DNA from: Patescibacteria group bacterium
GTDB lineage: Bacteria; Patescibacteriota; Minisyncoccia; Phycocordibacterales; Phycocordibacteraceae
Assembly (NCBI GenBank): GCA_018970425.1
Contig: JAGWWK010000003.1
Span: 10,687 to 74,686, forward strand
Direction: 5' to 3'
DNA length: 64,000 nucleotides
Position 1 is the stretch's first letter. Each line of letters opens with the position of its first letter. Position numbers and translations under genes: made by a program. A model generated the notes under the pieces. That model did not search any database. It saw nothing but the letters and a program-made list of their open reading frames with translations, and was not told where the DNA came from. Below, in pieces: positions 1 to 64,000 of the stretch.

Positions 1-1376
1 AGAAAGAGCACGCGCTCGACTTTGATGACATACTCTGTACGGCGCTCAGACTGTTGCGCACCTCCCCCGAGGTACTCACGCATTTCAGACACGCGTGGTC
101 GCACTTTCATGTGGACGAATACCAGGACACAAATCGCGTCCAATACGAACTTATTACGCTCCTCGCCGCCGGCACGCGAAACATTGCCGTCGTTGGCGAT
201 GTTGACCAAAACATTTACTCCTGGCGCGGCGCTTCTATTGAACACATACTGCGCTTTGAGGAAGAGTACCCCGACACGGCGGTAGTTACGCTTACGGAGA
301 ATTATCGCTCAACTAAAACCATCCTCGCTGCCGCAAATCAGGCGATAGAAAAGAATATCCGTCGTCGGGAGAAGGTGCTCGTCACCAAAAATGCCGATGG
401 CGAGCACATCCACCTTGGCGGATTCGCGGATGAGCATGGCGAAGCGCGCTTTATCGCGAGCGAGGCAGCGCGGAAAATCCGCGCGGGTGAATCACCGGAC
501 GCTATTGCGGTGCTCTACCGTGCCAACTTTCAGTCTCGCGTGCTTGAAGAAGCGTTCCTCCGCGCCGATGTGCCGTACCAGGTACTTGGTACGCGCTTTT
601 TTGAACGTGCCGAGGTAAAAGACGCTCTCGCGTATCTGAAAGCAGCACTCAACCCCGCGTCACTTGCCGACCTCACGCGCGCAATACAGACGCCCTCGCG
701 CGGCATAGGTAAAGTGTCTCTCGCCAAACTTGCCGCGGGCGGGATCGATGCGCTCAGCGGTATGCAGCGGGAAAAAGCAGCGGCCTTTTACCGCATTCTT
801 GATCGTATTCGCGCCGCGGCAGAGCGCGACCTGCCGTCTGCGGTTATAAAACTTGTCATAGAGTCGTCCGGCCTCTCCACGCTCTATGAATCGGGTGACC
901 ACGAGGATGCTGAGCGACTTGAAAACCTGCGAGAACTCGTCTCTGTCGCGCAAAAGTACGATGACCGTGGGCCTGACGGCATTGACCTCCTGATTGAAGA
1001 AGCGGTGCTCCAATCCGAACAAGATGAGTTGTCTGTGAGTGAGCAACTGAAGCGTCGCGGCGTGAAGCTCATGACCATACACGCAGCTAAGGGGCTCGAG
1101 TTCGATACCGTATTTATTGCAGGCCTTGAGGAAGGGCTGTTCCCGCATGAGCGAGACGGTGAAGAAGGGGATAGTGAGGAGGAGCGTCGACTCTTTTATG
1201 TGGCACTCACGCGCGCCCGAGCGCGCGCCTACCTGACATACGCCATAACGCGTCGTATCTTTGGCAGTGTTACCGCCTCAGTTCCGAGCGAGTTTATTAT
1301 GGAAATAGACCCCGCCCTTACCGATGTCGTCGGGACTGACGAGCGCGGCGACCGCCTTGAAACAATACACATATGA
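1..1376 (+). CDS. UvrD/PcrA/Rep-family superfamily 1 DNA helicase, C-terminal part (5' end lies upstream of the window)
   Basis: Helicase motifs in the translation: 'VVGDVDQNIYSWRGA' (III), 'LTENYRST' (IV), 'TIHAAKGLEFDTVFI' (V) and 'RRLFYVALTRAR' (VI). The ORF runs off the left edge. Confidence 0.85.
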   Translation, partial: KEHALDFDDILCTALRLLRTSPEVLTHFRHAWSHFHVDEYQDTNRVQYELITLLAAGTRNIAVVGDVDQNIYSWRGASIEHILRFEEEYPDTAVVTLTENYRSTKTILAAANQAIEKNIRRREKVLVTKNADGEHIHLGGFADEHGEARFIASEAARKIRAGESPDAIAVLYRANFQSRVLEEAFLRADVPYQVLGTRFFERAEVKDALAYLKAALNPASLADLTRAIQTPSRGIGKVSLAKLAAGGIDALSGMQREKAAAFYRILDRIRAAAERDLPSAVIKLVIESSGLSTLYESGDHEDAERLENLRELVSVAQKYDDRGPDGIDLLIEEAVLQSEQDELSVSEQLKRRGVKLMTIHAAKGLEFDTVFIAGLEEGLFPHERDGEEGDSEEERRLFYVALTRARARAYLTYAITRRIFGSVTASVPSEFIMEIDPALTDVVGTDERGDRLETIHI

Positions 1377-2134
1377 CCCGAGCCCGCACACCGCGTTTGG
1401 GTCAGCACCTTCTCACGAACCCACGGGTGAGCGCACGACTCGCTGACGCCGCTCGCGTGACGAGCGGAACGCGCGTCCTCGAGGTCGGCCCGGGGAAGGG
1501 GGCACTCACTGCGGAGCTCCTCGCGCGCGGCGCACGCGTCCTTGCAGTAGAGAAGGACCCGGCGTTTGCAGCCATACTTCGCGAGCAATTTGCGGACGCG
1601 CTTGCGTCAGGCGCACTCACGCTCATAGATGGCGACATACGTGACCACACGCCCGACGCACTTATGGGACACGCGCCGTATGTTGTCGCGGCCAACATCC
1701 CGTACTACATCACGGGAGAACTCATACGCACATTTCTCACGGCAGCGCATCAGCCCACTACAATAGCGCTCCTCGTGCAGAAGGAGGTCGCGGAGCGTAT
1801 CGCCCGCTCTAAGAAAGAGAGCATACTCTCACTCTCCGTAAAGGTCTACGGTCAACCGCGATACATCACGACCGTGTCGCGTGGCAACTTCTCTCCGCCA
1901 CCTACGGTGGACTCTGCGATTCTCGCAATCACTGATATTTCACGAAAAAACTTCGCATCTGCTTCGGAGGAGCGTTTTTTTGAAATTGTAAAGGCGGGCT
2001 TTGCGCAAAAGCGCAAAACTCTCGCCGGCAACCTTACTCGCGCGCTCGGCACCTCGCTCGGCGTGCCTCCAAACATTCGCGCTGAAGATGTGCCGCTCGC
2101 TACATGGCGTATGCTTGCCGAGCGCGCACATTAG
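1373..2134 (+). CDS. rsmA: 16S rRNA (adenine1518/1519-N6)-dimethyltransferase RsmA/KsgA
   Basis: 'GQHLL' N-terminus, SAM motif 'VLEVGPGKGALT' and 'ANIPYYIT' (equivalent to NLPYNIS). ATGA overlap with the upstream helicase. Confidence 0.85.
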   Translation: MTRARTPRLGQHLLTNPRVSARLADAARVTSGTRVLEVGPGKGALTAELLARGARVLAVEKDPAFAAILREQFADALASGALTLIDGDIRDHTPDALMGHAPYVVAANIPYYITGELIRTFLTAAHQPTTIALLVQKEVAERIARSKKESILSLSVKVYGQPRYITTVSRGNFSPPPTVDSAILAITDISRKNFASASEERFFEIVKAGFAQKRKTLAGNLTRALGTSLGVPPNIRAEDVPLATWRMLAERAH

Positions 2135-3249
2135 CACCCCTTGCCGCCGACGCAAACGTGCACATGCGGGCCTGTATATCGCTCAGTAGTACAAATCGCC
2201 TCATTTAAGAACGTAGTCCCCGTAGCAGGGTCCCGATATCTGCAATTCGATACCCGCTCAAAGTTCTCTGTCACGCATTTCCAAAGACCTATGTCAGTAT
2301 CAAACGCATTACCGGGTCCGTGTGTTTTGTGACCCAATTCACTACCGCCCGTTATGGCAAAGGGGCACTTTTCACGGAGCGCGCAGATATAGTCAACCGC
2401 CTCGCACTGCAGGCCTCCTACGTCCGTACATCCGCCCTTCACCCCGTCTTGACCAAACACGCACGGAGCCCCGCCGGTTTTAGAACTAAACACAGGAACC
2501 TTGCATTGCGCGAGTCGCTCCCGGACTTGCCGCTCAGCCGCTGCTTTCTGTGCTGGTGTTTGTATTTTTCCTCCGCACCCTGCTTGCTCAACCTGCGGTG
2601 ATTTAGGAGGAGAGCTCGGCACCGTGGGCCCCGACGAGCCATGCACAATGATGCGCAAACCCAAAAGGACATTCGTTCCCACCACGCATACGCCACCAGG
2701 CATCGCTAGGCCAAGGAGGTACTGCCCGACAAAGGACGGCGGTCCATATGCGTAAGAAATAGTTCCTGGCATCCACACGTATGGGCCCGGCGTAGGAGGT
2801 CCCAAGACCACATATATTGCACCATTACTGCAAGGAATGAGCGTGAGAATAGGCCCACCAAAGGGAACCCCGGCCGGCACTGACTGCGCCCCAGGTGACT
2901 GGGAACCTCCTGGCCCCGTACCCCCAGTACGACGCTCTGGGCTTAGCGCGCGCGAGAGCTGAGTTTCAACAAACGACGCAACGCGACCGAGCGCACGATT
3001 CAACAAGTCATCGAACAAGGTGGAGGATCGAGGTGTCCCGGCTCGCGACTGACGCGGTGTGCTGGTTGCCGGCGTAGTTGTAGGAGTCGTGCTCGTACTC
3101 GAGGTTGCCGTTATGGTAAGAGTCTGCACTCCTCGCTCTAAAATTGCCCGGAGCTCAGCCGTAGCGTCAGTCGCGTGCGCGGAACATGGTATGAGCGCAA
3201 CACACAGAGCTACGCATGCAAAAAGTCTGTACACATATCTACTGTACAC
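2131..3249 (-). CDS. secreted hypothetical protein with a signal peptide, a Thr/Ser/Pro-rich low-complexity linker, a Gly/Pro-rich segment and a C-terminal domain carrying more than 12 Cys
   Basis: The N-terminus 'YSRYVYRLFACVALCVALIPCSAHA' is signal-peptide-like and the start is GTG. Low-complexity 'TSSTSTTPTTTPATSTP' linker and a Cys-rich C-terminus. Divergent from the T4SS-like operon. Confidence 0.5.
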   Translation of the reverse strand: MYSRYVYRLFACVALCVALIPCSAHATDATAELRAILERGVQTLTITATSSTSTTPTTTPATSTPRQSRAGTPRSSTLFDDLLNRALGRVASFVETQLSRALSPERRTGGTGPGGSQSPGAQSVPAGVPFGGPILTLIPCSNGAIYVVLGPPTPGPYVWMPGTISYAYGPPSFVGQYLLGLAMPGGVCVVGTNVLLGLRIIVHGSSGPTVPSSPPKSPQVEQAGCGGKIQTPAQKAAAERQVRERLAQCKVPVFSSKTGGAPCVFGQDGVKGGCTDVGGLQCEAVDYICALREKCPFAITGGSELGHKTHGPGNAFDTDIGLWKCVTENFERVSNCRYRDPATGTTFLNEAICTTERYTGPHVHVCVGGKGC

Positions 3250-3289
3250 TACGGCATGACACTCTAAATAAGCTTATATACTGAATGTA

Positions 3290-4078
3290 ATGCATCTGCG
3301 CAAAGAAGCGCTCATACTTGGCGGTGCCGCAGTGATTGCGTGCGGACTTGTGGCGGGTGCCTACGCGAGCACGCGACCCTCTAACTCGTCGTATGGCATA
3401 TCTCCTGTACGTATTGAGCTTCCGGAACACGCGGCATGGAAAGCGTCTATTGAGGCTATCGTCCCTAAGACGCCTCAGTCACTCGCGGAATACCGAGCCC
3501 CACAAGAACTATCAACAGGTGATGCTATTGCCCAGGAACTTGTTGCAGGTTACCTCAGTAAGAAACAGTCAGGCACATTTTCCGAAAACGATGCGCGCGA
3601 AATAGCTGCAGCTGTGATCGCACGAAATCCGATAGTGATCGAACCTTCTCGCATGTATCGAATGCAGGATATCCGCACAGACGCACAGGTCTCATTTCTC
3701 GACTACACCGGTGAACTAACAAACGTAGTAAGTCGATCCTCGCAAATAGACGAGCACGAACTTAAAACCTTTGCGCGATCAGTTGGAGAAGATAATCGTC
3801 GCGGTTCGCCAGCACTCCTTAAAAGCGCAAACCTGTACGCCTCTATTGTTCTAGACCTCGCGGCGCTACGCGTTCCAGAGGCATATGTCACAGAACACCT
3901 TGCCCTCGTGAACTCAATTTCTTCTCTGCAGCACGTGACGCAACTTATGGCCGAGTGGAACGGCGACCCGCTCTACTCACTCGCCTACATCGACGCATTT
4001 CTTGCCGCAGAGCGAGAGAGCAAACTTGCACTCGGCTCTCTGTACCGCAAGCTCGCAATTCGCGCAAAAACACTATGA
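3290..4078 (+). CDS. membrane-anchored hypothetical protein, first gene of the T4SS-like operon
   Basis: N-terminal TM/signal anchor 'ALILGGAAVIACGLVAGAYA'. No recognisable catalytic motif. Confidence 0.45.
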   Translation: MHLRKEALILGGAAVIACGLVAGAYASTRPSNSSYGISPVRIELPEHAAWKASIEAIVPKTPQSLAEYRAPQELSTGDAIAQELVAGYLSKKQSGTFSENDAREIAAAVIARNPIVIEPSRMYRMQDIRTDAQVSFLDYTGELTNVVSRSSQIDEHELKTFARSVGEDNRRGSPALLKSANLYASIVLDLAALRVPEAYVTEHLALVNSISSLQHVTQLMAEWNGDPLYSLAYIDAFLAAERESKLALGSLYRKLAIRAKTL

Positions 4079-6018
4079 AATATCTCGGTGCGACACTCAT
4101 CTTTTTCGCGCTTTTGTTGCCGTTTCAGGCAGCTCACGCTGAGCTGCCTATAACTGAGGCAGGTAACGGAAGACCCGCAACAGCAGATATCGCTCCATCT
4201 GCCCTCACTAACGAAAATGTGAGTGCGATTGCTGATAAGGTCTCCCGAGACATGAAAGCTCTCATCGATAAGGGTGAGCAACTTGGCTGCGGTCAAGCAT
4301 CTGGCGAGCATGGAGGGTCTCTCGCCGCATCACTAGAGCAACTGATGCGTGGACTCATTGACGATGTTAAGGGCTCCCTCATGGGGGCCGCTCGTGGGCA
4401 AGTGCGAGACTTTTTAAATCGAATCTCTGCTAATGCCGGCCCGCTCGCACCAGTAGTGCAGCCTCTCGTAAACTTCATCGGCGCAAAAGCGGACGCGCTT
4501 ATCAGACAAGTGGGGGAGAAGATTTTTAGCTTTATTGATCCTTCAGGCGCGGCTACTACTGCACTGAGCGGTGTTGCGCAGGCAGTGGGTCTAAATTTGG
4601 GGAACATTGGCATCGGGGCGGGCCTCCTTGGAGATCTGCCTGTCGCCGGTATTGGTGCGAGCGTGCCGGTTACTGAGACCGGCGCGCAACTCTCTCTCAC
4701 ACGCTCAATTGAAGGTAGTACTTTGCGTACTGAGCCGTTGATCAAGTACATGAGAGACGCGAGCGGTACTCAGCTGTACGTCGCCTGTGTCGTAAACCCT
4801 GCAATATCGAAATCTAAGAATGGGATCGTGGCTAACCAGGTGCGCGGCATGGTACAGACAGCTGCTGAAAAGCAGGTAACAAATGTCTTTGAGGCGTCTC
4901 AGCGGAGCGGTGACTTCTATGCGCGGAAGTCAATCGAGGCTTCAGCGCAGGGTATGTGCTCATCACACCGACAAGAGGTTATGGAAATGGTTATTAATCA
5001 GTTTAGCGGTGCGCGCACAACCGCACAGTGCTCAGAGGAAAATGAGCAAAAGCCTGGAGCAGACTTTGACTTTCAGAAGCAAGTAGCGTCCCTAGCTAAC
5101 CCAGGAAACGTGCCGGCAATGCAATTCTTCAATGCTATTGCAAAGGCAACGCAGGAGGGGCTTGCGGCTACAGCTGTCACCGTCCTCGAATATCATAAGA
5201 ATGAGGGATTTTCTAATACATATGAATGCACTGAAGCCGAGAGAGACCTCAAACCAGGGGAAGTGTGTATCAATGGCCAGGTAGTGCTGCACGGAAAGAT
5301 GGTAGCCGGAGCTTTGTCGAGCGCTCTTAATGCCCCGATGCAGCAGCTCATTCAAGCCGATGAGATTGGTGAACTGATAGATGCGATGTCTGCGGGCCTT
5401 ATGCAGGTCGCATTTCAGAATGTACGAGGAATTCTCGGACTTGTAGAGAAGAGTGGCTCGCGCGGCTCATACCTCGACGAGATGGTTGCACAAAACTATG
5501 ACGAGTCTGCTATTTCACCCCAGCGCGTCCTTACGGGGGACATAGCAGCCGCTCTCGATACTGAAACTCAGTATGGGCAAGCACTCGACATTATTCTTGC
5601 AGATCTTGCCACTGCAAAAAAGAACTATGAATCTGCGGCGGCATGTTACGAACCGATCCGCTCACAAGGCAAAGGGGACATTACCCCACAGATTGCTCGC
5701 GATGCAGTTGCACTTGCAACCACGACTGTCGGCATTGCCATCAATCCGCAGGTGTCACTCCTCCTAACTGAAAAAGCATCGAGCGACAGCGCGCTTGGCG
5801 AGCTGGTCGAGTTGGTCAATGCGGCAGAAACTGCACTCTCGCAAAAAGATATAGTCGAGGTTTCTTCCCGCTTTAGCGCACTCAAAGCATCAGGGCGCAT
5901 GCATACAACAACTGATCTGCAGGCGCTCATTAATAGTATGGAGTTTGGCGCCGCATCGATTGAGCGCATGCTTCGCGATGCCACTATTCTTCTAGCAGCG
6001 TGTACTAAAGCAGTATGA
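4074..6018 (+). CDS. large secreted hypothetical protein (about 648 aa), T4SS-like cluster component
   Basis: Start is taken at ATG 4074 (ATGA overlap with the upstream stop), giving the signal peptide 'MKYLGATLIFFALLLPFQAAHA'. The longer ORF call from 3955 overlaps the previous gene. Confidence 0.5.
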
Positions 6019-8630
6019 AGCGTCTCCTGATCGCAATCGGACTTCTGGGCGCACTACTGATTCCTAGTTTTGCTATTGCCGCACCGCCTACAGCGTCAGA
6101 GTGCACAATGCAGGCTCTCGAAAAGAAAGGGATTCTCTGTCCAGCCATCACAGTATCCGCGACAGAAGGTCGCCCCGAAAGAACCTTTGTCGGCGCAGCC
6201 ATATATGAACAGGGGACATGCAAGTGCGGGTATGATACAAATGGTCTAATTCAGTACGCGACACCGCTACGGTTGAACCTGGAAGATATCCTACAAACAA
6301 AGGAAGGTGACGGTAAGAATAAAAATACAAGTAACCTCAACTACAACTTCAATGCGCCTGCCGACGACCTAGCGACCGGCGCCTCGAGAAAAACGTCCAC
6401 AGACGTTGTAGGCGCTGGCGTAGCGCGCAAGGTTGAAGCGGAAGTTAAAACTCCCGACACATTCTGTGAAAATCTTCCAATTGGTTTTTCGTTCTTGTGC
6501 AACTTAATTAGCTCGCTATTCAACCTAGAATTCTGGTGGTTCATACTCGGAACGCTCGTGTGGATGCTGTTCCTCGTTGCATCAATGATGCTTGCCGTTG
6601 CGGTGTATATGGCGGACGGAGCAATCTACTATCTTGTAATTCATGCCGGTGTCATACTCAATAACACAATTGCGAATGACGGGATTCTTGCCGCGTGGGC
6701 TTTAGTCCGAGACCTTGCAAACCTGACAATTATTGCCGGATTCATTGCGGTCGGCATCAGCACCATTCTCGATATTGCGCAGTACGCTGCGAGCAAGTTC
6801 CTCGCACGCCTCATCATTGCGGCACTACTTGTAAACTTCAGCTATTTTTTGACCGGCGCAGTCATCGATGCCTCAAACTATCTTAGTGTCGCGGTTTATA
6901 ACAGCAAGCTTTTTATAAATGGATGCAGCGGGATGAAACAAGAGAGGGTACTCTCATCGGCCGGCGCGGCCCTTAATACAGCCGCGATGGGCGCATGGTC
7001 CGGAGATATGCGGCAGCAAACCTGTCTCGTTGCTCAGGCATTCTACAAAGAGACCAACATGTCCTCCTGGTCTCAAATTCAAAAAATGGCGCTGACTGCA
7101 TCTCGCACGCAGACAGCGCCCTCTGAGTTCGGTACGACGGAGAGCCGCGGGTACTACTTTATGCTACTCGTTATTGGAACTATGGGGCTTGCCTTTACCG
7201 TACTGTTGGCGTTCGTAATGGTTAACCTCGCGTACATGATCATTGTACGATTTATCGTCCTCGTCGTCCTTCTCGTCACGTCACCGATTGGCTTTGCTGG
7301 AATCAATGTTCCATTTCTAGAATCTGCCGCAAACCGCTGGTGGAGCGCGCTCCTCGGACAAGCATTTTTTGTTCCTGTCATGCTCTTTCTCCTCGCCACA
7401 GGGATCACAATCCTGAAGGGCTTCAATGACATGTTCAAGCGTATGGGTAGCGAGCAGAGCTTTACCAGCGCACTCATCGCCCTCCAAAATGCTGGTGCGG
7501 ATATGGGATGGGCTGTCGCTATTCTTCCTGTATTCCTTACATTTGCGCTCGGTGTCGGATTCATCGGAGTAGCGCTTGTCATCGGGCGGCAAATTACCGA
7601 GCAGTCAGACTTTAAACCATTTTACGCGTACGCGCAGAACGCGGCATGGGCAACGCTGCGCACGCCCGTCACCATCCCAGGGGGTCTTCTGAACGGCGTG
7701 ACCGGTTTGCTTAATCAATCCAAATTAGGAGCGTGGCTCTTAAAAGATGAGCGCGGTTTCATGGGTCAGATGAAAAACTTCATACGCATACCGTACCAGC
7801 TCTTTGCCGGAGGCATGCGCCAAGCAACGCGCCTTGGAGAGAAGCCGAAGGAGGGTGAGAAAGGGGTCTTCGAAACGATGCGAGAAGAAGCGAAAGCAGG
7901 GAAGGAGGAGCGCGCAGAAAAGGAGATGGAAAAGATTGTCCGCAGTGGTCCGCCCGAGGCGCAAGCGCGAGTGATTGAGAGTATGGATCCTGATGAAGCG
8001 ATTGACCGCTTTGGAATTAATAAACTCTTAGAACTTCAAGAAAAAGGACATCTCTCGTCTGACTACTTCAAAAAACTGCACGAAAGTGCAAAAGTCAGCG
8101 AGGCAGACAGAAAGAGCATTACCGATGCGCGCTTTTCCGACATCATGAGAGACTTTGGTCGAGGTAACTGGAGTAACGCTGCAGAGAAGATCGAGGCACT
8201 CGATGAGACGGAGCGCAAAATATTGTTTGAGGAGCGCAAAGAACTCCGTAACCAGAAAGAATTGCTCGCGCAACTTAAGGGTAAGACATTCGATGAAATT
8301 GCTGACAAACGCTCAGATGGAAAAGCAATGCGCGGCTTACGCAAAGAGGCTATGGCCACGCGTATCTCGGCAGCTGACGATGCTGGCCTTCGCAGTCTAG
8401 GGTCTTCGCTATCTAATAAAGATCTTCTAGAGCTTAATGTTGACCAGGTCCGCAAGCTCGGGCGTGCAGGAGCTCTGAAGGCATCACAGTTCAGACACAT
8501 TATGGAAGAGTCACGAGATGAAGCGGTAAAGGCCTACATTAGAGAGAATCATGCTGAAGATCTCGTGGGCCCAGGTACCCCAAAGCCAGCAAGCGCACCT
8601 CCAGCTCAGGGATCAAATCCGGCTTCGTAG
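6015..8630 (+). CDS. VirB6/TrbL-like polytopic membrane protein with a long charged (K/E-rich) cytoplasmic C-terminal tail
   Basis: Signal peptide 'MKRLLIAIGLLGALLIPSFAIA', then at least eight hydrophobic helices. One segment runs from 'FWWFILGTLVWMLFLVASMMLAVAVYM' to 'SPIGFAGINVPF'. About 330 aa of coiled-coil-like KE-rich tail. ATGA overlap with the upstream gene. Confidence 0.55.
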   Translation: MKRLLIAIGLLGALLIPSFAIAAPPTASECTMQALEKKGILCPAITVSATEGRPERTFVGAAIYEQGTCKCGYDTNGLIQYATPLRLNLEDILQTKEGDGKNKNTSNLNYNFNAPADDLATGASRKTSTDVVGAGVARKVEAEVKTPDTFCENLPIGFSFLCNLISSLFNLEFWWFILGTLVWMLFLVASMMLAVAVYMADGAIYYLVIHAGVILNNTIANDGILAAWALVRDLANLTIIAGFIAVGISTILDIAQYAASKFLARLIIAALLVNFSYFLTGAVIDASNYLSVAVYNSKLFINGCSGMKQERVLSSAGAALNTAAMGAWSGDMRQQTCLVAQAFYKETNMSSWSQIQKMALTASRTQTAPSEFGTTESRGYYFMLLVIGTMGLAFTVLLAFVMVNLAYMIIVRFIVLVVLLVTSPIGFAGINVPFLESAANRWWSALLGQAFFVPVMLFLLATGITILKGFNDMFKRMGSEQSFTSALIALQNAGADMGWAVAILPVFLTFALGVGFIGVALVIGRQITEQSDFKPFYAYAQNAAWATLRTPVTIPGGLLNGVTGLLNQSKLGAWLLKDERGFMGQMKNFIRIPYQLFAGGMRQATRLGEKPKEGEKGVFETMREEAKAGKEERAEKEMEKIVRSGPPEAQARVIESMDPDEAIDRFGINKLLELQEKGHLSSDYFKKLHESAKVSEADRKSITDARFSDIMRDFGRGNWSNAAEKIEALDETERKILFEERKELRNQKELLAQLKGKTFDEIADKRSDGKAMRGLRKEAMATRISAADDAGLRSLGSSLSNKDLLELNVDQVRKLGRAGALKASQFRHIMEESRDEAVKAYIRENHAEDLVGPGTPKPASAPPAQGSNPAS

Positions 8631-8635
8631 TACGC

Positions 8636-9220
8636 ATGCTCACTCAAGAAGAAATTAGTAAGAAATACAGCGAGGCACCACCGGATGTACAAGCGTTGGT
8701 GAAGGATCCGGATGTCTACGATGCATTCCACCTTATTCGACGCACGCATAACCTGCATGTTGATGCGGCAGGTGCACTCGCCGACCTTATAACGGCACTT
8801 ATTCTTGGTGCGGTGCCGCTTGCAGAGCTTGATGCTCATCTTGCTGAAGCGCTCCCTGGCGTCGATGCCGCAACACGCGAAAAAGTGAGGGCAGACCTTA
8901 ATGAACACATCTTCAAGCCCCTCAGAGAGCGCAAACGATCAGAAACCCCGGATCTCGCCACTGTGTACAAAGCCGCGCTTATAGAAAAGCTCGGCGGTAC
9001 ACTGCCTCGAATTGAGGAATCTCCAGCAAAAACAGTTCCTTCAGTACAAGTACCTCGAGAATCGATTGTGGCACAAAAGCTCGGGGTTAGTCCTCGAGCT
9101 TTGCAAACCAGAGAAGGGGACGGTGCCCCTCAGCCACGCTCCGGAGCGCAGGAACCTAGCCCTACGAGCACGCCGGTACGATATCGGAGCATCGACCCAT
9201 ATCGAGAACCGATTGAGTAG
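8636..9220 (+). CDS. hypothetical protein (194 aa, no TM), T4SS-like cluster
   Basis: ORF tightly spaced within the operon; no recognisable motifs. Confidence 0.4.
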   Translation: MLTQEEISKKYSEAPPDVQALVKDPDVYDAFHLIRRTHNLHVDAAGALADLITALILGAVPLAELDAHLAEALPGVDAATREKVRADLNEHIFKPLRERKRSETPDLATVYKAALIEKLGGTLPRIEESPAKTVPSVQVPRESIVAQKLGVSPRALQTREGDGAPQPRSGAQEPSPTSTPVRYRSIDPYREPIE

Positions 9221-9247
9221 TCCTCAAGAGCGTTATACTTTAGGTGT

Positions 9248-9676
9248 ATGCGCTTTCAAGTTCCGCAATTCATAGAGGTTGAAGACCGAATAATCGGTCC
9301 TTTTACCATTACGCAGTTTGTCTATCTTGCGGGAGGGTTGGGATTTCTCTTTGCGCTTTGGCTCACGCTCCCGCTCTGGGCCGCACTTCTTCTTGGCGTG
9401 CCAGTTGCAGCTTTGGGTGGCGCGCTTGCTTTTGTGCAAATAAATAATCGACCGCTCATTACCACACTCGAGCATGCCTTCTTCTACGCCCTTAAAGACA
9501 AACTCTACATCTGGTCGAAACGTACGAAATCGCCGGCTGAGCTTGCTAAAGAGGCTGTGGAGCGCACCGAGGATCCGTCTCGGTATGTGGTGAGCCCCAC
9601 ATCGAATAAACTTAAAGACATCGCGTGGTCACTCGACATCAAAGAGTCGATATATTCTGACCGAAACCAGCGGTAA
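9248..9676 (+). CDS. PrgI/VirB3-like small membrane protein (two TM helices)
   Basis: 'QVPQFIEVEDRIIGPFTITQFVYLAGGLGFLFALWLTLPLWAALLLGVPVAALGGALAF' matches the PrgI-family pattern (VP-FIE-EDRI-GPFT-Q-YL) followed by two TM segments. It lies immediately upstream of VirB4, as in Gram-positive T4SS. Confidence 0.6.
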   Translation: MRFQVPQFIEVEDRIIGPFTITQFVYLAGGLGFLFALWLTLPLWAALLLGVPVAALGGALAFVQINNRPLITTLEHAFFYALKDKLYIWSKRTKSPAELAKEAVERTEDPSRYVVSPTSNKLKDIAWSLDIKESIYSDRNQR

Positions 9677-9696
9677 AGCTGATACAATACTAACGA

Positions 9697-10365
9697 ATGG
9701 CGGCCGAACAACAGAAATCAAAGGCGGCGCAAGACTTCATCCCTGTTGAAGAGGTGCGTGGGGGAGTGATCGTGCTCAAAGACGGAACACTTGTGAGCGT
9801 CCTCATGGCATCATCCCTCAACTTCGCGCTTAAATCCGCAGAGGAACAGGAGGCAACACTTTTTCAGTTTCAATCATTCTTAAACTCGCTCGACTTTACC
9901 ATTCAGCTTTTTGTGCAGTCGCGAAAGCTCGATATCAGGCCCTACCTCACACTCCTCGAAGAACGGCTTGTGGCTCAAACTGATGACCTGATGCGGCTCC
10001 AAGTGCGCGGGTACATTGACTTCATTCGCGAGTTTACCGACAGGCAGAATATTATGTCAAAACACTTCTTCATCGTGATCCCGTATCGCGAGCCGCTCAC
10101 CCGCACCAGCGAAACAGTGCAACGAACGTTTTTTGGTGCTGGGTCGCTCTCCGCCAAAGAGAAGAGCATTGGATTTGAGGAACAGCGAACTCAGCTTGAA
10201 CAGCGCGTTGGAGTTGTGGAGCAGGGACTCACGCGTTGCGGTATCCGTACGACACCACTCGATACTGAATCCGTCATTGAACTCCTTTTTAAAGAATTTA
10301 ACCCGGGCGAACTCGAGAAGCCTATTTCCGCTACTGCACAGAGTGATGTGAGGATATCTACCTAG
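9697..10365 (+). CDS. virB4: VirB4/TraC/CagE-family ATPase, N-terminal domain fragment, ending in an in-frame TAG
   Basis: 'FIPVEEVRGGVIVLKDGTLVSVLMASSLNFALKSAEEQEA' is the typical VirB4 N-terminus. It is in the same reading frame as the 10369..12180 ORF and separated from it only by TAG at 10363-10365. Confidence 0.6.
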   Translation: MAAEQQKSKAAQDFIPVEEVRGGVIVLKDGTLVSVLMASSLNFALKSAEEQEATLFQFQSFLNSLDFTIQLFVQSRKLDIRPYLTLLEERLVAQTDDLMRLQVRGYIDFIREFTDRQNIMSKHFFIVIPYREPLTRTSETVQRTFFGAGSLSAKEKSIGFEEQRTQLEQRVGVVEQGLTRCGIRTTPLDTESVIELLFKEFNPGELEKPISATAQSDVRIST

Positions 10366-10368
10366 CAT

Positions 10369-12180
10369 ATGGGAATATTTGATTCATTGTTTGGCGCAAA
10401 AAAAGGTCCCGCGGAGGAGCTGACGCCATTTCTCCCGAAAGATATTTATGAGGCGGCAAAGCTCGACTTTGCCGACATCATTGCACCTGCAGCACTCAAG
10501 ATCACGCCGCGCGAACTCAGCCTGGGAGAAAAGCTCGTACGGACTTTTTATGTAATTTCATATCCGCGATTTCTTTCCGAAAGCTGGTTTGCGCCGATCA
10601 TTAACTTGGATAGAGCGTTCGATGTATCTATATTCGTGCATCCTATTGATACAGCTGGTGTGTTACGCAAATTTCAGAACAAGGTCGCTGAAATTCAGTC
10701 TCAAATTATGGCGCGAGAGCAAAAAGGGCTTGTGCGAGACCCCGTCCTCGACACCGCCTACCGCGACATTGAAGAACTTCGAGACAAACTCCAGCAGGCG
10801 CAAGAGCGCATCTTCGAAGTCGGACTGTATATCTCAATTTATGGCTCAAGTTATGAAGAACTCGATAAGGCGGAGTCTGAAATCCGCTCTATCCTTGACG
10901 CAAAGCTTGTCTACATTAAGCCGGCACTCTTTCAGCAAGAGCAGGGATTCTTGAGCGTCATCCCTACAGGCAAAGACCTGCTCGAGGTTACCTCTAAGCT
11001 CAACTCGTCTCCGCTCTCATCACTGTTCCCATTCATATCGTTCGACCTGACGTCCGATCGCGGCATTCTGTATGGGGTGAATCGCCACAACGCGTCCCTC
11101 ATCTTATTCGACCGATTTTCGCTAGAAAACTATAATTCCGTCACATTCGCGAAGTCCGGAGCTGGGAAGTCCTACGCGACCAAGCTCGAAATTCTCCGCT
11201 CGCTCATGTTCGACACCGAGGTTATTGTGATTGATCCAGAAAATGAGTACGAGTATCTCTCCAACGCTGTGGGAGGGCGGTTCTTCTCCATATCACTGTC
11301 GTCAGACCACCACATTAACCCGTTCGACCTCCCAGTGCCCCGCGAGGATGAGTCACCAGCCGATGTACTCCGCTCTAACATCATTAATCTTGTTGGTCTT
11401 TTCCGTCTCATGCTCGGCGGACTCTCGCCAGAGGAGGACGGCCTCATAGATCGTGCAATAACTGAAACCTATGCCCTGAAAGATATTACCGGTGCGAACA
11501 ACTTTGCCGGGCAAGAGCCTCCGCTCCTTTCGGACTTTGAACTTGTCCTTGCGGGTATGGAGGGCTCAGAATCTCTTGTGCAACGCCTCTCCAAATACAC
11601 TAAGGGAACATGGTCCGGATTCTTGAATAGACCAACGAACGTAGACATCAATAAAAAGTGCGTTGTCTTTTCCGTGCGCGACATGGAGGACGAGTTGAAG
11701 CCAGTCGCGATGTACATCATCACGCACTATATATGGAACGCAGTCCGCAAAGAGCTGAAAAAACGCCTCCTCGTCGTCGATGAGGCGTGGTGGATGATGA
11801 AAAATGACGATACGGCATCATTCTTGTTCTCGATGGCTAAACGCGGACGAAAGTACTTCCTTGGCCTTGCGACCATAACTCAAGACGTAGAGGATTTTCT
11901 TCGAAGTCCATACGGCCTCCCGATGCTCACTAACTCGTCGATCCAGCTCCTCCTCAAGCAATCTCCAACTGCGATCGATGCGGTTCAAAAAACATTTAAC
12001 CTCACTGATGAAGAAAAGTACCTGCTCCTCGAGTCCGATGTGGGGGAGGGGATATTTTTCGCGGGGCTAAAGCACGTCGCGATCAAGATCTTCGGCTCGT
12101 ACGCGGAAGACCAGATCATAACGTCAGACCCATCCCAGCTTCTTGCTATTGCTAAAGCGGCGCGTGAGCGACGTCAGTGA
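10369..12180 (+). CDS. virB4: VirB4/TraC/CagE-family T4SS ATPase, central and C-terminal part (in frame with 9697..10365)
   Basis: Walker A 'FAKSGAGKSYATK' and Walker B 'RLLVVDEAWWMM'. 'ITPRELSLGEKLVRTFYVISYPRF' is the VirB4 middle region. The combined length of 826 aa is typical of full-length VirB4. Confidence 0.8.
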   Translation: MGIFDSLFGAKKGPAEELTPFLPKDIYEAAKLDFADIIAPAALKITPRELSLGEKLVRTFYVISYPRFLSESWFAPIINLDRAFDVSIFVHPIDTAGVLRKFQNKVAEIQSQIMAREQKGLVRDPVLDTAYRDIEELRDKLQQAQERIFEVGLYISIYGSSYEELDKAESEIRSILDAKLVYIKPALFQQEQGFLSVIPTGKDLLEVTSKLNSSPLSSLFPFISFDLTSDRGILYGVNRHNASLILFDRFSLENYNSVTFAKSGAGKSYATKLEILRSLMFDTEVIVIDPENEYEYLSNAVGGRFFSISLSSDHHINPFDLPVPREDESPADVLRSNIINLVGLFRLMLGGLSPEEDGLIDRAITETYALKDITGANNFAGQEPPLLSDFELVLAGMEGSESLVQRLSKYTKGTWSGFLNRPTNVDINKKCVVFSVRDMEDELKPVAMYIITHYIWNAVRKELKKRLLVVDEAWWMMKNDDTASFLFSMAKRGRKYFLGLATITQDVEDFLRSPYGLPMLTNSSIQLLLKQSPTAIDAVQKTFNLTDEEKYLLLESDVGEGIFFAGLKHVAIKIFGSYAEDQIITSDPSQLLAIAKAARERRQ

Positions 12181-12209
12181 CCTCCTGTTTCACTTGGTAT
12201 ACTATAGAT

Positions 12210-13124
12210 ATGCGTTGGCTTGTTGTTGGCCTTCTTCTCTTTGCTCAACCTGTATGTGCGGCAGACCTATTGCTCTCAACGAGCCCTACCGCACCCCGAC
12301 CAGGTGAAAGAGTTACGGTGTCTGCAAAGATACCCGGGGACTCCTCAAGTACACTTTTCTCATGGATCCAAGATGGTATAGAGATTGCGCGTGGCTACGG
12401 ACAGACATCGGTAGAAATTACTATGCCCGCCTTAGGAAAAGAGGTAGAGATCGCTGTCACAGCAAATGGTGAAGAGCTTGTATCGCCACTTGTCCTCAGG
12501 CCTCAGCGAGTGACAATAGAATGGGAAGGATTTTCAACACGACCGCTCATGTACGATGGGCGTCCTATCTTCACGGCTCAAGGTGAAGTACGTTTTCAAG
12601 CGATCGCGGAACTTATAACACCGCGTGGTGAACGGATTATACCTGACGACATTAAGTACACATGGAGTGTCGATGGGGGAACTAGAAAAGAAAGTGGGTA
12701 TGGACGCACAACAATTACCGTCCGCCCTCCGTTCTATAACCGCCCGTTTACCGTGTCCCTCCGTGCAGAAACTCGCTCTGGACTCATCGCACGCGACGAA
12801 GTTACGGTGCAAGCTAAACTCCCATCTGTGGCCATTTACGAACTCTCACCGTTGCGCGGAGTGCTAACCCAGCGTGCCATCACCGCGAACACAACACTTT
12901 CTCAATCCGAAGTTACATTTGTGGCATACACCGTCGGCTCACCCAGAGAACGTGAATACCAATGGACACTCAACAATGAGCCCGTGGTTGTTGCGGGTGA
13001 CGATCCGCGGATCGTGACGTTCCGCAAAACGGGTGCGGGCGTCGGCATATATCAAGTGGGGTTCAATGCGAAAAGCGGTGCACCGTTTGATACGTTCAGC
13101 AGTTCTTTTCTGCTAAACTTCTGA
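12210..13124 (+). CDS. secreted protein with about three Ig-like/beta-sandwich repeats
   Basis: Signal peptide 'MRWLVVGLLLFAQPVCA'. Repeated modules of about 90 aa, for example '...TLFSWIQDG', '...KYTWSVDGG' and '...EYQWTLNNEP'. The ORF track starts at an upstream GTG at 12177. Confidence 0.45.
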   Translation: MRWLVVGLLLFAQPVCAADLLLSTSPTAPRPGERVTVSAKIPGDSSSTLFSWIQDGIEIARGYGQTSVEITMPALGKEVEIAVTANGEELVSPLVLRPQRVTIEWEGFSTRPLMYDGRPIFTAQGEVRFQAIAELITPRGERIIPDDIKYTWSVDGGTRKESGYGRTTITVRPPFYNRPFTVSLRAETRSGLIARDEVTVQAKLPSVAIYELSPLRGVLTQRAITANTTLSQSEVTFVAYTVGSPREREYQWTLNNEPVVVAGDDPRIVTFRKTGAGVGIYQVGFNAKSGAPFDTFSSSFLLNF

Positions 13125-13125
13125 T

Positions 13126-13521
13126 ATGCGGCTACTCCGGATCGCACTACTCACAGCAGGTATCAGCGCGGCGCACGCAGCTTTCGCGGCAACCGATATA
13201 ACTACGCGCCCAGAAAATTTTGTTCCGATAGCTCCCATCATGGGAGAATCCGGACAATACATCACGAGTGGGAGTCTCGGCCAATACATTAATACGCTAT
13301 TTCGCTATTCTATTGGGGTAGGCGCTACTCTCGCAATTATTTGGATTATGATTGGCGGATTTGAATATATCTTTTCAGAGGCGACTGAGTCGAAACAGAC
13401 TGGCCGCCGCCGCATTACGAACGCAATTTATGGCCTCCTCATCCTTCTATTCGTAAGTATAATTCTCTACACGATTGATCCTTTATCGTTAAACCTCGAT
13501 CCGTTTAGAACAGGGAGTTAG
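13126..13521 (+). CDS. VirB2/TrbC-like T4SS pilin candidate
   Basis: 131 aa. Signal peptide 'MRLLRIALLTAGISAAHAAFA' followed by two hydrophobic helices, 'IGVGATLAIIWIMIGGFEYIF' and 'AIYGLLILLFVSIILYTI'. This is the classic T-pilin architecture. Confidence 0.5.
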   Translation: MRLLRIALLTAGISAAHAAFAATDITTRPENFVPIAPIMGESGQYITSGSLGQYINTLFRYSIGVGATLAIIWIMIGGFEYIFSEATESKQTGRRRITNAIYGLLILLFVSIILYTIDPLSLNLDPFRTGS

Positions 13522-13524
13522 TAC

Positions 13525-14727
13525 ATGCGTATCTCACAACTTGCGCTTGCATTTGGTTTTCTAGCGATACTTGGGGTAGTGGCTCTCGGAATATGGCTGG
13601 GATCGCGCATGCTTACACAAGGATCAGAAGGCGCGAGAACAGCGCTACAGGGTTTTACCTCATTCTTACCCTATGGACAGCCCGTGCCCGGTGAATCCAT
13701 AATCGGGACAGGCGCAGAGATACAGGAGGAACCTATTGTACGAATGAGGCGCGTTTCAGATGCACCGGTTGCAGGCGCTGCTTTCTTTGAAGAGAACGGC
13801 CGACCCATCCTTCGATTTGTTGAACGGGAAACTGGGCATATATATGATGCATCGCCAGCGAATAAAACGCTCGTACGCAGATCGAACACAACTATTCCTG
13901 CAGTTATGAATGCATTTTTCTTAAATGCGACCTCAACGCTCATGCGCGTGTACGAGACCCCTGACTCAGTTCGCACCATTCTCGGCACACTAGGGACCAC
14001 TACCGAGGAGGATGCCACCTTGGCTACTACTAACTTCACTGACTACGCATCTATCGCGGTACAGAACGGTAGCATAGTAGGTATTCGACGGACTACCCAG
14101 GGCGCTGAAGTAGACCTTCTTTCCGGCGGACGAATACCGGGACGAACTGTCACTCGGACATCATTGACATCTTGGATTCCAGCACTTGCGGGGGCGAGCG
14201 TCTACCTCACCGCCTCGCCAAGCGGAACTGCTCTTGGTTCCTCATATGCGGTATCTAGAAGTGGCCTTGTACGCATAATTGGCCCTCTTCCTGGCCTAGA
14301 AATACTTCCTAGTGACACAGGGAAAACGCTTCTTGCATCCGAGGGAGGAGCGAATCGCGCCGTTCTCGGAACCGTGACAAATGTAGATTCATTCGTCCCA
14401 TTGCCATTTGAAACATTCATTGAAAAATGCGTTTGGGCATCCAAGTCCGACGTGTTGGTTATCTGCGCCATCCCCAAGTCATTACCTGTGGGTATCTACC
14501 CTGATGCGTGGAAACTGGGAGAAATTACTACGGCTGACGAGTTCTGGTCGGTCGACCTTGAAACGGGAGCAACAATACGCATCGCGGATCCGGAGACGGA
14601 GGGTGTAGGAGTGCTAGATGCGCATCAACTTACGACCGATCCAACAAATCAATATCTTGCTTTTATAAATCGCACGGATATGTCGCTCTGGATTCTTAGT
14701 CTAGAGACGCCGGAGACTGGGGAATAG
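13525..14727 (+). CDS. membrane-anchored extracytoplasmic hypothetical protein (400 aa), last gene of the T4SS-like operon
   Basis: N-terminal TM 'LALAFGFLAILGVVALGIWLG'. The rest is Ser/Thr/Gly-rich and looks beta-rich. Confidence 0.4.
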   Translation: MRISQLALAFGFLAILGVVALGIWLGSRMLTQGSEGARTALQGFTSFLPYGQPVPGESIIGTGAEIQEEPIVRMRRVSDAPVAGAAFFEENGRPILRFVERETGHIYDASPANKTLVRRSNTTIPAVMNAFFLNATSTLMRVYETPDSVRTILGTLGTTTEEDATLATTNFTDYASIAVQNGSIVGIRRTTQGAEVDLLSGGRIPGRTVTRTSLTSWIPALAGASVYLTASPSGTALGSSYAVSRSGLVRIIGPLPGLEILPSDTGKTLLASEGGANRAVLGTVTNVDSFVPLPFETFIEKCVWASKSDVLVICAIPKSLPVGIYPDAWKLGEITTADEFWSVDLETGATIRIADPETEGVGVLDAHQLTTDPTNQYLAFINRTDMSLWILSLETPETGE

Positions 14728-15178
14728 TCGGATCGATATAGCGAACGACAATGTGGCGGAGTGGACCCTCGCCATGAGACATGGTCTGAATATCAGTAGC
14801 ATCTTTAAGAGTTGCGTGTATGATCATGCGCTCGTAGGCGTTCATTGGAGGAAGCTCTACATCGTAACGGAACGTCCGTGCACGCTCAGCTACAAGCTTT
14901 GCCTGGTCTTCAAGTGACTTAATCTTTTTATGGTGATATCCGTTTACGTCTATGACAAAATGGAAGTCGCGAGGAACTTCTTTTTCCAGCATCTTTTTAA
15001 CAATATGATTGAGTGCCGATAGGGTCTCTCCATTTTTTCCGATCAGTTTTCCTGATTCAATCGTACGAATGGTAAAAATGGTGCTACCTGCAGCTTCAGA
15101 TACCTCTATACCATCAACCGGCAGGCCAAGCTTGCTAATAATACTTCGGACTGATGTCTCAATGAGTGCTGTGTCCAT
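14696..15178 (-). CDS. jag: Jag/KhpB RNA-binding protein (KH + R3H domains)
   Basis: KH motif 'LIGKNGETLSALNHIV' and R3H 'YERMIIHATL'. It sits downstream of yidC, as in the canonical origin-region operon. Confidence 0.75.
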   Translation of the reverse strand: MDTALIETSVRSIISKLGLPVDGIEVSEAAGSTIFTIRTIESGKLIGKNGETLSALNHIVKKMLEKEVPRDFHFVIDVNGYHHKKIKSLEDQAKLVAERARTFRYDVELPPMNAYERMIIHATLKDATDIQTMSHGEGPLRHIVVRYIDPTIPQSPASLD

Positions 15179-15899
15179 GGGTTTCCGCGTGGCGACGCTT
15201 TGCCACTACTTCCTGCAGTATGCCAAAAATATTTGAGGTGAGGAAGTAGAGGGCTATCGCGGCGCTTGCTATGTAGGCAATACCCCCAAGGAGGATAGGA
15301 AACACATACCGCATTTGAATGTGCATAGAGGCCATGAGGTCATCTTGAAATGCTTTACCCGTCTTTTCAGGCGCGGCAGGCATCATAAGGCGTGAAAGCC
15401 AGTACTGCGTTCCCGCAACGAGGACGGCCAGTACTACAGACGGCTCATTGAGCGGGACTATATTAAGGAATACAAAGCTTGAAACCTGTGGCTCAACCAC
15501 AAACGGGTACAGGAGTGCCGTATCAAAAACTCCCGTCTTGCTATCGGCCCATATGACCCAGTAGAGTCCGAAAATGATCGGGAGCTGCAAGAGGATAATA
15601 AAAAAGCTAGCGAACGGGTTTACCTTGTGCTCTCGGTACAGCGCGAGCGTCTTCATCGCGAGTTCCTGCGGTGCATTCTTATGTGCTTCTCGTAATACTC
15701 GGAGCTGAGGTTCGAGAGAGCGGAGAACAATCTGCGTATGCGAGGCTTTTACACCAAGAGGGAATAGGGCAACCTTAACGAGTACAGTAAGAAGTACGAT
15801 AGCGAGGCCGACGTCTCCCGCAGGCATCCAAGATACTAAAAATGCCAGCGCGTTGTAGATCGGGAGATAAATGAACGAGTGAAAAAATGCTACGAACAC
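15159..15899 (-). CDS. yidC: membrane protein insertase YidC (short Gram-positive-type form)
   Basis: 'LLTVLVKVALFPLGVKASHTQIVLRSLEPQLRVLREAHKNAPQELAMKTLALYREHKVNP' matches the YidC/Oxa1 core, with further TM helices downstream. Confidence 0.8.
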   Translation of the reverse strand: MFVAFFHSFIYLPIYNALAFLVSWMPAGDVGLAIVLLTVLVKVALFPLGVKASHTQIVLRSLEPQLRVLREAHKNAPQELAMKTLALYREHKVNPFASFFIILLQLPIIFGLYWVIWADSKTGVFDTALLYPFVVEPQVSSFVFLNIVPLNEPSVVLAVLVAGTQYWLSRLMMPAAPEKTGKAFQDDLMASMHIQMRYVFPILLGGIAYIASAAIALYFLTSNIFGILQEVVAKRRHAETHGHSTH

Positions 15900-15908
15900 C
15901 CGGCCATT

Positions 15909-16214
15909 CTATCCTAGGAGCACTGCTTTACCTAACGAATCACGCACGACTGCGTATGGTGCACGAAGCGCTTCTCCTGTCGGGTACACCACGACCCCAC
16001 ATCGAGGGTCTGCGAGCCCCCGTACAATATGACGCACTCGCCGACGCAGTCTGTTCCGATCTACGGCTCTACGGAGGGTTTTTTTTGAAATTATGACAGC
16101 GTAACCTGGGGGTGCCTGATCAAAAAAAGACACGGACCCGTACTGCGTACGGGTCCGACGACTTGGGCGGGATGAAAAAGTAGCGCGAGGCAAGCGAAGC
16201 GATGCTCGATACAT
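15909..16214 (-). CDS. rnpA: RNase P protein component RnpA (start trimmed to an internal ATG so that it does not overlap rpmH)
   Basis: 'VIISKKTLRRAVDRNRLRRRVRHIV' matches the RnpA signature 'sKK..k.AveRNRiKR'. The ORF-track start at 16307 would overlap rpmH; ATG at 16214 leaves a 13-nt spacer. Confidence 0.75.
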   Translation of the reverse strand: MYRASLRLPRATFSSRPSRRTRTQYGSVSFFDQAPPGYAVIISKKTLRRAVDRNRLRRRVRHIVRGLADPRCGVVVYPTGEALRAPYAVVRDSLGKAVLLG

Positions 16215-16227
16215 GCCTACCTCGGCA

Positions 16228-16362
16228 CTATACGGCGAGACGAGCGCGTCCTTTCTGTCGGCGACGAGCGAGTACTTTGCGACCTGCGGCCGTTTTTGAA
16301 CGGACAAGGAATCCGTGAGTAGTTGCTCGCTTGCGCTTTTTTGGTTGATATGTTCGTTTCAT
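16228..16362 (-). CDS. rpmH: 50S ribosomal protein L34 (not present in the ORF track)
   Basis: The minus strand translates to '[44 protein letters not shown]' (44 aa), a near-canonical L34. Confidence 0.9.
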
Positions 16363-16375
16363 AATCGATGCGTGG

Positions 16376-16395
16376 TTATACACACATTATACACA
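16376..16395. promoter_or_regulatory. two direct DnaA-box-like 9-mers (TTATACACA x2) in the rpmH-dnaA intergenic region
   Basis: 'TTATACACA' at 16376-16384 and again at 16387-16395; both fit the relaxed DnaA-box consensus TTATNCACA. They lie in the 95-bp spacer upstream of dnaA. Confidence 0.5.
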
Positions 16396-16457
16396 GTGCA
16401 CTAGAAATCTCAACGTTTTCCGACGCCTTGCCACATACCCTGAGTAGGGGATAATGA

Positions 16458-17807
16458 GTGGACATGCAACTCGATACGAAGCAGCTGTGGGAAAACGTGC
16501 TGACAAACATCGAGCTCTCCATCTCTCCCGCGAGCTTTAAGATGTGGTTCAGAGAAACACACATTGCCCGCATTGAAGAGGGAGTGCTCGTAGTTGGCGT
16601 TCAGAACCAGCTCACTAAAGACTGGCTCAATGAAAAATTCGGTAAATTAATACTTAAGACTGTTCGTGGATTCGTAGATACCATCCGCGCGATTGAATTT
16701 ATTGTTTCTAAGGAGAACCCGCGTAAGGTGCCTGAAAAGGTGGTAACCGCGCCGCGAAGCGACGAGCTCCCTATAGGAGACTACTTGGTAAACCGATCTG
16801 ACAACCTAAACCCTCGGTACACCTTTGACTCATTTGTGGTCGGTCCCTTTAACGAGCTCGCGTATACAGCCTCACTCGCGGTAGCGCAAAACCCGGGCAT
16901 CGCCTACAACCCGCTCTTCGTATACGGCGAAACGGGGCGTGGAAAAACACACCTCATCCAAGCAACGGGAGCGCACATAAAAAAGACGACTCACAATAAA
17001 AAGGTCTTTTATCTGACCGCAGAGCGGTTCGGCTTCGAGTTTATGACAGCGATCAATAACCGAACAATTCCGCAGTTTAAAGAAAAGTATCGCTCATACG
17101 ATGTGCTTATCGTTGACGATATGCAGTTCTTCTCTAAGAAGGGGACACTGCAGGAGGAGTTCTTCCATCTCTTCAACACACTCCATGATGCAAACAAGCA
17201 GATTATCTGCTCATCGGACCGGCACCCGAACCTTATACAAGACATTACTGATCGCCTGAAGAGTAGATTCATAGCGGGTATGACTGTGGCGATTCAGGAG
17301 CCTGACCACGAGAGTCGTATGGCAATCATTCAAGCAAAGGCAGAGTCGATGAAGCTTCAGCTCTCACGGGAAATCATTGAACAACTCTCCCTCGCCGTGC
17401 CCGGGAACATCCGCGAGATTGAGGGTATGCTCAACACCATCCTGTGCCAGCAGCAGCTCCGTACCGCGCTCACGGACGATGATGTCCGAGACATCATAAA
17501 GACAACTGCTCGACCTAAAAAGACTGTGTCCGTTAAGCATGTCATTCAGAAGATCTCGGAGTACTACTCAATAGACGAAGCGGCTATGTATGCGAAGACG
17601 AGACGCAGAGAAGTCGTAAAACCAAGGCAAATAATTATGTTCATCCTTCGCGAGGATTTCCACATGTCATACCCAGCAATCGGATCGGTGTTCGGCGGGC
17701 GCGATCATACGACAGTTATCCACGCATGCGAGAAAATAAAAGGGGATATGCATGCGGATGAAGTGTTTAAAAACCAGGTCGATGAAATTAGAGGCATGTT
17801 GAAGTGA
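16458..17807 (+). CDS. dnaA: chromosomal replication initiator DnaA
   Basis: AAA+ Walker A 'GETGRGKTHL', Walker B 'LIVDDMQF' and C-terminal DNA-binding 'GGRDHTTVIHA'. Confidence 0.9.
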   Translation: MDMQLDTKQLWENVLTNIELSISPASFKMWFRETHIARIEEGVLVVGVQNQLTKDWLNEKFGKLILKTVRGFVDTIRAIEFIVSKENPRKVPEKVVTAPRSDELPIGDYLVNRSDNLNPRYTFDSFVVGPFNELAYTASLAVAQNPGIAYNPLFVYGETGRGKTHLIQATGAHIKKTTHNKKVFYLTAERFGFEFMTAINNRTIPQFKEKYRSYDVLIVDDMQFFSKKGTLQEEFFHLFNTLHDANKQIICSSDRHPNLIQDITDRLKSRFIAGMTVAIQEPDHESRMAIIQAKAESMKLQLSREIIEQLSLAVPGNIREIEGMLNTILCQQQLRTALTDDDVRDIIKTTARPKKTVSVKHVIQKISEYYSIDEAAMYAKTRRREVVKPRQIIMFILREDFHMSYPAIGSVFGGRDHTTVIHACEKIKGDMHADEVFKNQVDEIRGMLK

Positions 17808-17939
17808 GATTCCCCACACTCGCATGATCTCTCTTCACACAGATAGTCCACAGTGGTACCGAGAAAATGATCATATTCTAAGCCACCATTCAGAAACCCA
17901 CATAATTCACAGAGCATTAGTATAAAGAAGTTTGTATAT

Positions 17940-19040
17940 ATGAAAATAGAAATACTAAGAGATCATTTAGACAGAGCAGTTAGCACCGCGGCAAAGGTGA
18001 GTAACAAGCAACTATCATTGCCTGTATTAGGGTGTGCAGTGTTTGTTGCGACTAAGGAGCGGGCCGTCCTACGTGCGACAAATTTAGATGTGAGTGTTGA
18101 GGTGGTGCTTAAGGCAAAGGTCATTACTGAGGGCGTGGCGGCGGTACCTGCACATGTTCTTGCGCAGACCGTTGCGGCGTTCTCTGATCAGAAACTGACG
18201 ATAGAGGCAAAAGAGACTACGTTGAAAGTGGTCGGGGAGCGAGGCAAGAGTAGTATTGCAACGATAGATGCGAGTGAGTTTCCCACACTTCCGTATGTTA
18301 AAGAAGGAGAGGGTGTAGCGGTTCGTATTCCAAGTAAGGAGCTTGGGGCGCTTCTCAAGAACGTATCATTCGCGGCAGCGACATCAAGTATGCGCCCAGA
18401 GCTTGCGAGTGTATCTCTTTCGCTCGACGGGGGAGAGCTGATTGCTGCGGCAACTGACTCCTTTCGCCTTGCGGAGGCGCGAATCCGCACTAAAGAACGT
18501 GCGGCGTTTGGACCTGCTCTTATTCCTGCCCGGAATGTGCCTGAAATCGTTCGCTGTATAGAGTTTGGAGCAGAAACTGATATACGAGTCGCGGAGACGC
18601 AGATTACCTGTGTAACTGATCATGGGTTTATTACGTCTCGGACTATAGACGGTGCGTTCCCGGACTATCGGGGTTTAGTCCCTAAGGAGTTTTCGGCGAC
18701 CGCGACTGTTCTTCGTGAGGATGTGGTTAGGGCTTTTCGAAAAGTTCAAATATTTGCTGATGCATTCAATCAGGTTCACATTACTGTGGATCCGGTAGCG
18801 CATCGATTTTCTATCCAATCATCGAACGCGGCAGTAGGGGAGACTGATGAAGACATTCCCGCATCTGTTGAAGGAGAGCAGATTGCAATGAATTTTAACG
18901 CTAAGTACATTACCGACGCACTTTCGGTTATGGGTGGAGATAGTACCTCGTTTGCAATTGCGGGGCCGGGAAAGCCGATGGTACTTAAGGACACGCCAAA
19001 TCGAGGGTTTATGTACCTCGTGATGCCGATGAATCGCTAA
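17940..19040 (+). CDS. dnaN: DNA polymerase III beta sliding clamp
   Basis: 366 aa immediately downstream of dnaA. Three-domain clamp-like periodicity; the N-terminus 'MKIEILRDHLDRAVSTAAKV' is typical of DnaN. Confidence 0.8.
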   Translation: MKIEILRDHLDRAVSTAAKVSNKQLSLPVLGCAVFVATKERAVLRATNLDVSVEVVLKAKVITEGVAAVPAHVLAQTVAAFSDQKLTIEAKETTLKVVGERGKSSIATIDASEFPTLPYVKEGEGVAVRIPSKELGALLKNVSFAAATSSMRPELASVSLSLDGGELIAAATDSFRLAEARIRTKERAAFGPALIPARNVPEIVRCIEFGAETDIRVAETQITCVTDHGFITSRTIDGAFPDYRGLVPKEFSATATVLREDVVRAFRKVQIFADAFNQVHITVDPVAHRFSIQSSNAAVGETDEDIPASVEGEQIAMNFNAKYITDALSVMGGDSTSFAIAGPGKPMVLKDTPNRGFMYLVMPMNR

Positions 19041-19303
19041 TGAAGTCTGCTAGCGACTTTCTATCAAAGTTCCATAAACTGACGCCACCAAATGACGCTG
19101 TGCGTCGCGCAGTAGCGCAGGCGGTGAGTGCTGTGTTAGGTACTCATATTCCCAAAGAGCGCATCAGGGTGCATAACGGAGTCGCGTTTATAGAATTATC
19201 TTCTGTAGCTCGAAATAAATTGCGCATAGAGCGCCAGTCCGTGTTGGAAGTGCTCTATGAGCGGTTGCCGTCTGCGCGCCACACCGTGCGAGATATTCGC
19301 TAA
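19040..19303 (+). CDS. DUF721/DciA-like small protein
   Basis: 'IRVHNGVAFIELSSVARNKLRIERQSVLEVL' resembles the DUF721 pattern ('NGvLfV.v.ssaw.qeL.f...iL..L'). Its position right after dnaN is typical. Confidence 0.5.
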   Translation: MKSASDFLSKFHKLTPPNDAVRRAVAQAVSAVLGTHIPKERIRVHNGVAFIELSSVARNKLRIERQSVLEVLYERLPSARHTVRDIR

Positions 19304-21483
19304 GGTGTAATCACGAGAACTGTGCCGTCTCGGATTCCCTGTGATTGTGCCCAGAGTTGTGCCCCTCGTTCCCAGCGCAGGTACTGAGGATCTTCTACAG
19401 GTCTCGTAGGTACAGGTCCTGTCGGATCGGATCTATCTACCCAGTGGAGGATGTCATGCGTATCGCGCGTAACGCGTATGCGTGTAGGACCTGCGTAGTC
19501 AGTTGAAACCGGATTTCCTCCCATATCGATGCGTACCGGGTCATTACCTTGCCATATACCGCGTAGGATAGCTTTACCATCAGTCGGCACTAGTGGTTGA
19601 GGTTCAGGAAACGGAGTGTCTGGGTAACGCTCCAGTGCAGCCCGTACGACCTCATTCCACATCGGCGCTACAATGAAACCCGCTACCTTCTTCTCCATAG
19701 GGGAGTTGTCATTGTTTCCAGCCCACGCACCTACAGCAAGTGTTGGTGTGTAGCCGACAATCCACGCGTCTCGGTAGTCGTTCGTGGTACCTGTTTTTGC
19801 AGCCACATGATGACCAGGAATGCGGAGTGCAGATGTTTGTCCGAATGCAGGTGCTCGAGCATCGTTGTCCGAAAGCATATCAGAGATAGCAAGAGCAACC
19901 GGGGCAGGGAGTACTGTTTCAGATGTCGGACTAGTTTCCATAATTGCGGTTCCTGCACGGTCTTCAATTTTAAGAATGCCGCGGTACGGTGTACGCACAC
20001 CTTCGTTCGCAAACACGCCATACGCTGACGTAAGCTCGAGTAGCTTGACTTCACCGCCACCAAGAACAAGTGTAAGACCGTACCGCTCTGGGTCCGTAAG
20101 TGTAGTAATACCCATCTGGCGCGCGAGCGCCAATGCATCGGAGAGTCCGACGAGGTACAGTACTTTGAGCGCAACAATGTTTATTGACTGTGCGAGCGCA
20201 TCTTTAAAGCTCATTGGCCCGTGATACTTTTGGTCGTAGTTTTGCGGGTAGTAGCAGGGAGCAGCATCTGATGTAGAGTCGATGGGACACTCAGTAGAAA
20301 ACTGTGTCGGTGTATCAAATGCGACAGTGTCCGGCCCGTACCCTTTTAAGAATGAGGCCGCGTACACAAATGGCTTAAATGATGATCCTGGCTGTCGCTC
20401 CGCAATAGAAACGTTGACGTTACCGTCTATGTCTTTGTCGAAGTAGTCGCGGCTTCCGACCATAGCGAGGATGTCACCGGTCTGGGGTACGAGCGCGACA
20501 AGCGCTGCGTTGGTCGCATTAAAGTTTTCAGCATTTTCTAGAGCATACCGTTTTACGATGGTCTCAGCTTCTTCCTGAAGCGCGGCATCGAGTGTCGTTA
20601 TAATGCGCCAACTATTTTGCTCAAGTGCCTCTCGGCCGTAGATACGCTCAAGCTCTTCCCGAATAAAAAATACAAAATGTGGCGCTCGGATACCGGACTG
20701 AGTTGGTGGGAGAAACGTAATCACCTCCGCCCGTGCTGCTTGAAGCTCGCTGTCCGTGATGCGTCCAAGCTCATGCATTCGTTCGAGTACATAGTTTTTG
20801 CGGACTTCGAGCGCATCTCGATGGTTACCGTACGGACTATAAAAGGTAGGTGCCTGCGGAAGGGCTGCAAGGTACGCTGCTTCAGCGAATGTTACATCTT
20901 TTGCAGGTTTCCCAAAGTAGAGCTCTGATGCCTCTTCGACGCCGTATACTGAACCGCCGTAGGGTGCCTCGTTGAGGTAGAGCTCAAGAATCTGATCCTT
21001 GGTGAGCGCCTGCTCGAGTCGTATCGCGAGGACCCATTCCTTTAACTTACGCGTTATTGTTCGATCTGATGTGAGAATCACATTCTTAACTACTTGTTGC
21101 GTTATGGTGGATCCGCCTTGGACACCTTGCCCGCGGAGCGGTTGTACAAAGAGTGCGCGGACTATAGCGAGGGGGCGAATTCCTGAGTGTTCGTAAAATG
21201 TTGCATCCTCGATAGCGATAGTAGCGCTTTGAATTTTGGGCGAAATGTCTGAGAGAGGTACCACAGTGCGTGTCACATTGTCCCCGAGATCGTCGAGAAG
21301 CACTGTGCCAGTCCGGTCATAAATCTTTGTCGACTGGACGACCTTACGCTCTTTCAGTGAGCGTATATCAGGAATAGTGATAGTTGAGGCATAGAGACCC
21401 ACGAGTCCACCACCGATCAAGATAAGTGAACCCCCGAGAAGCCAGAGTTCGCGACGCGTTCGCGGCTTGAGATGTCGCCACAT
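19300..21483 (-). CDS. class A penicillin-binding protein (bifunctional glycosyltransferase/transpeptidase, PBP1A family)
   Basis: GT51 motifs 'EDATFYEHSGIRP' and 'GGSTITQQ'. Transpeptidase motifs 'SGSSFKP' (SxxK) and 'KTGTTND' (KTG). N-terminal TM. Confidence 0.85.
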   Translation of the reverse strand: MWRHLKPRTRRELWLLGGSLILIGGGLVGLYASTITIPDIRSLKERKVVQSTKIYDRTGTVLLDDLGDNVTRTVVPLSDISPKIQSATIAIEDATFYEHSGIRPLAIVRALFVQPLRGQGVQGGSTITQQVVKNVILTSDRTITRKLKEWVLAIRLEQALTKDQILELYLNEAPYGGSVYGVEEASELYFGKPAKDVTFAEAAYLAALPQAPTFYSPYGNHRDALEVRKNYVLERMHELGRITDSELQAARAEVITFLPPTQSGIRAPHFVFFIREELERIYGREALEQNSWRIITTLDAALQEEAETIVKRYALENAENFNATNAALVALVPQTGDILAMVGSRDYFDKDIDGNVNVSIAERQPGSSFKPFVYAASFLKGYGPDTVAFDTPTQFSTECPIDSTSDAAPCYYPQNYDQKYHGPMSFKDALAQSINIVALKVLYLVGLSDALALARQMGITTLTDPERYGLTLVLGGGEVKLLELTSAYGVFANEGVRTPYRGILKIEDRAGTAIMETSPTSETVLPAPVALAISDMLSDNDARAPAFGQTSALRIPGHHVAAKTGTTNDYRDAWIVGYTPTLAVGAWAGNNDNSPMEKKVAGFIVAPMWNEVVRAALERYPDTPFPEPQPLVPTDGKAILRGIWQGNDPVRIDMGGNPVSTDYAGPTRIRVTRDTHDILHWVDRSDPTGPVPTRPVEDPQYLRWERGAQLWAQSQGIRDGTVLVITP

Positions 21484-21516
21484 GAAGAAATCGTAGCATA
21501 ATGGTACTGTACGCGT

Positions 21517-22710
21517 ATGTTTTTCAGAAAAGCAACACCTATCCAGACGAGTGAAGAAAAAATTGATCAGCTGTTGTCACGCGGTGTCGATGAAGTGCTT
21601 CCCTCAAAAGAAGCGCTCAAGGCACTCCTCATGTCAGGGAAGCGACTTCGCATAAAGCTCGGTATCGATCCAACAGGATCTCGTTTACACCTCGGGCACA
21701 CTGCACCGTTACTTAAACTCCGCGATTTTCAAGAACTTGGTCACACCATAGTGTTCATAGTAGGTGACTTTACCGCAGTTATTGGCGATACATCAGACAA
21801 AGATGCTGAGCGCCCTATGCTCAGTGATGCGGAAATCAAAAAAAATATGGAAGGCTGGCGCCAGCAAGTTGGACGCAGTATCGACCTTTCACGCGCGCTC
21901 TTTAAGCATAATTCGACATGGCTCAGTAGGCTCACATATCGAGAAATTGGCGTACATGCCGATGCCTTTTCTGTCTCAGATTTTATTGCTCGAGATAACA
22001 TCAAACGCCGACTAGATCAGGGGAAGCGCGTGTCTCTCCGCGAGGTGCTGTATCCGCTTATGCAGGGATACGACTCGGTAGCAGTCCACGCAGATGTAGA
22101 GATTGGTGGTAGCGACCAGCGATTTAACTTGCTTGCGGGGAGGACCCTTCAAGAAAAGCATTCACAGAAGCCCCAGCATGTACTCACGCTCTCTCTCCTA
22201 ACGGATGCAGCAGGAAAGAAGATTAGTAAGACCGGCGGCGCTACCATTTACCTGACTGACGAGCCGAAAGATATGTTTGGAAAGGCTATGGCGATCCCCG
22301 ACGAGCTTGTGCGGCCGTACTGTATATCCATGACGCGATTGCCGCTACACGAGGTTGACCGTGTAGTCGCCGGGCATCCGAAAGAAGCAAAACTCTTTCT
22401 TGCAACCGAACTTGTGCGGATGTACCACGGAGCTGAGGCGGCACGGGTCGCGCGAGAGAACTTTGATCGATCGTTTACGCGCGGTGATGTGCCGGAGAAT
22501 ACAGACGAGGTGCGCGTAGGGGAAGAGGGACTCATGGAGGCTCTTGTTGCACAGAAGCTTATCGAATCGAAAAGCGAGTACCGCCGACTTATCTCGGCAG
22601 GCGCAGTGCGCATCGCCGGTACGGATGAAAAACTCACGGAACGATCCTTGCCGCCGTATGGACAGGTGCTCCGTATTGGTAAGCACCGTTTCGTAAAGAT
22701 TATAAAGTAA
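21517..22710 (+). CDS. tyrS: tyrosyl-tRNA synthetase
   Basis: HIGH 'LHLGH', 'IGDTSDK' (equivalent to IGDPSGK), KMSKS 'KISKT' and a C-terminal S4-like domain. Confidence 0.85.
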   Translation: MFFRKATPIQTSEEKIDQLLSRGVDEVLPSKEALKALLMSGKRLRIKLGIDPTGSRLHLGHTAPLLKLRDFQELGHTIVFIVGDFTAVIGDTSDKDAERPMLSDAEIKKNMEGWRQQVGRSIDLSRALFKHNSTWLSRLTYREIGVHADAFSVSDFIARDNIKRRLDQGKRVSLREVLYPLMQGYDSVAVHADVEIGGSDQRFNLLAGRTLQEKHSQKPQHVLTLSLLTDAAGKKISKTGGATIYLTDEPKDMFGKAMAIPDELVRPYCISMTRLPLHEVDRVVAGHPKEAKLFLATELVRMYHGAEAARVARENFDRSFTRGDVPENTDEVRVGEEGLMEALVAQKLIESKSEYRRLISAGAVRIAGTDEKLTERSLPPYGQVLRIGKHRFVKIIK

Positions 22711-22711
22711 A

Positions 22712-22738
22712 AACCCCCGCGTCGCGGGGGTTTTTCTT
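22712..22738. terminator. rho-independent terminator shared by convergent tyrS and the small ORF downstream of ruvC
   Basis: 'aaacccccgcgtcgcgggggtttttc': a GC hairpin flanked by A/T runs on both sides. Confidence 0.6.
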
Positions 22739-22889
22739 AATAATCCTCGTCAGGATCCGTGTCTGATGCTGAGTCGACCCATTCTTCGGTTTCTTCTTCG
22801 CTTCCATCGCTCATGTCGTCCATTGCCGACATCGCGTCGTCGCTCAGCTCTTCCTCCTCTCCGGTCTTTTTATTATTTTTTCCCGCCAT
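22737..22889 (-). CDS. possible small, highly acidic protein (50 aa, 'MAGKNNKKTGEEEELSDDAMSAMDDMSDGSEEETEEWVDSASDTDPDEDY')
   Basis: An ATG-initiated ORF 21 nt downstream of the ruvC stop on the same strand. Its composition is extremely biased and it falls below the ORF-track size cutoff. Confidence 0.3.
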   Translation of the reverse strand: MAGKNNKKTGEEEELSDDAMSAMDDMSDGSEEETEEWVDSASDTDPDEDY

Positions 22890-22910
22890 ACGCACCAGTT
22901 GTATCAAATC

Positions 22911-23417
22911 TTAGTGCGCGCGCAAGTCCGCGGTGTGTGGATTTCTAGCCGTGTGGCAGATTCCGAGAGCAATCGCATCGTACTCATCGTCGAGCCGTCG
23001 TCGGGTTTCAAGTCGTACGAGGCGGTCAACCATCCGTATGACTGCCTCTTTTGGAGCATTACCAACCCCAGTGACGGCGATTTTTACCTCCTGCGGTGAG
23101 TACTCGGCGATACGAACTCCTTCTGCGCGGGCCGCGACGATTATTGCTCCGCGAGACTCTGCGACAGCAATCGCCGTTCGTTGGTTCTTGTTAAAGAATA
23201 GCGTTTCTATGGCGAGCGTTCTCGGTTGGTGTGCGCGGATTGTCGCGCGGATGTGTTCAAAGACAGCAAGAAGGCGGTCGGGTAAAAGTCCTTTCTGAGG
23301 GGTGTAGCACTCGGAATGTATGAGTGTAGTGCCGCGGAAAATGGCAATGCCGAGGCGGTCGTACCCTGGATCTACCGCAATCGAGATTGGTGCCTCCATC
23401 CCCTGAGGATAGCGCAT
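22911..23417 (-). CDS. ruvC: crossover junction endodeoxyribonuclease RuvC
   Basis: 'ISIAVDPGYDRLGIAIF' is the RuvC N-terminal catalytic-Asp region. Translationally coupled to ruvB upstream. Confidence 0.75.
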   Translation of the reverse strand: MRYPQGMEAPISIAVDPGYDRLGIAIFRGTTLIHSECYTPQKGLLPDRLLAVFEHIRATIRAHQPRTLAIETLFFNKNQRTAIAVAESRGAIIVAARAEGVRIAEYSPQEVKIAVTGVGNAPKEAVIRMVDRLVRLETRRRLDDEYDAIALGICHTARNPHTADLRAH

Positions 23418-24433
23418 CAGGCGGTGTGGGCAATGTGGGCACGAGCTCGCTCAGTCACCATGCGGCCACGCGGCGTTCGCTCAATGAAACCCTCTTGGAG
23501 GAGGTAGGGCTCATAGACGTCTTCTATAGTTTGCTCTTCTTCTGCAGAGGCAGCCGCAAGCGTCTTAAGGCCGACCGGTCCGCCATTAAACTTCTCAATG
23601 AGCGCAGCGAGGATCTTGCGGTCAGAGGGGAGGAGGCCTGCTTCATCTATACCGAGCATGGCGAGCGCGCGCTCACTAACGGCGGCAGTGATCATGGAGC
23701 GGTCAAGTTGGGCAACATCGCGCGCGCGTTTTAACAGGTAGTTTGCGGTGCGGGGCGTCTTCCGCGAGCGTTCGGCTATTTTCTGTACTGCCGCGTCGTC
23801 GATCTCGGTATGTAATATGCCAGCAGAGCGACGGATTATTGTTCCGATTTCCTCAGTGGTGTAAAAGTTTAACTGGAACACTCCGCCGGAAAAGCGCGAA
23901 CGGAGTGGTGAGGAAATGAGGCCGATGCGCGTCGTCGCTCCAATGAGGGTAAACGGCGGCAGCTGTAGTTCAATAGTTCGGGCACTTGGACCCTTGCCGA
24001 TGATGATGTCGAGCTTGCCCGCCTCCATTGCAGGGTAGAGCACCTCTTCCACCGCTTTATTCATACGATGAATCTCGTCGATAAATAAGACTGATCCCGG
24101 CTCAAGGTTAGTTAACACAGCGGCAAGGTCTCCAACGCGCTCAATAACTGGTCCGGCGGTTGACTTAAGCGGAGCACCGAGCTCTTCAGCGATGAGGTGC
24201 GCGAGAGTAGTTTTTCCAAGCCCGGGAGGACCATAGAGGAGTGTGTGCTCAGGGGCGTGTGCACGTTCGCGTGCCGCTGCAAGAAGCACGCGTAAATTTT
24301 GCTTCACATGTTCCTGACCAACATACTCATCCCATCGGTGAGGTCGCAAGGTGTGGTCGAGCTGCGTTTCTCGAGGCGCTTCATCGTTACTTGACATATC
24401 TATTTCCGGATGATACCATACTTTCGCTCCCAT
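23417..24433 (-). CDS. ruvB: Holliday junction branch-migration ATPase RuvB
   Basis: 'LLYGPPGLGKTTLAHLIAEEL' Walker A, 'LFIDEIHR' Walker B; AAA+ RuvB-like throughout. Confidence 0.9.
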   Translation of the reverse strand: MGAKVWYHPEIDMSSNDEAPRETQLDHTLRPHRWDEYVGQEHVKQNLRVLLAAARERAHAPEHTLLYGPPGLGKTTLAHLIAEELGAPLKSTAGPVIERVGDLAAVLTNLEPGSVLFIDEIHRMNKAVEEVLYPAMEAGKLDIIIGKGPSARTIELQLPPFTLIGATTRIGLISSPLRSRFSGGVFQLNFYTTEEIGTIIRRSAGILHTEIDDAAVQKIAERSRKTPRTANYLLKRARDVAQLDRSMITAAVSERALAMLGIDEAGLLPSDRKILAALIEKFNGGPVGLKTLAAASAEEEQTIEDVYEPYLLQEGFIERTPRGRMVTERARAHIAHTA

Positions 24434-24591
24434 AGGGGAGCGTTTTTAGAAACCGTACCCCTTCAAGCGACGCCGTGGCTTTGTGGTAAGGATTCTCCGG
24501 TTAAACACTTCGGTGGGTATACTCGAGATCTCCTCAATCGCATCCCACCTCATGCAAAGCGTCTCTTGAAGTGGTGCGGTTTTTATTTTGT

Positions 24592-26241
24592 TCACTCTAA
24601 AAGGACGACTCGCTCCACCTCCTCGAGCGTAGTAATACCCTTAAGAATCTTTACCGCACCATCCTCATGCATCAGCATAAGTTCTTTCGTCTGTTGATAT
24701 GCGCGAAGCTCGCGTTCAGAGGGTGATGCGCGGAGGAGTGTATCGAGCTCCGCATCCATGACGATTGCTTCAAAGACGCCTATTCTCCCTTTGTATCCCG
24801 TACCGTGACAGATCTCGCAACCGACTGCCTCATACATACTGTAGGGCTCAGGAGGGAGGAGTGTCTTGTCCCGAAGGCCTGCAATGGTTTTCATGAGTCG
24901 TGCCGACGTGTCTCCTAACGGGGTGGGTCGTTTACACGCGTCACAGAGTCGTCGGACAAGGCGCTGTGCCATCGCAACAGAGATTGCGGCACTGAAGACC
25001 TTCGGATCTACACCAAGGTCAATGAGGCGGGGGAATGTGCCCGCGGCGTTGTTTGTGTGAAGTGTGGAAAAGACAAAGTGGCCAGTGAGCGCAGCATCAA
25101 TGGCAGTGCGAGCAACTTCCTCATCACGAATCTCGCCGACCATGATCACGTCAGGGTCCTGACGGAGCGCGGCGCGCAGGCCTTGGAGGAATGTGTAGTT
25201 TTTTTCAACCTGTGTTTGCACTATGCCCTGCACATGGTACTCAATTGGATCTTCGATGGTAATAACTTTTACGTTCGGGGTCGCGATGCGGCGCATACAC
25301 GCGTACAGCGTCGTTGACTTACCACTACCCGTTGGGCCTGTGTTGAGGAGCATGCCGTTCGGTTTTGCGATTTCGCGCTCGATAAGGGCCTTCATGCGTT
25401 CCTCCATACCCAGCGCCTCAAATGGGACCGCGATCGTCTCAGGATTGAGAAGGCGCATAACGATTGACTCGCCATATGCATTGGGAATCACCGACGTACG
25501 AACCTCGATTTCAGCCCCCTTGAGGGCGATGGTAAACCGGCCGTCTTGGGCTTCATCGTGGATATTAAGCTTAAGGCCGGAGAGAAGTTTGACGCGTGAA
25601 AGAAGGAGTGTGTGCGTGTCATGATCAAAGCGGGCAATGTCCTGCAGTACGCCGTCCAGTCGATAGCGTACCCGCACGTCAGCTTGTTCAGGTTCGATGT
25701 GGATGTCCGATGCGTCGAGCGCGAACGCGCCTCCGAGTACCACTTCGGCGATGCGAGAAATGCGATACGCACGTTCGAGCGTCCCAATCTCTGCGATGCG
25801 CGCAGCGATGTCCGCCGCAGTACGGATGGCTGCTATGGTGCGTGAGAGCGCGTCTGCGGAAATATCAATCATTCCTCCCTTGGTTTCTACCGCAAAGGAG
25901 AGATCCTTGTACCGGTTCCACGCCGTTTCAAGTGAAGCGCGCGAGACCATGTAGTCATTCGTTGCATATCCTTTCTTTCCGAGTTCCTCTTTAAGAACCG
26001 TAATTTTTGGGTTTGCAGGTGAGCGCATGGCCAGCGATATCTTTTTCCCGACAATATCGAACGCCGCGACCTCGCTCTCGCGTGCCTGAGCTTCCGGAAT
26101 GATGCGGAGTGCGTCGGAGTTTATGGTGACCCGGCCAAGGTCAATGTATGCGACACCATATTTCTCAGAGAGTATTGAGGCCAAATCTTCCTCCTCGCGG
26201 CGGCGCAGTTCTTCGATATGCAGCTTCTGGTTAATATCCGC
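24592..26241 (-). CDS. pilB: type IV pilus / type II secretion assembly ATPase (PilB/GspE family)
   Basis: Walker A 'NTGPTGSGKSTTLYA'. Tetracysteine zinc motif 'CDACKR...CEICHGTGYKGRIG'. GspE N-terminal domain. Start taken at 'MADINQK'. Confidence 0.85.
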   Translation of the reverse strand, partial: ADINQKLHIEELRRREEEDLASILSEKYGVAYIDLGRVTINSDALRIIPEAQARESEVAAFDIVGKKISLAMRSPANPKITVLKEELGKKGYATNDYMVSRASLETAWNRYKDLSFAVETKGGMIDISADALSRTIAAIRTAADIAARIAEIGTLERAYRISRIAEVVLGGAFALDASDIHIEPEQADVRVRYRLDGVLQDIARFDHDTHTLLLSRVKLLSGLKLNIHDEAQDGRFTIALKGAEIEVRTSVIPNAYGESIVMRLLNPETIAVPFEALGMEERMKALIEREIAKPNGMLLNTGPTGSGKSTTLYACMRRIATPNVKVITIEDPIEYHVQGIVQTQVEKNYTFLQGLRAALRQDPDVIMVGEIRDEEVARTAIDAALTGHFVFSTLHTNNAAGTFPRLIDLGVDPKVFSAAISVAMAQRLVRRLCDACKRPTPLGDTSARLMKTIAGLRDKTLLPPEPYSMYEAVGCEICHGTGYKGRIGVFEAIVMDAELDTLLRASPSERELRAYQQTKELMLMHEDGAVKILKGITTLEEVERVVLLE

Positions 26242-26315
26242 CATCTCTAAAATGGTACCACCTCTCACGCATTGCACTCCTTTCGACAACGGATGGTACG
26301 CGGTACCATTGAGGC

Positions 26316-26738
26316 ATGGATGTCCGGTTAACAGAGCTAGACGCAGCTGCTCGCGACATCATCGCGCGGTTTCCTGCTCAGAGAGGCGAGCGCGCATATG
26401 TACTCGGTTTTTCCGGAGAACTAGGAGCAGGAAAGACAACACTTATTCAGCACATTGCCCGCGCGCTCGGTGTCACTGACGCGGTGACGAGTCCCACCTA
26501 TGTACTAGCGGAGCGGTACCCACTCGCCGGCCAGCCGTTTACTTCGCTCATTCATATTGATGCCTACCGAATCACAGCTGATGAGGCGCACACTATTGGG
26601 TGGGATGCCTATACGAGCGACCCCTCAAATCTGATTCTTGTCGAGTGGCCTGAGCGGCTCGGTCCGCATACGGCTGGAATTCCAATGGTAACCCTCGCTG
26701 TCGTGGATGCTGAAACGAGATCGATCACGTATGCCTAA
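26316..26738 (+). CDS. tsaE: tRNA threonylcarbamoyladenosine biosynthesis protein TsaE
   Basis: 'GELGAGKTTLIQHIARALG' P-loop, typical of YjeE/TsaE; 140 aa. Confidence 0.8.
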   Translation: MDVRLTELDAAARDIIARFPAQRGERAYVLGFSGELGAGKTTLIQHIARALGVTDAVTSPTYVLAERYPLAGQPFTSLIHIDAYRITADEAHTIGWDAYTSDPSNLILVEWPERLGPHTAGIPMVTLAVVDAETRSITYA

Positions 26739-29079
26739 AAAGCGGGAAACGCTAGTACTTCTAGATACGCACGCGATTATTCATCGCGCGTATCACGCAC
26801 TACCATCTTTTACGTCACCTGAGGGAAAGCCTTCAGGGGCGGTGTATGGGCTCATGAGCATGATTATTAAGCTCGTAAAAGATTTGAAACCGGATCACAT
26901 TGTGGCGGCATATGACCTGCCGCAACCAACGCATCGCCACGCGGTCTATGCTGCGTATAAAGGCACGCGTCCTAAAACTGATCCGGAACTATCAGTACAA
27001 ATTGACGCGTCGAGAGAGGCGCTCAGCGCGCTTAACATACCGATCTACGAAGCGCCCGGCTTTGAGGCGGATGACATCATAGGAACCATCGCAGAGACAG
27101 CAAAAAAGCGCTTTGATGTGATCATCGCGTCGGGAGATATGGATACGATGCAGCTCGTCGATGGCACACGGGTGCGTGTGTACACCCTGCGGAAGGGGAT
27201 TGCAGACACAGTGCTCTATGACGAAGATGCGGTACGTGCTCGCTTTGGATTCGGGCCGGAGCATATCCCTGATTTCAAAGGCATTGCGGGCGACACGTCG
27301 GACAATATCATCGGAATTCCAGGTATTGGTGAGAAAGGAGCAACGGAGCTGATCAAGGCATTTGGTTCAATTGCAGAGCTCTACAAAACGTTGGACAGAC
27401 ATCCCGATGCGATTGTTGAGAAAGGACTCGCACCGCGCCTTCAAAAGCTAGTACTCGAACACCGCGATGAGGCCGAGTTCTCCCGCGTGCTCGCATCGAT
27501 TCGTACTGATGCGCCCATAGCGTTTGCAGAACCTGAGGAATCGTTTACTGGCGCGTACGATGCCGCACAAGCGGTAGCGTTCGCGGAGCGGTATGGATTT
27601 CGTTCGCTAGTGCCACGGCTCGCTACGCTCGTTCCTCAGGCGGAGCATGTGCAAGCTCCCGCCGAACCCCTGTCACAGGAGGAGGACGCACTCCTTGCGG
27701 AGTGTAGAGTGATGACGCACGTGCTTTCATCGGAGATGACGAACCCGTCAGTGAGCGATGTCTTGAGTGTAGCCCGCGCAGAGACCATAACCAAGGCGCA
27801 TCGCGCGCTCTCTGAGCGGGTTGATGCTGAGGGTATGCGTTCCGTCTATGAGACGGTGGAGCGTCCGCTCATTCCCGTCATTGAGGCGATGAACTCGTAC
27901 GGTGTTTTAATTGATGCACGGTATCTTCATGAATTGTCGGCCGAGTATCATGCCGAGCTCGATCGGCGAGCGGAGGCGATATTTCATGGGGCAGGTGAGT
28001 CATTCAACATCAACTCACCTAAGCAGCTCGCCGATATTCTCTTTGTAAAGCTAGGGCTCGGCGGTACGAAGCAAAAGAAAACAGCGACAGGTCAGCTCTC
28101 AACTAAAGAGTCGGAGCTTATAAAACTTGCGGAAGAGCACCCAATTGTTGCTGAAATACTTGCATACCGAGAACTATCTAAACTTCTCGGAACGTATATC
28201 GACGCCATACCGCCTCTGCTTGACGCACATGGGCGACTGCATACAACCTTCTCCCAGACGGGTACCGCAACGGGACGCCTCTCAAGCCGTGACCCGAATG
28301 TGCAAAACATTCCGACAAAAACTGAGCTCGGACGGCGCATCAGAGAGGCGTTTGTGGCACCACGCGGCTCGGTGCTCATCACGAGTGACTACTCTCAGAT
28401 TGAACTCAGGCTGGCGGCAATACTCTCCGAAGACGAGAAGCTCATGGACATTTTCGCGCGCGGAGAGGACGTCCACGCAGCAGTCGCGGCTCAGGTCTTC
28501 AATGTCGAGCAGTCAGAGGTGACTAAAGAAATGCGCCGCCGCGCAAAGGTTATAAACTTCGGCATTCTCTACGGAATGGGTGTAACTGCCTTGAGAGAAA
28601 ACTTGGGGACAGATAGGGCGGAAGCGCAAGCCTTTTACACGAAATACTTTGATACATTCACCGGCCTTGCCGCATATCTTGAGCGCACTCGAGAGTCGGC
28701 GCGTCGTTTGGGCTACACGACAACGCTCTTTGGAAGAAAACGACATTTTCCCGGGCTCGCCTCGACACTTCCGTATGTGCAGGCGCAGGCTGAGCGCATG
28801 GCAATCAATGCTCCGTTACAAGGTACGCAGGCCGACATCATTAAGATTGCGATGGTGCGCATACATGATCTGTTTAATCGCTCATACCCGGGGGCGCATA
28901 TCGTACTTCAGATTCATGATGAGCTTATGTTTGAGGTGCCTGAGTCTCTGTGCGACGAGATTGTGGCACGCACAACCGACATCATGGAGCATGTACTGAG
29001 TCCTCAAGAAACAAAAGGAGTACCCATACTCGTACACTCGCAAATTGGAAAGAATTGGGGCGCGATGACTGATGTGTAA
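26731..29079 (+). CDS. polA: DNA polymerase I (5'-3' exonuclease + polymerase domains; no obvious 3'-5' proofreading domain)
   Basis: 5' nuclease 'LVLLDTHAIIHRAYHALP', pol motif A 'DYSQIELRLAA', motif B 'RRRAKVINFGILYG' and motif C 'QIHDELMFEV'. Confidence 0.9.
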   Translation: MPKKRETLVLLDTHAIIHRAYHALPSFTSPEGKPSGAVYGLMSMIIKLVKDLKPDHIVAAYDLPQPTHRHAVYAAYKGTRPKTDPELSVQIDASREALSALNIPIYEAPGFEADDIIGTIAETAKKRFDVIIASGDMDTMQLVDGTRVRVYTLRKGIADTVLYDEDAVRARFGFGPEHIPDFKGIAGDTSDNIIGIPGIGEKGATELIKAFGSIAELYKTLDRHPDAIVEKGLAPRLQKLVLEHRDEAEFSRVLASIRTDAPIAFAEPEESFTGAYDAAQAVAFAERYGFRSLVPRLATLVPQAEHVQAPAEPLSQEEDALLAECRVMTHVLSSEMTNPSVSDVLSVARAETITKAHRALSERVDAEGMRSVYETVERPLIPVIEAMNSYGVLIDARYLHELSAEYHAELDRRAEAIFHGAGESFNINSPKQLADILFVKLGLGGTKQKKTATGQLSTKESELIKLAEEHPIVAEILAYRELSKLLGTYIDAIPPLLDAHGRLHTTFSQTGTATGRLSSRDPNVQNIPTKTELGRRIREAFVAPRGSVLITSDYSQIELRLAAILSEDEKLMDIFARGEDVHAAVAAQVFNVEQSEVTKEMRRRAKVINFGILYGMGVTALRENLGTDRAEAQAFYTKYFDTFTGLAAYLERTRESARRLGYTTTLFGRKRHFPGLASTLPYVQAQAERMAINAPLQGTQADIIKIAMVRIHDLFNRSYPGAHIVLQIHDELMFEVPESLCDEIVARTTDIMEHVLSPQETKGVPILVHSQIGKNWGAMTDV

Positions 29080-29082
29080 CCT

Positions 29083-29775
29083 ATGCTTCTCGTGTATACA
29101 GGATCCGACACCGTACGCGCAAAGGCAGCTGCTCGCGCGGCAGCGCGCGGGCGTGAGGTAGTTAGGATAGGGGAAGGTGAAGAGTCTCTAGTTGCACTGT
29201 CACAGTACTTAGGGCAAGAGGGATTATTTAGTCCGTCCCTCGCCGTAATTGTTGACCGCCCGTTAGAGACGAAAGAGGGTGCGCGCCAGTTTCTCGAGCT
29301 TGCTCCGGCGTGCGCTACTTCGAGCACTCTCGTCATTGCCATCGAGCCGGATCTTGATGCCGCCGCGCAGAAGCAGCTTGCTAATAGCGCGACTATTGAA
29401 ACATTTGATCTGCCTGCTCCCGTGAAAGAGGAGTTGCCATCAAGTTTTACGCTTATTGATGCGCTCCAGGCGGGGGATAGGAAGCGCGCCTGGATACTCT
29501 ATCGGCAACTCATTGATGGCGGTGTAAGTGCGGAAGAGATACATGGCGCGCTCGCCTGGGCGGCTCGCGCGGTCGTCCTTGCGGCACGGACCCCGAACGC
29601 TCTGGCCGCGGGCATGAAGCCGTATCCTTACGGGAAGGCAAAGGCGATAGCTATGCGTATAGGGACGGAAGCAGCTATCGATCGATCTGCATCCCTCATG
29701 AACCTTTACCACGAGGCGCGCCGCGGTGCCGGAACACTTGAATACCTGCTTGAGGCGTACCTCCTCAAAAGATAA
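29083..29775 (+). CDS. holA: DNA polymerase III delta subunit-like protein (short HolA)
   Basis: 'FTLIDALQAGDRKRAWILYRQLIDGGVSAEEIHGALAWAARAV' resembles the HolA central helical domain. Sits downstream of polA. Confidence 0.45.
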   Translation: MLLVYTGSDTVRAKAAARAAARGREVVRIGEGEESLVALSQYLGQEGLFSPSLAVIVDRPLETKEGARQFLELAPACATSSTLVIAIEPDLDAAAQKQLANSATIETFDLPAPVKEELPSSFTLIDALQAGDRKRAWILYRQLIDGGVSAEEIHGALAWAARAVVLAARTPNALAAGMKPYPYGKAKAIAMRIGTEAAIDRSASLMNLYHEARRGAGTLEYLLEAYLLKR

Positions 29776-29854
29776 TCTAACGTACCATCTTGTATTCCAT
29801 TCAGCGCGTCTGCGTTCAGCTGAGGATGCGCCCGCACTACATGACTCTTATTTG

Positions 29855-29927
29855 TCCGCCCTGTTGGACTCGAACCAACGACCCACTCCTTAAAAGGGAG
29901 CTGCTCTACCAACTGAGCTAAGGGCGG
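29855..29927 (-). tRNA. tRNA-Lys (anticodon TTT)
   Basis: Minus-strand sequence 'CCGCCCTTAGCTCAGTTGGTAGAGCAGCTCCCTTTTAAGGAGTGGGTCGTTGGTTCGAGTCCAACAGGGCGGA'. Cloverleaf with anticodon loop CTTTTAA. Confidence 0.8.
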
Positions 29928-30124
29928 ATGCAGTGATTATGCACTAAATTATGGCTCATTGCCACAGCCGGGGTCGGTTGATATCGCGCTTGCGCAATTC
30001 TACGAGAGGAGTATAGTACGCGCCATGTTAGAGTCTGCTATGACCAAACAGGACAAGTATAGTGCTGAAGGTTCCTTAGGTCCTCGTCTTGCAATAACTT
30101 GTGCTTGTATCGCCTTAGTTTTGT

Positions 30125-30637
30125 TTGGATTTGCAATCTACTTCACATGTAGTTCATCTGACGAAGAACTTGGCTAGTACCTATCTTATTCTTCACAACA
30201 TCCGCTCCGCGGAAAATGTTGGGTCACTCTTTCGCACCGCCGACGCATTCGGTGTTACTAAGATATACCTCACCGGATTTACACCGTCGCCGCTCGACCG
30301 GTTCAAGCGTCCGGTATCCAAAATAGCTAAGACCGCGCTCGGCGCGGAGCTCGTCGTTCCCTGGGAGTTTGGGCAGGTACATGTGTGTATAGAGCGACTG
30401 AAAGCCGAAGGTGTCCGTGTTGTTGCGCTCGAGCAGGACGCGCGGGCAGTCGAGCTTATGGCCTACTCCCGAAATGGGGATAGTGCGCTCATTCTCGGTA
30501 ACGAGGTTGATGGAATCGATGCAAGCACGCTCGAAAAAGCTGATGATGTTGTCCACATCCCGATGCACGGAGCCAAAGAGTCGCTCAATGTTGCAGTAGC
30601 TGGCGGGATAGCGCTCTACGCGCTTACTGAGCGTTAG
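30125..30637 (+). CDS. SpoU/TrmH-family RNA 2'-O-methyltransferase
   Basis: 'LILGNEVDGIDASTLEKADDVVHIPMHGAKESLNVAVAGGIALYAL' is the SpoU motif 2/3 region and 'NVGSLFRTADAFG' is motif 1. The start codon is uncertain (TTG). Confidence 0.75.
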   Translation: MDLQSTSHVVHLTKNLASTYLILHNIRSAENVGSLFRTADAFGVTKIYLTGFTPSPLDRFKRPVSKIAKTALGAELVVPWEFGQVHVCIERLKAEGVRVVALEQDARAVELMAYSRNGDSALILGNEVDGIDASTLEKADDVVHIPMHGAKESLNVAVAGGIALYALTER

Positions 30638-31557
30638 TAGGTAATTACGCTGACCACCTTATCGTTTTCATCAAGAAGCCGTATGCGTTCTGAGCGTGAA
30701 CGCCAGAGCTCAGAGTCGCGTGAGAGGAATAGGTACCATGTATCGCGATAGAAACCGGGCTGGGTCTTGTGCCGCGCCACGCATCCGTTATAGGAGAGTT
30801 CAGTAGTAACAAATTGTACGCACTGATTGCCCGCGGACCCAGGAACTGATTTTGTCGAGAACTCGCACCGCCCCAGAGAGCGGACGATCGACTCGCACTC
30901 GTCGGTGTAGGTACCTAGAGCAAAGTACGTGTCAGCTTCGGTAGTCGGTCGGGGGCAGTCTAGTGAAAGCGGAGGAGTGAAATCTTGGAATTGTTCAAAA
31001 TAGCCCGTACAGAGATTGGTGCGGAAGGATGTACCAATTGGCGATCGTTTTGTAATCAGGTACGCCGTATGTCCTGGTGCAAGTGCCACAGGTTCCGCGA
31101 TACTATTACTTCCTTGAGCAGGAAGCGCTACAGCAAGTGGCACGGCTACGCGTAGGCCGGAGACTGACGACTCTAGTTTCCATCCAGAAATAGTAATCGG
31201 ACTCTCAGCCGATGAATTTACACGAAGTGTGAGATACTCTCCATCAAGACTAGCGCTTGCAAGAGATGCTGATAGTGAGACGCGGTTGGCGTACGGTGAG
31301 CGCTCTTCCGTAATGGCTCCAAGGTATGTGGTAATGGTGGTAGATTTTGGGCCCTCGTCTTGACCTTCAGTACCACCGAGGAATACGCGTGGGATAGGTA
31401 TGCCCGGTATAGTAGACCCTTGCTGTTGGCTAAAGAGGGGACCGCCGCGCGCCAAATCACTTTCGGTTCCGCCAGTGTAGTACCAAGCAACACCGAGCGC
31501 TATCATCAGTAAAACGACTATCGCGAGATCTTGTTGAGGAGTACGTGCCATAGGCAC
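30634..31557 (-). CDS. membrane-anchored surface protein with a lamin-tail-domain-like (LTD) region
   Basis: N-terminal TM 'LAIVVLLMIALGVAW'. 'ISGWKLES..SGLRVAVP...TAYLITKRSP' and a C-terminal 'RLLDENDKVVSVITY' resemble the LTD fold signature. Confidence 0.45.
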   Translation of the reverse strand: MPMARTPQQDLAIVVLLMIALGVAWYYTGGTESDLARGGPLFSQQQGSTIPGIPIPRVFLGGTEGQDEGPKSTTITTYLGAITEERSPYANRVSLSASLASASLDGEYLTLRVNSSAESPITISGWKLESSVSGLRVAVPLAVALPAQGSNSIAEPVALAPGHTAYLITKRSPIGTSFRTNLCTGYFEQFQDFTPPLSLDCPRPTTEADTYFALGTYTDECESIVRSLGRCEFSTKSVPGSAGNQCVQFVTTELSYNGCVARHKTQPGFYRDTWYLFLSRDSELWRSRSERIRLLDENDKVVSVITY

Positions 31558-31568
31558 AGTATACCGCT

Positions 31569-32792
31569 CTACGAACGACGTGCCGTAAGCTCTTCACGAG
31601 TTACTCGAGCATCGTCCCACGGCGTCTTCTGTCCACGCGGACCCATAATGAAAGGATCAGTGCCTTTACCGGTTATTAGGACGGTGTCTCCTGGGGAAGC
31701 GAGTGTAAGTGCTTTTCGGATTGCCGCCCGTCGATCATAGATGATGTCTGCCGGACGAGTGAGTGCAACGGCCATTTCCTGCACTATTGTATGCGGATCT
31801 TCATCATAAGGATCTTCGTTTGTCAGAATGACGTGGGCACACTCGCGGTCTGCAATTGCTGCCATTTCGGGACGCTTCCACGTATCGCGGCCACCACCTG
31901 TGTTACCGAGGACGCAGATCTTACGTCCTGGAAACGCACGGTACAGGGCCGCAAGAGAGTCGGGCGTGTGTGCGTAGTCTACAATAACGGTAAAGTCTTG
32001 ACCCTCATCAATGTACTCAACGCGACCGCGTACCAGGTTTAGCTTTTCGAGCGCGCGTACACAGACCTCAGGTTGAATGCCGAGTGCGATTGCAGCTGTG
32101 AGCGCGCCAATCGCGTTAACTGCGTTAAAGCGACCGGATAGCGGGAGTCGCACCGCGTGTCCTTTCCAGGTAAAGAGCATTGCGCGGCCATCTTCGCGGA
32201 CATCAGGTATATCGCGTTCGCTGTAGGGCAGGGCGTGGTCGACCTGAGCGCTTAAGAATTTCGCGTTCCACTCATCATCGGTGTTTGCGACAATGGTGCG
32301 CGCTCTTTTCGGTGAGCGTTCAAGTTCTCGCACGAGGTCCCACTTGCGCGCAACATACGCGTCGAATGATCCGTGACTCTCAATGTGCTCTCGCTGCACA
32401 TTGGTCATGATCATGACATCGGGGTAAAGGAAAAGGTGTCGGTACTGCCGTGCACCTTCGGTCGTAAGTTCAACTATGGCGTGGGTTGCGCCTTTCAGAA
32501 TTGCACGGCGAAGGAATCGCTGAATGAAACCGCGTCCGGGCATCGTCATCTTCATTCGATTCGCCGTACTTTCTCCTCCGATTGCCGTGCGTATTGTGCC
32601 AACGAGCGCAGTTGTGTAGCCTGCCTCCGTGAGAATAGCAAAGAGCATTTCAGACACGGTAGATTTTCCTTTTGTGCCACCGACGCCAATCACCACCATG
32701 TTCCGAGCGGGGAATCGAGCGAGAATCGCCGCGGCGAGTTGGAGAGCAAAATGGTACGGGGGGCGCAGGTAGCGTTTCAGTATTCCGAGCAT
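31569..32792 (-). CDS. Mur ligase family protein, MurE-like
   Basis: ATP-binding 'VIGVGGTKGKSTVSEMLFAIL' and 'DYAHTPDSLAAL' (MurE-type 'DYAHTPDAL'). At 407 aa it is shorter than canonical MurE. Confidence 0.65.
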   Translation of the reverse strand: MLGILKRYLRPPYHFALQLAAAILARFPARNMVVIGVGGTKGKSTVSEMLFAILTEAGYTTALVGTIRTAIGGESTANRMKMTMPGRGFIQRFLRRAILKGATHAIVELTTEGARQYRHLFLYPDVMIMTNVQREHIESHGSFDAYVARKWDLVRELERSPKRARTIVANTDDEWNAKFLSAQVDHALPYSERDIPDVREDGRAMLFTWKGHAVRLPLSGRFNAVNAIGALTAAIALGIQPEVCVRALEKLNLVRGRVEYIDEGQDFTVIVDYAHTPDSLAALYRAFPGRKICVLGNTGGGRDTWKRPEMAAIADRECAHVILTNEDPYDEDPHTIVQEMAVALTRPADIIYDRRAAIRKALTLASPGDTVLITGKGTDPFIMGPRGQKTPWDDARVTREELTARRS

Positions 32793-32795
32793 ACG

Positions 32796-33365
32796 TTAGA
32801 GTGTACGCGATGCAAGTTTAATTGCTTCGCGTATCTTTTCTTCTGGACTCACCAGAGAGCGGGGTAGTGCACGCACTGCGTCCCGCGCTTCTTTTTGCGA
32901 GTATCCAAGGCCCACGAGTACCTCAAGGACCTCGTGATCAATGCCGGGTTCGGTGCCTTTATCAGGTGCGACCATCTTTTCACGCAATTCAAGCACTATT
33001 TTTTCTGCGGTTTTTTTTCCAATGCCGTACGCGCTTGAAAGCGCCTTCGCATCACCGCGGGCAATAGCGCTTCGAAGTGTCGCGCTCTCAACCGCATTCA
33101 TAACTGCAAGCGCTGACTTCGGTCCGACGCCTGAGACGGTAAGGAGGAGTTCAAAGCACATGAGATCATCTTTCTCCAGAAAGCCAAAAAGGTCGTCAGC
33201 TGTCTCACGTACAGCCTCGTGCGTGTACAACAAGACCTCTTGGCCGTCGGCGATGCGTGTCATGGTCTGCGCAGTTACTGCGATACGGTACCCGATCCCT
33301 CCTGTTTCAATGAGGAGATCTCCGCGAATCGTTCCTATCACTGTCCCACGTACGGAGCCAATCAT
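32796..33365 (-). CDS. ruvA: Holliday junction DNA helicase subunit RuvA (start trimmed to 'MIGSVRG')
   Basis: 'MIGSVRGTVIGTIRGDLLIETGGIGYRI' OB domain. HhH motifs 'LLTVSGVGPKSALAVM' and 'LVGLGYSQKEARDAV'. Confidence 0.85.
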   Translation of the reverse strand: MIGSVRGTVIGTIRGDLLIETGGIGYRIAVTAQTMTRIADGQEVLLYTHEAVRETADDLFGFLEKDDLMCFELLLTVSGVGPKSALAVMNAVESATLRSAIARGDAKALSSAYGIGKKTAEKIVLELREKMVAPDKGTEPGIDHEVLEVLVGLGYSQKEARDAVRALPRSLVSPEEKIREAIKLASRTL

Positions 33366-33403
33366 GGTTGCATTGTAGCGGTTTTTCGGGTACTGTACGA
33401 GCC

Positions 33404-33667
33404 ATGGCACTAAAGAAGTCCGCGAAGAAGGCGATTCGTTCATCGAAGCGCAAATTTGTTTTGAACTTGCGCCGCCGTCGCGCCGTGCATGACACGGTTA
33501 AGGCAGCGCGAAAGTCCGCAGGTGCGGATCGCGCCGCTCAAGACGCGGCACTTACAGAGGCGTACCAAGCGATAGACAAGGCGCTTAAGCGCGGCGTCAT
33601 TAAGAAGAACACTGCCGCACGCAAGAAGTCACGACTTGTGAAGTTCCTCAAAAAAGGAGGCAAATAG
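33404..33667 (+). CDS. rpsT: 30S ribosomal protein S20
   Basis: 'MALKKSAKKAIRSSKRKFVLNLRRR...' is typical basic S20. Divergent from ruvA, with a short shared spacer. Confidence 0.8.
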   Translation: MALKKSAKKAIRSSKRKFVLNLRRRRAVHDTVKAARKSAGADRAAQDAALTEAYQAIDKALKRGVIKKNTAARKKSRLVKFLKKGGK

Positions 33668-33675
33668 TCTCGAAA

Positions 33676-33702
33676 AAACCGCCCATCTGGGCGGTTTTTT
33701 AC
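33676..33702. terminator. rho-independent (bidirectional) terminator after rpsT
   Basis: 'aaaaaaccgcccatctgggcggtttttt'. Confidence 0.7.
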
Positions 33703-33841
33703 TTGGTACCCGCGACTCTCAGCTCACCCACGTTCACCTCGGTCGAGGCCCGCTCGTCGCGGTTTAGCGGAGGGTAAAACATCGCTGCAGTCATCATAAA
33801 AGCAGAAAACCTGCCGGCAGGGCAGGTATTTCAGTCTTTTG

Positions 33842-33913
33842 TGCTCCCGGCAGGAATCGAACCTACATTACAAGCTCCGCAAGCTTGCGTCCTATCCATT
33901 GAACGACGGGAGC
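33842..33913 (-). tRNA. tRNA-Arg (anticodon GCG, tentative)
   Basis: Minus-strand sequence 'GCTCCCGTCGTTCAATGGATAGGACGCAAGCTTGCGGAGCTTGTAATGTAGGTTCGATTCCTGCCGGGAGCA'. Anticodon loop TTGCGGA. Confidence 0.7.
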
Positions 33914-34080
33914 GAACGAGGAGCGCCGCGAACACTTGTTTTCATGGCGTCCGAGTGATGGTCCCGAAAGCCTGAGCTTACGGGAGCGAACGAGGAGCGC
34001 CGCGAACACTTGTTTTCATGGCGTCCGAGTGATGGTCCCGAAAGCCTGAGCTTACGGGAGCGAACGAGGAGCGCCGCGAA
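33907..34080. repeat. 74-bp tandem direct repeat, 2.35 copies, beginning inside the first 7 nt of tRNA-Arg
   Basis: Unit 'cgggagcgaacgaggagcgccgcgaacacttgttttcatggcgtccgagtgatggtcccgaaagcctgagctta' occurs at 33907, 33981 and 34055 (the last copy is partial, 26 nt). The copies are identical. Confidence 0.85.
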
Positions 34081-34167
34081 AATGTAAGTCCTGGCGTCAG
34101 CGTGTTGCCCCCGAACGCTGCGCGATAGGGAGCAATGCGCCTACTGTAGCACAAAGTCGTGATTTTT

Positions 34168-34650
34168 CTAGCCGATACCTATCCAGTCAGCGAGTCGAGC
34201 GGAGAACGAGTTAAGAGACTCGACTTCTTCGATATTGTGGTTCTTAAGTGCGGTGCGGACTGCGCGAAAGTCCGCACGTCGAAGCGGTACCGTTACCACC
34301 TTGACGAGTCCTTTATTGAGTGAGAACTGAAGCATTGTTGGGGTACCTCCGGTAGTATGATCATCAATTGCGAAGTTAGCGATCGCGGGAAATTCAAATA
34401 CCTGATCGCCCACATGAATACCGCGATCCGTTATTTTGAATAGGTGTAGCGCAGGGCGTCGCGATCCTGCGAGAGTGACAGTACCACCTGCGAGGAGAAG
34501 TATGATACCGAAGAGAAAGTTTCCGATAATGAATGCCGCTGTTGCGGAGCCAATCGATAGTATTCCTATTGACCAGTACCAAGTTGAGGTCTTGTGCACA
34601 AACTCGGTTTCAGTATCTTGCCAGGATGTATACACGACCGGCTGTTCCAT
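34168..34650 (-). CDS. hypothetical membrane protein (bacterial PH-domain-like topology)
   Basis: Two adjacent TM helices, 'WYWSIGILSIGSATAAFIIGNFLFGIILLLAGGTVTLAG', followed by a soluble domain. Confidence 0.4.
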   Translation of the reverse strand: MEQPVVYTSWQDTETEFVHKTSTWYWSIGILSIGSATAAFIIGNFLFGIILLLAGGTVTLAGSRRPALHLFKITDRGIHVGDQVFEFPAIANFAIDDHTTGGTPTMLQFSLNKGLVKVVTVPLRRADFRAVRTALKNHNIEEVESLNSFSARLADWIGIG

Positions 34651-34669
34651 AGGGGAAGTATACCTCGTG

Positions 34670-35044
34670 CTAGGCGTCGTTCAGTTTCACTGTGATTTTA
34701 TTGTTGATGATAGTTACAGACTCATGCGGAATAGACGCGCGAAAATGCTCAAATGCACCAGACCCGTCTTCCTCGCCTCTACACGAGTACAGTGAGAAGT
34801 AGATTGAGTTATGCTCGGGGTATGTGTGTATAGCCGCATGAGACTCTGCGAGTAGAACGAGTGTGGTATACCCAAGAGGCGTAAAGCGGTGGGGTAGAGA
34901 TCCGAGTACGGTAAAGTTGTCGATTTTTAAGCCCTCATGGAGTGTGGCGTCAATGAGTTCTATATTGTTGAGTACCTCGGGCGGAACGCCGTGGAAAACG
35001 GCGGAGATCTCGTTACCCGTGGCCGGAGATTGATAGTGTGTCAC
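34670..35044 (-). CDS. speD: S-adenosylmethionine decarboxylase proenzyme (small SpeH/SpeD-type, pyruvoyl-dependent)
   Basis: 'LVLLAESHAAIHTYPEH' matches the AdoMetDC 'ESHISIHTWPE' self-cleavage/active-site region. 124 aa. Confidence 0.7.
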   Translation of the reverse strand: MTHYQSPATGNEISAVFHGVPPEVLNNIELIDATLHEGLKIDNFTVLGSLPHRFTPLGYTTLVLLAESHAAIHTYPEHNSIYFSLYSCRGEEDGSGAFEHFRASIPHESVTIINNKITVKLNDA

Positions 35045-35187
35045 TGCAGTAGTTCATATTAGGTTCTGACAAAACGCCGCAGACGAATCGTACGACACGA
35101 GAAATGTAGCACCTCAGTGGAGTGGCGCAAGCGCATATGGTCATTAGTGTGTATAAGCGAGCTCATGCCGCGAGCTTACACGCGCGT

Positions 35188-35459
35188 CGTTCTCATCTCA
35201 CACGCGAGTGCTCCCAGCACCCGCTCGCTTCCGCTTACAAAAATAACCGCCTTGCGGCGGTATTTTTCTACGGCGGAGGCGGTGAGATTCGCCCGCGGCT
35301 CGGCGCTGCTGCGCCGGCCTGGGCACCGACTCGCGCGCCTCCGCGCGCTCCGTCGTTCTCATCTCACACGCGAGTGCTCCCAGCACCCGCTCGCTTCCGC
35401 TTACAAAAATAACCGCCTTGCGGCGGTATTTTTCTACGGCGGAGGCGGTGAGATTCGAA
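35188..35459. repeat. duplicated 108-bp segment: the tRNA-Ser 3' end (21 nt), its terminator hairpin and about 60 nt of flank, present twice 164 bp apart
   Basis: 35188-35295 is identical or near-identical to 35352-35459. Copy B runs into the intact tRNA-Ser; copy A carries only the 3'-terminal 21 nt plus 'aaaaataaccgccttgcggcggtattttt'. Confidence 0.8.
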
Positions 35460-35525
35460 CTCACGGTCCAGTTACCCGGACGCCTGATTTCAAGTCAGGT
35501 GCTTTAGACCACTCAGCCACACCTC
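35439..35525 (-). tRNA. tRNA-Ser (anticodon TGA), long variable arm
   Basis: Minus-strand sequence 'GGAGGTGTGGCTGAGTGGTCTAAAGCACCTGACTTGAAATCAGGCGTCCGGGTAACTGGACCGTGAGTTCGAATCTCACCGCCTCCG'. Anticodon loop CTTGAAA and discriminator G73. Confidence 0.8.
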
Positions 35526-35579
35526 CGCTTAGGATACTAGCGTGTTTTGCCTAAGATATCAAAAGGATATACTGCAGGT

Positions 35580-35972
35580 ATGCCACGACTCATGGGTATC
35601 GACTTTGGTGCGAAGCGGGTCGGCGTCGCGCTTTCAGACGAAAGCGGAAAGGTAGCGTTCCCAAAGGCCGTGCTGCCGAACGACCGCATGCTTGTCGGGG
35701 AGCTGGTTGCGTTTGCGAAGACGTACGGTATTTCAGAAATCGTCATGGGTGAATCTAAGGGGAATAGGGGAGAGGATAACCCGATTGCGGAACGCGCTCG
35801 AGCGCTCGCCGCCGAGCTCAAGCGAGAGACGGGCGCCGAGCTCCACTACGAGCCGGAGTACTATTCATCGCAGGAAGTGAGAATGCATACGGGTGCCTCG
35901 CGCGTCGATGCCGAGGCTGCGGCGGTCATACTTAATAGTTTTTTAACCAAACGATATGGCAGTCACGATTGA
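35580..35972 (+). CDS. ruvX: Holliday-junction resolvase-like / pre-16S rRNA nuclease YqgF
   Basis: 'MPRLMGIDFGAKRVGVALSD' is the YqgF/RuvX N-terminus with its catalytic Asp. The ORF track starts further upstream at 35547. Confidence 0.75.
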   Translation: MPRLMGIDFGAKRVGVALSDESGKVAFPKAVLPNDRMLVGELVAFAKTYGISEIVMGESKGNRGEDNPIAERARALAAELKRETGAELHYEPEYYSSQEVRMHTGASRVDAEAAAVILNSFLTKRYGSHD

Positions 35973-36279
35973 TCAGTTTAGTGCCCTTGAGATCCGTATT
36001 GGCACCGTTGCAAGCGCTGAGCGGGTGCCGGACTCAGATAAGTTACTGCGGCTTACCGTAGACTTTGGTGAGGAGACGCACCGACAGATACTCTCAGGTA
36101 TTGCTGAGTACATTCAACCGGAGGATTTAGTCGGACGGCAGTTTCCATTTGTCACAAACCTCGAGCCACGCGTGATCCGCGGCCACGTGTCGAATGGTAT
36201 GTTACTTGCAATTGGTGATGATGGCATTGCGCTTATGTCCCCGAGTCGCGCCGTGCGACCTGGTGCTGAAGTGCGCTAG
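35956..36279 (+). CDS. tRNA-binding domain protein (CsaA/Trbp111/EMAP-like OB fold)
   Basis: 'LEIRIGTVASAERVPDSDKLLRLTVDFGEE.HRQILSGIAEYIQPEDLVGRQFPFVTNLEPRVIRGHVSNGMLLA' is the Myf-domain consensus. Confidence 0.75.
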   Translation: MAVTIDQFSALEIRIGTVASAERVPDSDKLLRLTVDFGEETHRQILSGIAEYIQPEDLVGRQFPFVTNLEPRVIRGHVSNGMLLAIGDDGIALMSPSRAVRPGAEVR

Positions 36280-36283
36280 CTCT

Positions 36284-36892
36284 ATGACACTCCTCGCACG
36301 CCTTCAGACGCAAATAATTCGATACTGGCTCGGGTTTAAAGATATTGTTGTTGCCGGGCGCGCGTACCCATTCTTAGCCGGACTTTCTTTTTTTGAATCC
36401 TTCCTCATTGCGATACCCGTTGACCCGTTTCTTGCCGCGATAGTGATTGCGGATCGAACGCGGTGGGTCTATGCGGCATGTATTGCGACTGTGAGCTCAA
36501 CGGCGGGAGCTCTTGTAGGGTACGCGCTTGGCTACTTTGCGTTCGACCTCATTCGAGACTGGTTTTTCGCGGTGAGTGAGTCGTCACGGCTGTTGCAGCG
36601 CATAGTAGAACTTTTTTCCGAGAACGCCGTAGCGCTTACGTTTGCCGCAGCACTCACTCCAATCCCCAACGGGCCAGTGGTTATTGCCGCAGGGTTCGTT
36701 GGGACGGCACTCATCTGGTTTTTACTTGCATGGGTCGTTGCGCGTGCCATCCGATTTTTCGGTGTGGCGTATATTGTGTACGCGTTTGGGCAAGACACGC
36801 TCTCGCAGTCAGAACGATTTCTCAATATCGCGACCATTGTGCTTGCCCTCGTGCTTCTGGGTTGGTTTATGATCGCGGCGTCAGGGTTCTGA
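36284..36892 (+). CDS. DedA/SNARE-associated family membrane protein
   Basis: 'YPFLAGLSFFESFLIAIPVDPFLAAIVIADR' is the DedA signature. Start trimmed to ATG 36284, directly after the upstream stop. Confidence 0.65.
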   Translation: MTLLARLQTQIIRYWLGFKDIVVAGRAYPFLAGLSFFESFLIAIPVDPFLAAIVIADRTRWVYAACIATVSSTAGALVGYALGYFAFDLIRDWFFAVSESSRLLQRIVELFSENAVALTFAAALTPIPNGPVVIAAGFVGTALIWFLLAWVVARAIRFFGVAYIVYAFGQDTLSQSERFLNIATIVLALVLLGWFMIAASGF

Positions 36893-36900
36893 CCACGTGA

Positions 36901-37986
36901 GTGCCGTATACTATGGGTATGTACTCGCGCATCGCGACCTATGTCGCGCAGTTTGTGCCACGCTCGCTCGCACCTCGCATCGCGGGTATTGAGATTGCAA
37001 GCACATTTGTACGTGCCGTAACAATTCCGAGCGACGATGGGTCGTGTGAGTTTCTCACCGTGACGCTTGGAGACAGTGCGCGAACGGGCGGCGCGCCCAA
37101 TACTCGAGCGCTCACCGACGCGCTCCGCACGGTGCGCCTTAAACTCGGTTCTCTTCATGCCGTGGTCAGTGTCGCAGAGCGGAAAACATTTCTGTACGAA
37201 ACAGTTGCGCGCGATGTGCACCATATACGTGAGGCAATTGAGTCGACGCTCGAGGCACGCGTACCGCTTCGGGCTGAAGATGTGGTGTGTGATGGGGAAA
37301 TTGTGCGCACTGTTCCTGAAGGGGTAGTCGTTGCCGTGACAGCTCTCCCTCGGGCTGACGTGCTCGCTATTCACACGGCGTCTCGAGACGCAGGGCTTAT
37401 GATTCGCGCCATTGAAACTGAATCCCACGCATTCGCTCGAGCAGTGCTTCACAGTACAGAGCCTGAAAGCGTACTCCTTGTTGACCTTGGGGCGCATGCT
37501 ACACGGATTGCCATTACTGATCACGGCGTGGTCGCGTACGCTGCCTCGGTAGACTTTGGCGTGAAGCTTTTTACATCCGCGATTATGAAGCGTTTATCCA
37601 TTTCAGAAGGGGAGGCGGAGGCGATTCGCATGCAGCGCGGATTTCTTTTAGGTGATGGAAATCGCGATGTGGTTGAAGCACTTGCCGGGCCAGTCTCTGC
37701 TCTGCGTGACGAATTTGAGCGCCATCGTTCATTCTGGAACCATGCTCCTGATCTAGAAGTATCCCGGCTTCCGATCTCGCGCGTGATTCTTGGCGGAGCA
37801 GGTGCCGCGACGCATGGAATTGCAGAGTATCTGTCGGACGCCCTCGGATTACCCGTTATTCAGGCGGACATATGGGCGCACGCTCTAAGAGGCGGTGCGC
37901 TTCCAAAGATGACTGCTAGTGAAGCGTTAGACTACGGAACGGCAGTCGGACTGGCACGACGATATCGCCCGACAGACCCATGGTAA
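36901..37986 (+). CDS. pilM: type IV pilus assembly protein PilM (actin-like ATPase fold)
   Basis: 'IAGIEIASTFVRAV' and 'VLLVDLGAHATRIAITDHGVVAYAASVDFG' are the actin-like phosphate motifs. Followed by pilN/pilO-like genes. Confidence 0.75.
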   Translation: MPYTMGMYSRIATYVAQFVPRSLAPRIAGIEIASTFVRAVTIPSDDGSCEFLTVTLGDSARTGGAPNTRALTDALRTVRLKLGSLHAVVSVAERKTFLYETVARDVHHIREAIESTLEARVPLRAEDVVCDGEIVRTVPEGVVVAVTALPRADVLAIHTASRDAGLMIRAIETESHAFARAVLHSTEPESVLLVDLGAHATRIAITDHGVVAYAASVDFGVKLFTSAIMKRLSISEGEAEAIRMQRGFLLGDGNRDVVEALAGPVSALRDEFERHRSFWNHAPDLEVSRLPISRVILGGAGAATHGIAEYLSDALGLPVIQADIWAHALRGGALPKMTASEALDYGTAVGLARRYRPTDPW

Positions 37987-38528
37987 ATCTACTCACTGAA
38001 GAGATGCGGCGTGAGCGTACCAAGCGGTATATCCGTGCCGTGGGTGATGTATGGTTGACCGTACTCGCGACAAGTATTGCACTTTTGGGTCTCGTTCTTA
38101 TCCCCGTATACATCATGGCTCGCTCGGCAGAAGAGGAGGGTGCGCAGTATCTTGCCGCGGCGGTTCAGATTGCCGAGCGGCGTGAACAGCTGGGTGCACT
38201 TCAAGAAATGGCTGAGCTCACTGAGCGGGTGCGTGTAGTTTCGGAAACACAGCGCTCGCGTCCGTATATGTCGCGAATTGTGCAAACCGTTTCGCAGAGC
38301 GCTTCACCGATTTCTATATCTGAAATTTCACTAACGGCGATTGCTGAGAGTGCTGCGGCAGTCACGATACGTGGTACTGCCGCGTCGAGAGCCGCGCTCG
38401 TTTCCTACACGAACGATCTGAAAGATGTGCCAGAGATCTCCGCACTATCGCTGCCGGTTTCCGCATACGCAGGGGATCGTAACGCTCCATTTACCATATC
38501 CTTTCGCTGGTCAGAACCTGCACCATGA
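37980..38528 (+). CDS. pilN: PilN-like type IV pilus assembly protein (single N-terminal TM)
   Basis: 'MVNLLTEEMRRERTKR' (equivalent to the PilN 'INLLP' start), then TM 'VWLTVLATSIALLGLVLIPVYIM' and a coiled-coil. Confidence 0.6.
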   Translation: MVNLLTEEMRRERTKRYIRAVGDVWLTVLATSIALLGLVLIPVYIMARSAEEEGAQYLAAAVQIAERREQLGALQEMAELTERVRVVSETQRSRPYMSRIVQTVSQSASPISISEISLTAIAESAAAVTIRGTAASRAALVSYTNDLKDVPEISALSLPVSAYAGDRNAPFTISFRWSEPAP

Positions 38529-39016
38529 AAACGCTACTCCGTGTGATTATTCTGTGCGTGTGCCTCATTGGTGTCGGTATCCTGGCATCTGAAACAGGAC
38601 GCGCGATTACTGCGGCTGCACGCACGCGTGCCGAGATTATGGCTCTCTCCGAGCGAGATGAAGGCACGCAGCGTGCGGCACGGTTCCTCTCGGAACAGCG
38701 CGCGACTACGAATGCCATTGATGCGTATGTACTTGATGTTGATGATGTCCCTCGAGCAATCGAGCTCATAGAGACTGCCGCCAAGCGGGCGCGAATCACT
38801 GCCTCAGTAGGATCTCTCTCTGCAGTGCCAGTGGGCGAGTATCACGATCGTCTCACAGTGACGGTGAGCGTGGAAGGGTCGCGTGCCGTGCACGAGCGGT
38901 TTATAGAGACACTGAACTCGCTTCCGTCCGCGTCAACAATCGCCTCGATATCGCTACAGGGAACGGAGCGAGGCTGGTTCGGGACCTACACGATTGCGTT
39001 TGTCCAAAAAAAATAA
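38525..39016 (+). CDS. pilO: PilO-like type IV pilus assembly protein (N-terminal TM + periplasmic domain)
   Basis: TM 'LLRVIILCVCLIGVGILA'. Operon position after pilM and pilN. Confidence 0.45.
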   Translation: MKTLLRVIILCVCLIGVGILASETGRAITAAARTRAEIMALSERDEGTQRAARFLSEQRATTNAIDAYVLDVDDVPRAIELIETAAKRARITASVGSLSAVPVGEYHDRLTVTVSVEGSRAVHERFIETLNSLPSASTIASISLQGTERGWFGTYTIAFVQKK

Positions 39017-39302
39017 TATGCACTTTTTTCCACTGATGAGGATTCGAAACGTGTTCCGTCCTACGCCGTATCCATTGCGCGACTGGCTACTGATGATCGG
39101 TAGTACAGGGGTTTTGGTAAGTACGGGTTTTATGTACGCGTTTTCGCTTTGGAGACAGGCAGAAGTTGCGATAGTCCATAGCGCAGTTCCAAGCGTCGAC
39201 ACGGTCCCGATCTCAGCTGAAGTACTCGCGGAGCTCCGAGCGGCTATTGAAGAGCGCACTGCTCGGTATGAGGGTATGGGAACTCAAAACGTGAGTCGAT
39301 AA
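38994..39302 (+). CDS. small membrane protein downstream of pilMNO (possible PilP-like component)
   Basis: One TM, 'WLLMIGSTGVLVSTGFMYAF'. Call based on operon position only. Confidence 0.3.
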   Translation: MRLSKKNNMHFFPLMRIRNVFRPTPYPLRDWLLMIGSTGVLVSTGFMYAFSLWRQAEVAIVHSAVPSVDTVPISAEVLAELRAAIEERTARYEGMGTQNVSR

Positions 39303-39350
39303 TCAAAAAAATGCGTCTGTGGTATAGTGCTCAAAGGCTTCTGAGCAAGG

Positions 39351-39424
39351 GGCCCCGTAGTTCAATGGATAGAACAGGAGACTTCTAAGCTCTTGATCGA
39401 GGTTCGATTCCTCGCGGGGCCACA
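39351..39424 (+). tRNA. tRNA-Arg (anticodon TCT)
   Basis: 'GGCCCCGTAGTTCAATGGATAGAACAGGAGACTTCTAAGCTCTTGATCGAGGTTCGATTCCTCGCGGGGCCA'. The anticodon loop CTTCTAA matches bacterial tRNA-Arg(UCU). Confidence 0.75.
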
Positions 39425-39427
39425 TGC

Positions 39428-39500
39428 GGGCGATTAGCTCAGTTGGTAGAGCAGCGCTTTTACACAGCGAAGGTCACAGGTTCGAGTCCTGTATCGCCCA
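39428..39500 (+). tRNA. tRNA-Val (anticodon TAC, tentative)
   Basis: 'GGGCGATTAGCTCAGTTGGTAGAGCAGCGCTTTTACACAGCGAAGGTCACAGGTTCGAGTCCTGTATCGCCCA'. Perfect 7-bp acceptor; anticodon loop TTTACAC. Confidence 0.6.
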
Positions 39501-39607
39501 CAATAACTAACGAGCCCCGACCATGCGTCGGGGCGACGTAGTTTGTATGGCACTGCAAAATGTGTAGCTAATACCTTTTCAGAGAGAAATAGTGTACAGT
39601 TGCGCTC

Positions 39608-40285
39608 ATGCACGTTCCGCGTGTACTAGGCATTATTCTCGACGGTAACCGGCGCTGGGCGCGTCAGCGCGGACTTCCGACGAGGGAAGGGCACGCTGAG
39701 GGGGCGCGGCGGGTTCGCGATGTAGTCGATTGGGCTAAAGAAACTGGCCACATAACAGACATATTTTTCTACACATTTTCAACCGAGAACTGGAAGCGCA
39801 ACTCGCTTGAAATCGAGCACCTATTGCTTCTCATGGAGCTGTTCTTTAAGACGCGCGGCGAGGAACTTGCGAGAGCCAACGTGCGTATTCGTATTGCAGG
39901 GCAGCGCGAGCGATTCTCCCCAAAGCTCCGGACGATGTTCGCAGCGCTTGAAGAGCGAACAAAAAATAATACGGGGATTACTGTCTGGTTTGGTCTCTCA
40001 TACGGCGGGAGAGCTGAAATTCTTGACGCGCATTTTAAGCTGGCGAATGAAAAAAAGATCCCTACTGAAGCAGAGCTCAAGGCGGCAATGTGGACCGCTG
40101 ATCTTCCAGATCCTGACATCATTGTGCGCACGGGCGGTGAGCAGAGACTTTCTAATTTTCTTACATGGGGGTCGGTATACGCGGAGCTCTTTTTCACAAA
40201 AACACTCTGGCCGGATATGACGCGGGAGGAGTTCACGGCCATTATTAGAGAGTTTGGCAAACGTCAGCGTAGAATGGGTGCATAG
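39608..40285 (+). CDS. uppS: undecaprenyl diphosphate synthase (cis-prenyltransferase)
   Basis: 'HVPRVLGIILDGNRRWA' catalytic motif and an 'RTGGEQRLSNFL'-like C-terminus. Confidence 0.85.
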   Translation: MHVPRVLGIILDGNRRWARQRGLPTREGHAEGARRVRDVVDWAKETGHITDIFFYTFSTENWKRNSLEIEHLLLLMELFFKTRGEELARANVRIRIAGQRERFSPKLRTMFAALEERTKNNTGITVWFGLSYGGRAEILDAHFKLANEKKIPTEAELKAAMWTADLPDPDIIVRTGGEQRLSNFLTWGSVYAELFFTKTLWPDMTREEFTAIIREFGKRQRRMGA

Positions 40286-41327
40286 TATGCAGCAGCCAGG
40301 CGATGTTCTTGCTCTTCTGGGTTCGTACGGTTCACGTGTTGATGCCGAGGCGCGCACATTTCTTGAGCGCGGTCCGTACGCGATGTATGGAATGATGCGG
40401 TACTTCATGGGCTACGCAGACGAGAACCTCGTATCCGTTGCCGAGTGTTTTGGCGGCAAGCGATTCCGCTCCGGACTCCTCTTACTTATTGCTGATCAAT
40501 ATGGAGCACTCGAGGATGCGGTACCGCTTGCGCTCTCGATAGAGTTGTTCCATAACTTCACGCTTATTCATGACGACATCGTTGATCGAGATGAAATGCG
40601 GCGCGGGCGCCCTACCGTGTGGAAACTCTGGGGCAGTGACCACGCAATAAATACCGGCGATGGGCAGCTACTCCTTGCGCTTGAAGCGCTCGAAAGGGCG
40701 CATCCAGCCCGTCGCGATCGCGCGCGGCCATTCTTTCTTGAAAAATATCGTGAGGTAATTGAGGGGCAGTACTTGGATTTTGAGCTGACCGCGTACTCGC
40801 TGAATGATCCGCGCACCACTGAAGCCGCGTATCTTGAGATGCTCACCAAGAAAACAAGCGTGCTTGTCGGTGCGGCGACTGCAGGCGCGGGTATCGCGGC
40901 GCTCATGCGGGACGAAGAGCTTGAACGGCTATGGAACTTTGGCCTCGCACTTGGTCGCGCGTATCAGATATGCGATGACACGGTTTCAATATGGGGCTCG
41001 GGCGATATGACTGGAAAGGTGCCCCATGGCGATGTGCGAGAGCGAAAAAAAACTCTGCCCGTGCTTATAGCGTATGAGCGACTCACTGGCACTTCTCGAG
41101 ATGAATTTGCCCACCTGTACGGTAGTAAAAAGTCGCTTTCCGCAGACGAAATTCAGCGTGCCATAGCACTTATGAACTCGGTTGACGCGTACGGAGCGGC
41201 TCGTGCGCGAGTAGACCGTGAAGCAGGCTACGCGCGGCAAGCCGCAGATTCGCTCGCTATCCCAGAGGTAGGTAAAGAGCTATTAGGTTCGCTAGTGACG
41301 ACACTTTTACCGCGAGTGACAGTATGA
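40254..41327 (+). CDS. trans-polyprenyl diphosphate synthase (IspA/IspB family)
   Basis: First Asp-rich motif 'LIHDDIVDRD' and second 'ICDDTVSIWG' (DDxxD). Confidence 0.8.
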   Translation: MANVSVEWVHSMQQPGDVLALLGSYGSRVDAEARTFLERGPYAMYGMMRYFMGYADENLVSVAECFGGKRFRSGLLLLIADQYGALEDAVPLALSIELFHNFTLIHDDIVDRDEMRRGRPTVWKLWGSDHAINTGDGQLLLALEALERAHPARRDRARPFFLEKYREVIEGQYLDFELTAYSLNDPRTTEAAYLEMLTKKTSVLVGAATAGAGIAALMRDEELERLWNFGLALGRAYQICDDTVSIWGSGDMTGKVPHGDVRERKKTLPVLIAYERLTGTSRDEFAHLYGSKKSLSADEIQRAIALMNSVDAYGAARARVDREAGYARQAADSLAIPEVGKELLGSLVTTLLPRVTV

Positions 41328-42046
41328 ACGACCTGCCAGTACTGTACGAAGACGCTTCGGTTGTTGTAGTGAACAAACCTGCTGGCCTCATCGTACACTC
41401 AGACGGGCGTACGGTTGAACCGTCCGTAGCGGACTGGGTCGCAGGTCGCTACCCAGATACTCGAACGGTTGGTGAGCCGTGGATGTCTCCCCAGGGAACA
41501 CTAGTTCCGCGACCGGGCATTGTACACCGTCTCGATAGAACGACGTCTGGTGTTTTAGTGATCGCAAAAACTGCTGAGGCGTACGCGTCGCTTAAAAAGC
41601 AGTTTCAGGATCGGACGGTTGAGAAGGAATACGCAGCTATCGTGTACGGAACTGTGCGTGATGACCGAGGGCGCATAGAACGCGAGATTGTACGAGTGAA
41701 GAGTGTGCCACCACGGTGGGGTGTTTCATTCGGAACTGAAAACAAGAAGCGTGCCGCGGTCACTGATTGGGCAGTCTTGCGCCGATTTTCGATTGCGGGT
41801 GAGCCATACACGCTACTTTCAGTGTGTCCGCGCACCGGACGTACACATCAGATACGGGTACACCTCAAAGCGCTCGGGCACCCCATCGTGTGTGACCACT
41901 TGTATGCGGCACAGAAGTCGTGCCCATCGGGACTCTCACGCCCTGGACTTCATGCGTACCGGATTACCTTCACGACACTCTCTGGGGAGCGTCGTACTGT
42001 CGAGGCGCCGCCCCCAGCAGATCTTGGGTTTGCGTATGAGGCGTGA
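41324..42046 (+). CDS. RluA-family pseudouridine synthase
   Basis: Catalytic 'HRLDRTTSGVLVIAKT' with 'YAAIVYG'. ATGA-coupled to the upstream gene. Confidence 0.8.
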   Translation: MNDLPVLYEDASVVVVNKPAGLIVHSDGRTVEPSVADWVAGRYPDTRTVGEPWMSPQGTLVPRPGIVHRLDRTTSGVLVIAKTAEAYASLKKQFQDRTVEKEYAAIVYGTVRDDRGRIEREIVRVKSVPPRWGVSFGTENKKRAAVTDWAVLRRFSIAGEPYTLLSVCPRTGRTHQIRVHLKALGHPIVCDHLYAAQKSCPSGLSRPGLHAYRITFTTLSGERRTVEAPPPADLGFAYEA

Positions 42047-42067
42047 ATATGCTATTTTTCTGACACT

Positions 42068-42544
42068 ATGGGAGTAGTCATGGATGTCAAAAAGCTCACG
42101 CCAGTGAAAACCACTGACCGCAAGGCATTGGGGATACGTGCGGGTGATACCGTACGCGTGCACCAGAAAATTGTCGAAAAGGGTAAAACCCGTATTCAGA
42201 TCTACGAAGGGCTGGTTATCGCAACGAAGCATGGCACCGAAATCGGAGCAACATTTACTGTACGAGCAGTTATGTCTCAGATTGGAGTAGAGAAGACATT
42301 CCCGCTCTACTCACCGCTCATTGATAAGATTGAAATCATTCGACGCTCTAAAGTTCGCCGAGCAAAGCTCTACTACATTCGTGATCGCGCGTCCCGCGAG
42401 ATCCGCCGTTCGCTACGTAATATGATCAGCGTTAATCTTTCAGCAGGCGGTAAAGAAGAGGAGGTGATTGCGACCGAGGTTGAAGATACAACTAACGAAG
42501 CGCCGATTGAGGCAAACCCAGCGGCCGAGCCAAAAGCAGAGTAA
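42068..42544 (+). CDS. rplS: 50S ribosomal protein L19 with a C-terminal extension
   Basis: '[41 protein letters not shown]' is the L19 core; about 40 aa of acidic tail follows. Confidence 0.85.
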
Positions 42545-42551
42545 CCAACGT

Positions 42552-42578
42552 ACCGCCCGAAAGGGCGGTTTTTTTGCG
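42552..42578. terminator. rho-independent terminator after rplS
   Basis: 'accgcccgaaagggcggtttttttg'. Confidence 0.7.
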
Positions 42579-42666
42579 CGACGCCGCCTCGGGCCAGCCC
42601 TCCGGTTTTAAAGTCCATGGGGCAGGTACTAAAAAATCCGGCGTGTGCCGGATTCTTTACTACCTG

Positions 42667-42740
42667 CGCGAGAGACGGGACTTGAACCCGCAACCTCCGC
42701 CGTGACAGGGCGGCGCTCTAACCAGTTGAGCTACCCCCGC
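42667..42740 (-). tRNA. tRNA-Asp (anticodon GTC)
   Basis: Minus-strand sequence 'GCGGGGGTAGCTCAACTGGTTAGAGCGCCGCCCTGTCACGGCGGAGGTTGCGGGTTCAAGTCCCGTCTCTCGCG'. Anticodon loop CTGTCAC. Confidence 0.8.
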
Positions 42741-42891
42741 AAGTGAGGAAGAAAGTAGCCGCGTGCGGATACTTTTTCCGAACGTCGCGGGAGGCAAGTA
42801 TTGCTTACCCCCGCAAGTGAGGAAGAAAGTAGCCGCGTGCGGATACTTTTTCCGAACGTCGCGGGAGGCAAGTATTGCTTACCCCCGCAAG
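42732..42891. repeat. 74-bp tandem direct repeat, 2.16 copies, beginning inside the first 9 nt of tRNA-Asp
   Basis: Unit 'tacccccgcaagtgaggaagaaagtagccgcgtgcggatactttttccgaacgtcgcgggaggcaagtattgct' occurs at 42732 and 42806, with a partial copy (12 nt) at 42880. Confidence 0.85.
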
Positions 42892-42946
42892 CCCGTTTAA
42901 TGTATCGCAAAATCATGCTTTTTACAACGCGCGCTATACTTGAGGT

Positions 42947-43276
42947 ATGGACGAATGTATTTTTTGCAAGATAGCTGCGGGAGACATTCCGGCTGAAAAA
43001 GTATTCGAAGACGAGCGTTTTGTCGCATTTCTGGACATACATCCCGTATCCCCGCGGCATACACTACTTATTCCGAAGCAGCATTTTCGTTGGTTTTATG
43101 AAATTCCTGACGATCTCTCCGATGGTCTTTTCCGTACGGCAAAAAAGGTCGCGCGCACCCTCAAGGAAGAGACCGGATCGGACTATATTAAGTTAGGTAT
43201 TGTGGGCACTGACATTCCGCACGTGCACGTGCACCTCATTCCGCGGCGAATTGCGGATGGCCCTGTGCGCCCCTAG
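42947..43276 (+). CDS. HIT-family nucleotide hydrolase/transferase
   Basis: 'CIFCKI' N-terminus and histidine triad 'HVHVHLIPR'. Confidence 0.85.
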   Translation: MDECIFCKIAAGDIPAEKVFEDERFVAFLDIHPVSPRHTLLIPKQHFRWFYEIPDDLSDGLFRTAKKVARTLKEETGSDYIKLGIVGTDIPHVHVHLIPRRIADGPVRP

Positions 43277-44040
43277 CGCGCGTCTGCGTCGTCGAAGCGC
43301 GAAACATCGGCCACGATTGCTTTGTGGTCGCTCACGCCGTCTACCAGATGGACAGTATGTGCACGGTAGCTTGGGGTTGTGAAAAGGTAGTCGACCATAT
43401 TTGTTTCAAGTTCGGAGGCGTATCGCGTGCCTTTGAGCCGATGTCTCGCCACATCAATACTCCCGTCGTATTCAGTTGGGATGCAGTCTGTGTACCCTTC
43501 GGCAAGCAGGGGATACAGCTCGTTTTTACCGCGCGGAATATTAAAGTCCCCAATCAAAACATGTTCTCCGAGCGTATGAAGGATTGCTTTGAGGGCGTGA
43601 AGATCCTGCCGTTGCCTGTCATTTGCCATCCCATCTGGTGTCCAAGTGAAATGTGTTGTCACTATGCGTAGATTCACGGGCTCAGTAAGGTGCACCGAAA
43701 TGATTCCGTACCGGTAGGTCGCGTAGATAGAATCGACTGATGAGTCGTCAAATCCTGGCAACGGCTCCGGGTACTCTCTCAGGTACTGGGTCGTTACTTG
43801 CGAGAAGGGTGAGCGCGCGAGTACGCCAATACCGAAAACCCCGCTCTCCGCAGAAGTGAATCGTTGTCGTTTGGTGGTGGGTAGAAAAGCTCGATGCGGA
43901 TAGTCGGGGAATAGGCTGAGGTCCGATTGAAATACTTCTTGCAAGCAGAGCGCTGCCGGCGCTTCATTAACGACGAAAGGGAGGACGGTATCGAGGTGTC
44001 GGTCTCCCTCAATGTTTACTGATACGATACGCATCTGTCT
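43273..44040 (-). CDS. endonuclease/exonuclease/phosphatase (EEP) family protein
   Basis: 'MRIVSVNIEGDRHLDTV...LCLQEV' is the EEP N-terminal motif, with a C-terminal 'SDHKAIVADV'. Start trimmed to avoid a 5' overlap with the divergent gene. Confidence 0.6.
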   Translation of the reverse strand, partial: RQMRIVSVNIEGDRHLDTVLPFVVNEAPAALCLQEVFQSDLSLFPDYPHRAFLPTTKRQRFTSAESGVFGIGVLARSPFSQVTTQYLREYPEPLPGFDDSSVDSIYATYRYGIISVHLTEPVNLRIVTTHFTWTPDGMANDRQRQDLHALKAILHTLGEHVLIGDFNIPRGKNELYPLLAEGYTDCIPTEYDGSIDVARHRLKGTRYASELETNMVDYLFTTPSYRAHTVHLVDGVSDHKAIVADVSRFDDADAR

Positions 44041-44057
44041 CATACTACCAGCATAAT

Positions 44058-45152
44058 GTGCGATACACTTCCCGTATGCGCGTCGCACGCCTCACGACCT
44101 TTGTTGAGAGGTACCAGCACCAGCTCTCTGTCGGCTCGTTTTTTGTCGGCTTTGCACTAGACACGGTGCTGTTAAAGCGCATCGATCTTTGGGCATCTAA
44201 CGCGCTCCTCATAACGTACCTTGCCATTGCGCTCGCAGTGTTACTCATCCTGCATAGTGCTGCGGCAAGACCACCGCGCTCCGTAGTGCGCGCGCGCATT
44301 CTCGAGTGGCTGCCATTTGTCGCGCAGTTTTCATTCGGAGGAATGTTTTCAGGTTTCCTCATTTTCTATTCGCAGGCGGGTACGTTGAGCGGTTCTTGGC
44401 CTTTTCTTGCTCTTATTGTTGTGCTTATTGTTTGCAATGAGTTCATGCGTTCCTACCAATCGCGATTAACGTATCAAGCAGCGCTCCTATTTTTCTGTCT
44501 CTACTCCTTCTCAATTTATGCGGTTCCCATATTTCTCGGTTCTATGAGCGATCGGATATTTGAGCTTTCAGGAGTTGTTGCTCTTGTGTGCTTTTTTGGT
44601 GTCTACCTGCTACTGCGACTCATCGATGTACGGCGCGTCCGCGCGTCCGCACCAAGCATTGCTGCGTCAGTCCTTGGTATCTACGCGGTCATTACAACGC
44701 TCTATCACACGAACTTTCTGCCGCCGATTCCGCTTTCTCTCAAAGATGTCGGCGTGTACCACGACCTTGAGCGGCGCGGTGGTGTCTATAGTGCATCTGC
44801 CGAGCCTCAGTCCGCGTGGGAGCAGATTACTGGTTTTACGCTGAGTGTAGTACCTGGTGCAGAGCTCTACGCGTACAGCTCGGTATTTGCTCCGACAACA
44901 CTAACCACGAGTATTGTGCATCGGTGGCAGCGCTATGAGGACGATACTTGGGTTACGGTCGCGTCTATTCCTTTCAGCATCATAGGAGGCCGCGATGGTG
45001 GATACCGTGGGTACAGTGCGGTTCCTATTCTTGCTCCCGGGCTCTGGCGAGTATCAGTCGAGACGGTTCGCGGCCAGCGCATCGGTAGTCAGTCATTCAC
45101 TGTTGAGTTTGTGTCCTCGCCAGTAGCTACGGTATCTCGTATACTGCGCTAA
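44058..45152 (+). CDS. hypothetical polytopic membrane protein with a C-terminal extracytoplasmic domain
   Basis: About six hydrophobic helices in the first 200 aa, then a soluble domain. Confidence 0.4.
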   Translation: MRYTSRMRVARLTTFVERYQHQLSVGSFFVGFALDTVLLKRIDLWASNALLITYLAIALAVLLILHSAAARPPRSVVRARILEWLPFVAQFSFGGMFSGFLIFYSQAGTLSGSWPFLALIVVLIVCNEFMRSYQSRLTYQAALLFFCLYSFSIYAVPIFLGSMSDRIFELSGVVALVCFFGVYLLLRLIDVRRVRASAPSIAASVLGIYAVITTLYHTNFLPPIPLSLKDVGVYHDLERRGGVYSASAEPQSAWEQITGFTLSVVPGAELYAYSSVFAPTTLTTSIVHRWQRYEDDTWVTVASIPFSIIGGRDGGYRGYSAVPILAPGLWRVSVETVRGQRIGSQSFTVEFVSSPVATVSRILR

Positions 45153-46147
45153 TGGCAAAAATCTTTAAGTTCTTCTTGTTTTCGATTTCGATCACTGTGA
45201 TCGGTCTCGTTTCTATGTACCTCTTCGGGGGGTGGGCAGCGCTTATGACAACGGTGCTCCTCATTATCCTAGAAATTACACTCTCGTTCGACAATGCAGT
45301 CGTAAATGCTCGTGTATTAAAGCGAATGAGCCCCGTGTGGCAGCAGCGCTTTCTTACGTGGGGTATTGCAATTGCAGTTTTCGGAACTCGATTCGTGCTT
45401 CCGATACTCATCGTTTCAGTGGTGACTTTTTCCTCACCGTGGCTCATTACGCAGATGGCCATCTTTGATCCTGTGCACTATGGAGAACTCCTCCACGAGG
45501 CAGGGTATGCGATTCACTCGTTTGGCGCAGCGTTCCTCGGAATGGTGGCGCTCAAGTACTTCCTTGATGCAGAAAAAGACGTGCACTGGATACGCACCCT
45601 TGAAGCACATCTCACGCAGTGGGGGAGAATAGAAGCTGTTGAAATCGTGGTCCCGCTCGTCGGTATTGCTGTACTTTCATTCTTCGTGCCGTTTGAAGCG
45701 CGCGCTACCGTACTGGTGTCAGGTATTTTCGGTGTCGTTCTTTTTATCGCAATGCAGGGTATTACAAGCGCATTCGCGGTTGAGGCTAAAGAGGTTGGCA
45801 CGCATTCCGCCGCACTCTTTATGTACCTTGAAGTCCTTGATGCCGCATTCTCGCTGGATGGAGTGATTGGTGCCTTCGCACTTACCTCATCGATCCCGAT
45901 TATTGCGGTAGGACTCGGTGTTGGCGCATTCTTCGTACGCTCACTCACTGTGTATATGGTGAAAGAGCGGACACTCGATACTCTGAAGTATCTTGAACAC
46001 GGTGCGCACTGGGCTATATTTGGCCTTTCAGTTTCGATGTTTGCCGCACTCCTGACTGATGTTCCTGAAGTGGTGACTGGCACGATCGGTATTTCTTTTG
46101 TCGTGGCAGCATACTGGTCGTCCGTAGTTGCTCAGCGTACCCAATAG
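45152..46147 (+). CDS. TerC/DUF475-family integral membrane protein
   Basis: 'LLIILEITLSFDNAVVNARVL' contains the TerC-type 'SxDNxxV' motif. Multiple TM helices. Confidence 0.5.
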   Translation: MAKIFKFFLFSISITVIGLVSMYLFGGWAALMTTVLLIILEITLSFDNAVVNARVLKRMSPVWQQRFLTWGIAIAVFGTRFVLPILIVSVVTFSSPWLITQMAIFDPVHYGELLHEAGYAIHSFGAAFLGMVALKYFLDAEKDVHWIRTLEAHLTQWGRIEAVEIVVPLVGIAVLSFFVPFEARATVLVSGIFGVVLFIAMQGITSAFAVEAKEVGTHSAALFMYLEVLDAAFSLDGVIGAFALTSSIPIIAVGLGVGAFFVRSLTVYMVKERTLDTLKYLEHGAHWAIFGLSVSMFAALLTDVPEVVTGTIGISFVVAAYWSSVVAQRTQ

Positions 46148-46338
46148 CGGGCGTGTCATACTGTTCGTATGAAAACCAAGCGCCAAGGTCCGAATTCAGA
46201 AAGCTTTTATCACCAACCTACGCCTGTTCGTGCGCCACGAACACGCACCACAGACCGCGGAGCCGGTTCACACAATACACGCAGATCTTCAAAGCGGCGG
46301 TAGTACTGCCCCCTTTTTGTGTGGGGGCGCAAGGTTCA

Positions 46339-47751
46339 TCAGCGAGTCATACAGGATTGCGGGCGAACTCGAGGGAGGTCCTTCTCAGACCACGCAATAA
46401 TGCCACCTTCGAGCGATACTACATGCGCACCGCGTGCTTGTAGTGCTTGCGTGACGAGCGCGCTCCGGCGCCCAGACGCACAGACTACGTACATACGTTT
46501 GTCCGCATGCGTGGCCAGAAGAGTGTCTATGGCTGCCAGTGCCTCAGTGTGTGGGATGTGGAGTGCTCCAGGGAGGTGCACATCTAAGAATTCATCTGCA
46601 CTCCGTACATCAAGTAGTACGGTATCTGCACGCATTTGTTGTGTGCCGGGTTCATAAAGGTGCGCATGTGCAGTGAGCGCATCAACTGTCGGTATGATTT
46701 CTGAGTCCAGTACGCCCTCAGGGCGAGCAAGGAGCTCCTCATGTTCTATCCTTGGGAAGTCTCCTGGATCGAGGTACTCAAAATATTCATCTATGTACGG
46801 GAGAGGCCCATCAGGGCAGATGAAGACTGTTATTAACTCTCCATGTTTCTGCACAGCGGCATCTAACGAGCCGTCAGTATCCATCCGTTCGAGTTCTGCA
46901 AGAAGACCAGCAAGTGCGAATCCTGAACTGGGACCTCCAAGGATGCCGGCACGAACTAACGCAAGACTTGTCCTGAACGCATCCTTTGTTCCAATTGTGT
47001 GAACGTATTCCGTAACAGCATTCCAAGGAAATGCTATTTGTGACAGTAAGTTCTTGGTCCGTACGCCTGGTACTGGATTATTGGGTGCGCGCACTGCACC
47101 GATAATGCGAACGCCAGGCACGACCGACTTTAGATATGTCCCTATGCCTACAATAGTTCCTGTCGTACCGAGTCCGACGCAGACAATATCAATGCGCGAA
47201 CCTAGTTGCGCGTAGAGCTGTGGACCGGTGACCTGTTCGTGTGCAGCTGGATTAGCGGGATTATCATACTGACCAGGATTGCACCATCCATCTGCAGCTC
47301 CACGCACTCGAGCTTTATAAATTCCACTTGTCGCATCGCGAGGATCTGGACAGATAGGTTCCTCGTTCACCTCAATTTCAGTTCCAAATAGCCTCAAGAG
47401 CGCGAGTTTACCTTTAGACACCTCATGTGAGACGATCGCGCGGGTACGTGGAATACCGAATAATCTCCCGAGTGTGGCGAGAGAGAAGACTGTATTACCG
47501 GACGAGTTCTCTATGAGCGTATGTACTGAGTTGAGCGCACCTCGAGCTGCTGCATCAAGGAGCATCTGGCGCGCGGGTATGGATTTAATGTTTCCAAGGG
47601 GGAGCAAGAACATGCATTTTGCAAAGATGCGAACTCCGCGCTCTGCATATGGGTTGAGCGCAGGGGGTAGTTCAACGAGCGGTAGTGGCGGATGCTTCTC
47701 TGGAGATAAGTACTCGAGGAGCGCATGCGGCCCTGAAAAAACGTTATGCAT
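46339..47751 (-). CDS. PLP-dependent cysteine synthase (CysK/CysM)-like enzyme fused to a C-terminal rhodanese domain
   Basis: Lys-containing 'RIFAKCMFLLPLGNIKSIPARQ' (equivalent to 'KLE..NP.GSvKDR') and the PLP-loop 'ENSSGNT'. The C-terminal rhodanese has 'VLLDVRSADEF' and active-site 'YVVCASGRRS'. Confidence 0.7.
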   Translation of the reverse strand: MHNVFSGPHALLEYLSPEKHPPLPLVELPPALNPYAERGVRIFAKCMFLLPLGNIKSIPARQMLLDAAARGALNSVHTLIENSSGNTVFSLATLGRLFGIPRTRAIVSHEVSKGKLALLRLFGTEIEVNEEPICPDPRDATSGIYKARVRGAADGWCNPGQYDNPANPAAHEQVTGPQLYAQLGSRIDIVCVGLGTTGTIVGIGTYLKSVVPGVRIIGAVRAPNNPVPGVRTKNLLSQIAFPWNAVTEYVHTIGTKDAFRTSLALVRAGILGGPSSGFALAGLLAELERMDTDGSLDAAVQKHGELITVFICPDGPLPYIDEYFEYLDPGDFPRIEHEELLARPEGVLDSEIIPTVDALTAHAHLYEPGTQQMRADTVLLDVRSADEFLDVHLPGALHIPHTEALAAIDTLLATHADKRMYVVCASGRRSALVTQALQARGAHVVSLEGGIIAWSEKDLPRVRPQSCMTR

Positions 47752-48478
47752 ACGAAATGAGGAAATGTGTAAGGTCTCCCATAGATCGGTATGGCTCTCG
47801 CTCTGCAAGCGATTCTTCTAAAAGTAGAAATGTGTCAAAGTCAGGGTCAGGGGCAATGTCGTAGAGCGTACGCACGCCACCATGAAAAAGTACTCGCGCT
47901 CCAGAACGATCTATTTGTATACGTACTTCAGATGGATCAAACAGATACAGTGTCTCGTCTGGGTATGAGGCACTGCGGACCCGTCGCTCAGTGAGTGAGG
48001 GGAGTGGTTGTCCGTGCGCACATGCATCTATCAGATATCCATGCAGTGACCCAACGACGAGCGAGAGTGTTCCGCGCTGGGCGCGGACCCATGAAAGGAG
48101 CTGTGAAAGCGTTTCTTCTGCGTGCGTATGCCAGTTCAGTACCGCGTGACAGAGTACAAGGTCGCCGGGCGCAAGGTGTACATGCTCAAGCACGTCATTA
48201 ATTGAATACTGAAAAATTGCGTGCGGTACATCGTGCAGAGTATGTGCTGCGCGATGACGCATGTCTTCAGACGGATCATATCCGTGCACTGAGCAATTCC
48301 ATGTCCGTGCCAATATGTGAGCTACTCGTGCTTCTCCGCAGCCGATATCGACAATACGCTTTGGGGTAGGCGTGCACTCACGGATGAGTGCACGCGATAT
48401 AAGCGACTCGCGGAGAGCGCCGTGTGGTGTATGTGTCACCGTACGCGCAAATGCACTACCCTGAGTGAACGGGTTCAT
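47744..48478 (-). CDS. class I SAM-dependent methyltransferase (Tam/trans-aconitate-methyltransferase-like)
   Basis: Motif I 'IVDIGCGEARVAHIL' and post-motif II 'LVLCHAVLNWHTHAEE'. ATGA-type overlaps with both neighbours. Confidence 0.6.
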   Translation of the reverse strand: MNPFTQGSAFARTVTHTPHGALRESLISRALIRECTPTPKRIVDIGCGEARVAHILARTWNCSVHGYDPSEDMRHRAAHTLHDVPHAIFQYSINDVLEHVHLAPGDLVLCHAVLNWHTHAEETLSQLLSWVRAQRGTLSLVVGSLHGYLIDACAHGQPLPSLTERRVRSASYPDETLYLFDPSEVRIQIDRSGARVLFHGGVRTLYDIAPDPDFDTFLLLEESLAEREPYRSMGDLTHFLISYA

Positions 48479-48852
48479 ATGCGAAGGAGTGTCAGTGGGA
48501 TAGTGCACGGTGGCGTGGTGTAGTTGTGTCGCGTCGATTTTCTCGGAAAGAGCGTGCCCATTTTGGCGCATGTCATGACACGTTCTTTAGAAACTGGAAT
48601 TGTACGCCGCGCTGTCACTGTAATCGCATCATCAGAAAGGTACGCAACTTCGTGACAGGGTACCTGACCTAAATTGAGGAGTAGTGCGGCTTTGTGCCGA
48701 TGATGGCCGTCGAGTATGGTACGTGACTCAGCGTCTATAAGAATAGGGTGGTCGAACGCACCTGTTCGTAGGAATTGAATGGCGATCTGTAACACTCGTA
48801 GCCATGAGACGCGCTCATGAGGCTTGAGTGACTGTGGTGGATGCAGGGTCAT
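48475..48852 (-). CDS. stand-alone ParB/sulfiredoxin-like (ParBc) domain protein
   Basis: 'HPILIDAESRTILDGHHRHKAALLL' is the ParB N-terminal-domain (DGxHR) motif. There is no HTH or dimerisation region. About 125 aa from the internal ATG at 48852. Confidence 0.5.
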   Translation of the reverse strand: MTLHPPQSLKPHERVSWLRVLQIAIQFLRTGAFDHPILIDAESRTILDGHHRHKAALLLNLGQVPCHEVAYLSDDAITVTARRTIPVSKERVMTCAKMGTLFPRKSTRHNYTTPPCTIPLTLLRI

Positions 48853-48853
48853 A

Positions 48854-49819
48854 TTATCCTTCTTCAATTTGATGCGTGAGATCACCGAGGCGCTCAGCGA
48901 TATATGTCTGCGCCACGTAGGTACGATGAAGTGCGTGCAGGCGCTCTGTTCGGGTCTCGTGTGCACGCGATGCTCGAGCGCGTGTAGCGAGATCCTCGAG
49001 CAGTCTCATATTTTCTGGTAATAGCGCACTACTTTGAAGTGGGGAGCCGCTTCGGTCAGATGCACGGACCGCGGGATCTTCACGAATGTACCCCAGTAGA
49101 TTGGCATCAGAAATGGATTGCTTCAGTAGCGCTACATCCTCGTCACTGCGTACTTTATTACCGAGAACGCACACATATTCCGCTACGCCGGCGCTTTGTG
49201 CGAGCGCGTAGTACTGAGTCCAGACGCCAATGCTACGCTGCGTTGGTTCTACGATGAGTGCGAGTATGTCGAACTGTGCATGCAATGTGTTCGAAAACGC
49301 GTCGACACCGGCGACCATGTCTGCAATAACCCACCCGTCGCGATCATCTATATGTGACAGAATATTTTCGAGTATTGCGAGGTTGTTGTGGTAACACGAT
49401 GCGCCTATGGACTCTTCTTCGTACGACCCTACAACGCCTACTTTCAAGTATTGCGTCCCGGTGAGGTATGGAAGAAGTAGTGTGGGATCAGTGCTCGTGA
49501 TTCGAGGCGATGTGCGTGTTGGTGGCGTCGACTTCACAAAATGTTTCAGAGACTCAATGCGTGGATTGGTAGCCATGAGTGCAGAGCGGATGGCAGTGGC
49601 AGTAGCGGCATGCGAGAGGTGCATGGTTGGTTCTGGAGCAGGAATGCCGAGCAGGGCAGGAAGGTGCATATTTATGTCAGCATCAAATGCCAGCACAGAC
49701 TCTGTACGGAGTATCCGCGAGTGCGCAAAAAGTGCTGCTATGGTGGACTTACCGCTCCCTCCTTTGCCTACAAATGCGACTCGCATAGTAACAGCTATGA
49801 TATCGCGAATAATTCGCAA
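48854..49819 (-). CDS. CooC/MinD-family P-loop ATPase
   Basis: Deviant Walker A 'AFVGKGGSGKSTIAA' and 'VLAFDADINMHLPALLG' (CooC-type 'DADPN.NL'). Walker B hydrophobic strand 'GWVIADMVAGVD'. Confidence 0.6.
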   Translation of the reverse strand: MRIIRDIIAVTMRVAFVGKGGSGKSTIAALFAHSRILRTESVLAFDADINMHLPALLGIPAPEPTMHLSHAATATAIRSALMATNPRIESLKHFVKSTPPTRTSPRITSTDPTLLLPYLTGTQYLKVGVVGSYEEESIGASCYHNNLAILENILSHIDDRDGWVIADMVAGVDAFSNTLHAQFDILALIVEPTQRSIGVWTQYYALAQSAGVAEYVCVLGNKVRSDEDVALLKQSISDANLLGYIREDPAVRASDRSGSPLQSSALLPENMRLLEDLATRARASRAHETRTERLHALHRTYVAQTYIAERLGDLTHQIEEG

Positions 49820-49846
49820 TTGTCAAAGATATCTCTCAGTGATTAA

Positions 49847-50230
49847 ATGCAATCACTGAGTATGCGGCGGCGCACATCTGAGAGAGATGCAATACTGCGA
49901 GTTTTGCAAGAGGCAGAGCGACCACTGACGCCAGCGGGAGTATCTGATTCTGTTGGTCGTACCGCGCATGTGGCCACGGTCTATCGCGCACTTGATGATT
50001 TGGTCGACACTGGCCTTGTGCGAAAAGTAGCGTTAGGTGGCAGAGCTACGTACTATGAGCTTGCGCGTAGCCATCATCATCACATTATCTGCACTCGGTG
50101 TGGCGATATAGAGGACATCCATGAAGAGCCGAAGAAGTTAGACGGGAATGCGCTCAAACAGTCAAAAAAATTCAGCACTATCACATCACATGCTCTCGAA
50201 TTTTTCGGAGTGTGCAAGAATTGCGTCTAG
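49847..50230 (+). CDS. Fur-family metalloregulator (Zur/Fur-like)
   Basis: 'VYRALDDLVDTGLV' winged-helix region. Metal site 'HHHHIICTRCGDIEDI' and C-terminal 'CKNC'. Confidence 0.75.
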   Translation: MQSLSMRRRTSERDAILRVLQEAERPLTPAGVSDSVGRTAHVATVYRALDDLVDTGLVRKVALGGRATYYELARSHHHHIICTRCGDIEDIHEEPKKLDGNALKQSKKFSTITSHALEFFGVCKNCV

Positions 50231-51021
50231 TGCGATTCAAGAAGGGTGAGACTGAGCATAATACCCACGCCTACTAAAAAGGCGAATACTGCAGTGATAG
50301 ATGATGCGACACCCTCACTTTTATGCAGTTCAGGAATTAAGTCAGCTGCAGCGAGGTAGATGAATGCGCCTGCGGTCACTGCGCCTGCGTACGCAGCAAA
50401 GAGTGGAACATCGCTCCCAATGTAGAGCACGAATCCTGCGCCGAGGAGAGCAGTAAGTCCCGATAGAAAATTCCAAAGAAGTGCGGCCCGGCGAGAATAG
50501 CCTGCGTGAATGAGGAGTGCGTAGTCTGCGATTTCTTGCGGTATTTCGTGAAGAAATACGGCAACGGTGGTAGCGACACCGAGTGAAGGTGAGAGCAGGA
50601 AGCTTGCTGCAATGACGGCGCCATCAATCATATTATGAATTCCGTCAGCGACGAGTACGAGTGGGGCAACATGCGCGTGTGAAGGCCCGGACTCAAACTT
50701 TTCATGACCGCTATGCTCGGTTTCCGGGCCGTGGTGCGCGTGGTGCCAGCGTAGGTATCGTTCGAGAATAAAGAAGCTCGAGACACCAGCAAGAGCCGCA
50801 ACTCCGAAGAGGAACCCGTCACCAATGACTTCGAGTGACTCGGGAATCAAGTGTACGAATGCATCCGCAAGAAGCGCACCTGCCGCGAGCGCAACGAGTA
50901 TGCGGACGATGCTTCCTAAGCGCGTGGCATTGAGTGCAAGAGCGGCAACGCCAATAAGTGACACCAGAGAGACCACAAATACCGCAAGCAATGCGAAAAA
51001 GGTAGTTTCCATAGCTCGCAT
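50227..51021 (-). CDS. ZIP-family divalent metal (zinc) transporter
   Basis: 'GIHNMIDGAVIAASF' and 'AVFLHEIPQEIADYALL' (ZIP 'HE.PqE.gDfavL') motifs. Eight TM helices. Convergently overlaps the Fur-family gene by 4 nt. Confidence 0.75.
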   Translation of the reverse strand: MRAMETTFFALLAVFVVSLVSLIGVAALALNATRLGSIVRILVALAAGALLADAFVHLIPESLEVIGDGFLFGVAALAGVSSFFILERYLRWHHAHHGPETEHSGHEKFESGPSHAHVAPLVLVADGIHNMIDGAVIAASFLLSPSLGVATTVAVFLHEIPQEIADYALLIHAGYSRRAALLWNFLSGLTALLGAGFVLYIGSDVPLFAAYAGAVTAGAFIYLAAADLIPELHKSEGVASSITAVFAFLVGVGIMLSLTLLESH

Positions 51022-51035
51022 GCTAGCATGCGAGC

Positions 51036-52106
51036 ATGCGAATTATGGTTCTTGCCTTTCTCGCGCTCTTCCCATTTTCAGTCGCGTATGCGGAGGAGGC
51101 AATTATGCGTGCCACAGTGCTTGAGGTTCGGTCGGAGCGGACTGAGTCACTGCCTGGTATGTATGGAACGCAACAGATTCAAGAGATTGCAGTTGAGCTC
51201 TCTGATGGTTCGCGGGTACTGATTGTAAATGACCGTGTCCCGCTACGGGCGGGGGACCAGTTTTATGCACTGAAAGCAGATAGTGCCGATGGGAGTGTTG
51301 TAACGGTACATGACGTGGATCGTTTGCCAGTGCTTGCTGCGGCCGTGGCGCTGTTTGCTCTCGCGACACTCGTCGTTGGGTGGTGGGTAGGCGCGCGAGC
51401 GCTCATATCGCTCGGTATATCCATAGTCTTTATTCTGTATGTCCTTATTCCGTTACTTGGAGCTGGGTACCCGCCAATTCTTGTGTGCGGCATTGGTGCT
51501 GCCTGTATTTTGGCGATTGCAATGGTGGTAACGCACGGCATGCGCCCGGGGGTGCTCGCGGCATATATAGCCGCGGTCGGTGCAGTATTCATTGCGATTG
51601 GACTTGCAGAAGTATTCGTGGCCGCGGCGCACTTGACCGGTTTTTCAGACTCTGCGGCGGCTATGGTGAGTATCTCGATCGACGGCATCAATATGCAGGG
51701 CCTCCTGCTCGGTGCGATGATTATCGGAGTCTTAGGTATTGTGGACGATCTTGCGGTAACACAAGTCGCGACTGTAGCAGAGCTTGAATCTTCGGGGATT
51801 ACTGGCGGAGCGGAGCTCTATGCACGCGCGATGCATGTGGGGCGCGAGCACTTAGGCGCTGTTGTGAATACACTTGTACTCGCGTACGCAGGAGCATCGC
51901 TCCCGCTTCTCATGCTCTTTGCGTATGCTCCTGCGCCGAGCATGGTGCTCATCAATAGTGAGGTCATTGCGCTTGAAATCGTGCGCGCGGCGGTTGGTGG
52001 CGTGGCTCTCGCTCTTGTGATTCCGGCCGCTACCGCACTCGCGGTATACCTCCTGCGTCGTGGTATTCGGCTTGATACAAGGCACGGGTCTCACGTGGTA
52101 CACTGA
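51036..52106 (+). CDS. YibE/F-like polytopic membrane protein
   Basis: Soluble N-terminal domain of about 90 aa with a signal, then 7-8 TM helices. Family assignment is by architecture only. Confidence 0.4.
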   Translation: MRIMVLAFLALFPFSVAYAEEAIMRATVLEVRSERTESLPGMYGTQQIQEIAVELSDGSRVLIVNDRVPLRAGDQFYALKADSADGSVVTVHDVDRLPVLAAAVALFALATLVVGWWVGARALISLGISIVFILYVLIPLLGAGYPPILVCGIGAACILAIAMVVTHGMRPGVLAAYIAAVGAVFIAIGLAEVFVAAAHLTGFSDSAAAMVSISIDGINMQGLLLGAMIIGVLGIVDDLAVTQVATVAELESSGITGGAELYARAMHVGREHLGAVVNTLVLAYAGASLPLLMLFAYAPAPSMVLINSEVIALEIVRAAVGGVALALVIPAATALAVYLLRRGIRLDTRHGSHVVH

Positions 52107-52142
52107 CGGCATTATTTAGTAGATTGTCATAGACACCTACCT

Positions 52143-52934
52143 ATGGACCCACAGCACGGATCGTTGTTTACCTCGAAGCGCATAGAGCGCCTTGCTGCAC
52201 TTTTTCTCATTGCAGCTACCGCGTTCGTAACCATTATCGCGATTGATCGGCTCACGGACCTGTTCGATGCGGGTCCGGCAGCAACAACGGTTATTACTGT
52301 TGAGGGTACTGGTACTGCCGCTGCGGTACCGAATATCGCTATGATTTCGTTTACAGTTCTCGGAGAGGGTAAGACTGCGTCGCTCGCGCAGGACGAGGCG
52401 ACAAAGAAAAACAATGTCGCACTTGCACTTCTCGCCCAAAAAGGAGTTGAAGAGAAGGATATAAAAACGACATCATATAATCTTTCGCCTAAGTACTCAT
52501 TCCCACAACCATGCTACGCCCCGCCGTGTATCTATGATGAGCAGCGACTTGTCGGGTACGAAGTTCGGCAGACTACTGAAGTAAAAGTACGTGACCTCGC
52601 ACAAGTGGGGGAATTGCTCTCAATGCTCGGAGATTCTGGCGCGAGTGAGCTGTACGGGCCTAATTTCACTGTCGAGGATGAGGACGCGGTCCGAGCTGAA
52701 GCGCGTAAAGAGGCAATAACTGAGGCGCGGGCAAAGGCAAAACTGCTTGCGCGCGACCTCGGCGTACGCCTCGTTCGCGTGGTGTCATTCAATGAAAATG
52801 CTGGGCCATACCCGATGCCATTCTACGGACGTGGCGGTCTTATGATGAATGAGGCTGTGAAAGCAACACCGGACGTAGCTCCAGGGGAGAATGAGTTTTC
52901 TTCGACGGTATCTATTACGTACGAGATCCGCTAG
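52143..52934 (+). CDS. SIMPL/DUF541-domain protein
   Basis: 'ITVEGTGTAAAVPNIAMISFTV', 'VGYEVRQTTEVKVRDLAQVGELL', 'EAITEARAKAKLLARDLG' and an N-terminal anchor match the SIMPL domain layout. Confidence 0.65.
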   Translation: MDPQHGSLFTSKRIERLAALFLIAATAFVTIIAIDRLTDLFDAGPAATTVITVEGTGTAAAVPNIAMISFTVLGEGKTASLAQDEATKKNNVALALLAQKGVEEKDIKTTSYNLSPKYSFPQPCYAPPCIYDEQRLVGYEVRQTTEVKVRDLAQVGELLSMLGDSGASELYGPNFTVEDEDAVRAEARKEAITEARAKAKLLARDLGVRLVRVVSFNENAGPYPMPFYGRGGLMMNEAVKATPDVAPGENEFSSTVSITYEIR

Positions 52935-52970
52935 GAATTGACAGTTAGTACTGCACCAGGTACTATAAAA

Positions 52971-52993
52971 GAAGCCCGAGCAGGGCTTTTTTT
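52971..52993. terminator. rho-independent terminator after the SIMPL gene
   Basis: 'aagcccgagcagggcttttttt'. Confidence 0.6.
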
Positions 52994-53022
52994 ATAGGAG
53001 CTTTGAGCGGTACAATCCAATT

Positions 53023-53202
53023 ATGAACGCATTCATTCAGTACTTGCGCGATGTCAGAGCTGAGCTCACGCATGTATCGTGGCCAACATCAGCTCAGGCG
53101 ATCGGCTTTACCGGTCTGGTGATCATCATTGTCATTATTGTAGCCGTGGTGCTCGGAGCAGTCGACGCACTTTTAACCATCGGTATTGAATCAATACTCT
53201 AA
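53023..53202 (+). CDS. secE: preprotein translocase subunit SecE (not present in the ORF track)
   Basis: 'MNAFIQYLRDVRAELTHVSWPTSAQAIGFTGLVIIIVIIVAVVLGAVDALLTIGIESIL' has a single TM. 'E..KV.WP' region, immediately upstream of nusG. Confidence 0.8.
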   Translation: MNAFIQYLRDVRAELTHVSWPTSAQAIGFTGLVIIIVIIVAVVLGAVDALLTIGIESIL

Positions 53203-53206
53203 GCGT

Positions 53207-53749
53207 ATGGCAACACACGAAGTAGTCGGTAGAGCCTGGTACGCCGTGCATACGTATTCGGGGTATGAAAATGCAGTTTTGCGCAATCTAAAGCAGCGCA
53301 TCGAGTCCCTCGGCATGCAAAATAAGATTTTTAATGTCATCGTACCCACCGAGAAAAAGATCAAAGTCGTCGGCGGTAAACGACAGTCAGTCGAAGACAA
53401 GATTTATCCCGGGTATATTCTCGTAGACATGATTGTGGACGAAGAGTCGTGGTTTGTCGTCCGCAATACTCCGCGAGTGACTGGATTCGTAGGAAGTGGT
53501 GTTACTCCTGTTCCGCTCTCTAAAGAAGAGATAGACTCGCTCTTCAAGCGTATGTCGAACGATGTCGCAAAGCACAAGATTGACTTTACGGTCGGCGAGC
53601 CAGTCATAGTGACTGACGGGCCGTTTAAGGATCTTGAAGGCAAGGTGGGCGAGATCGATGAGGAGAAGGGTAAGATAAAGGTTCTCGTGTCTATGTTCGG
53701 GCGCGAAACGCCGGTTGAACTCGACTTTTTGCAAATTAGGAGAATTTGA
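53207..53749 (+). CDS. nusG: transcription termination/antitermination factor NusG
   Basis: NGN 'WYAVHTYSGYENAV' and KOW 'GEPVIVTDGPFKDLEGKVGEID'. Confidence 0.9.
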   Translation: MATHEVVGRAWYAVHTYSGYENAVLRNLKQRIESLGMQNKIFNVIVPTEKKIKVVGGKRQSVEDKIYPGYILVDMIVDEESWFVVRNTPRVTGFVGSGVTPVPLSKEEIDSLFKRMSNDVAKHKIDFTVGEPVIVTDGPFKDLEGKVGEIDEEKGKIKVLVSMFGRETPVELDFLQIRRI

Positions 53750-53768
53750 GTAGAATAACCTCACATCT

Positions 53769-54188
53769 ATGGCAAAAGTAGTAAAGAAAATTAAGTTGCA
53801 GATTGCTGGAGGAGCGGCAACTCCTGCGCCTCCAGTCGGTACCGCTCTCGGTCCTGCGGGCGTAAACATCGCGCAGTTCGTGAAAGAATTTAACGACCGC
53901 ACGAAGGAGATGCGCGGTGACATTATTCCAGTTGAGCTCTCGGTGATGGATGACCGCTCGTTCACCTTCGTACTCAAGGTTTCTCCTGCATCACGCCTCA
54001 TCTTAAAAGCTATTGGTCTTGAAAAGGGCTCGGGGAAGGTGGGTACTGTAAAGGCAGGGAAAATAACCAAGGCGCAGGTAGCGGAAGTAGCGGCAAAGAA
54101 AATGCCGGACCTCAATACGTCTGATCAGGCACAGGCTGAAAAGATTATCGCTGGCACCGCAAGGAGCATGGGGATAGATATTGTTTAA
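53769..54188 (+). CDS. rplK: 50S ribosomal protein L11
   Basis: '[34 protein letters not shown]' is canonical L11. No rplA follows. Confidence 0.9.
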
Positions 54189-54201
54189 GAAAATTCTTTA
54201 A

Positions 54202-54226
54202 ACCGCCCGAATGGGCGGTTTTTTGT
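54202..54226. terminator. rho-independent terminator after rplK
   Basis: 'accgcccgaatgggcggttttttgt'. Confidence 0.7.
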
Positions 54227-54244
54227 GTGCGCTAGACTGGGCAT

Positions 54245-54808
54245 ATGAAAGTGTCGCTCGTGAATAATGGGAAGAAAGAGCCAGAAAAACTACGCTCACT
54301 TTTGAGTGAGCACCAGGTTACGCTCTATGACGCTACGCAGGCATCGAACGTAGAAGATTCAGACCTCATAGTTCTCTCTGGCTCAAGCAGGTTTCCGATC
54401 ATGGGGAATGAAGATGAGCTCGAGCCAGAGTACTCGCTCGTGTTAAATGCTCGTGTTCCAATCATCGGTATCTGCTACGGCGCAGAGCTCATCGCACGAG
54501 CGTTCGGTGGTACACTCGTAGATCTTGGAGAAGGGAACAAGGAGCGAGACTTAGTTGATGTAGAAGTTGTAGTGCCTCACCCTATGTTCGGAGGGCGTAC
54601 CCATTTTCAGGCGTATGACGCGCACCGCTGGACGGTCGAGGCACTCCCACACACGCTCGAGCTTCTTGCTCGATCAAAGCATGGGCCAGAAGTGTTTCGA
54701 CACCGTATACGTCCTGTTGTTGGATTTCAGTTTCATCCAGAAAAGATGGTCGATGAGTCGTACGGCGACGAGGTGTTCAGAGCAGTACTTGCTCACTACG
54801 CTCACTAG
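54245..54808 (+). CDS. stand-alone class I glutamine amidotransferase-like protein
   Basis: Catalytic triad context 'VPIIGICYGAELIA' (Cys) and 'GFQFHPE' (His/Glu). Confidence 0.65.
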   Translation: MKVSLVNNGKKEPEKLRSLLSEHQVTLYDATQASNVEDSDLIVLSGSSRFPIMGNEDELEPEYSLVLNARVPIIGICYGAELIARAFGGTLVDLGEGNKERDLVDVEVVVPHPMFGGRTHFQAYDAHRWTVEALPHTLELLARSKHGPEVFRHRIRPVVGFQFHPEKMVDESYGDEVFRAVLAHYAH

Positions 54809-56220
54809 CCGAGGCGTATTTCCTTGGTGAGTCCTAGTTTTTCTATGAAGTAGCGGTCGTGACTCACCACGATGAGTGTGCCGGTGAATGTAGCGAGTGT
54901 CTCTTCGAGCTCAGAGACGACCTCGAGGTCGAGGTGGTTTGTTGGTTCGTCGAGTATAAGACAGTTCGGGTTTCGTGCGACGAGCTCTGCGATGAGGAGG
55001 CGAGAGTGTTCGCCTGGGCTCAGTACCGTAAGCGGCTTATGCACGTCTTCTGCGGTTATACGGTACCGGTTTAAGAGTTTGCGCGCATCAGTTTCTTCGA
55101 TCTCAGTTTCTCTGAGGAAGTGCTGCAGTGCAGACTCGTCTGTAGCAGTGTCGTAGGCCGACTGGGGGAGGTAGCCGATGCGTACGTCCGCGCCCCGCAC
55201 AAGCATGCCTTGCACGCCGCCACTGTGGGTGCCAAGGAGGGCATTAATCAATGTCGTTTTACCTGCGCCGTTCGGACCTGAGATGTGCACGCGGTCTCCG
55301 TACTGAATCGTGGCTGTGATAGGTCCGATAGCGCGAGAGTCGTATGTGAGCGTTACATCAGTGAGCGTAAAGACATTCGTGCTCCCTCGAGGCGCATCGA
55401 GCTCGATTTTGAGAGGGAGTTCATGCACTGGTTTGTGTATCGCCTGCGCTTCTTCCGCGAATGCGTCTCGGCGATCTTTCATGATGCGTGCGCGGTGGCC
55501 AGCCTCCGCCTCTTGGTCGCGTAGTATCGCAGCCTGTGGCTTTTCCTTCTCGTGTTTTGGGAGTTTTTTTGTTCGTTTGCGTCGCGCTTCTATTTCACGC
55601 ATCCACCCGAGTCGCTGCTCAGTCTCTTTTGTGAGACGCCCGAGCTTTTCCTGAGCGTCTGCATACGCACTCCACTCTCGTGCGATTTTCTGTTCGCGCG
55701 CTTCGCGGTACTCGGTGTAGGTGCCGTTGTAGATCGTGGCAGTGTGCGTGTGTGGGTCGAGCTCAAGTATCTTTGTTACCGTACGGTCGAGGAATGCGCG
55801 GTCATGAGAGATGATGATGCACGCACTGCTGTGGTGAGATACAAACTCCTCGAGCCGCTCGAGTCCGTCAGTGTCGAGGTTGTTGGTCGGTTCGTCGAGT
55901 AAAAAGAGTGCGGCAGGTGAGCGCATGAGTGGCTCGAGTACGCGCTTTGCGCGCTCACCACCAGAGAGATCTGCTGCATCGTGCGTCTGAGGGAAGTATG
56001 CGACTGTGCTACTTTCGACCGTCACTGACCCGGCGTCTGGTGTTTCTATACCGGCGAGTATACGAAGGAGTGTACTCTTACCCGAGCCGTTCGGACCGAC
56101 GAGCCCTATCTTCTCGCCACGGTGCACAGAAAACTGCACTCCGTCGAGAACGAGGTGGTCGTACGTTTTGCTAATCCCACTGCACGAAAGGAGTGCAGTG
56201 TGTGCTGAATGTGTGTGCAT
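54805..56220 (-). CDS. ABC-F family ATPase (two tandem ABC domains, no TMD)
   Basis: Walker A 'GPNGSGKSTLLRILAG' and 'GPNGAGKTTLINAL'. Signatures 'LSGGERAKRVL' and 'LSPGEHSRLLI'. Charged inter-domain linker. Confidence 0.8.
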   Translation of the reverse strand: MHTHSAHTALLSCSGISKTYDHLVLDGVQFSVHRGEKIGLVGPNGSGKSTLLRILAGIETPDAGSVTVESSTVAYFPQTHDAADLSGGERAKRVLEPLMRSPAALFLLDEPTNNLDTDGLERLEEFVSHHSSACIIISHDRAFLDRTVTKILELDPHTHTATIYNGTYTEYREAREQKIAREWSAYADAQEKLGRLTKETEQRLGWMREIEARRKRTKKLPKHEKEKPQAAILRDQEAEAGHRARIMKDRRDAFAEEAQAIHKPVHELPLKIELDAPRGSTNVFTLTDVTLTYDSRAIGPITATIQYGDRVHISGPNGAGKTTLINALLGTHSGGVQGMLVRGADVRIGYLPQSAYDTATDESALQHFLRETEIEETDARKLLNRYRITAEDVHKPLTVLSPGEHSRLLIAELVARNPNCLILDEPTNHLDLEVVSELEETLATFTGTLIVVSHDRYFIEKLGLTKEIRLG

Positions 56221-56261
56221 AAGACAAAGTTCCGCGTCAGCGGTGAGGTACCTAGTAACGG

Positions 56262-56954
56262 TTACTTCGTCTTCATGGGAGTGTGTTTTTTGATATCGCG
56301 GTCGGCCCAGAGGCGGGGGAGCATCATCTCTGGCTTCCAGTCTTTCTTTAATTTCTTCATGTCGGTAGCGACCTGGTACTTGCCGCTTGCGGTGTAGTCC
56401 TTGCCTGCGATAGGTCCAGTTTCAAAGAACACAAGCTGTGCGATGCGGCGCCCTACGACGAGCGGAATGATGTAGTGCTGCGATGCGTTCGAGATTTCCA
56501 TCGTCCAGCGATTCACGTAGCCGACATCGCCCCAACCTGCGCATTTGCAGACATTAATAAAGTTTCTGCCGAGCGACGAGCGCGCTTTCATCATCGTCGT
56601 CACGGTCTCGCGGCCGCCAATAAACTCGTTCGTGTGTGCGAGGATGGTCTCGCCTGGCTCCAGGAGTATTACTTTGTCTTTCGGGGCGATGCCGTCAAAG
56701 GCAAAGTTGAAATTCTTAAATGCGTCTTTTGCGAGAGTGGCACGTTCCGGCTTTGCCCCCCATACTCTCTCGGTATCTTGTCGGGAGTAGACATTAAAGA
56801 CCTTCATGTGGTCTACCGGCGGTTTTTCACGATAGTACCACTCACCAATAGTCACATCGTAGCTCGATGTTGCTAGATTTTCTCGAATGAACGGTTCAAT
56901 AACAATCGTACCCGCTGCTCGGTGGTCAAGTATTTTTTTATCAGACAGTGCCAT
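56262..56954 (-). CDS. dcd: dCTP deaminase (Dcd/dUTPase-fold) family protein
   Basis: 'SSYDVTIG' (equivalent to Dcd 'aTVDvRLG') and 'KARSSLGRNFINVCKCAGWGDVGYVNRWTMEISN' (equivalent to 'GRSSLARlGl.vh.tAg.iDPGw.G...LE..N'). Confidence 0.65.
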   Translation of the reverse strand: MALSDKKILDHRAAGTIVIEPFIRENLATSSYDVTIGEWYYREKPPVDHMKVFNVYSRQDTERVWGAKPERATLAKDAFKNFNFAFDGIAPKDKVILLEPGETILAHTNEFIGGRETVTTMMKARSSLGRNFINVCKCAGWGDVGYVNRWTMEISNASQHYIIPLVVGRRIAQLVFFETGPIAGKDYTASGKYQVATDMKKLKKDWKPEMMLPRLWADRDIKKHTPMKTK

Positions 56955-56964
56955 GAATGTTTTG

Positions 56965-58317
56965 TTATTGCATCACGATATCATGCGACCCGCGGCGCAC
57001 GTCAAACCGAGTCTCAGACGTGTCGAGGTGGAGCCTCAGCCCGGTCTCGCGGAGTCGGGCCTCGATTTCACCTCCCATCGAGAGTGCAAGCGTCCGGAGC
57101 GTAGGATGCACTGTTGATCCCGAGCGAAGTTCCACAAGGTAGACGAGTCCCGGCAGAGTCCCGGTCAAGCGATTTGCAGTACGATATCCCATCGGTATGT
57201 AGTACTGAAGAGTGTCAGGGTCACGATACAGAGCACTGAGGCGCGACTCGTAGGTGCTCAAGAATGTGCGCGCTTCATCACGAAGCGCGTCAGGCATCTC
57301 CTCGAGGTACCACTCCTCAAAGCCGTATGCTGTGGTGAGAAGCGGGATGCGCTGCGCCACCGCGCGGTGGCGTTGAATGTCACGGAATGATCCGAAGTCG
57401 AGTAGATATTCAAACTGGAGTTCGCCGGCTTCATCGAGCATCCGTGGCAACTCCGTTTTTGGGGGTCTGGTTTCAAGAATTACACGATACTCCTTGAGAT
57501 AGGTACGATCGATAGAATCGCGAGTAACTGCGAAAGGTTCCGGCGAAAACTTTCGGTAGTATGCGAGCATCGGCATTGCGGTCTCAAGGTAGGCTTCCGT
57601 TTCGGTATACTGCTTTGTGCTGAAAGAGTTCGGATACGCTGTTTGGAGTGCTGACTCAAGTGCGGCGCCGATGTGGCGCACTTCAAACAGTGGATGATGC
57701 CGGAGTGTTCCGAGTCTGTCGCTAAAAACGCGTAATGGACCGTGCCATGCCAGGTTTGTAGACGCTCCAGCGGGAAGGAATGCGCGCATAGTGTCAAATG
57801 CGCGAGCGAGTATCGCCTTGTCATACATAGTTTGCGACTCCCCCTCGCGAATAGGGTAGCGCCCTTTCAGATACGGCGGCAGAGCTTCGAGCCCGTGGAG
57901 GTAGAACGCACGCAACTCTTCGTGTGCCGCGCGGGAGAGCGATGTTCCAATCGGGTCAATAAATGGTTGCTTGGCGAAGTCGATGTAGCGCGTCGAAGCC
58001 TCTTGGCCATTGTAGAGCCGGAGGTCCTGTAGCGCCTTCGCGGCGAGCATTGAAATGCCCTCAATGAAGACGGTCACTGATCCGAGGTCGCCGATCGACT
58101 TGTGTCCATAGCCGACATAAAACTTAGACATAAAATTATCTGCGCCTTTTTCGGCGAGTACCTTCAGGTGTGAGCGGATACCGCCTATGGAGCGCGAGTG
58201 GAGAGCGGCAAGCATCGCCTGTGCCTCCGGGTCAATGTGCGCGCTCGTGTTTAATACAAGAACTGTAGCTCCCTCGGGAGTCGTACCTTCAGTGTGAACA
58301 ATCTCCTCGAGTGCGGA
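56965..58317 (-). CDS. thyX: FAD-dependent thymidylate synthase ThyX, double-length (tandem ThyX-like domains)
   Basis: First domain: 'GHKSIGDLGSVTVFIEGIS' and 'QEASTRY' (ThyX 'S.RY'). Second domain: 'RAFLPAGASTNLAWHGPLRVFSDRLGTLRHHP' and 'FRDIQRHR' (RHR motif). Start trimmed to avoid overlapping divergent tmk. Confidence 0.6.
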   Translation of the reverse strand, partial: SALEEIVHTEGTTPEGATVLVLNTSAHIDPEAQAMLAALHSRSIGGIRSHLKVLAEKGADNFMSKFYVGYGHKSIGDLGSVTVFIEGISMLAAKALQDLRLYNGQEASTRYIDFAKQPFIDPIGTSLSRAAHEELRAFYLHGLEALPPYLKGRYPIREGESQTMYDKAILARAFDTMRAFLPAGASTNLAWHGPLRVFSDRLGTLRHHPLFEVRHIGAALESALQTAYPNSFSTKQYTETEAYLETAMPMLAYYRKFSPEPFAVTRDSIDRTYLKEYRVILETRPPKTELPRMLDEAGELQFEYLLDFGSFRDIQRHRAVAQRIPLLTTAYGFEEWYLEEMPDALRDEARTFLSTYESRLSALYRDPDTLQYYIPMGYRTANRLTGTLPGLVYLVELRSGSTVHPTLRTLALSMGGEIEARLRETGLRLHLDTSETRFDVRRGSHDIVMQ

Positions 58318-58363
58318 CATGCCCACAGTGTACTCACAAACAACAAAAGGTACACTGTGGACG

Positions 58364-58987
58364 ATGGCACGCGGAGCATTCATCGTTATAGACGGCATGG
58401 ATGGGTCGGGTAAGGGGACGCAAATGCGACTTTTGCAAACGGCGCTCTCAGGGGGCTCGTTCCTCTTTACGCGAGAACCAGGAGGCACTCCACGAGCAGA
58501 GGAGATACGCACCGAGCTTTTGCGGCACGGCGGAGCACCCTCTAACCCGGTGTGCGATTTTTTTCTCTTTTGGGCAGCTCGGGGTTCGCATATCGAAGAC
58601 GCCGTAGAGCCTGCGCGTGCGCGTGGTGTGCACGTAATCTCAGACCGCTACGACTCATCAACATTTGCGTTTCAGATTTACGGTGAGGAACACCGCGCGC
58701 TCGAGCCGGTCTTTCATGCAGTTCGTTCGTCGCTCCCGGAGTACTATCGCCCTGACGCGTACATCATTCTCGATCTCCCAGCAGAGGTCGCCTTTAAACG
58801 CAGGACGGCGGATGTAGCACAAGAAAAGTCAAAGTTTGATGTCCGTCCCATCGCGTACCACCAGCGAGTGCGTGACGGTTTTTTGGCACTTACGTCGTTT
58901 GCGCCTACGCACTATATTGATGCGAATCGCACACCTGAAGAAATGCATCGAGACGTGCTACGCGTAGTCTCCGCATGTGCCGTATAA
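58364..58987 (+). CDS. tmk: thymidylate kinase
   Basis: P-loop 'FIVIDGMDGSGKGTQ', 'REPGGT' and 'DRY' motifs. Confidence 0.85.
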   Translation: MARGAFIVIDGMDGSGKGTQMRLLQTALSGGSFLFTREPGGTPRAEEIRTELLRHGGAPSNPVCDFFLFWAARGSHIEDAVEPARARGVHVISDRYDSSTFAFQIYGEEHRALEPVFHAVRSSLPEYYRPDAYIILDLPAEVAFKRRTADVAQEKSKFDVRPIAYHQRVRDGFLALTSFAPTHYIDANRTPEEMHRDVLRVVSACAV

Positions 58988-59000
58988 TGCGGGTACTCCC

Positions 59001-60257
59001 ATGTACATAGAAGCGCAAGACCCAGAGGTAGCAGCTGCGATAGCGGGTGAGGAAGATCGTGAGAAGCATGGGCTCGAGCTTATCCCGAGCGAGAACTACG
59101 CCAGCCACGCAGTGCGCGAGGCGAATGGGAGCATTTTCACAAACAAGTACTCTGAAGGGTATCCAGGTGCGCGCTACTACGGCGGCCAGCAGTTTACCGA
59201 TGGTATCGAAAACATAGCGCGCGATCGCGCCAAAAAGCTTTTTAACGCGCAGTACGCGAATGTCCAGCCGCTCTCCGGGGCAGGGGCCAACCTTGCGGTG
59301 TATGCCGCACTCCTCGAGCCAGGTGACACGGTCCTTGGTATGGATCTCTCTCATGGCGGTCATTTGACGCATGGTCACCCCGTCACATTTCCATCAAAAG
59401 TTTTTCGCTTTGTCCGCTACAAGATGAAGAATGCGGACACGGGCGAAATAGATTACGACGAGATGCGTGACGTTGCGTTGCGCGAAAAGCCCAAAATACT
59501 CCTCGCAGGTTTTTCCGCGTACTCGCGAGAGCTCGACTACGAACGTTTTGCCGCTATCGCGCGCGAGGTTGGCGCGCATGCCGTGATGGACGCGGCGCAC
59601 ATTGCAGGTCTGATTGCTGGCAAGGCGCTCAAAAACCCGTTCGATGCAGGCTTTGATGTGATCACTACGACTACCCACAAGACTTTGCGCGGACCACGAG
59701 GCGGCATGATCCTCACGCGAGAGAATGCTGACATTGCCAAGAAGATAGACAAGGCAGTGTTCCCAGGCCTTCAGGGCGGTCCACACATGAATGTTGTTGC
59801 AGCAAAAGCGGTAGCGTTCGGCGAGGCGCTTCATCCATCATTCCAGACCTATGCCGCGCAGATTCTTAAAAATGCGAAAGCGATGGAGACGGTGTTTTTG
59901 CATCACAACGTGCGTATGCTCGGAGGCGGCACGTCGAACCACCTGATACTCGCCGACGTCTACGGCTCACTCGGTGTGACAGGACAGGAGGCAGAGACGG
60001 TGTTAGACGAAGTCGGCATGACGCTCAACAAAAACTCGATCGCAGACGATACGCGTAAGCCGATGGATCCATCTGGTATCCGCTTCGGTACGCCTGCAAT
60101 CACAACGCGAAACTTTGGCGAGAAGGAGTGTGCTCGCGTCGCGGAGTTGATGATTGAAACACTGCGTAACACTAACAATGCTGCAACTAAAGCGAAGGTG
60201 CGTGAAGAGATAACCGCATTGGCCCGCACATTCCCAATCCCTGAATCTTTTGTATAG
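59001..60257 (+). CDS. glyA: serine hydroxymethyltransferase
   Basis: 'GSIFTNKYSEGYPGARYYGG', the PLP-Lys region 'TTTHKTLRGPRGG' and 'GGPHMNVVAAKAVAF'. Confidence 0.9.
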   Translation: MYIEAQDPEVAAAIAGEEDREKHGLELIPSENYASHAVREANGSIFTNKYSEGYPGARYYGGQQFTDGIENIARDRAKKLFNAQYANVQPLSGAGANLAVYAALLEPGDTVLGMDLSHGGHLTHGHPVTFPSKVFRFVRYKMKNADTGEIDYDEMRDVALREKPKILLAGFSAYSRELDYERFAAIAREVGAHAVMDAAHIAGLIAGKALKNPFDAGFDVITTTTHKTLRGPRGGMILTRENADIAKKIDKAVFPGLQGGPHMNVVAAKAVAFGEALHPSFQTYAAQILKNAKAMETVFLHHNVRMLGGGTSNHLILADVYGSLGVTGQEAETVLDEVGMTLNKNSIADDTRKPMDPSGIRFGTPAITTRNFGEKECARVAELMIETLRNTNNAATKAKVREEITALARTFPIPESFV

Positions 60258-61944
60258 TGACCAGATGGATATAGCCGCGCGCATAGTGGCAGCTCTTGAG
60301 AAGGCGCTCCAGTCCCTCGGCGTCGAGGGGGTCGTGCCTGCGCTTGAGCATCCGAACGACTTCGCGCATGGAGATTACGCGACCAATGTCGCGCTTGCTG
60401 CGGCAAAGGTTGCAGCCAAGAGCCCAAAAGCATTTGCGGAGGAGCTGGTCCAAGCGCTCGGTACCGTGGATGGGGTTGCAAAAATAGAAGTCGCCGGACC
60501 GGGATTCATCAACTTCTATTTGTCGCGAAAGTTTTTTGCGACATCGGTTGCAGATATCGTTGCGGTCGGAAGTGACTGGGGCAAGACCAGAATGCTTGGC
60601 GGGAAGAGAATTATGTACGAGTATACAGACCCGAATCCGTTCAAGGTCTTTCACATTGGACACTTGATGAGCAATACGGTGGGGGAATCGCTCGCGCGGC
60701 TAACTGAAAATGCGGGCGCAACGGTTGTTCGTGCCAACTATCAGGGGGATATTGGACCACATGTCGCAAAGTGTCTCTGGGCGGTCCTCCGAGAGGGTAA
60801 GGATCCTCACAATGTAGAAGAGCTTGGCGCGGCTTACGCGGCGGGAGCTGCCGCTTACGAAACTGATCCGGTGGCTAAGGGGGAGATAGATACTATCAAT
60901 CAGCGGCTCTACGCAGGAGACGAAACACTCAAGTCCGTATATGATGCTGGACGCTCCGCATCTCTTGCGCGGTTTGAAGAGCTGTATGCGCTCCTCGGTA
61001 CGGCGTTTGATCACTATTTTTTCGAGAGCGTCATGGGTCCGCTCGGACTACAGCTCGTTGCCGAGGGGGTACAGCGCGGAATTTTTGAAGAGAGTGACGG
61101 GGCTGTGGTGTATCGAGGAGAGAAAGTCGGACTTCATACCCGCGTATTCCGCACGAAAGCCGGCACACCGACATACGAGGCGAAAGAGCTTGGTCTTGAT
61201 AAAACCAAATTTGAACTAGAGAAGCTCGATCACTCGGTCATTGTTACGGCAAACGAGCAGGACGGATTTTTTAAAGTAGTACTTGCTGCTCTGGCTGAGC
61301 TTCTACCTGACGTTGCGCAGAAAACACGGCATATTTCACACGGGATGATGGTGCTCTCTACCGGCAAGATGTCGTCTCGAAAGGGTAATGTTGTGACTGG
61401 AGAATCACTGATCGCAGATATGCGTGCTCGAGCTCTTGAAAAAATGAGTGGTCGAGAGCTTGGTGCGGAGTCCGCATCGATAGCAGATGCGATTGCGGTT
61501 GCTGCGATCAAATTTGAGGTGCTAAAGCAGGGGACAGGTAAAAATATCGTGTTCGATCCAGATTCATCTCTGTCATTTGAGGGTGACTCGGGGCCGTACC
61601 TCCAGTACTCGCACACGCGAGCTCTTTCTGTCCTTAACAAGGCACGCGAAGAAAAAATCACTGCCTCTCTAGCCATGGCACCTGACACGATAGAACTCCT
61701 TGAACGCGTATTGTTCCGCTTTCCTGAAGTAACAGCGCGGGCGCTTACCGAGTACGAGCCACACTATGTCACTACCTACCTCATCGAGCTCGCAGGACTC
61801 TTCAACTCCTGGTACGCGCGAGAAAAGATAGTAGACCCACTTGACCCACATTCACCATTTAAGGTGGCGCTCACGCAGGCGTTCGCAACCACTATGAAAA
61901 ACGGACTCTGGCTTTTGGGTATCCGCGCACCTGATAGAATGTGA
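60250..61944 (+). CDS. argS: arginyl-tRNA synthetase
   Basis: HIGH 'FHIGHLMSNTVGESL', 'GKMSSRKGN' (KMSK) and a DALR-type C-terminal domain. Confidence 0.85.
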   Translation: MYSDQMDIAARIVAALEKALQSLGVEGVVPALEHPNDFAHGDYATNVALAAAKVAAKSPKAFAEELVQALGTVDGVAKIEVAGPGFINFYLSRKFFATSVADIVAVGSDWGKTRMLGGKRIMYEYTDPNPFKVFHIGHLMSNTVGESLARLTENAGATVVRANYQGDIGPHVAKCLWAVLREGKDPHNVEELGAAYAAGAAAYETDPVAKGEIDTINQRLYAGDETLKSVYDAGRSASLARFEELYALLGTAFDHYFFESVMGPLGLQLVAEGVQRGIFEESDGAVVYRGEKVGLHTRVFRTKAGTPTYEAKELGLDKTKFELEKLDHSVIVTANEQDGFFKVVLAALAELLPDVAQKTRHISHGMMVLSTGKMSSRKGNVVTGESLIADMRARALEKMSGRELGAESASIADAIAVAAIKFEVLKQGTGKNIVFDPDSSLSFEGDSGPYLQYSHTRALSVLNKAREEKITASLAMAPDTIELLERVLFRFPEVTARALTEYEPHYVTTYLIELAGLFNSWYAREKIVDPLDPHSPFKVALTQAFATTMKNGLWLLGIRAPDRM

Positions 61945-63215
61945 GCATGCGACGGCACCTCCTTGCCCTCGGTCTCTTGCTCTTCTTGCCACATGCCGCG
62001 CTCGCGGCATTTTCTTTTACCGAGATCATGTATGACCCGGCTGGGACGGACTCGAAACGTGAATGGATTGAGATTCTGAATGAAGGACCCCCGGTCGATA
62101 TTTCCGCGTTCAAGTTATTTGAAGGAGGTGTGAATCATGGACTCACTGTCGAGCGAGGGCCGGCGGTGGTGCCGACGGGCGGGTATGCGATTATTGCTGA
62201 CGATGCCACAACATTTCTCGCTGAGTATCCGAACACGTCCGGTACTGTGCTCGATTCCGCATTTTCTCTCTCAAACACTGGAGAGACGCTGGTGCTGCGT
62301 ACGAGCGGAGTAGATGTGGCGAGTGTCTCCTATGTGAACACGGTGGGCGGACAAAATGATGGGAAGTCGCTCGCATTTGTAGGTGGGGTGTGGGTGCCGC
62401 AAGATCCCACGCCGGGAGTTGGTACGCTGTCGGGCGGGAAGGGTGCTCAAGAAGAGCAAGTAATGAGTGCAGGGGGTGGAATGGTAGCACCGTCTCTTAC
62501 GGTTCGAGTCTCTGCAAGTGGCGGTGCGATTGTTGGAGTGCCGAACACCTATAGCGCGCAAGCGTTCGGTGTCCGAGGAGAAGCTCTGGAAGACGTGCGC
62601 TATGTGTGGAACTTTGGAAATGGTGCCACGCGGGAAGGGCAGACCGTACTGTTCGCCTATACTTTGCCGGGGACGTTTGATGCATCTGTTGATGTAGCAA
62701 GCGCGGGCATTTCCGGCACATCGCGCTTCACCGTAGTTGCGCGCGCGGCAGAGGTGGTCGTATCTCGGGCAAATGAGTCATTTATTGAGCTTGATAATCG
62801 CTCGTCGGCCGAAGTGGATGTCAGTTTATGGAGAATTGTCTCCGGTGATCGCTCATTTGTGCTACCGCCACGAACGATCATACGGTCGCGCGCAACGCTC
62901 GCGTTTCCTAGTGAGGTTACAGGGCTCACGCCGACATCTGCGCTCTCTGTAGTGGTGCAGTATCCGAATGGCGCGAAAGCAGTGAGCCCTGCGCCAGAGG
63001 TGACATACCCGATTTCAAAAGAAACGACTCGCGTTACGCGCGAGTCGAGTCAGGTGCGAGTCACGGAATCAGTCTCACGCCGCGAACCACGTGTCCTTGT
63101 AGCAGCAACATCGACGACTCCCTCATACCCGTGGCAGCCCTTTTTGACCGGGGCGTTGGCAGCAACGGCACTTGCCGCGTGTGCTGGGCTCGCCTACATC
63201 CAGTTTAAAAGGTAG
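61941..63215 (+). CDS. lamin-tail-domain (LTD) surface protein with signal peptide and C-terminal TM anchor
   Basis: Signal 'LLALGLLLFLPHAALA'. LTD signature 'FTEIMYDPAGTDSKREWIEILNEGPPVDISAFKL...SNTGETLVLR'. C-terminal 'LTGALAATALAACAGLAYIQFKR'. Confidence 0.65.
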   Translation: MSMRRHLLALGLLLFLPHAALAAFSFTEIMYDPAGTDSKREWIEILNEGPPVDISAFKLFEGGVNHGLTVERGPAVVPTGGYAIIADDATTFLAEYPNTSGTVLDSAFSLSNTGETLVLRTSGVDVASVSYVNTVGGQNDGKSLAFVGGVWVPQDPTPGVGTLSGGKGAQEEQVMSAGGGMVAPSLTVRVSASGGAIVGVPNTYSAQAFGVRGEALEDVRYVWNFGNGATREGQTVLFAYTLPGTFDASVDVASAGISGTSRFTVVARAAEVVVSRANESFIELDNRSSAEVDVSLWRIVSGDRSFVLPPRTIIRSRATLAFPSEVTGLTPTSALSVVVQYPNGAKAVSPAPEVTYPISKETTRVTRESSQVRVTESVSRREPRVLVAATSTTPSYPWQPFLTGALAATALAACAGLAYIQFKR

Positions 63216-63237
63216 TATTGGATGATAGATTGAGTGC

Positions 63238-64000
63238 ATGTCATCTATTCGAGTGTCTACGCTCCCAATTGCGTTAAGAAATGATCCAACCTTTGAGACA
63301 TTTCTATCACCAATAGTGGCTTATGCGACTGCAAAGTTAATCGGTGCTGAGCCAATGATTTCAATTAACTTGTTTGGAATGAAGTATGAGCAGGTACTAT
63401 CCGATAGTGAGGGGGTGAGACTCTATTCTGACAGTTTGCGTAATATCTGTGGGGAAAATTTTAATCCGCACGTAGTTTCAGATGTTAACGATCAATACGT
63501 TTCAAAAATCAAAGAACTATTAAGCTCTAAAATTGATGACGGTACCATCGTAAAGACAGAGCTAGAGTTAATGATGTGCTCGTGCGGGAGGTCTCAATTC
63601 CCAAAGGATGCACTAGCTAGCATTGCACTTGAGCCAGACATAGTCGAAAAAACTGCAAGCGGGTACCGTTGCGTGTTCTGTCACTCTGAGCTTTTTGAGC
63701 AGGTAACAAGCGCCCTAATCTTGCGCGCACAAAGTGGGTTTGTTGCACCAACCATTTTTCCTGATCGGTATCGGAAGAAAGCAGAAAATCAGCAACAAAT
63801 TCTTTCTGGACGACCTGTGATCATTTCACGAGTTCAGAGGAATACAGAATCACGCTTCTCAGTTCATGGATATTCGATCGATCCAGATGTGTGGTGGGCA
63901 TGTATGCCGTTCATTTCTCTGCAAAACCAAGATGAGGTAATTCTCGTAACTTCTTCAAAAACACTTTGGCATGCTGTGCGCACGACCCATATCGCGAGAC
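63238..64000 (+). CDS. hypothetical protein, 5' part only (runs off the window), with two CxxC pairs; lower GC than the rest of the window
   Basis: Open frame from ATG 63238 to the window end (over 254 codons, no stop). 'CSCGRSQF...CVFCH' suggests a zinc ribbon or knuckle. Not present in the ORF track. Confidence 0.4.
   Translation, partial: MSSIRVSTLPIALRNDPTFETFLSPIVAYATAKLIGAEPMISINLFGMKYEQVLSDSEGVRLYSDSLRNICGENFNPHVVSDVNDQYVSKIKELLSSKIDDGTIVKTELELMMCSCGRSQFPKDALASIALEPDIVEKTASGYRCVFCHSELFEQVTSALILRAQSGFVAPTIFPDRYRKKAENQQQILSGRPVIISRVQRNTESRFSVHGYSIDPDVWWACMPFISLQNQDEVILVTSSKTLWHAVRTTHIAR

Follow-up and report, generated by a model that had tools for sequence, protein, structure and literature searches.

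Organization of the tRNA-Asp locus

The window, that is the whole 64-kb stretch of DNA that was analysed, carries six tRNA genes, one of which, tRNA-Asp(GTC), sits between rplS and a HIT-family gene and is preceded on its 5' side by a perfect tandem repeat. The features of this locus are listed below, together with the scores of two models of the repeated module, R1 and R2, which are described further on.

42068-42544, plus strand: rplS (L19), with a terminator at 42552-42569
42666..42740 (start 42666/7), minus strand: tRNA-Asp(GTC) gene (ARAGORN; Rfam RF00005, 67.6 bits)
42741..42814, minus strand: leader module of 74 nt, proximal copy, with a gap of 0 to tRNA nt 1 (R1, 66.2 bits; R2, 58.9 bits, E=1.4e-11)
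42743..42783, minus strand: hairpin 2 of the proximal module (RNAfold), with its distal equivalent at 42817-42857
42787..42814, minus strand: hairpin 1 of the proximal module (RNAfold MFE), with its distal equivalent at 42861-42888
42815..42888, minus strand: distal copy of the leader module, matching the proximal one at 100% identity (Tandem Repeats Finder; R1 and R2 matches)
42880..42891, minus strand: first copy of the 12-nt direct repeat CTTGCGGGGGTA, made of leader CTT and tRNA nt 1-9 (read from the sequence)
42899..42927, minus strand: putative sigma-70-type promoter TTGTAA-N17-TACATT (read from the sequence; position kept in loci L033 and L082)
42947-43276, divergent, on the other side of tRNA-Asp: HIT-family gene

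Tandem Repeats Finder (TRF) reported a period of 74 at 42732-42891, with 2.2 copies (2.16), 100% matches and no indels. The units start at 42732 and 42806 and are followed by a 12-nt partial copy at 42880-42891, exactly where the original prediction had placed them. Its further claim, that the first 9 nt of each unit are the 5' end of tRNA-Asp(GTC), is borne out by ARAGORN, Rfam and the sequence, the plus-strand unit opening with tacccccgc, the reverse complement of tRNA-Asp nt 1-9 (GCGGGGGTA); the stretch common to the units and the tRNA is in fact 12 nt long, CTT plus tRNA nt 1-9 on the minus strand. Read in the tRNA sense, the locus runs from the promoter region through CTTGCGGGGGTA, 62 nt, CTTGCGGGGGTA, an identical 62 nt and CTTGCGGGGGTA into the tRNA. 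The array is in this way bracketed and punctuated by 12-nt direct repeats, whose other copies lie at 42806-42817 and 42732-42743, the third one ending in tRNA-Asp nt 1-9 itself (42732-42740). A perfect periodicity over 160 nt cannot be due to chance. Coding potential was considered and rejected, the period of 74 nt not being a multiple of 3 and only short overlapping ORFs being found.

Authenticity of the repeat

Collapse or expansion of the repeat by the assembly had been named beforehand as an outcome that would undo the original prediction, and contig ends in independent Logan assemblies speak against it. Logan contigs carrying the HIT gene (k=31; SRR32006835 and SRR31802043) begin exactly 30 nt (k-1) inside the Asp repeat, and the Logan contig that holds the gene upstream of tRNA-Arg likewise stops after exactly 30 nt of a second repeat located at that tRNA. 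A de Bruijn graph breaks at k-1 where one 30-mer has two neighbours; breaks of this kind at both loci are therefore the signature of a graph branch, meaning that the unit-to-unit junction is present in the reads. The repeat is real and is no assembler artefact. The Asp copy number of 2 is given as assembled, the ends of Logan contigs being silent on copy number in the population. Logan contigs coming from the L19/RluD side stop inside tRNA-Asp itself and are uninformative on the repeat.

A false expansion by assembly or amplification is accordingly hardly credible. Perfect identity and an equal period at two loci of one assembly do look suspicious, and another array of the comparison set (L054) also lies at a contig end; however, Logan assemblies made independently from several runs break at k-1 at the two loci, and the diverged arrays of like architecture in other species cannot be artefacts.

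Position of the array relative to the putative promoter

The -10 box of the putative promoter of the window ends 10 nt upstream of the first pseudo-5' end, and equivalent elements are found in L033 (TTGATA-N17-TACATT) and in L082 (TTGAAA-N17-TACATT, directly before the tRNA). The putative Asp promoter matches the consensus at only 8/12 positions, which is below the threshold of the consensus scan. In other lineages, an acGACA-N17-TAGGAT element precedes the first module by 10-25 nt or, in loci without a module (L031, L023, L056 and L057), the tRNA by 11-25 nt. No promoter was detected inside the units by consensus scans, and none is conserved inside the modules. With the promoter upstream of the array and none conserved within it, we infer that the array would be transcribed as part of the 5' leader of the tRNA. 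No module precedes any of the four remaining tRNAs of the window, each of which has an ordinary -10 box adjoining it.

Since each unit covers the region immediately upstream of the tRNA, the array could also be a tandem duplication of the promoter, with each 74-bp unit carrying its own promoter and first transcribed bases and being selected for increased tRNA expression. Some modules do have a TAnnnT-like hexamer (TACTTT, TAGATT, TCATTT) 11 nt before the next 5' end, a spacing equal to that of the native TAGGAT -10 box in the module-less L031. Nevertheless, the hexamer is missing from many modules, including those of L024, L033, L044 and the Arg unit of the window, the consensus scan is negative inside the units, and the conserved promoter stands upstream of the whole array and is retained in the empty site described below, all of which makes this reading very improbable.

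A related array at tRNA-Arg

A second array was found at 33906-34080, with a period of 74, 2.4 copies and 100% matches (TRF), overlapping nt 1-8 of tRNA-Arg(GCG). Its features are as follows.

33841-33913, minus strand: tRNA-Arg(GCG)
33914..34061, minus strand: pair of identical 74-nt family modules preceding this tRNA (TRF; R2; fold z=-2.8)
34062..34148, minus strand: possible third, degenerate module (GCTCCCT...) with a -10 box TACAGT at 34143-34148 (weak R1 match, 18.2 bits, E=0.17)

The direct repeat of this array is 27 nt long, and the stem of its module that mimics the acceptor stem carries Arg sequence (GCTCCCG / CGGGAC). The two repeats had been described as not homologous, a statement that does not hold. 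The Asp and Arg units share the motifs GTAAGC..GCTT, CTCGGA and CCTCGTT as well as two hairpins, and model R2, which was made of 17 Asp modules from other genomes and contains no window sequence and no Arg module, gave exactly four significant matches in the 64-kb window, namely both units of the Asp array and both of the Arg array, the latter at 27.7 bits and E=1.5e-4 each. The Asp and Arg repeats, as the sole significant matches, consequently belong to one family.

This relationship also alters how the resemblance of the two arrays is to be read. Their common period of 74 bp and their 2.2-2.4 copies do match, as noted originally, but no ruler-like process is involved: the period is the length of one module, and the copy number takes these values because each array consists of n modules plus the tRNA's own 5' segment. 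Likewise, the suggestion of a recurrent process acting at tRNA 5' boundaries on unrelated sequences keeps its first part, the shared architecture and the recurrent tie to tRNA 5' ends being supported by the wider survey presented below, and loses the second.

Structure of the module

The modules follow a common plan. Nucleotides 1-7 of the tRNA and then TA are followed by a short hairpin, usually AAGC...GCTT, and by a 7-mer complementary to tRNA nt 1-7, which together make up hairpin 1; a conserved linker close to GCGYTCGG leads to hairpin 2, in which purines prevail in the 5' arm and pyrimidines in the 3' arm, and a CCTCRCTT tail abuts tRNA nt 1. In hairpin 1 of the Asp module, the duplicated 5' acceptor strand of the tRNA (GCGGGGG) and its partner CTCCCGC pair within an 11-bp stem with one bulge; in hairpin 2, the 5' arm is rich in A and the 3' arm rich in T, and the tail TCACTT comes next. 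With RNAfold, the whole Asp module folds into exactly two hairpins at -31.4 kcal/mol (z=-4.9 in the sense orientation vs z=-3.1 in antisense) and the Arg module gives a like two-hairpin fold (z=-2.8). The ends of the 62-nt insert, AGCAATAC... and ...CTTCCTCA, show by inspection no terminal inverted repeats, the hairpins being internal.

Twenty modules could be aligned, and pairing is seen in 83.2% of the cells of this alignment, a share that falls to about 50-53% for slid partners; changes on both sides are present in 21 of 23 pairs. The two helices of hairpin 1 (helices 1 and 2) are paired in 88.5% and 95.3% of cells, and helix 4 has changes on both sides in all of its 9 pairs. The covariation score is 0.362, compared to at most 0.212 for slid controls and 0.159 for shuffles, none of 500 shuffles reaching the observed value, a contrast somewhat inflated by the fact that the structure was derived from the same sequences as those tested. 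The modules thereby display the conserved secondary structure with compensatory changes across species that characterizes structured RNAs. Counts of G-U and A-C combinations (26 vs 28 overall, 11 vs 5 in hairpin 1) do not tell apart the two strands or RNA from DNA. Single-stranded motifs are also kept across five tRNA types, namely the GYTCGG linker, the CCTCRCTT tail and a U at position -1 before most pseudo-5' ends, and the stem of hairpin 1 matches the host tRNA in every family.

Two specific roles were considered and set aside. The base equivalent to the discriminator varies (G, T or C) and no CCA follows hairpin 1, making an aminoacylation mimic unlikely. Hairpin 2 does not behave as a classical intrinsic terminator or attenuator, being GC-rich and devoid of a U tract in L024, L033 and the Arg unit of the window.

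Extent of the family and its association with tRNA genes

The comparison set consisted of 56 loci of species-representative genomes sharing this tRNA-Asp core, mostly Paceibacteria-type Patescibacteria, which together with the window amount to 481 kb and 147 tRNAs for the repeat survey. In these 481 kb, all four tandem repeats with a period of 62-77 bp end at tRNA nt 8-10; besides the two arrays of the window, they are a perfect one in L054 (62 bp x 2.2) and one in L050 (77 bp x 2.2) whose units are only 79% identical and which is therefore old. Diverged arrays of two or three modules are also present in L013, L032 and L068. An exact copy of tRNA nt 1-9 was found 59-175 nt upstream of tRNAs in 16 cases, against 0 in downstream and reverse-strand controls.

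R1, a covariance model of the module family, gave 42 matches with E<=1 in 467 kb; 32 same-strand matches were checked and the rest overlap modules on the opposite strand. In 31 of these 32, the match stops either 0-4 nt short of a tRNA 5' end or where the next module starts, the exception being one weak match (E=0.22), and no free-standing copy of the module was found among the checked same-strand matches in the 467 kb. R2 additionally recovered Thr and Met modules that it had not seen (L017, 56.7 bits; L068, 51.7 bits; L018, L013 and L050, 27-30 bits). The hosts of the module, which measures about 71-83 nt across the family, are thus tRNAs Asp, Arg, Met and Thr, with short forms at Gly, as in L066 where two short modules of tRNA-Gly comprise hairpin 1 only. 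No modules were found with R1 in the Adlerbacteria loci.

A degenerate pattern of the Asp module matched 20 loci in metagenomes, five of which hold true modules (L066, L068, L070, L071 and L075) while the rest are unrelated palindromes, and the exact module of the window had no match in JGI metagenomes. Against Rfam, the modules matched no family at gathering thresholds or, beyond noise, at E<=10, and only the real tRNA scored with the tRNA model. The family is unmatched in Rfam 15, and no prior description was found in the literature searched, the coverage of which was incomplete.

Variation in copy number between relatives

Orthologous loci in related genomes were compared for variation in repeat copy number, as had been proposed with the original prediction. 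The order RluD-L19-tRNA-Asp-HIT of the window is shared by L024 and L033 (L19 85% and 83% identical, respectively), each with one module, and one module is also found in L048, where the tRNA adjoins L19 in inverted orientation. The nearest relative found, L082 (HIT 81% identical, same downstream genes), has no module at the Asp locus. Promoter, leader and tRNA are uninterrupted in its junction of TACATTggacgggctt with GCGGGGGTAGCTCAAC (also given as TACATTggacgggctt with GCGGGGGTAGCTCAACTGG), and this junction is identical to the one between the promoter and the first repeat in the window, representing an exact empty site. The orthologous series accordingly comprises 0 (L082), 1 (L024 and L033) and 2 modules (window), and the locus is variable in copy number. 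The absence of any repeat from related genomes, which had also been put forward as a ground for abandoning the prediction, was observed in L082 but not in L024 and L033, indicating a repeat that is variable and not spurious. HIT homologues P0004, P0014 and P0024 occur in another gene context (RecJ-HIT-PGK) and are uninformative on the locus.

At the Arg locus, the nearest relative is L090, a contig from the same sample as L082, with a neighbouring protein 80% identical. No 74-nt module is present at this locus in L090 or in the other relatives sampled; L090 has only a 34-nt leader that forms a small hairpin, and both its GCTCCCT start and the TACAGT box are kept there as in the window.

The array at tRNA-Asp has the properties of a tandem duplication or VNTR, with identical head-to-tail units, direct repeats at the boundaries and differences in copy number at the orthologous locus. 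The pair of modules in the window is very probably a recent duplication of a pre-existing module of the family. The number of modules would change when either the 12-nt repeats or entire modules misalign, through slipped-strand mispairing or unequal recombination, and this probably generated the perfect doublet at tRNA-Asp and, independently, that at tRNA-Arg. As for the state of L082, the junction is compatible either with a precise deletion between 12-nt repeats or with an insertion site that is unoccupied.

Possible exchange of modules between tRNA genes

The similarity of modules appears, from pairwise identities, to be out of step with the relatedness of their hosts. The Arg module of the window has its closest counterpart in the Asp module of L024, with 69% identity overall and 77% in the last 45 nt, and despite this Asp-like backbone both strands of its hairpin 1 have Arg sequence. 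For the Asp module of the window, the most similar one is that of L048 (78% identity), a more distant relative, and conservation between these two loci is much higher in the module than in the tRNA trailer. In L050, the Met module and one Asp module have an identical inner hairpin. Similarity across tRNA types combined with host-matched stems suggests that backbones move or are exchanged from one tRNA locus to another, with a stem that follows the host tRNA. A target-site duplication accounts for the copied 5' strand, but not for the host-matched complementary 7-mer.

An unlikely though more elaborate reading is that the modules are a guided miniature mobile element, in which the 7-mer would act as a programmable guide to nt 9/10 of the matching tRNA gene. 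Such an element would explain why both strands of hairpin 1 were swapped to those of the host when an Asp-type backbone stands at tRNA-Arg, and also the growth of arrays, each insertion regenerating its own target.

The same observations bear on whether the modules are decayed upstream copies of the tRNA, resulting from tandem duplication of the tRNA and its trailer with subsequent loss of the tRNA body (about nt 10-65), so that an acceptor stem, a D-arm-like hairpin and a degenerate terminator would remain. The module is roughly tRNA-sized and opens with tRNA nt 1-9, the inner hairpin of L014 (AGCTC-TAC-GAGCT) resembles a D-arm, and in the window, L013 and L046 hairpin 2 is similar to the actual downstream terminator. 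On the other hand, the inner hairpin of the Arg module (AAGCTCAGGCTT) differs from the D-arm of tRNA-Arg (GTTC...GGAC), the 3' half of this module is closest to an Asp module of another genome, Met and Asp modules of L050 have one inner hairpin, the Rfam tRNA model does not score the modules, and five tRNA families would have had to undergo one and the same internal deletion independently. Decay from tRNA copies is therefore improbable.

Comparison with known systems

Among documented cases, the tyrT-tyrV operon of E. coli, with the rtT/RttR sRNA and tpr, comes nearest. In E. coli MG1655, TRF gives for this operon a period of 178 with 3.1 copies at 95% identity; the array takes in the final 19 nt of tyrV and, according to the annotation, contains RttR and tpr. 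As in the window, a tandem array begins inside a tRNA gene and a terminal segment of the tRNA is present in every unit; the array is also part of the tRNA transcription unit, as is predicted for that of the window. However, the E. coli array is situated on the 3' side and carries copies of the tRNA 3' end, whereas that of the window lies 5' and repeats the 5' end; the E. coli unit is also longer, shows no sequence similarity and is confined to a single locus, in contrast to a family spread over many tRNAs.

REP/BIME sequences and MITEs (REPINs, Correia elements) are short, non-coding, hairpin-forming and multi-copy, differ by presence or absence between close relatives and have short direct-repeat flanks; a REP is an imperfect palindrome preceded by a conserved GTAG-type tetranucleotide. 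The modules of the window resemble them in their small size, hairpins, direct-repeat flanks and presence/absence polymorphism. The 12-nt repeat flanking the insert and the uninterrupted site of L082 have the appearance of a MITE target-site duplication with its empty site, a pattern that precise deletion would give as well. The modules described so far, referred to as type I, nonetheless differ in having no terminal inverted repeats, in standing only at tRNA nt 9/10 and in the sense orientation, and in a 7-mer complementary to the tRNA 5' strand that varies with the host tRNA. The many copies in varied intergenic contexts that are typical of REP/BIME were not seen either, the checked R1 matches abutting tRNAs with the one weak exception mentioned above.

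A second kind of element, type II, was found at three different tRNAs of two genomes (L054 at Asp, L059 at Thr and Met). It consists of tRNA nt 1-10 and a nearly invariant 39-nt double palindrome, followed by the host's own nt 11-16. Its sequence (...GTAG followed by GGCCGAC..GTCGGCC), with a GTAG and two 7-bp palindromes, is REP-like, while the type-I modules of the window read GTA followed by AGC... and give no clean fit to GTAG. The type-II element seems to occupy the position of type-I modules and looks REP-like; it was not found in viral contigs.

Mycobacterial MIRUs are tandem units of tens of bp that are intergenic within transcription units and vary in copy number between strains. The short tandem units and variable copy number of the window arrays recall them, but MIRUs are not known to be tied to tRNA 5' ends or to copy part of the adjacent gene.

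tRNA minihelices and tRNA-like RNAs are substrates of RNase P. Hairpin 1 is similar to a minihelix in that a 7-bp copy of the acceptor stem is stacked on a 4-6-bp helix and preceded by U(-1), and differs by having no T-loop, conserved discriminator or CCA. The Rfam tRNA model RF00005 and the tRNA-like models of its clan do not match the modules.

Finally, for the retrotransposons Ty1/Ty3 of yeast and TRE5-A/DGLT-A of Dictyostelium, the region upstream of tRNA genes is a safe landing site in gene-dense genomes (PMC6101501, PMC7459421). The likeness to the modules is limited to this safe-site logic, those elements being autonomous retrotransposons directed by Pol III factors in compact eukaryotic genomes. 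The module is, unlike them, a bacterial element of ~62 nt inside a predicted leader that duplicates the first 9 nt of the tRNA.

Nature of the module family

We hold with high confidence that the module family is real, tRNA-anchored, dispersed and dispensable. For the locus of the window, the overall best explanation, to which we give about even chances, is a doubled structured leader module that is a dispensable REP/MITE-like element. The repeat would then be two identical, structured, non-coding modules of ~74 nt inserted between the tRNA-Asp promoter and the tRNA. The upstream promoter would yield a long 5' leader running through the array, and RNase P would cut at the true tRNA 5' end. Hairpin 1 may stop the decoy 5' strand from pairing with the 3' acceptor strand of the tRNA. 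The host could tolerate the element in this manner, hairpin 1 neutralizing the decoy and RNase P removing the leader, a scheme in which our confidence is moderate to low.

As regards the family as a whole, the nature of a selfish or near-neutral dispersed element is favoured tentatively, at somewhat less than even chances, and with moderate confidence we regard it as a dispensable REP/MITE-like element that uses tRNA 5' ends as safe sites and not as an essential regulator. Observations on this reading point both ways. The nearest relative has neither Asp nor Arg modules and the Adlerbacteria loci have none; conversely, type-I modules are without terminal inverted repeats, the covariation and the retention of diverged two-module arrays in L013, L032 and L068 fit purifying selection at least equally well, and the absence from L082 could reflect a module never gained instead of precisely lost.

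The alternative to be weighed here is that the module would be a functional, cis-acting pre-tRNA leader RNA kept by selection, with a copy number that tunes its effect. Hairpin 1 could then be an acceptor-stem or minihelix mimic for RNase P or for another factor that reads acceptor stems, or it could stabilize the precursor or time its processing. The strong covariation in the two hairpins, the linker, tail and U(-1) conserved over five tRNA types, the match of the stem with the host tRNA in every family, the diverged two-module arrays kept in three species, the conservation of the module relative to the trailer between the window and L048 and the better fold of the sense strand would all be consistent with such a function. 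Against it, neither locus of the nearest relative has a module, many related lineages that possess the same tRNA are also without one, the copy number is 0, 1, 2 or 3, and the unconserved discriminator-equivalent base and missing CCA make a mimic for aminoacylation unlikely. A function of this kind is therefore a possible but rather unlikely explanation. Between a selfish repeat, a useful pre-tRNA leader and both, we lean, with moderate to low confidence, to the REP/MITE-like element.

The repeat alone is an ordinary duplication of slippage type, but it exposes a widespread family with no entry in Rfam 15, made of a tRNA-sized two-hairpin module that stands in several tRNA leaders of ultra-small Patescibacteria genomes and comes and goes between close relatives. 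Were the module a functional leader, it would represent a new bacterial way of controlling or processing pre-tRNAs through an acceptor-stem look-alike; were it selfish, bacteria would have their own equivalent of the mobile elements that target tRNAs, with the tRNA being spared through regeneration of its 5' end. On the practical side, the modules break short-read assemblies at tRNA loci and can be mistaken for assembly errors or, in annotation, for tRNA fragments.

A second element type at tRNA 5' ends

A second, REP-like type of element, distinct from the type-I module (the two-hairpin element of about 74 nt that starts with a copy of tRNA nucleotides 1-9), was observed at tRNA 5' ends in two of the fetched loci, L054 and L059, at the following positions:

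L054, 6063-6197: REP-like element
L059, about 2111-2170: REP-like element
L059, about 4815-4890: REP-like element

In this element, nucleotides 1-10 of the tRNA, ending in GTAG, are followed by GGCCGAC..GTCGGCC and TCCCGAC..GTCGGGA and then by the host tRNA's own nucleotides 11-16. The copies at tRNA-Asp, tRNA-Thr and tRNA-Met are nearly identical across the two different genomes, and in L054 the element is present as a perfect duplicate (62 bp x 2.2) that reaches the contig end.

Short modules and a probable degenerate one

Two short modules of about 37 nt each were found 5' of tRNA-Gly(GCC) in a metagenome contig (L066, 3146-3218). In each, the tRNA 5' strand and its complementary 7-mer flank a small hairpin; this is the whole module, and the second hairpin is absent. 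In the window, positions 34062-34140, upstream of the two perfect tRNA-Arg units, probably represent a third, degenerate Arg module: the stretch has GCTCCCT at its start, is identical to the perfect units over its final 19 nt and matches the covariance model of type-I modules weakly (18.2 bits, E=0.17).

Sequences and genes around tRNA-Asp

Downstream of tRNA-Asp in L013 and L014, a perfect inverted copy (18-19 nt) of its 3' end (GTTCAAGTCCCGTCTCTCG) lies 49-50 nt away, the two copies enclosing the terminator. The inverted pairs are:

L013, 5867-5885 / 5935-5953: inverted tRNA-Asp 3'-end pair
L014, 6991-7008 / 7059-7076: inverted tRNA-Asp 3'-end pair
Window, 42613-42642 / 42647-42676: inverted tRNA-Asp 3'-end pair, 30 nt, 80% complementary

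A GGGACTTGAA(A/G)GCCGGA-like motif recurs 3' of tRNA-Asp at several other loci.

In L048 (4025-4723), the cassette of promoter, module and tRNA-Asp adjoins rplS in reversed orientation relative to the window and its relatives L024 and L033. The HIT gene of the window is directly adjoined by:

Window, 43273-44088: Exo_endo_phos gene (EEP-fold nuclease/phosphatase)

This gene, whose synteny is kept in the nearest relative (L082), is probably a housekeeping gene; its only interest here is that some retroelements rely on EEP endonucleases for their insertion.

Other leaders and repeats

A different conserved leader, cgcTATATTc...cGTTCGAcccGCGGGTGacacgcg, lies about 60-90 nt upstream of tRNA-Asp in L009, L010, L038 and L061; it includes a T-arm-like and an acceptor-like stretch and has no relation to the type-I module. 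Away from any nearby tRNA, L034 carries a long tandem repeat (3310-4023; 126 bp x 5.1 or 252 bp x 2.8, 73-77% identity). L031 carries two copies, about 110 nt apart, of a direct repeat that is about 60 nt long and lies about 190 nt upstream of tRNA-Asp. The repeat takes in the 3' acceptor end of the tRNA-Met that comes before (gccgccagcaca...gcaggccggagcgcgacgg), a 3'-anchored arrangement that recalls that of E. coli tyrT.

Follow-up and report, generated by a model that had tools for sequence, protein, structure and literature searches.

A metal-regulated Patescibacteria operon that most likely leads from serine via phosphoserine to cysteine or a metal-binding amino acid

The window analysed here, a stretch of 64,000 nucleotides from a Patescibacteria group bacterium, harbors a four-gene operon next to a Fur-family metalloregulator. 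The operon most likely takes serine via phosphoserine to cysteine or a metal-binding amino acid. We consider the logic of serine, O-phospho-L-serine (OPS) and PLP-dependent β-replacement under metal control highly probable, and propose tentatively that the nucleophile is sulfur, with cysteine or a persulfide as product. The sulfur product is favored because the rhodanese is canonical and three cysteines are invariant; an aspergillomarasmine-like chelator stays a strong rival because of homology and the metal context. The conserved unit is the near-obligate pair of ATPase and PLP-rhodanese genes, not the four-gene set, and we found no description of this two-gene core or of the module in the literature searched. 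The features of the locus are as follows.

46339-47751, minus strand: PLP (fold-type II, CysK superfamily) β-replacement enzyme with a canonical rhodanese (Pfam PALP 3.9e-41, Rhodanese 2e-15); core gene 2
47744-48478, minus strand: SAM-dependent methyltransferase, CmoM/SmtA-like (Pfam Methyltransf_12/23/25/11); accessory gene
48475-48852, minus strand: candidate minimal free L-serine kinase ("mini-SerK", 125 aa, ParB/Srx fold); accessory gene
48854-49786, minus strand: CooC-type (SIMIBI, deviant Walker A) ATPase (Pfam CbiA); core gene 1
49797-49826, minus strand: predicted operon promoter, -35 TTGACA (49826-49821), 18-nt spacer, -10 TATCAT (49802-49797)
49804-49818, no strand assigned: predicted Fur-family operator TGCGAATTATTCGCG, a 6-3-6 palindrome within the promoter spacer
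49835-49860, no strand assigned: second palindrome CTCAGTGATT-N6-AATCACTGAG, 11-pair stem
49862-50230, plus strand: Fur-family metalloregulator (Pfam FUR 4e-19), divergent from the operon
50227-51021, minus strand: ZIP (ZupT-like) divalent-metal importer (Pfam Zip 2.1e-39); context gene
51036-52106, plus strand: YibE/F-family membrane protein (Pfam YibE_F 6.2e-54)

All four minus-strand ORFs of the preliminary description are present in the window sequence where it placed them, and its domain calls were upheld (PALP and Rhodanese, SAM methyltransferase, ParB/Srx fold with DGHHR, CbiA/MinD/CooC-type ATPase). Three of the ORFs match the Patescibacteria MAG proteins MBU6310772-774 exactly (NCBI). 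Only the ATPase start is revised: it is almost certainly the ATG at 49786, which we prefer over the rejected TTG at 49819 because it reads MRVAFVGKGG, gives MBU6310775 exactly and fits 43/43 aligned homologues. The 33 bases between the two codons contain the promoter and operator. Start and stop codons overlap at two of the three junctions (ATGA at 48475-48478 and ATGCATAA at 47744-47751); the claimed overlap is replaced by a 1-nt gap between the ATPase and kinase genes. The fur gene is divergent from the operon as described, with a likely start at 49862 that agrees with the 122-aa NCBI form, but the ZIP gene lies on the minus strand and converges with fur, with a 4-nt overlap. The other loci of the module yielded no ZIP homologue.

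In 50 of 52 loci the ATPase gene lies directly upstream of the PLP-rhodanese gene. Loci with the pair come almost exclusively from Patescibacteria and span many candidate phyla, and their flanks are otherwise unconserved; the linkage is therefore far above chance. A Fur-family gene lies beside the pair in 37/52 loci. The sole other recurrent neighbor is YibE/F, found beside fur or the core pair in 10 loci, and single loci carry further metal genes (COG0523 in L029; ZnuA, COG0523 and CDF in L014; CDF in L002). Together with the promoter operator and ZIP, these neighbors bear out the earlier suggestion of an uncharacterised, conserved, metal-linked system. As a conserved unit the four-gene set does not hold: in a genome scan of 46 full-length loci the kinase was found in none and the methyltransferase in one, and the full order of four genes was seen again only in L170 and L171, both close relatives. 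Kinase and CmoM-like methyltransferase are additions to the core pair in particular lineages. Near the module loci we found no conserved gene for a sulfur source, thioredoxin, exporter, target metalloenzyme or chelate importer.

By sequence, the PLP-rhodanese protein is a bacterial homologue of fungal aspergillomarasmine A (AMA) synthase, an OPS-using enzyme. Its top PDB sequence match is the Aspergillus oryzae AMA synthetase solved apo and with OPS, 8h4h and 8h4q (8h4q is the OPS complex), with E=5e-87; Foldseek gave E=2.5e-44 at ~36% identity. AMA synthase and Fusarium Fda4 share the PALP plus rhodanese-like architecture and OPS dependence, and Fda4 has been described as a PLP enzyme that prefers OPS (PMC12751119). 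They differ in forming C-N bonds and in having neither an ATPase partner nor Fur control. Against curated CysK/CysM models the protein scored 101-121 bits (cut-offs 344-394), about a third of the cut-offs, so it is not an ordinary member of either family, and it is also far below the SbnA cut-off (107 vs 350 bits).

Seven residues (K56, C134, R221, R231, S275, C424, C467) are essentially invariant in the 52 group-A loci. Conservation extends to the PLP lysine and rhodanese cysteine singled out earlier (K56 in 51/52, C424 in 51/51). C424 lies in the rhodanese loop C-x-x-G-x-[RTKS]-[ST], and D381 and R383 are also present; the corresponding loop of AMA synthase, CYNGDTA, has no basic residue. 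C134 and C467 are invariant in all group-A sequences that cover them and missing in PLP-only relatives. AMA synthase does not have C134 (aligned "psqPaPnD"), and its alignment stops short of the RPxxC tail. CysM of Mycobacterium tuberculosis is among the fold matches at 28-30% identity. In the CysM-CysO-MoeZ system, an OPS-dependent CysK-family enzyme receives the C-terminus of a protein-bound sulfur donor in its active site, with a rhodanese upstream. In our protein, rhodanese and putative carrier tail are instead parts of the PLP enzyme itself, and the module has neither a ubiquitin-like CysO nor an adenylating MoeZ.

The 125-aa ParB/Srx-fold protein gave no Pfam match. Its score against NCBIfam SerK was E=1e-6 and 28 bits (cut-off 380 bits), and the only PDB matches of its family profile are SerK (1e-14), 1vk1 and SbnI (1e-6). 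An AF2 model (pLDDT 95) has SerK/SbnI as the top 9 Foldseek matches (TM 0.71-0.88); it superposes on SerK/SbnI at TM 0.81-0.88, and TM to ParB, Noc and Srx is <0.5. The protein was earlier read as a nucleic-acid- or nucleotide-binding module; a profile that finds only serine kinases and the poor fit to ParB, Noc and Srx speak against this. It is a half-size member of the clade of free serine kinases (SerK/SbnI), with the catalytic motifs kept. Invariant in the family are PHE (E13 aligned with the SerK catalytic E30), DGHHR and K-x-T-x-H; the window protein retains KPHE, DGHHR and the C-terminal K-T-T-R-H motif of SerK. Its predicted product is OPS. It should be noted that it is missing SerK residues ~116-203, some 90 residues of the second domain, and that with 28 vs 380 bits its activity or substrate may differ. 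Compared with SbnI (~250 aa) it is without a C-terminal or heme-regulatory part.

The mini-kinase family is large, and its members repeatedly lie next to PLP enzymes or are fused with them. A PLP homologue occurs in 19/80 mini-kinase loci (a 371-aa PLP cluster in 15), two kinase-PALP fusions were seen (P0296, P0325), and L090 and L099 have a three-gene form, ATPase-kinase-PLP-rhodanese. A PAPS-reductase gene adjoins kinase and PLP genes in L095 and L122, and a DapF-like epimerase gene does so in L103 and L130; L093 has an Orn/DAP decarboxylase with fur. Enzymes of the last two kinds are used in the staphylopine and staphyloferrin B pathways.

Two characterized systems pair such a kinase with an OPS-using enzyme. 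SerK of Thermococcus kodakarensis, with an O-phosphoserine sulfhydrylase, makes OPS for cysteine synthesis, the same serine to OPS to cysteine logic (PMC5120207). Our module differs in its bacterial host, its metalloregulator and the fusion of the sulfhydrylase candidate to a rhodanese. In Staphylococcus aureus one operon encodes SbnI and SbnA, a ParB-fold free serine kinase and an OPS-using CysK-superfamily enzyme. SbnI is a bacterial serine-kinase homologue of the same fold according to PMC12704722, where a 2018 paper is cited whose title names OPS generation for staphyloferrin B. The module described here has none of the SbnB-H synthetases, its PLP enzyme carries a rhodanese that SbnA does not have, and its constant partner is the CooC-like ATPase.

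The family profile of the ATPase matches CooC1 (3kje, 1.9e-24) best in the PDB, ahead of MinD (9e-10) and ArsA (2e-7). Its "GasCYHnn" aligns on "GsqCYCre" of CooC, placing C-x-H at the CxC metal site. Invariant in 43 sequences are G7-K8-G9-G10-x-G12-K13-x-T15 (GKGGSGKST in the window), C131, H133, H145 and H287. The ATPase is thus metallochaperone-like, with Cys131-x-His133 as candidate metal site. It shares the deviant Walker A and the motif position with CooC, the Ni-insertion ATPase of CO dehydrogenase, but has Cys-x-His for Cys-x-Cys and ~60 extra C-terminal residues, and its partner is a PLP enzyme with no CO dehydrogenase nearby.

The methyltransferase aligns over its full length to CmoM (8joz/4htf, E~2e-13), and of the NCBIfam models CmoM, Tam and BioC match best, each with a score well short of its cut-off. 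A homologue in the same position was seen only in L029 and the close relatives L170 and L171. PADLOC defence and DNA-modification models matched nothing except the generic methyltransferase domain, which leaves the earlier idea of a modification system without a match of its own. It is extremely improbable that the locus encodes a metal-dependent system of the Dnd/Ssp/Tus kind that thiolates and methylates nucleic acids and in which the ParB-like protein does the binding. Sulfur relay, ParB fold, ATPase and methylase do superficially combine here, and CmoM, the best solved homologue of the methylase, acts on tRNA. However, the ParB-fold protein falls in a small-molecule kinase clade, is only 125 aa and has no HTH or other DNA-binding domain; most loci do without kinase and methyltransferase, and the PLP enzyme is no desulfurase.

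One strong, predicted σ70-type promoter serves the four translationally linked genes. It matches 11/12 consensus positions and is one of only 2 promoter-like sites in 5.2 kb; its -10 lies ~10 nt from the ATPase ATG, giving a very short leader. A Fur box had been expected in the 49820-49846 spacer and lies instead at 49804-49818, the sole exact match in the window. The family consensus is TTGCAA-N5-TTGCAA. Allowing ≤1 mismatch, the operator occurs upstream of the ATPase in 14/45 sequences (0.03 expected). It is present in 27/50 group-A loci scanned, and, read from the match table, ~31 of 42 matches fall inside Fur/ATPase/YibE-F promoter regions; in L028, L039 and L052 it lies, by coordinates read by eye, within the stretch between the YibE-F and Fur genes or at its border. 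The second palindrome, directly upstream of the fur ATG, may serve as an operator for fur or form a hairpin in the leader.

The PDB profile matches of the regulator are Fur, PerR, Zur (FurB) and the metal-uptake regulator 3eyy, which we take to be Nur, all at 1e-13 to 1e-9. COG0523, ZnuA and ZIP at some module loci are neighbors of the Zur type. The published Streptomyces Nur box, tTGCaa-N5-ttGCAA, has the same consensus and spacing as the module operator (PMC2691836), and Nur too is a Fur-family repressor. In the window protein, the wing VRKVALGGRATYYEL has no His, by eye, at the positions of the Nur Ni-site His70/His72.

Based on these observations, we suggest the following route. Metal starvation would relieve repression by the adjacent Fur-family protein, and the operon would make a β-substituted alanine from serine. 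The mini-kinase would convert free L-serine to OPS, and the PLP domain would remove the phosphate to give aminoacrylate. The fused rhodanese would pass a persulfide from Cys424 to Cys467 of the RPxxC tail, which would enter the PLP site like the CysO C-terminus in mycobacterial CysM. Attack on the aminoacrylate would give an enzyme-bound cysteinyl disulfide, and Cys134, which the analogy with CysK would put at the entrance of the active site, would resolve it and release cysteine or cysteine persulfide. This putative relay is drawn from cysteine conservation. The ATPase would bind metal at a predicted Cys2His2 site at its dimer interface and tie the thiol or sulfur produced to metal handling, be it delivery, buffering or the assembly of metal with sulfur. 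In the lineage of the window only, the methyltransferase would modify the product or an intermediate.

Several points count against a sulfur product. The nearest characterised homologue makes C-N, not C-S, bonds; we know of no clear precedent for a cysteine-making pathway under a metalloregulator, nor of one in cysteine synthesis that would explain the ATPase. Fur/Zur-controlled, OPS-dependent CysK-like enzymes do have precedents in chelator synthesis, for staphyloferrin B (the sbn operon is iron/Fur-regulated) and EDDS. An AMA-like metallophore is a strong rival, if on balance the less likely reading. PLP-rhodanese, acting like AMA synthase, SbnA or Fda4, would condense kinase-made OPS once or twice with an amino-acid amine (e.g. 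Asp) to an aminopolycarboxylate chelator of Zn, Ni or Co; the CmoM/Tam/BioC-like methyltransferase would esterify a carboxylate, YibE/F or ZIP would move chelator or metal, and the ATPase would strip metal from the chelate for apo-proteins. No other solved homologue comes nearly as close as AMA synthase, which has both domains in the same arrangement; AMA itself is a natural product, an aminopolycarboxylate selective for Zn2+ (PMC8319579). One enzyme suffices for toxin A and AMA from OPS and Asp, and Fda4 uses OPS and Ala (PMC12751119). SbnI/SbnA set a precedent, in siderophore synthesis, for a CysK-like enzyme that depends on OPS from a serine kinase (PMC12704722). The Fur-family control, the metal-transporter and chaperone neighbors, the epimerase and decarboxylase genes near kinase/PLP or Fur, and a methyltransferase whose best NCBIfam matches are all carboxyl methyltransferases fit as well. 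Left unexplained are the canonical rhodanese site and the three invariant cysteines; exporter and chelate importer are not conserved, and ~36% identity is in the range where nucleophile specificity often shifts. The ATPase, to our knowledge, has no counterpart in AMA, Sbn or EDDS clusters.

That ATPase would be central to a metal-sulfur or metal-site assembly machine, a reading which we find improbable. The CooC-like dimer would carry a metal or small metal-sulfur center at its Cys2His2 interface, in parallel with Mrp/NBP35 Fe-S carriers and CooC Ni insertion. PLP-rhodanese would either donate sulfur or thiolate specifically to this dimer or be a client metallated via the three cysteines, and OPS-derived cysteine would be only an intermediate. 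The near-obligate, translationally coupled pairing, the C-x-H that coincides with the metal site of CooC, the other invariant His, and three invariant Cys that track the ATPase partner and are missing in unpaired relatives argue for it, and SUF systems are likewise under Fur-family control. Against it stand the missing target metalloenzyme, a PLP domain of β-replacement and not cysteine desulfurase type, and a serine kinase that argues for net amino-acid synthesis. An ordinary cysteine synthase with a thiosulfate-assimilating rhodanese among unrelated housekeeping genes, which the preliminary description had named as a refutation of its own idea, is very improbable. The CysK-superfamily fold, with CysM and CysK as next-best PDB matches, is in its favor, but the bit scores, the ATPase adjacency across candidate phyla and the operator common to module loci largely refute it, and the kinase linkage is recurrent.

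The earlier interpretation is thus partly supported: the conserved metal-linked system stands, the nucleic-acid role of the ParB-like protein and the four-gene unit do not, and its "metallophore or thio-cofactor pathway" is still the live pair of readings. For this tiny-genome member of the Patescibacteria, the operon most likely provides cysteine or a metal-binding amino acid from serine under a metal regulator.

The operon consists of four co-directional genes on the minus strand of the window. These genes and their neighbours are as follows.

44058-45152, plus strand: DUF2914 protein, closely following the operon, opposite strand
45152-46147, plus strand: DUF475/TerC-family membrane protein, closely following the operon, opposite strand
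46339-47751, minus strand: PLP enzyme (PALP domain) fused to a rhodanese, here called PLP-Rhd
47744-48478, minus strand: methyltransferase
48475-48852, minus strand: 125-aa ParB/Srx-fold protein, here called mini-kinase
48854-49786, minus strand: CooC-type ATPase
49862-50230, plus strand: Fur-family protein
50227-51021, minus strand: ZIP protein
51036-52106, plus strand: YibE/F protein

In brief, the ATPase and mini-kinase genes meet at TAA-T-ATG (1 nt gap), the mini-kinase and methyltransferase genes at ATGA (4 nt overlap), and the methyltransferase and PLP-Rhd genes at ATGCATAA (8 nt overlap). NCBI proteins MBU6310772-774 from a Patescibacteria MAG match three of the products exactly. The start of the ATPase, initially placed at TTG 49819, has to be moved, as MBU6310775 matched only from ATG 49786. 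The N-terminus M-R-I-A-F-V-G-K-G-G of all 43 aligned ATPase homologues lies at this point. The Fur-family gene, with a likely start at 49862, is divergent from the operon, and the ZIP gene is convergent with fur. TerC relatives have been linked to metal export; neither the DUF475/TerC nor the DUF2914 gene is conserved beside the module at other loci. The remainder of the window encodes ordinary candidate-phyla housekeeping functions (pilus genes, RuvAB, PolA, tRNA synthetases) and a serine hydroxymethyltransferase, a local source of serine. It also holds a ThyX-like ORF (56965-58512, minus strand) of 515 aa, an unusual length for a flavin-dependent thymidylate synthase, with the Thy1 domain confined to residues 95-294. 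ThyX adjoins the mini-kinase in 14 metagenome loci.

The genome scan covered one genome per species with a PLP-Rhd alignment as query. Neighbours were then tabulated from six-frame ORFs using phmmer with the window's own proteins; it should be noted that several MAG taxon labels are unreliable. The ATPase gene is found immediately upstream of PLP-Rhd in 50 of 52 full-length loci, and the gap between this core pair is -7 to +30 nt at 48 of these 50 loci. The set of loci spans Saccharibacteria, Paceibacteria, Woesebacteria, Dojkabacteria, Peribacteria, Berkelbacteria, Uhrbacteria and others. Adjoining the core pair are a Fur-family gene (37 of the 52 loci) and a YibE/F membrane protein (10 loci), and no further neighbour recurs in this set. 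We did not find a recurrent sulfur-source, thioredoxin or exporter family among the neighbours of the module. Genes related to zinc are sporadic there: COG0523 at two loci, ZnuA at one, CDF at two distinct loci and ZIP in the window only. At locus L014, ZnuA and Fur are located upstream, with COG0523 and CDF nearby.

The serine kinase is present in 0 of the 46 full-length loci of the genome scan, and the methyltransferase in a single one (L029, ordered COG0523-ATPase-methyltransferase-PLP-Rhd). A three-gene form, ATPase-kinase-PLP-Rhd, occurs at two loci (L090, L099), and the exact four-gene order was seen again in the close relatives L170 and L171. The preliminary description treated the four genes as one system; as a conserved unit this set was rejected by the tabulation of 80 loci, although close relatives do have the order. 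Based on the core adjacency, the frequency of Fur and these counts for the other two genes, we conclude that the conserved unit is Fur, the CooC-like ATPase and PLP-Rhd. Between the two core genes, the kinase and methyltransferase can be inserted as accessory genes.

PLP-Rhd has an architecture like that of aspergillomarasmine A (AMA) synthase, with a fold-type II PLP domain carrying the Schiff-base lysine followed by a rhodanese-like domain. Its top PDB match is 8H4Q/8H4H (E=5e-87), ahead by sixty orders of magnitude. A fold search (Foldseek E=2.5e-44, 488 columns) leads to the same entries, 8H4H/8H4Q, which are AMA synthetase in the apo form and in complex with O-phosphoserine. We rejected an ordinary CysK, CysM, SbnA or CBS, as PLP-Rhd is far under the curated thresholds and misses those of CysK, CysM and SbnA by a factor of three. 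The NCBIfam bit scores are 120.7 against a cut-off of 344 for cysKM, 108 against 394 for cysM and 101.6 against 351 for cysK.

There are at least 755 homologues of PLP-Rhd. The PLP lysine, K56, is kept in 51 of the 52 full-length loci, across which the ENSSGNT and GLGTTGT loops, R221, R231 and S275 are also conserved, together with three cysteines: C134 ('EPICPDP'), C424 of the rhodanese and C467 in a terminal 'RPxxC'. The catalytic C424 is found in 51 of 51 sequences in a six-residue loop of sulfurtransferase type, C-x-x-G-x-[R/T/K/S]-[S/T], and D381 and R383 are invariant in the rhodanese domain. All three cysteines are absent from PLP-only relatives. The fungal AMA synthase differs from PLP-Rhd in having no C134, and its alignment stops ahead of the C-terminal tail. 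For Fda4, a second fungal enzyme built in the same way, the condensation partners are O-phosphoserine and L-alanine, and O-acetylserine is barely taken as a substrate (PMC12751119). We infer that O-phospho-L-serine (OPS) is the substrate of PLP-Rhd, which the co-encoded serine kinase supports.

Homologues with the PLP domain only (no rhodanese, no Cys134, ~50% identity) were found inside arsenic-resistance operons (loci L056-L089) of Rhodobacteraceae and other proteobacterial MAGs. They are accompanied by ArsR, ArsD, ArsA, a MIP channel and a class I/II aminotransferase. To our knowledge, no role in arsenic resistance has been assigned to an AMA-synthase-like PLP enzyme. Examples are the following.

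L063:7263-8647, arsenic-resistance operon
L079:1933-3729, arsenic-resistance operon
L072:5567-5986, arsenic-resistance operon

The ATPase is of CooC type. Searched against the PDB, its family profile gave 1.9e-24 for CooC1 versus 9e-10 for MinD, and we rejected an ArsA-like or MinD-like ATPase on profile scores far weaker than that for CooC. The deviant Walker A motif G7-K8-G9-G10-x-G12-K13-x-T15 is invariant (GKGGSGKST in the window). CooC has a CxC motif, whereas the operon ATPase has Cys131-Tyr-His133 instead; C131-Y-H133 is invariant in 43 ATPase sequences and aligns on the Cys-x-Cys metal site of CooC. H145 and H287 are invariant as well. Relatives are labelled 'CO dehydrogenase maturation factor' by JGI, and no CO dehydrogenase gene is found among the conserved neighbours of the module. 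With the Cys-x-His form, the CooC family is no longer limited to inserting nickel into CO dehydrogenase. At L014:6586-7942, a divergent CooC-like ATPase of 279 aa keeps the motif as C-A-H, and an unannotated 180-aa ORF is located between it and PLP-Rhd.

The "ParB" protein of the operon is predicted, from its sequence and structural model, to be a miniature free serine kinase. It has no Pfam match, and its sole NCBIfam match is the ADP-dependent L-serine kinase SerK, at 28 bits against a cut-off of 380. Single-sequence PDB matches were SerK entries and a Pyrococcus homologue only, and a profile of 16 homologues gave SerK (1e-14), 1vk1 and SbnI (1e-6) and none else at E<=1. With the AlphaFold (AF2) model (pLDDT 95) as query, Foldseek ranks 1-9 were all SerK, 1vk1 or SbnI, with TM(query) of 0.71-0.88, versus TM <=0.5 for ParB, Noc and Srx (sulfiredoxin). 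The mini-kinase 'LKPHERV' aligns on SerK 'MKPHEQL', so that the invariant Glu13 (KPHE) corresponds to the catalytic Glu30, the residue changed in PDB entries 5x0j/5x0e (E30Q, E30A). Invariant in the 16 homologues are H12, E13, D48, G49, H50, H51 and R52, and likewise the DGHHR motif and a C-terminal K-x-T-x-H. The mini-kinase does not have the two-domain architecture of SerK (~240 aa): SerK residues ~116-203, about 90 residues of the second domain, are without counterpart, and only the last helix with K-T-T-R-H is retained. Membership is therefore assigned by fold and motifs, not by architecture.

Clustered at 50% identity, the mini-kinase family has at least 1288 representative clusters (E<=1e-10), mostly of 115-160 aa; in metagenomes, at least 584 stretches match it. 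Current pipelines label its members 'ParB N-terminal domain-containing protein' or 'hypothetical protein', and JGI labels one close homologue L-serine kinase. Distant homologues from a word-based search stand in unrelated contexts, beside TIM, an ATP-grasp enzyme or RNase III, which seemed to speak against a linkage between kinase and PLP enzymes. The larger metagenome scan changed this view, as a PLP-enzyme homologue adjoins the mini-kinase in 19 of 80 loci. As for fusions, a PALP domain is attached in two representatives and a class-V aminotransferase in another one. Based on these neighbours and fusions, the family is functionally tied to PLP enzymes, and the adjacency and fusion to PALP enzymes give indirect support to phosphorylation of free L-serine as its putative activity. 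According to PMC5120207, SerK makes O-phosphoserine for cysteine synthesis. In PMC12704722, SbnI is described as a bacterial homologue of serine kinases that shares their fold; a 2018 SbnI paper cited there names O-phosphoserine generation for staphyloferrin B in its title.

Other fusions of the mini-kinase (P0264-P0411) involve an NTP-transferase and an NAD-binding oxidoreductase domain. Its neighbours at loci L090-L169 include PAPS reductase (L095, L122) and DAP epimerase (L103, L130), and at L093 an Orn/DAP decarboxylase, a PALP-rhodanese, a class-V aminotransferase and Fur.

The operon has a near-consensus promoter (TTGACA, 18 nt, TATCAT) ~10 nt upstream of the ATPase ATG, with the palindrome TGCGAATTATTCGCG at 49804-49818 inside the promoter spacer. 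The operator motif is TGCRAA-N3-TTYGCA, equal to TTGCAA-N5-TTGCAA. With at most one mismatch it precedes the ATPase gene in 14 of 45 sequences versus 0.03 expected, and it is present in 27 of 50 scanned loci with full-length PLP-Rhd. By our reading of the table, ~31 of 42 hits are in the promoter of a Fur-ATPase operon or in the divergent regions between Fur and the ATPase or YibE-F, in many cases with two copies. The window, where the regions before the ZIP, YibE/F and DUF475 genes were of interest, has no second operator at <=1 mismatch, bar a chance-level match at 1943.

The regulator belongs to the Fur family, with a Pfam FUR score of 69 bits against 23, two CxxC pairs (CTRC and CKNC) and a palindromic operator in the target promoter. 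Assigning it to Fur, Zur, PerR or Nur by sequence was tried and rejected, the E-values being similar for all. The nickel site specific to Nur consists of His70, His72 and His126. By eye, no histidine is seen in the wing of the window protein, where Nur has His70 and His72. The Streptomyces Nur box equals the module operator in consensus and 6-5-6 spacing (PMC2691836). Zinc as the regulator's metal fits the ZIP, ZnuA and COG0523 neighbours, and nickel would fit the CooC homology and the Nur-like box. In many Patescibacteria, the Fur-family regulator appears to have this module as its main recurring target.

Further palindromes were seen in the window. One with 10-bp arms, CTCAGTGATT-N6-AATCACTGAG (49835-49860), is located directly before the fur start codon at 49862 and would be an autoregulatory site or else a leader hairpin. 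Between the divergent ZIP and YibE/F genes, the gap of 14 bp is filled by the perfect palindrome CTCGCATGCTAGCATGCGAG (51015-51034), which is 20 bp long and extends over the starts of both genes; ATGCGAATTAT, which follows it, repeats the left half of the operon operator. This palindrome may be a second regulatory site.

We suggest that loss of the metal co-repressor would derepress the operon, that the mini-kinase would supply O-phosphoserine, and that the PLP domain would perform a β-replacement on it. This is the better-founded and well-supported part of the mechanism. Sulfur is the favoured nucleophile, because the rhodanese is canonical and invariant, because the invariance of two more cysteines is confined to cases with both the rhodanese and the ATPase partner, and because relatives adjoin PAPS reductase. 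The C-terminal cysteine tail could carry a persulfide into the PLP site, by analogy with mycobacterial CysM, where the C-terminus of CysO enters the PLP site. The nearest characterised homologue, AMA synthase, points instead to C-N bond formation and an aspergillomarasmine-type chelator, a product that would agree with the metal regulon, with the SbnI/SbnA precedent and with EDDS as a further precedent; we consider it a strong rival, though less likely than the sulfur reading.

As a third possibility, the ATPase and PLP-Rhd may together be a device for metal or metal-sulfur assembly. Of all elements, the ATPase has the least explained role, under the sulfur and chelator readings alike. The preliminary description also raised a metal-dependent nucleic acid thiolation and methylation system. 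For Dnd/Ssp and other defence or DNA-modification systems, PADLOC gave nothing relevant, with no match for PLP-Rhd, the kinase or the ATPase and only a generic methyltransferase-domain match in the operon, and we rejected a role in defence or DNA modification.

We tentatively speculate that the module is a widespread Fur-controlled two-protein device of Patescibacteria. PLP-Rhd would make a small phosphoserine-derived metal ligand (an aminopolycarboxylate of AMA type or an analogous thiol). Metal trafficking would fall to the ATPase as a new Cys2His2 member of the CooC type, and in some lineages half-size serine kinases of a family not recognised before would feed the device.

Every protein family of the module is already known, and there are precedents (Sbn, Thermococcus) for the supply of an OPS-dependent CysK-like enzyme by a serine kinase. 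Three features appear to be new. One is that, across the candidate phyla radiation, an AMA-synthase-like PLP/rhodanese enzyme and a Cys-x-His CooC-type ATPase are paired near-obligately and placed under a Fur-family operator; the others are the triple-cysteine signature of PLP-Rhd and the half-size serine kinase family. We found no description of the module in the literature searched, and searches on YibE/F, a Patescibacteria cysteine synthase/rhodanese module and the matched PDB codes returned nothing relevant.

The fungal AMA enzyme is now connected to a large bacterial family. AMA inhibits metallo-β-lactamases and is a clinically interesting chelator. The PLP-Rhd family opens up a source of new OPS-dependent biocatalysts that would form C-S or C-N bonds, and the mini-kinase family suggests a compact, widespread route to phosphoserine. 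Patescibacteria are thought to be without nearly all biosynthesis; the module bears on whether they themselves make cysteine or a chelator, and is a way to learn how ultra-small, host-dependent bacteria handle metal scarcity. If the phosphoserine-derived metal ligand proposed here is real, no metallophore or metallochaperone system would have been described before this module in the candidate phyla radiation, and the fungal AMA pathway would have its bacterial ancestor here.
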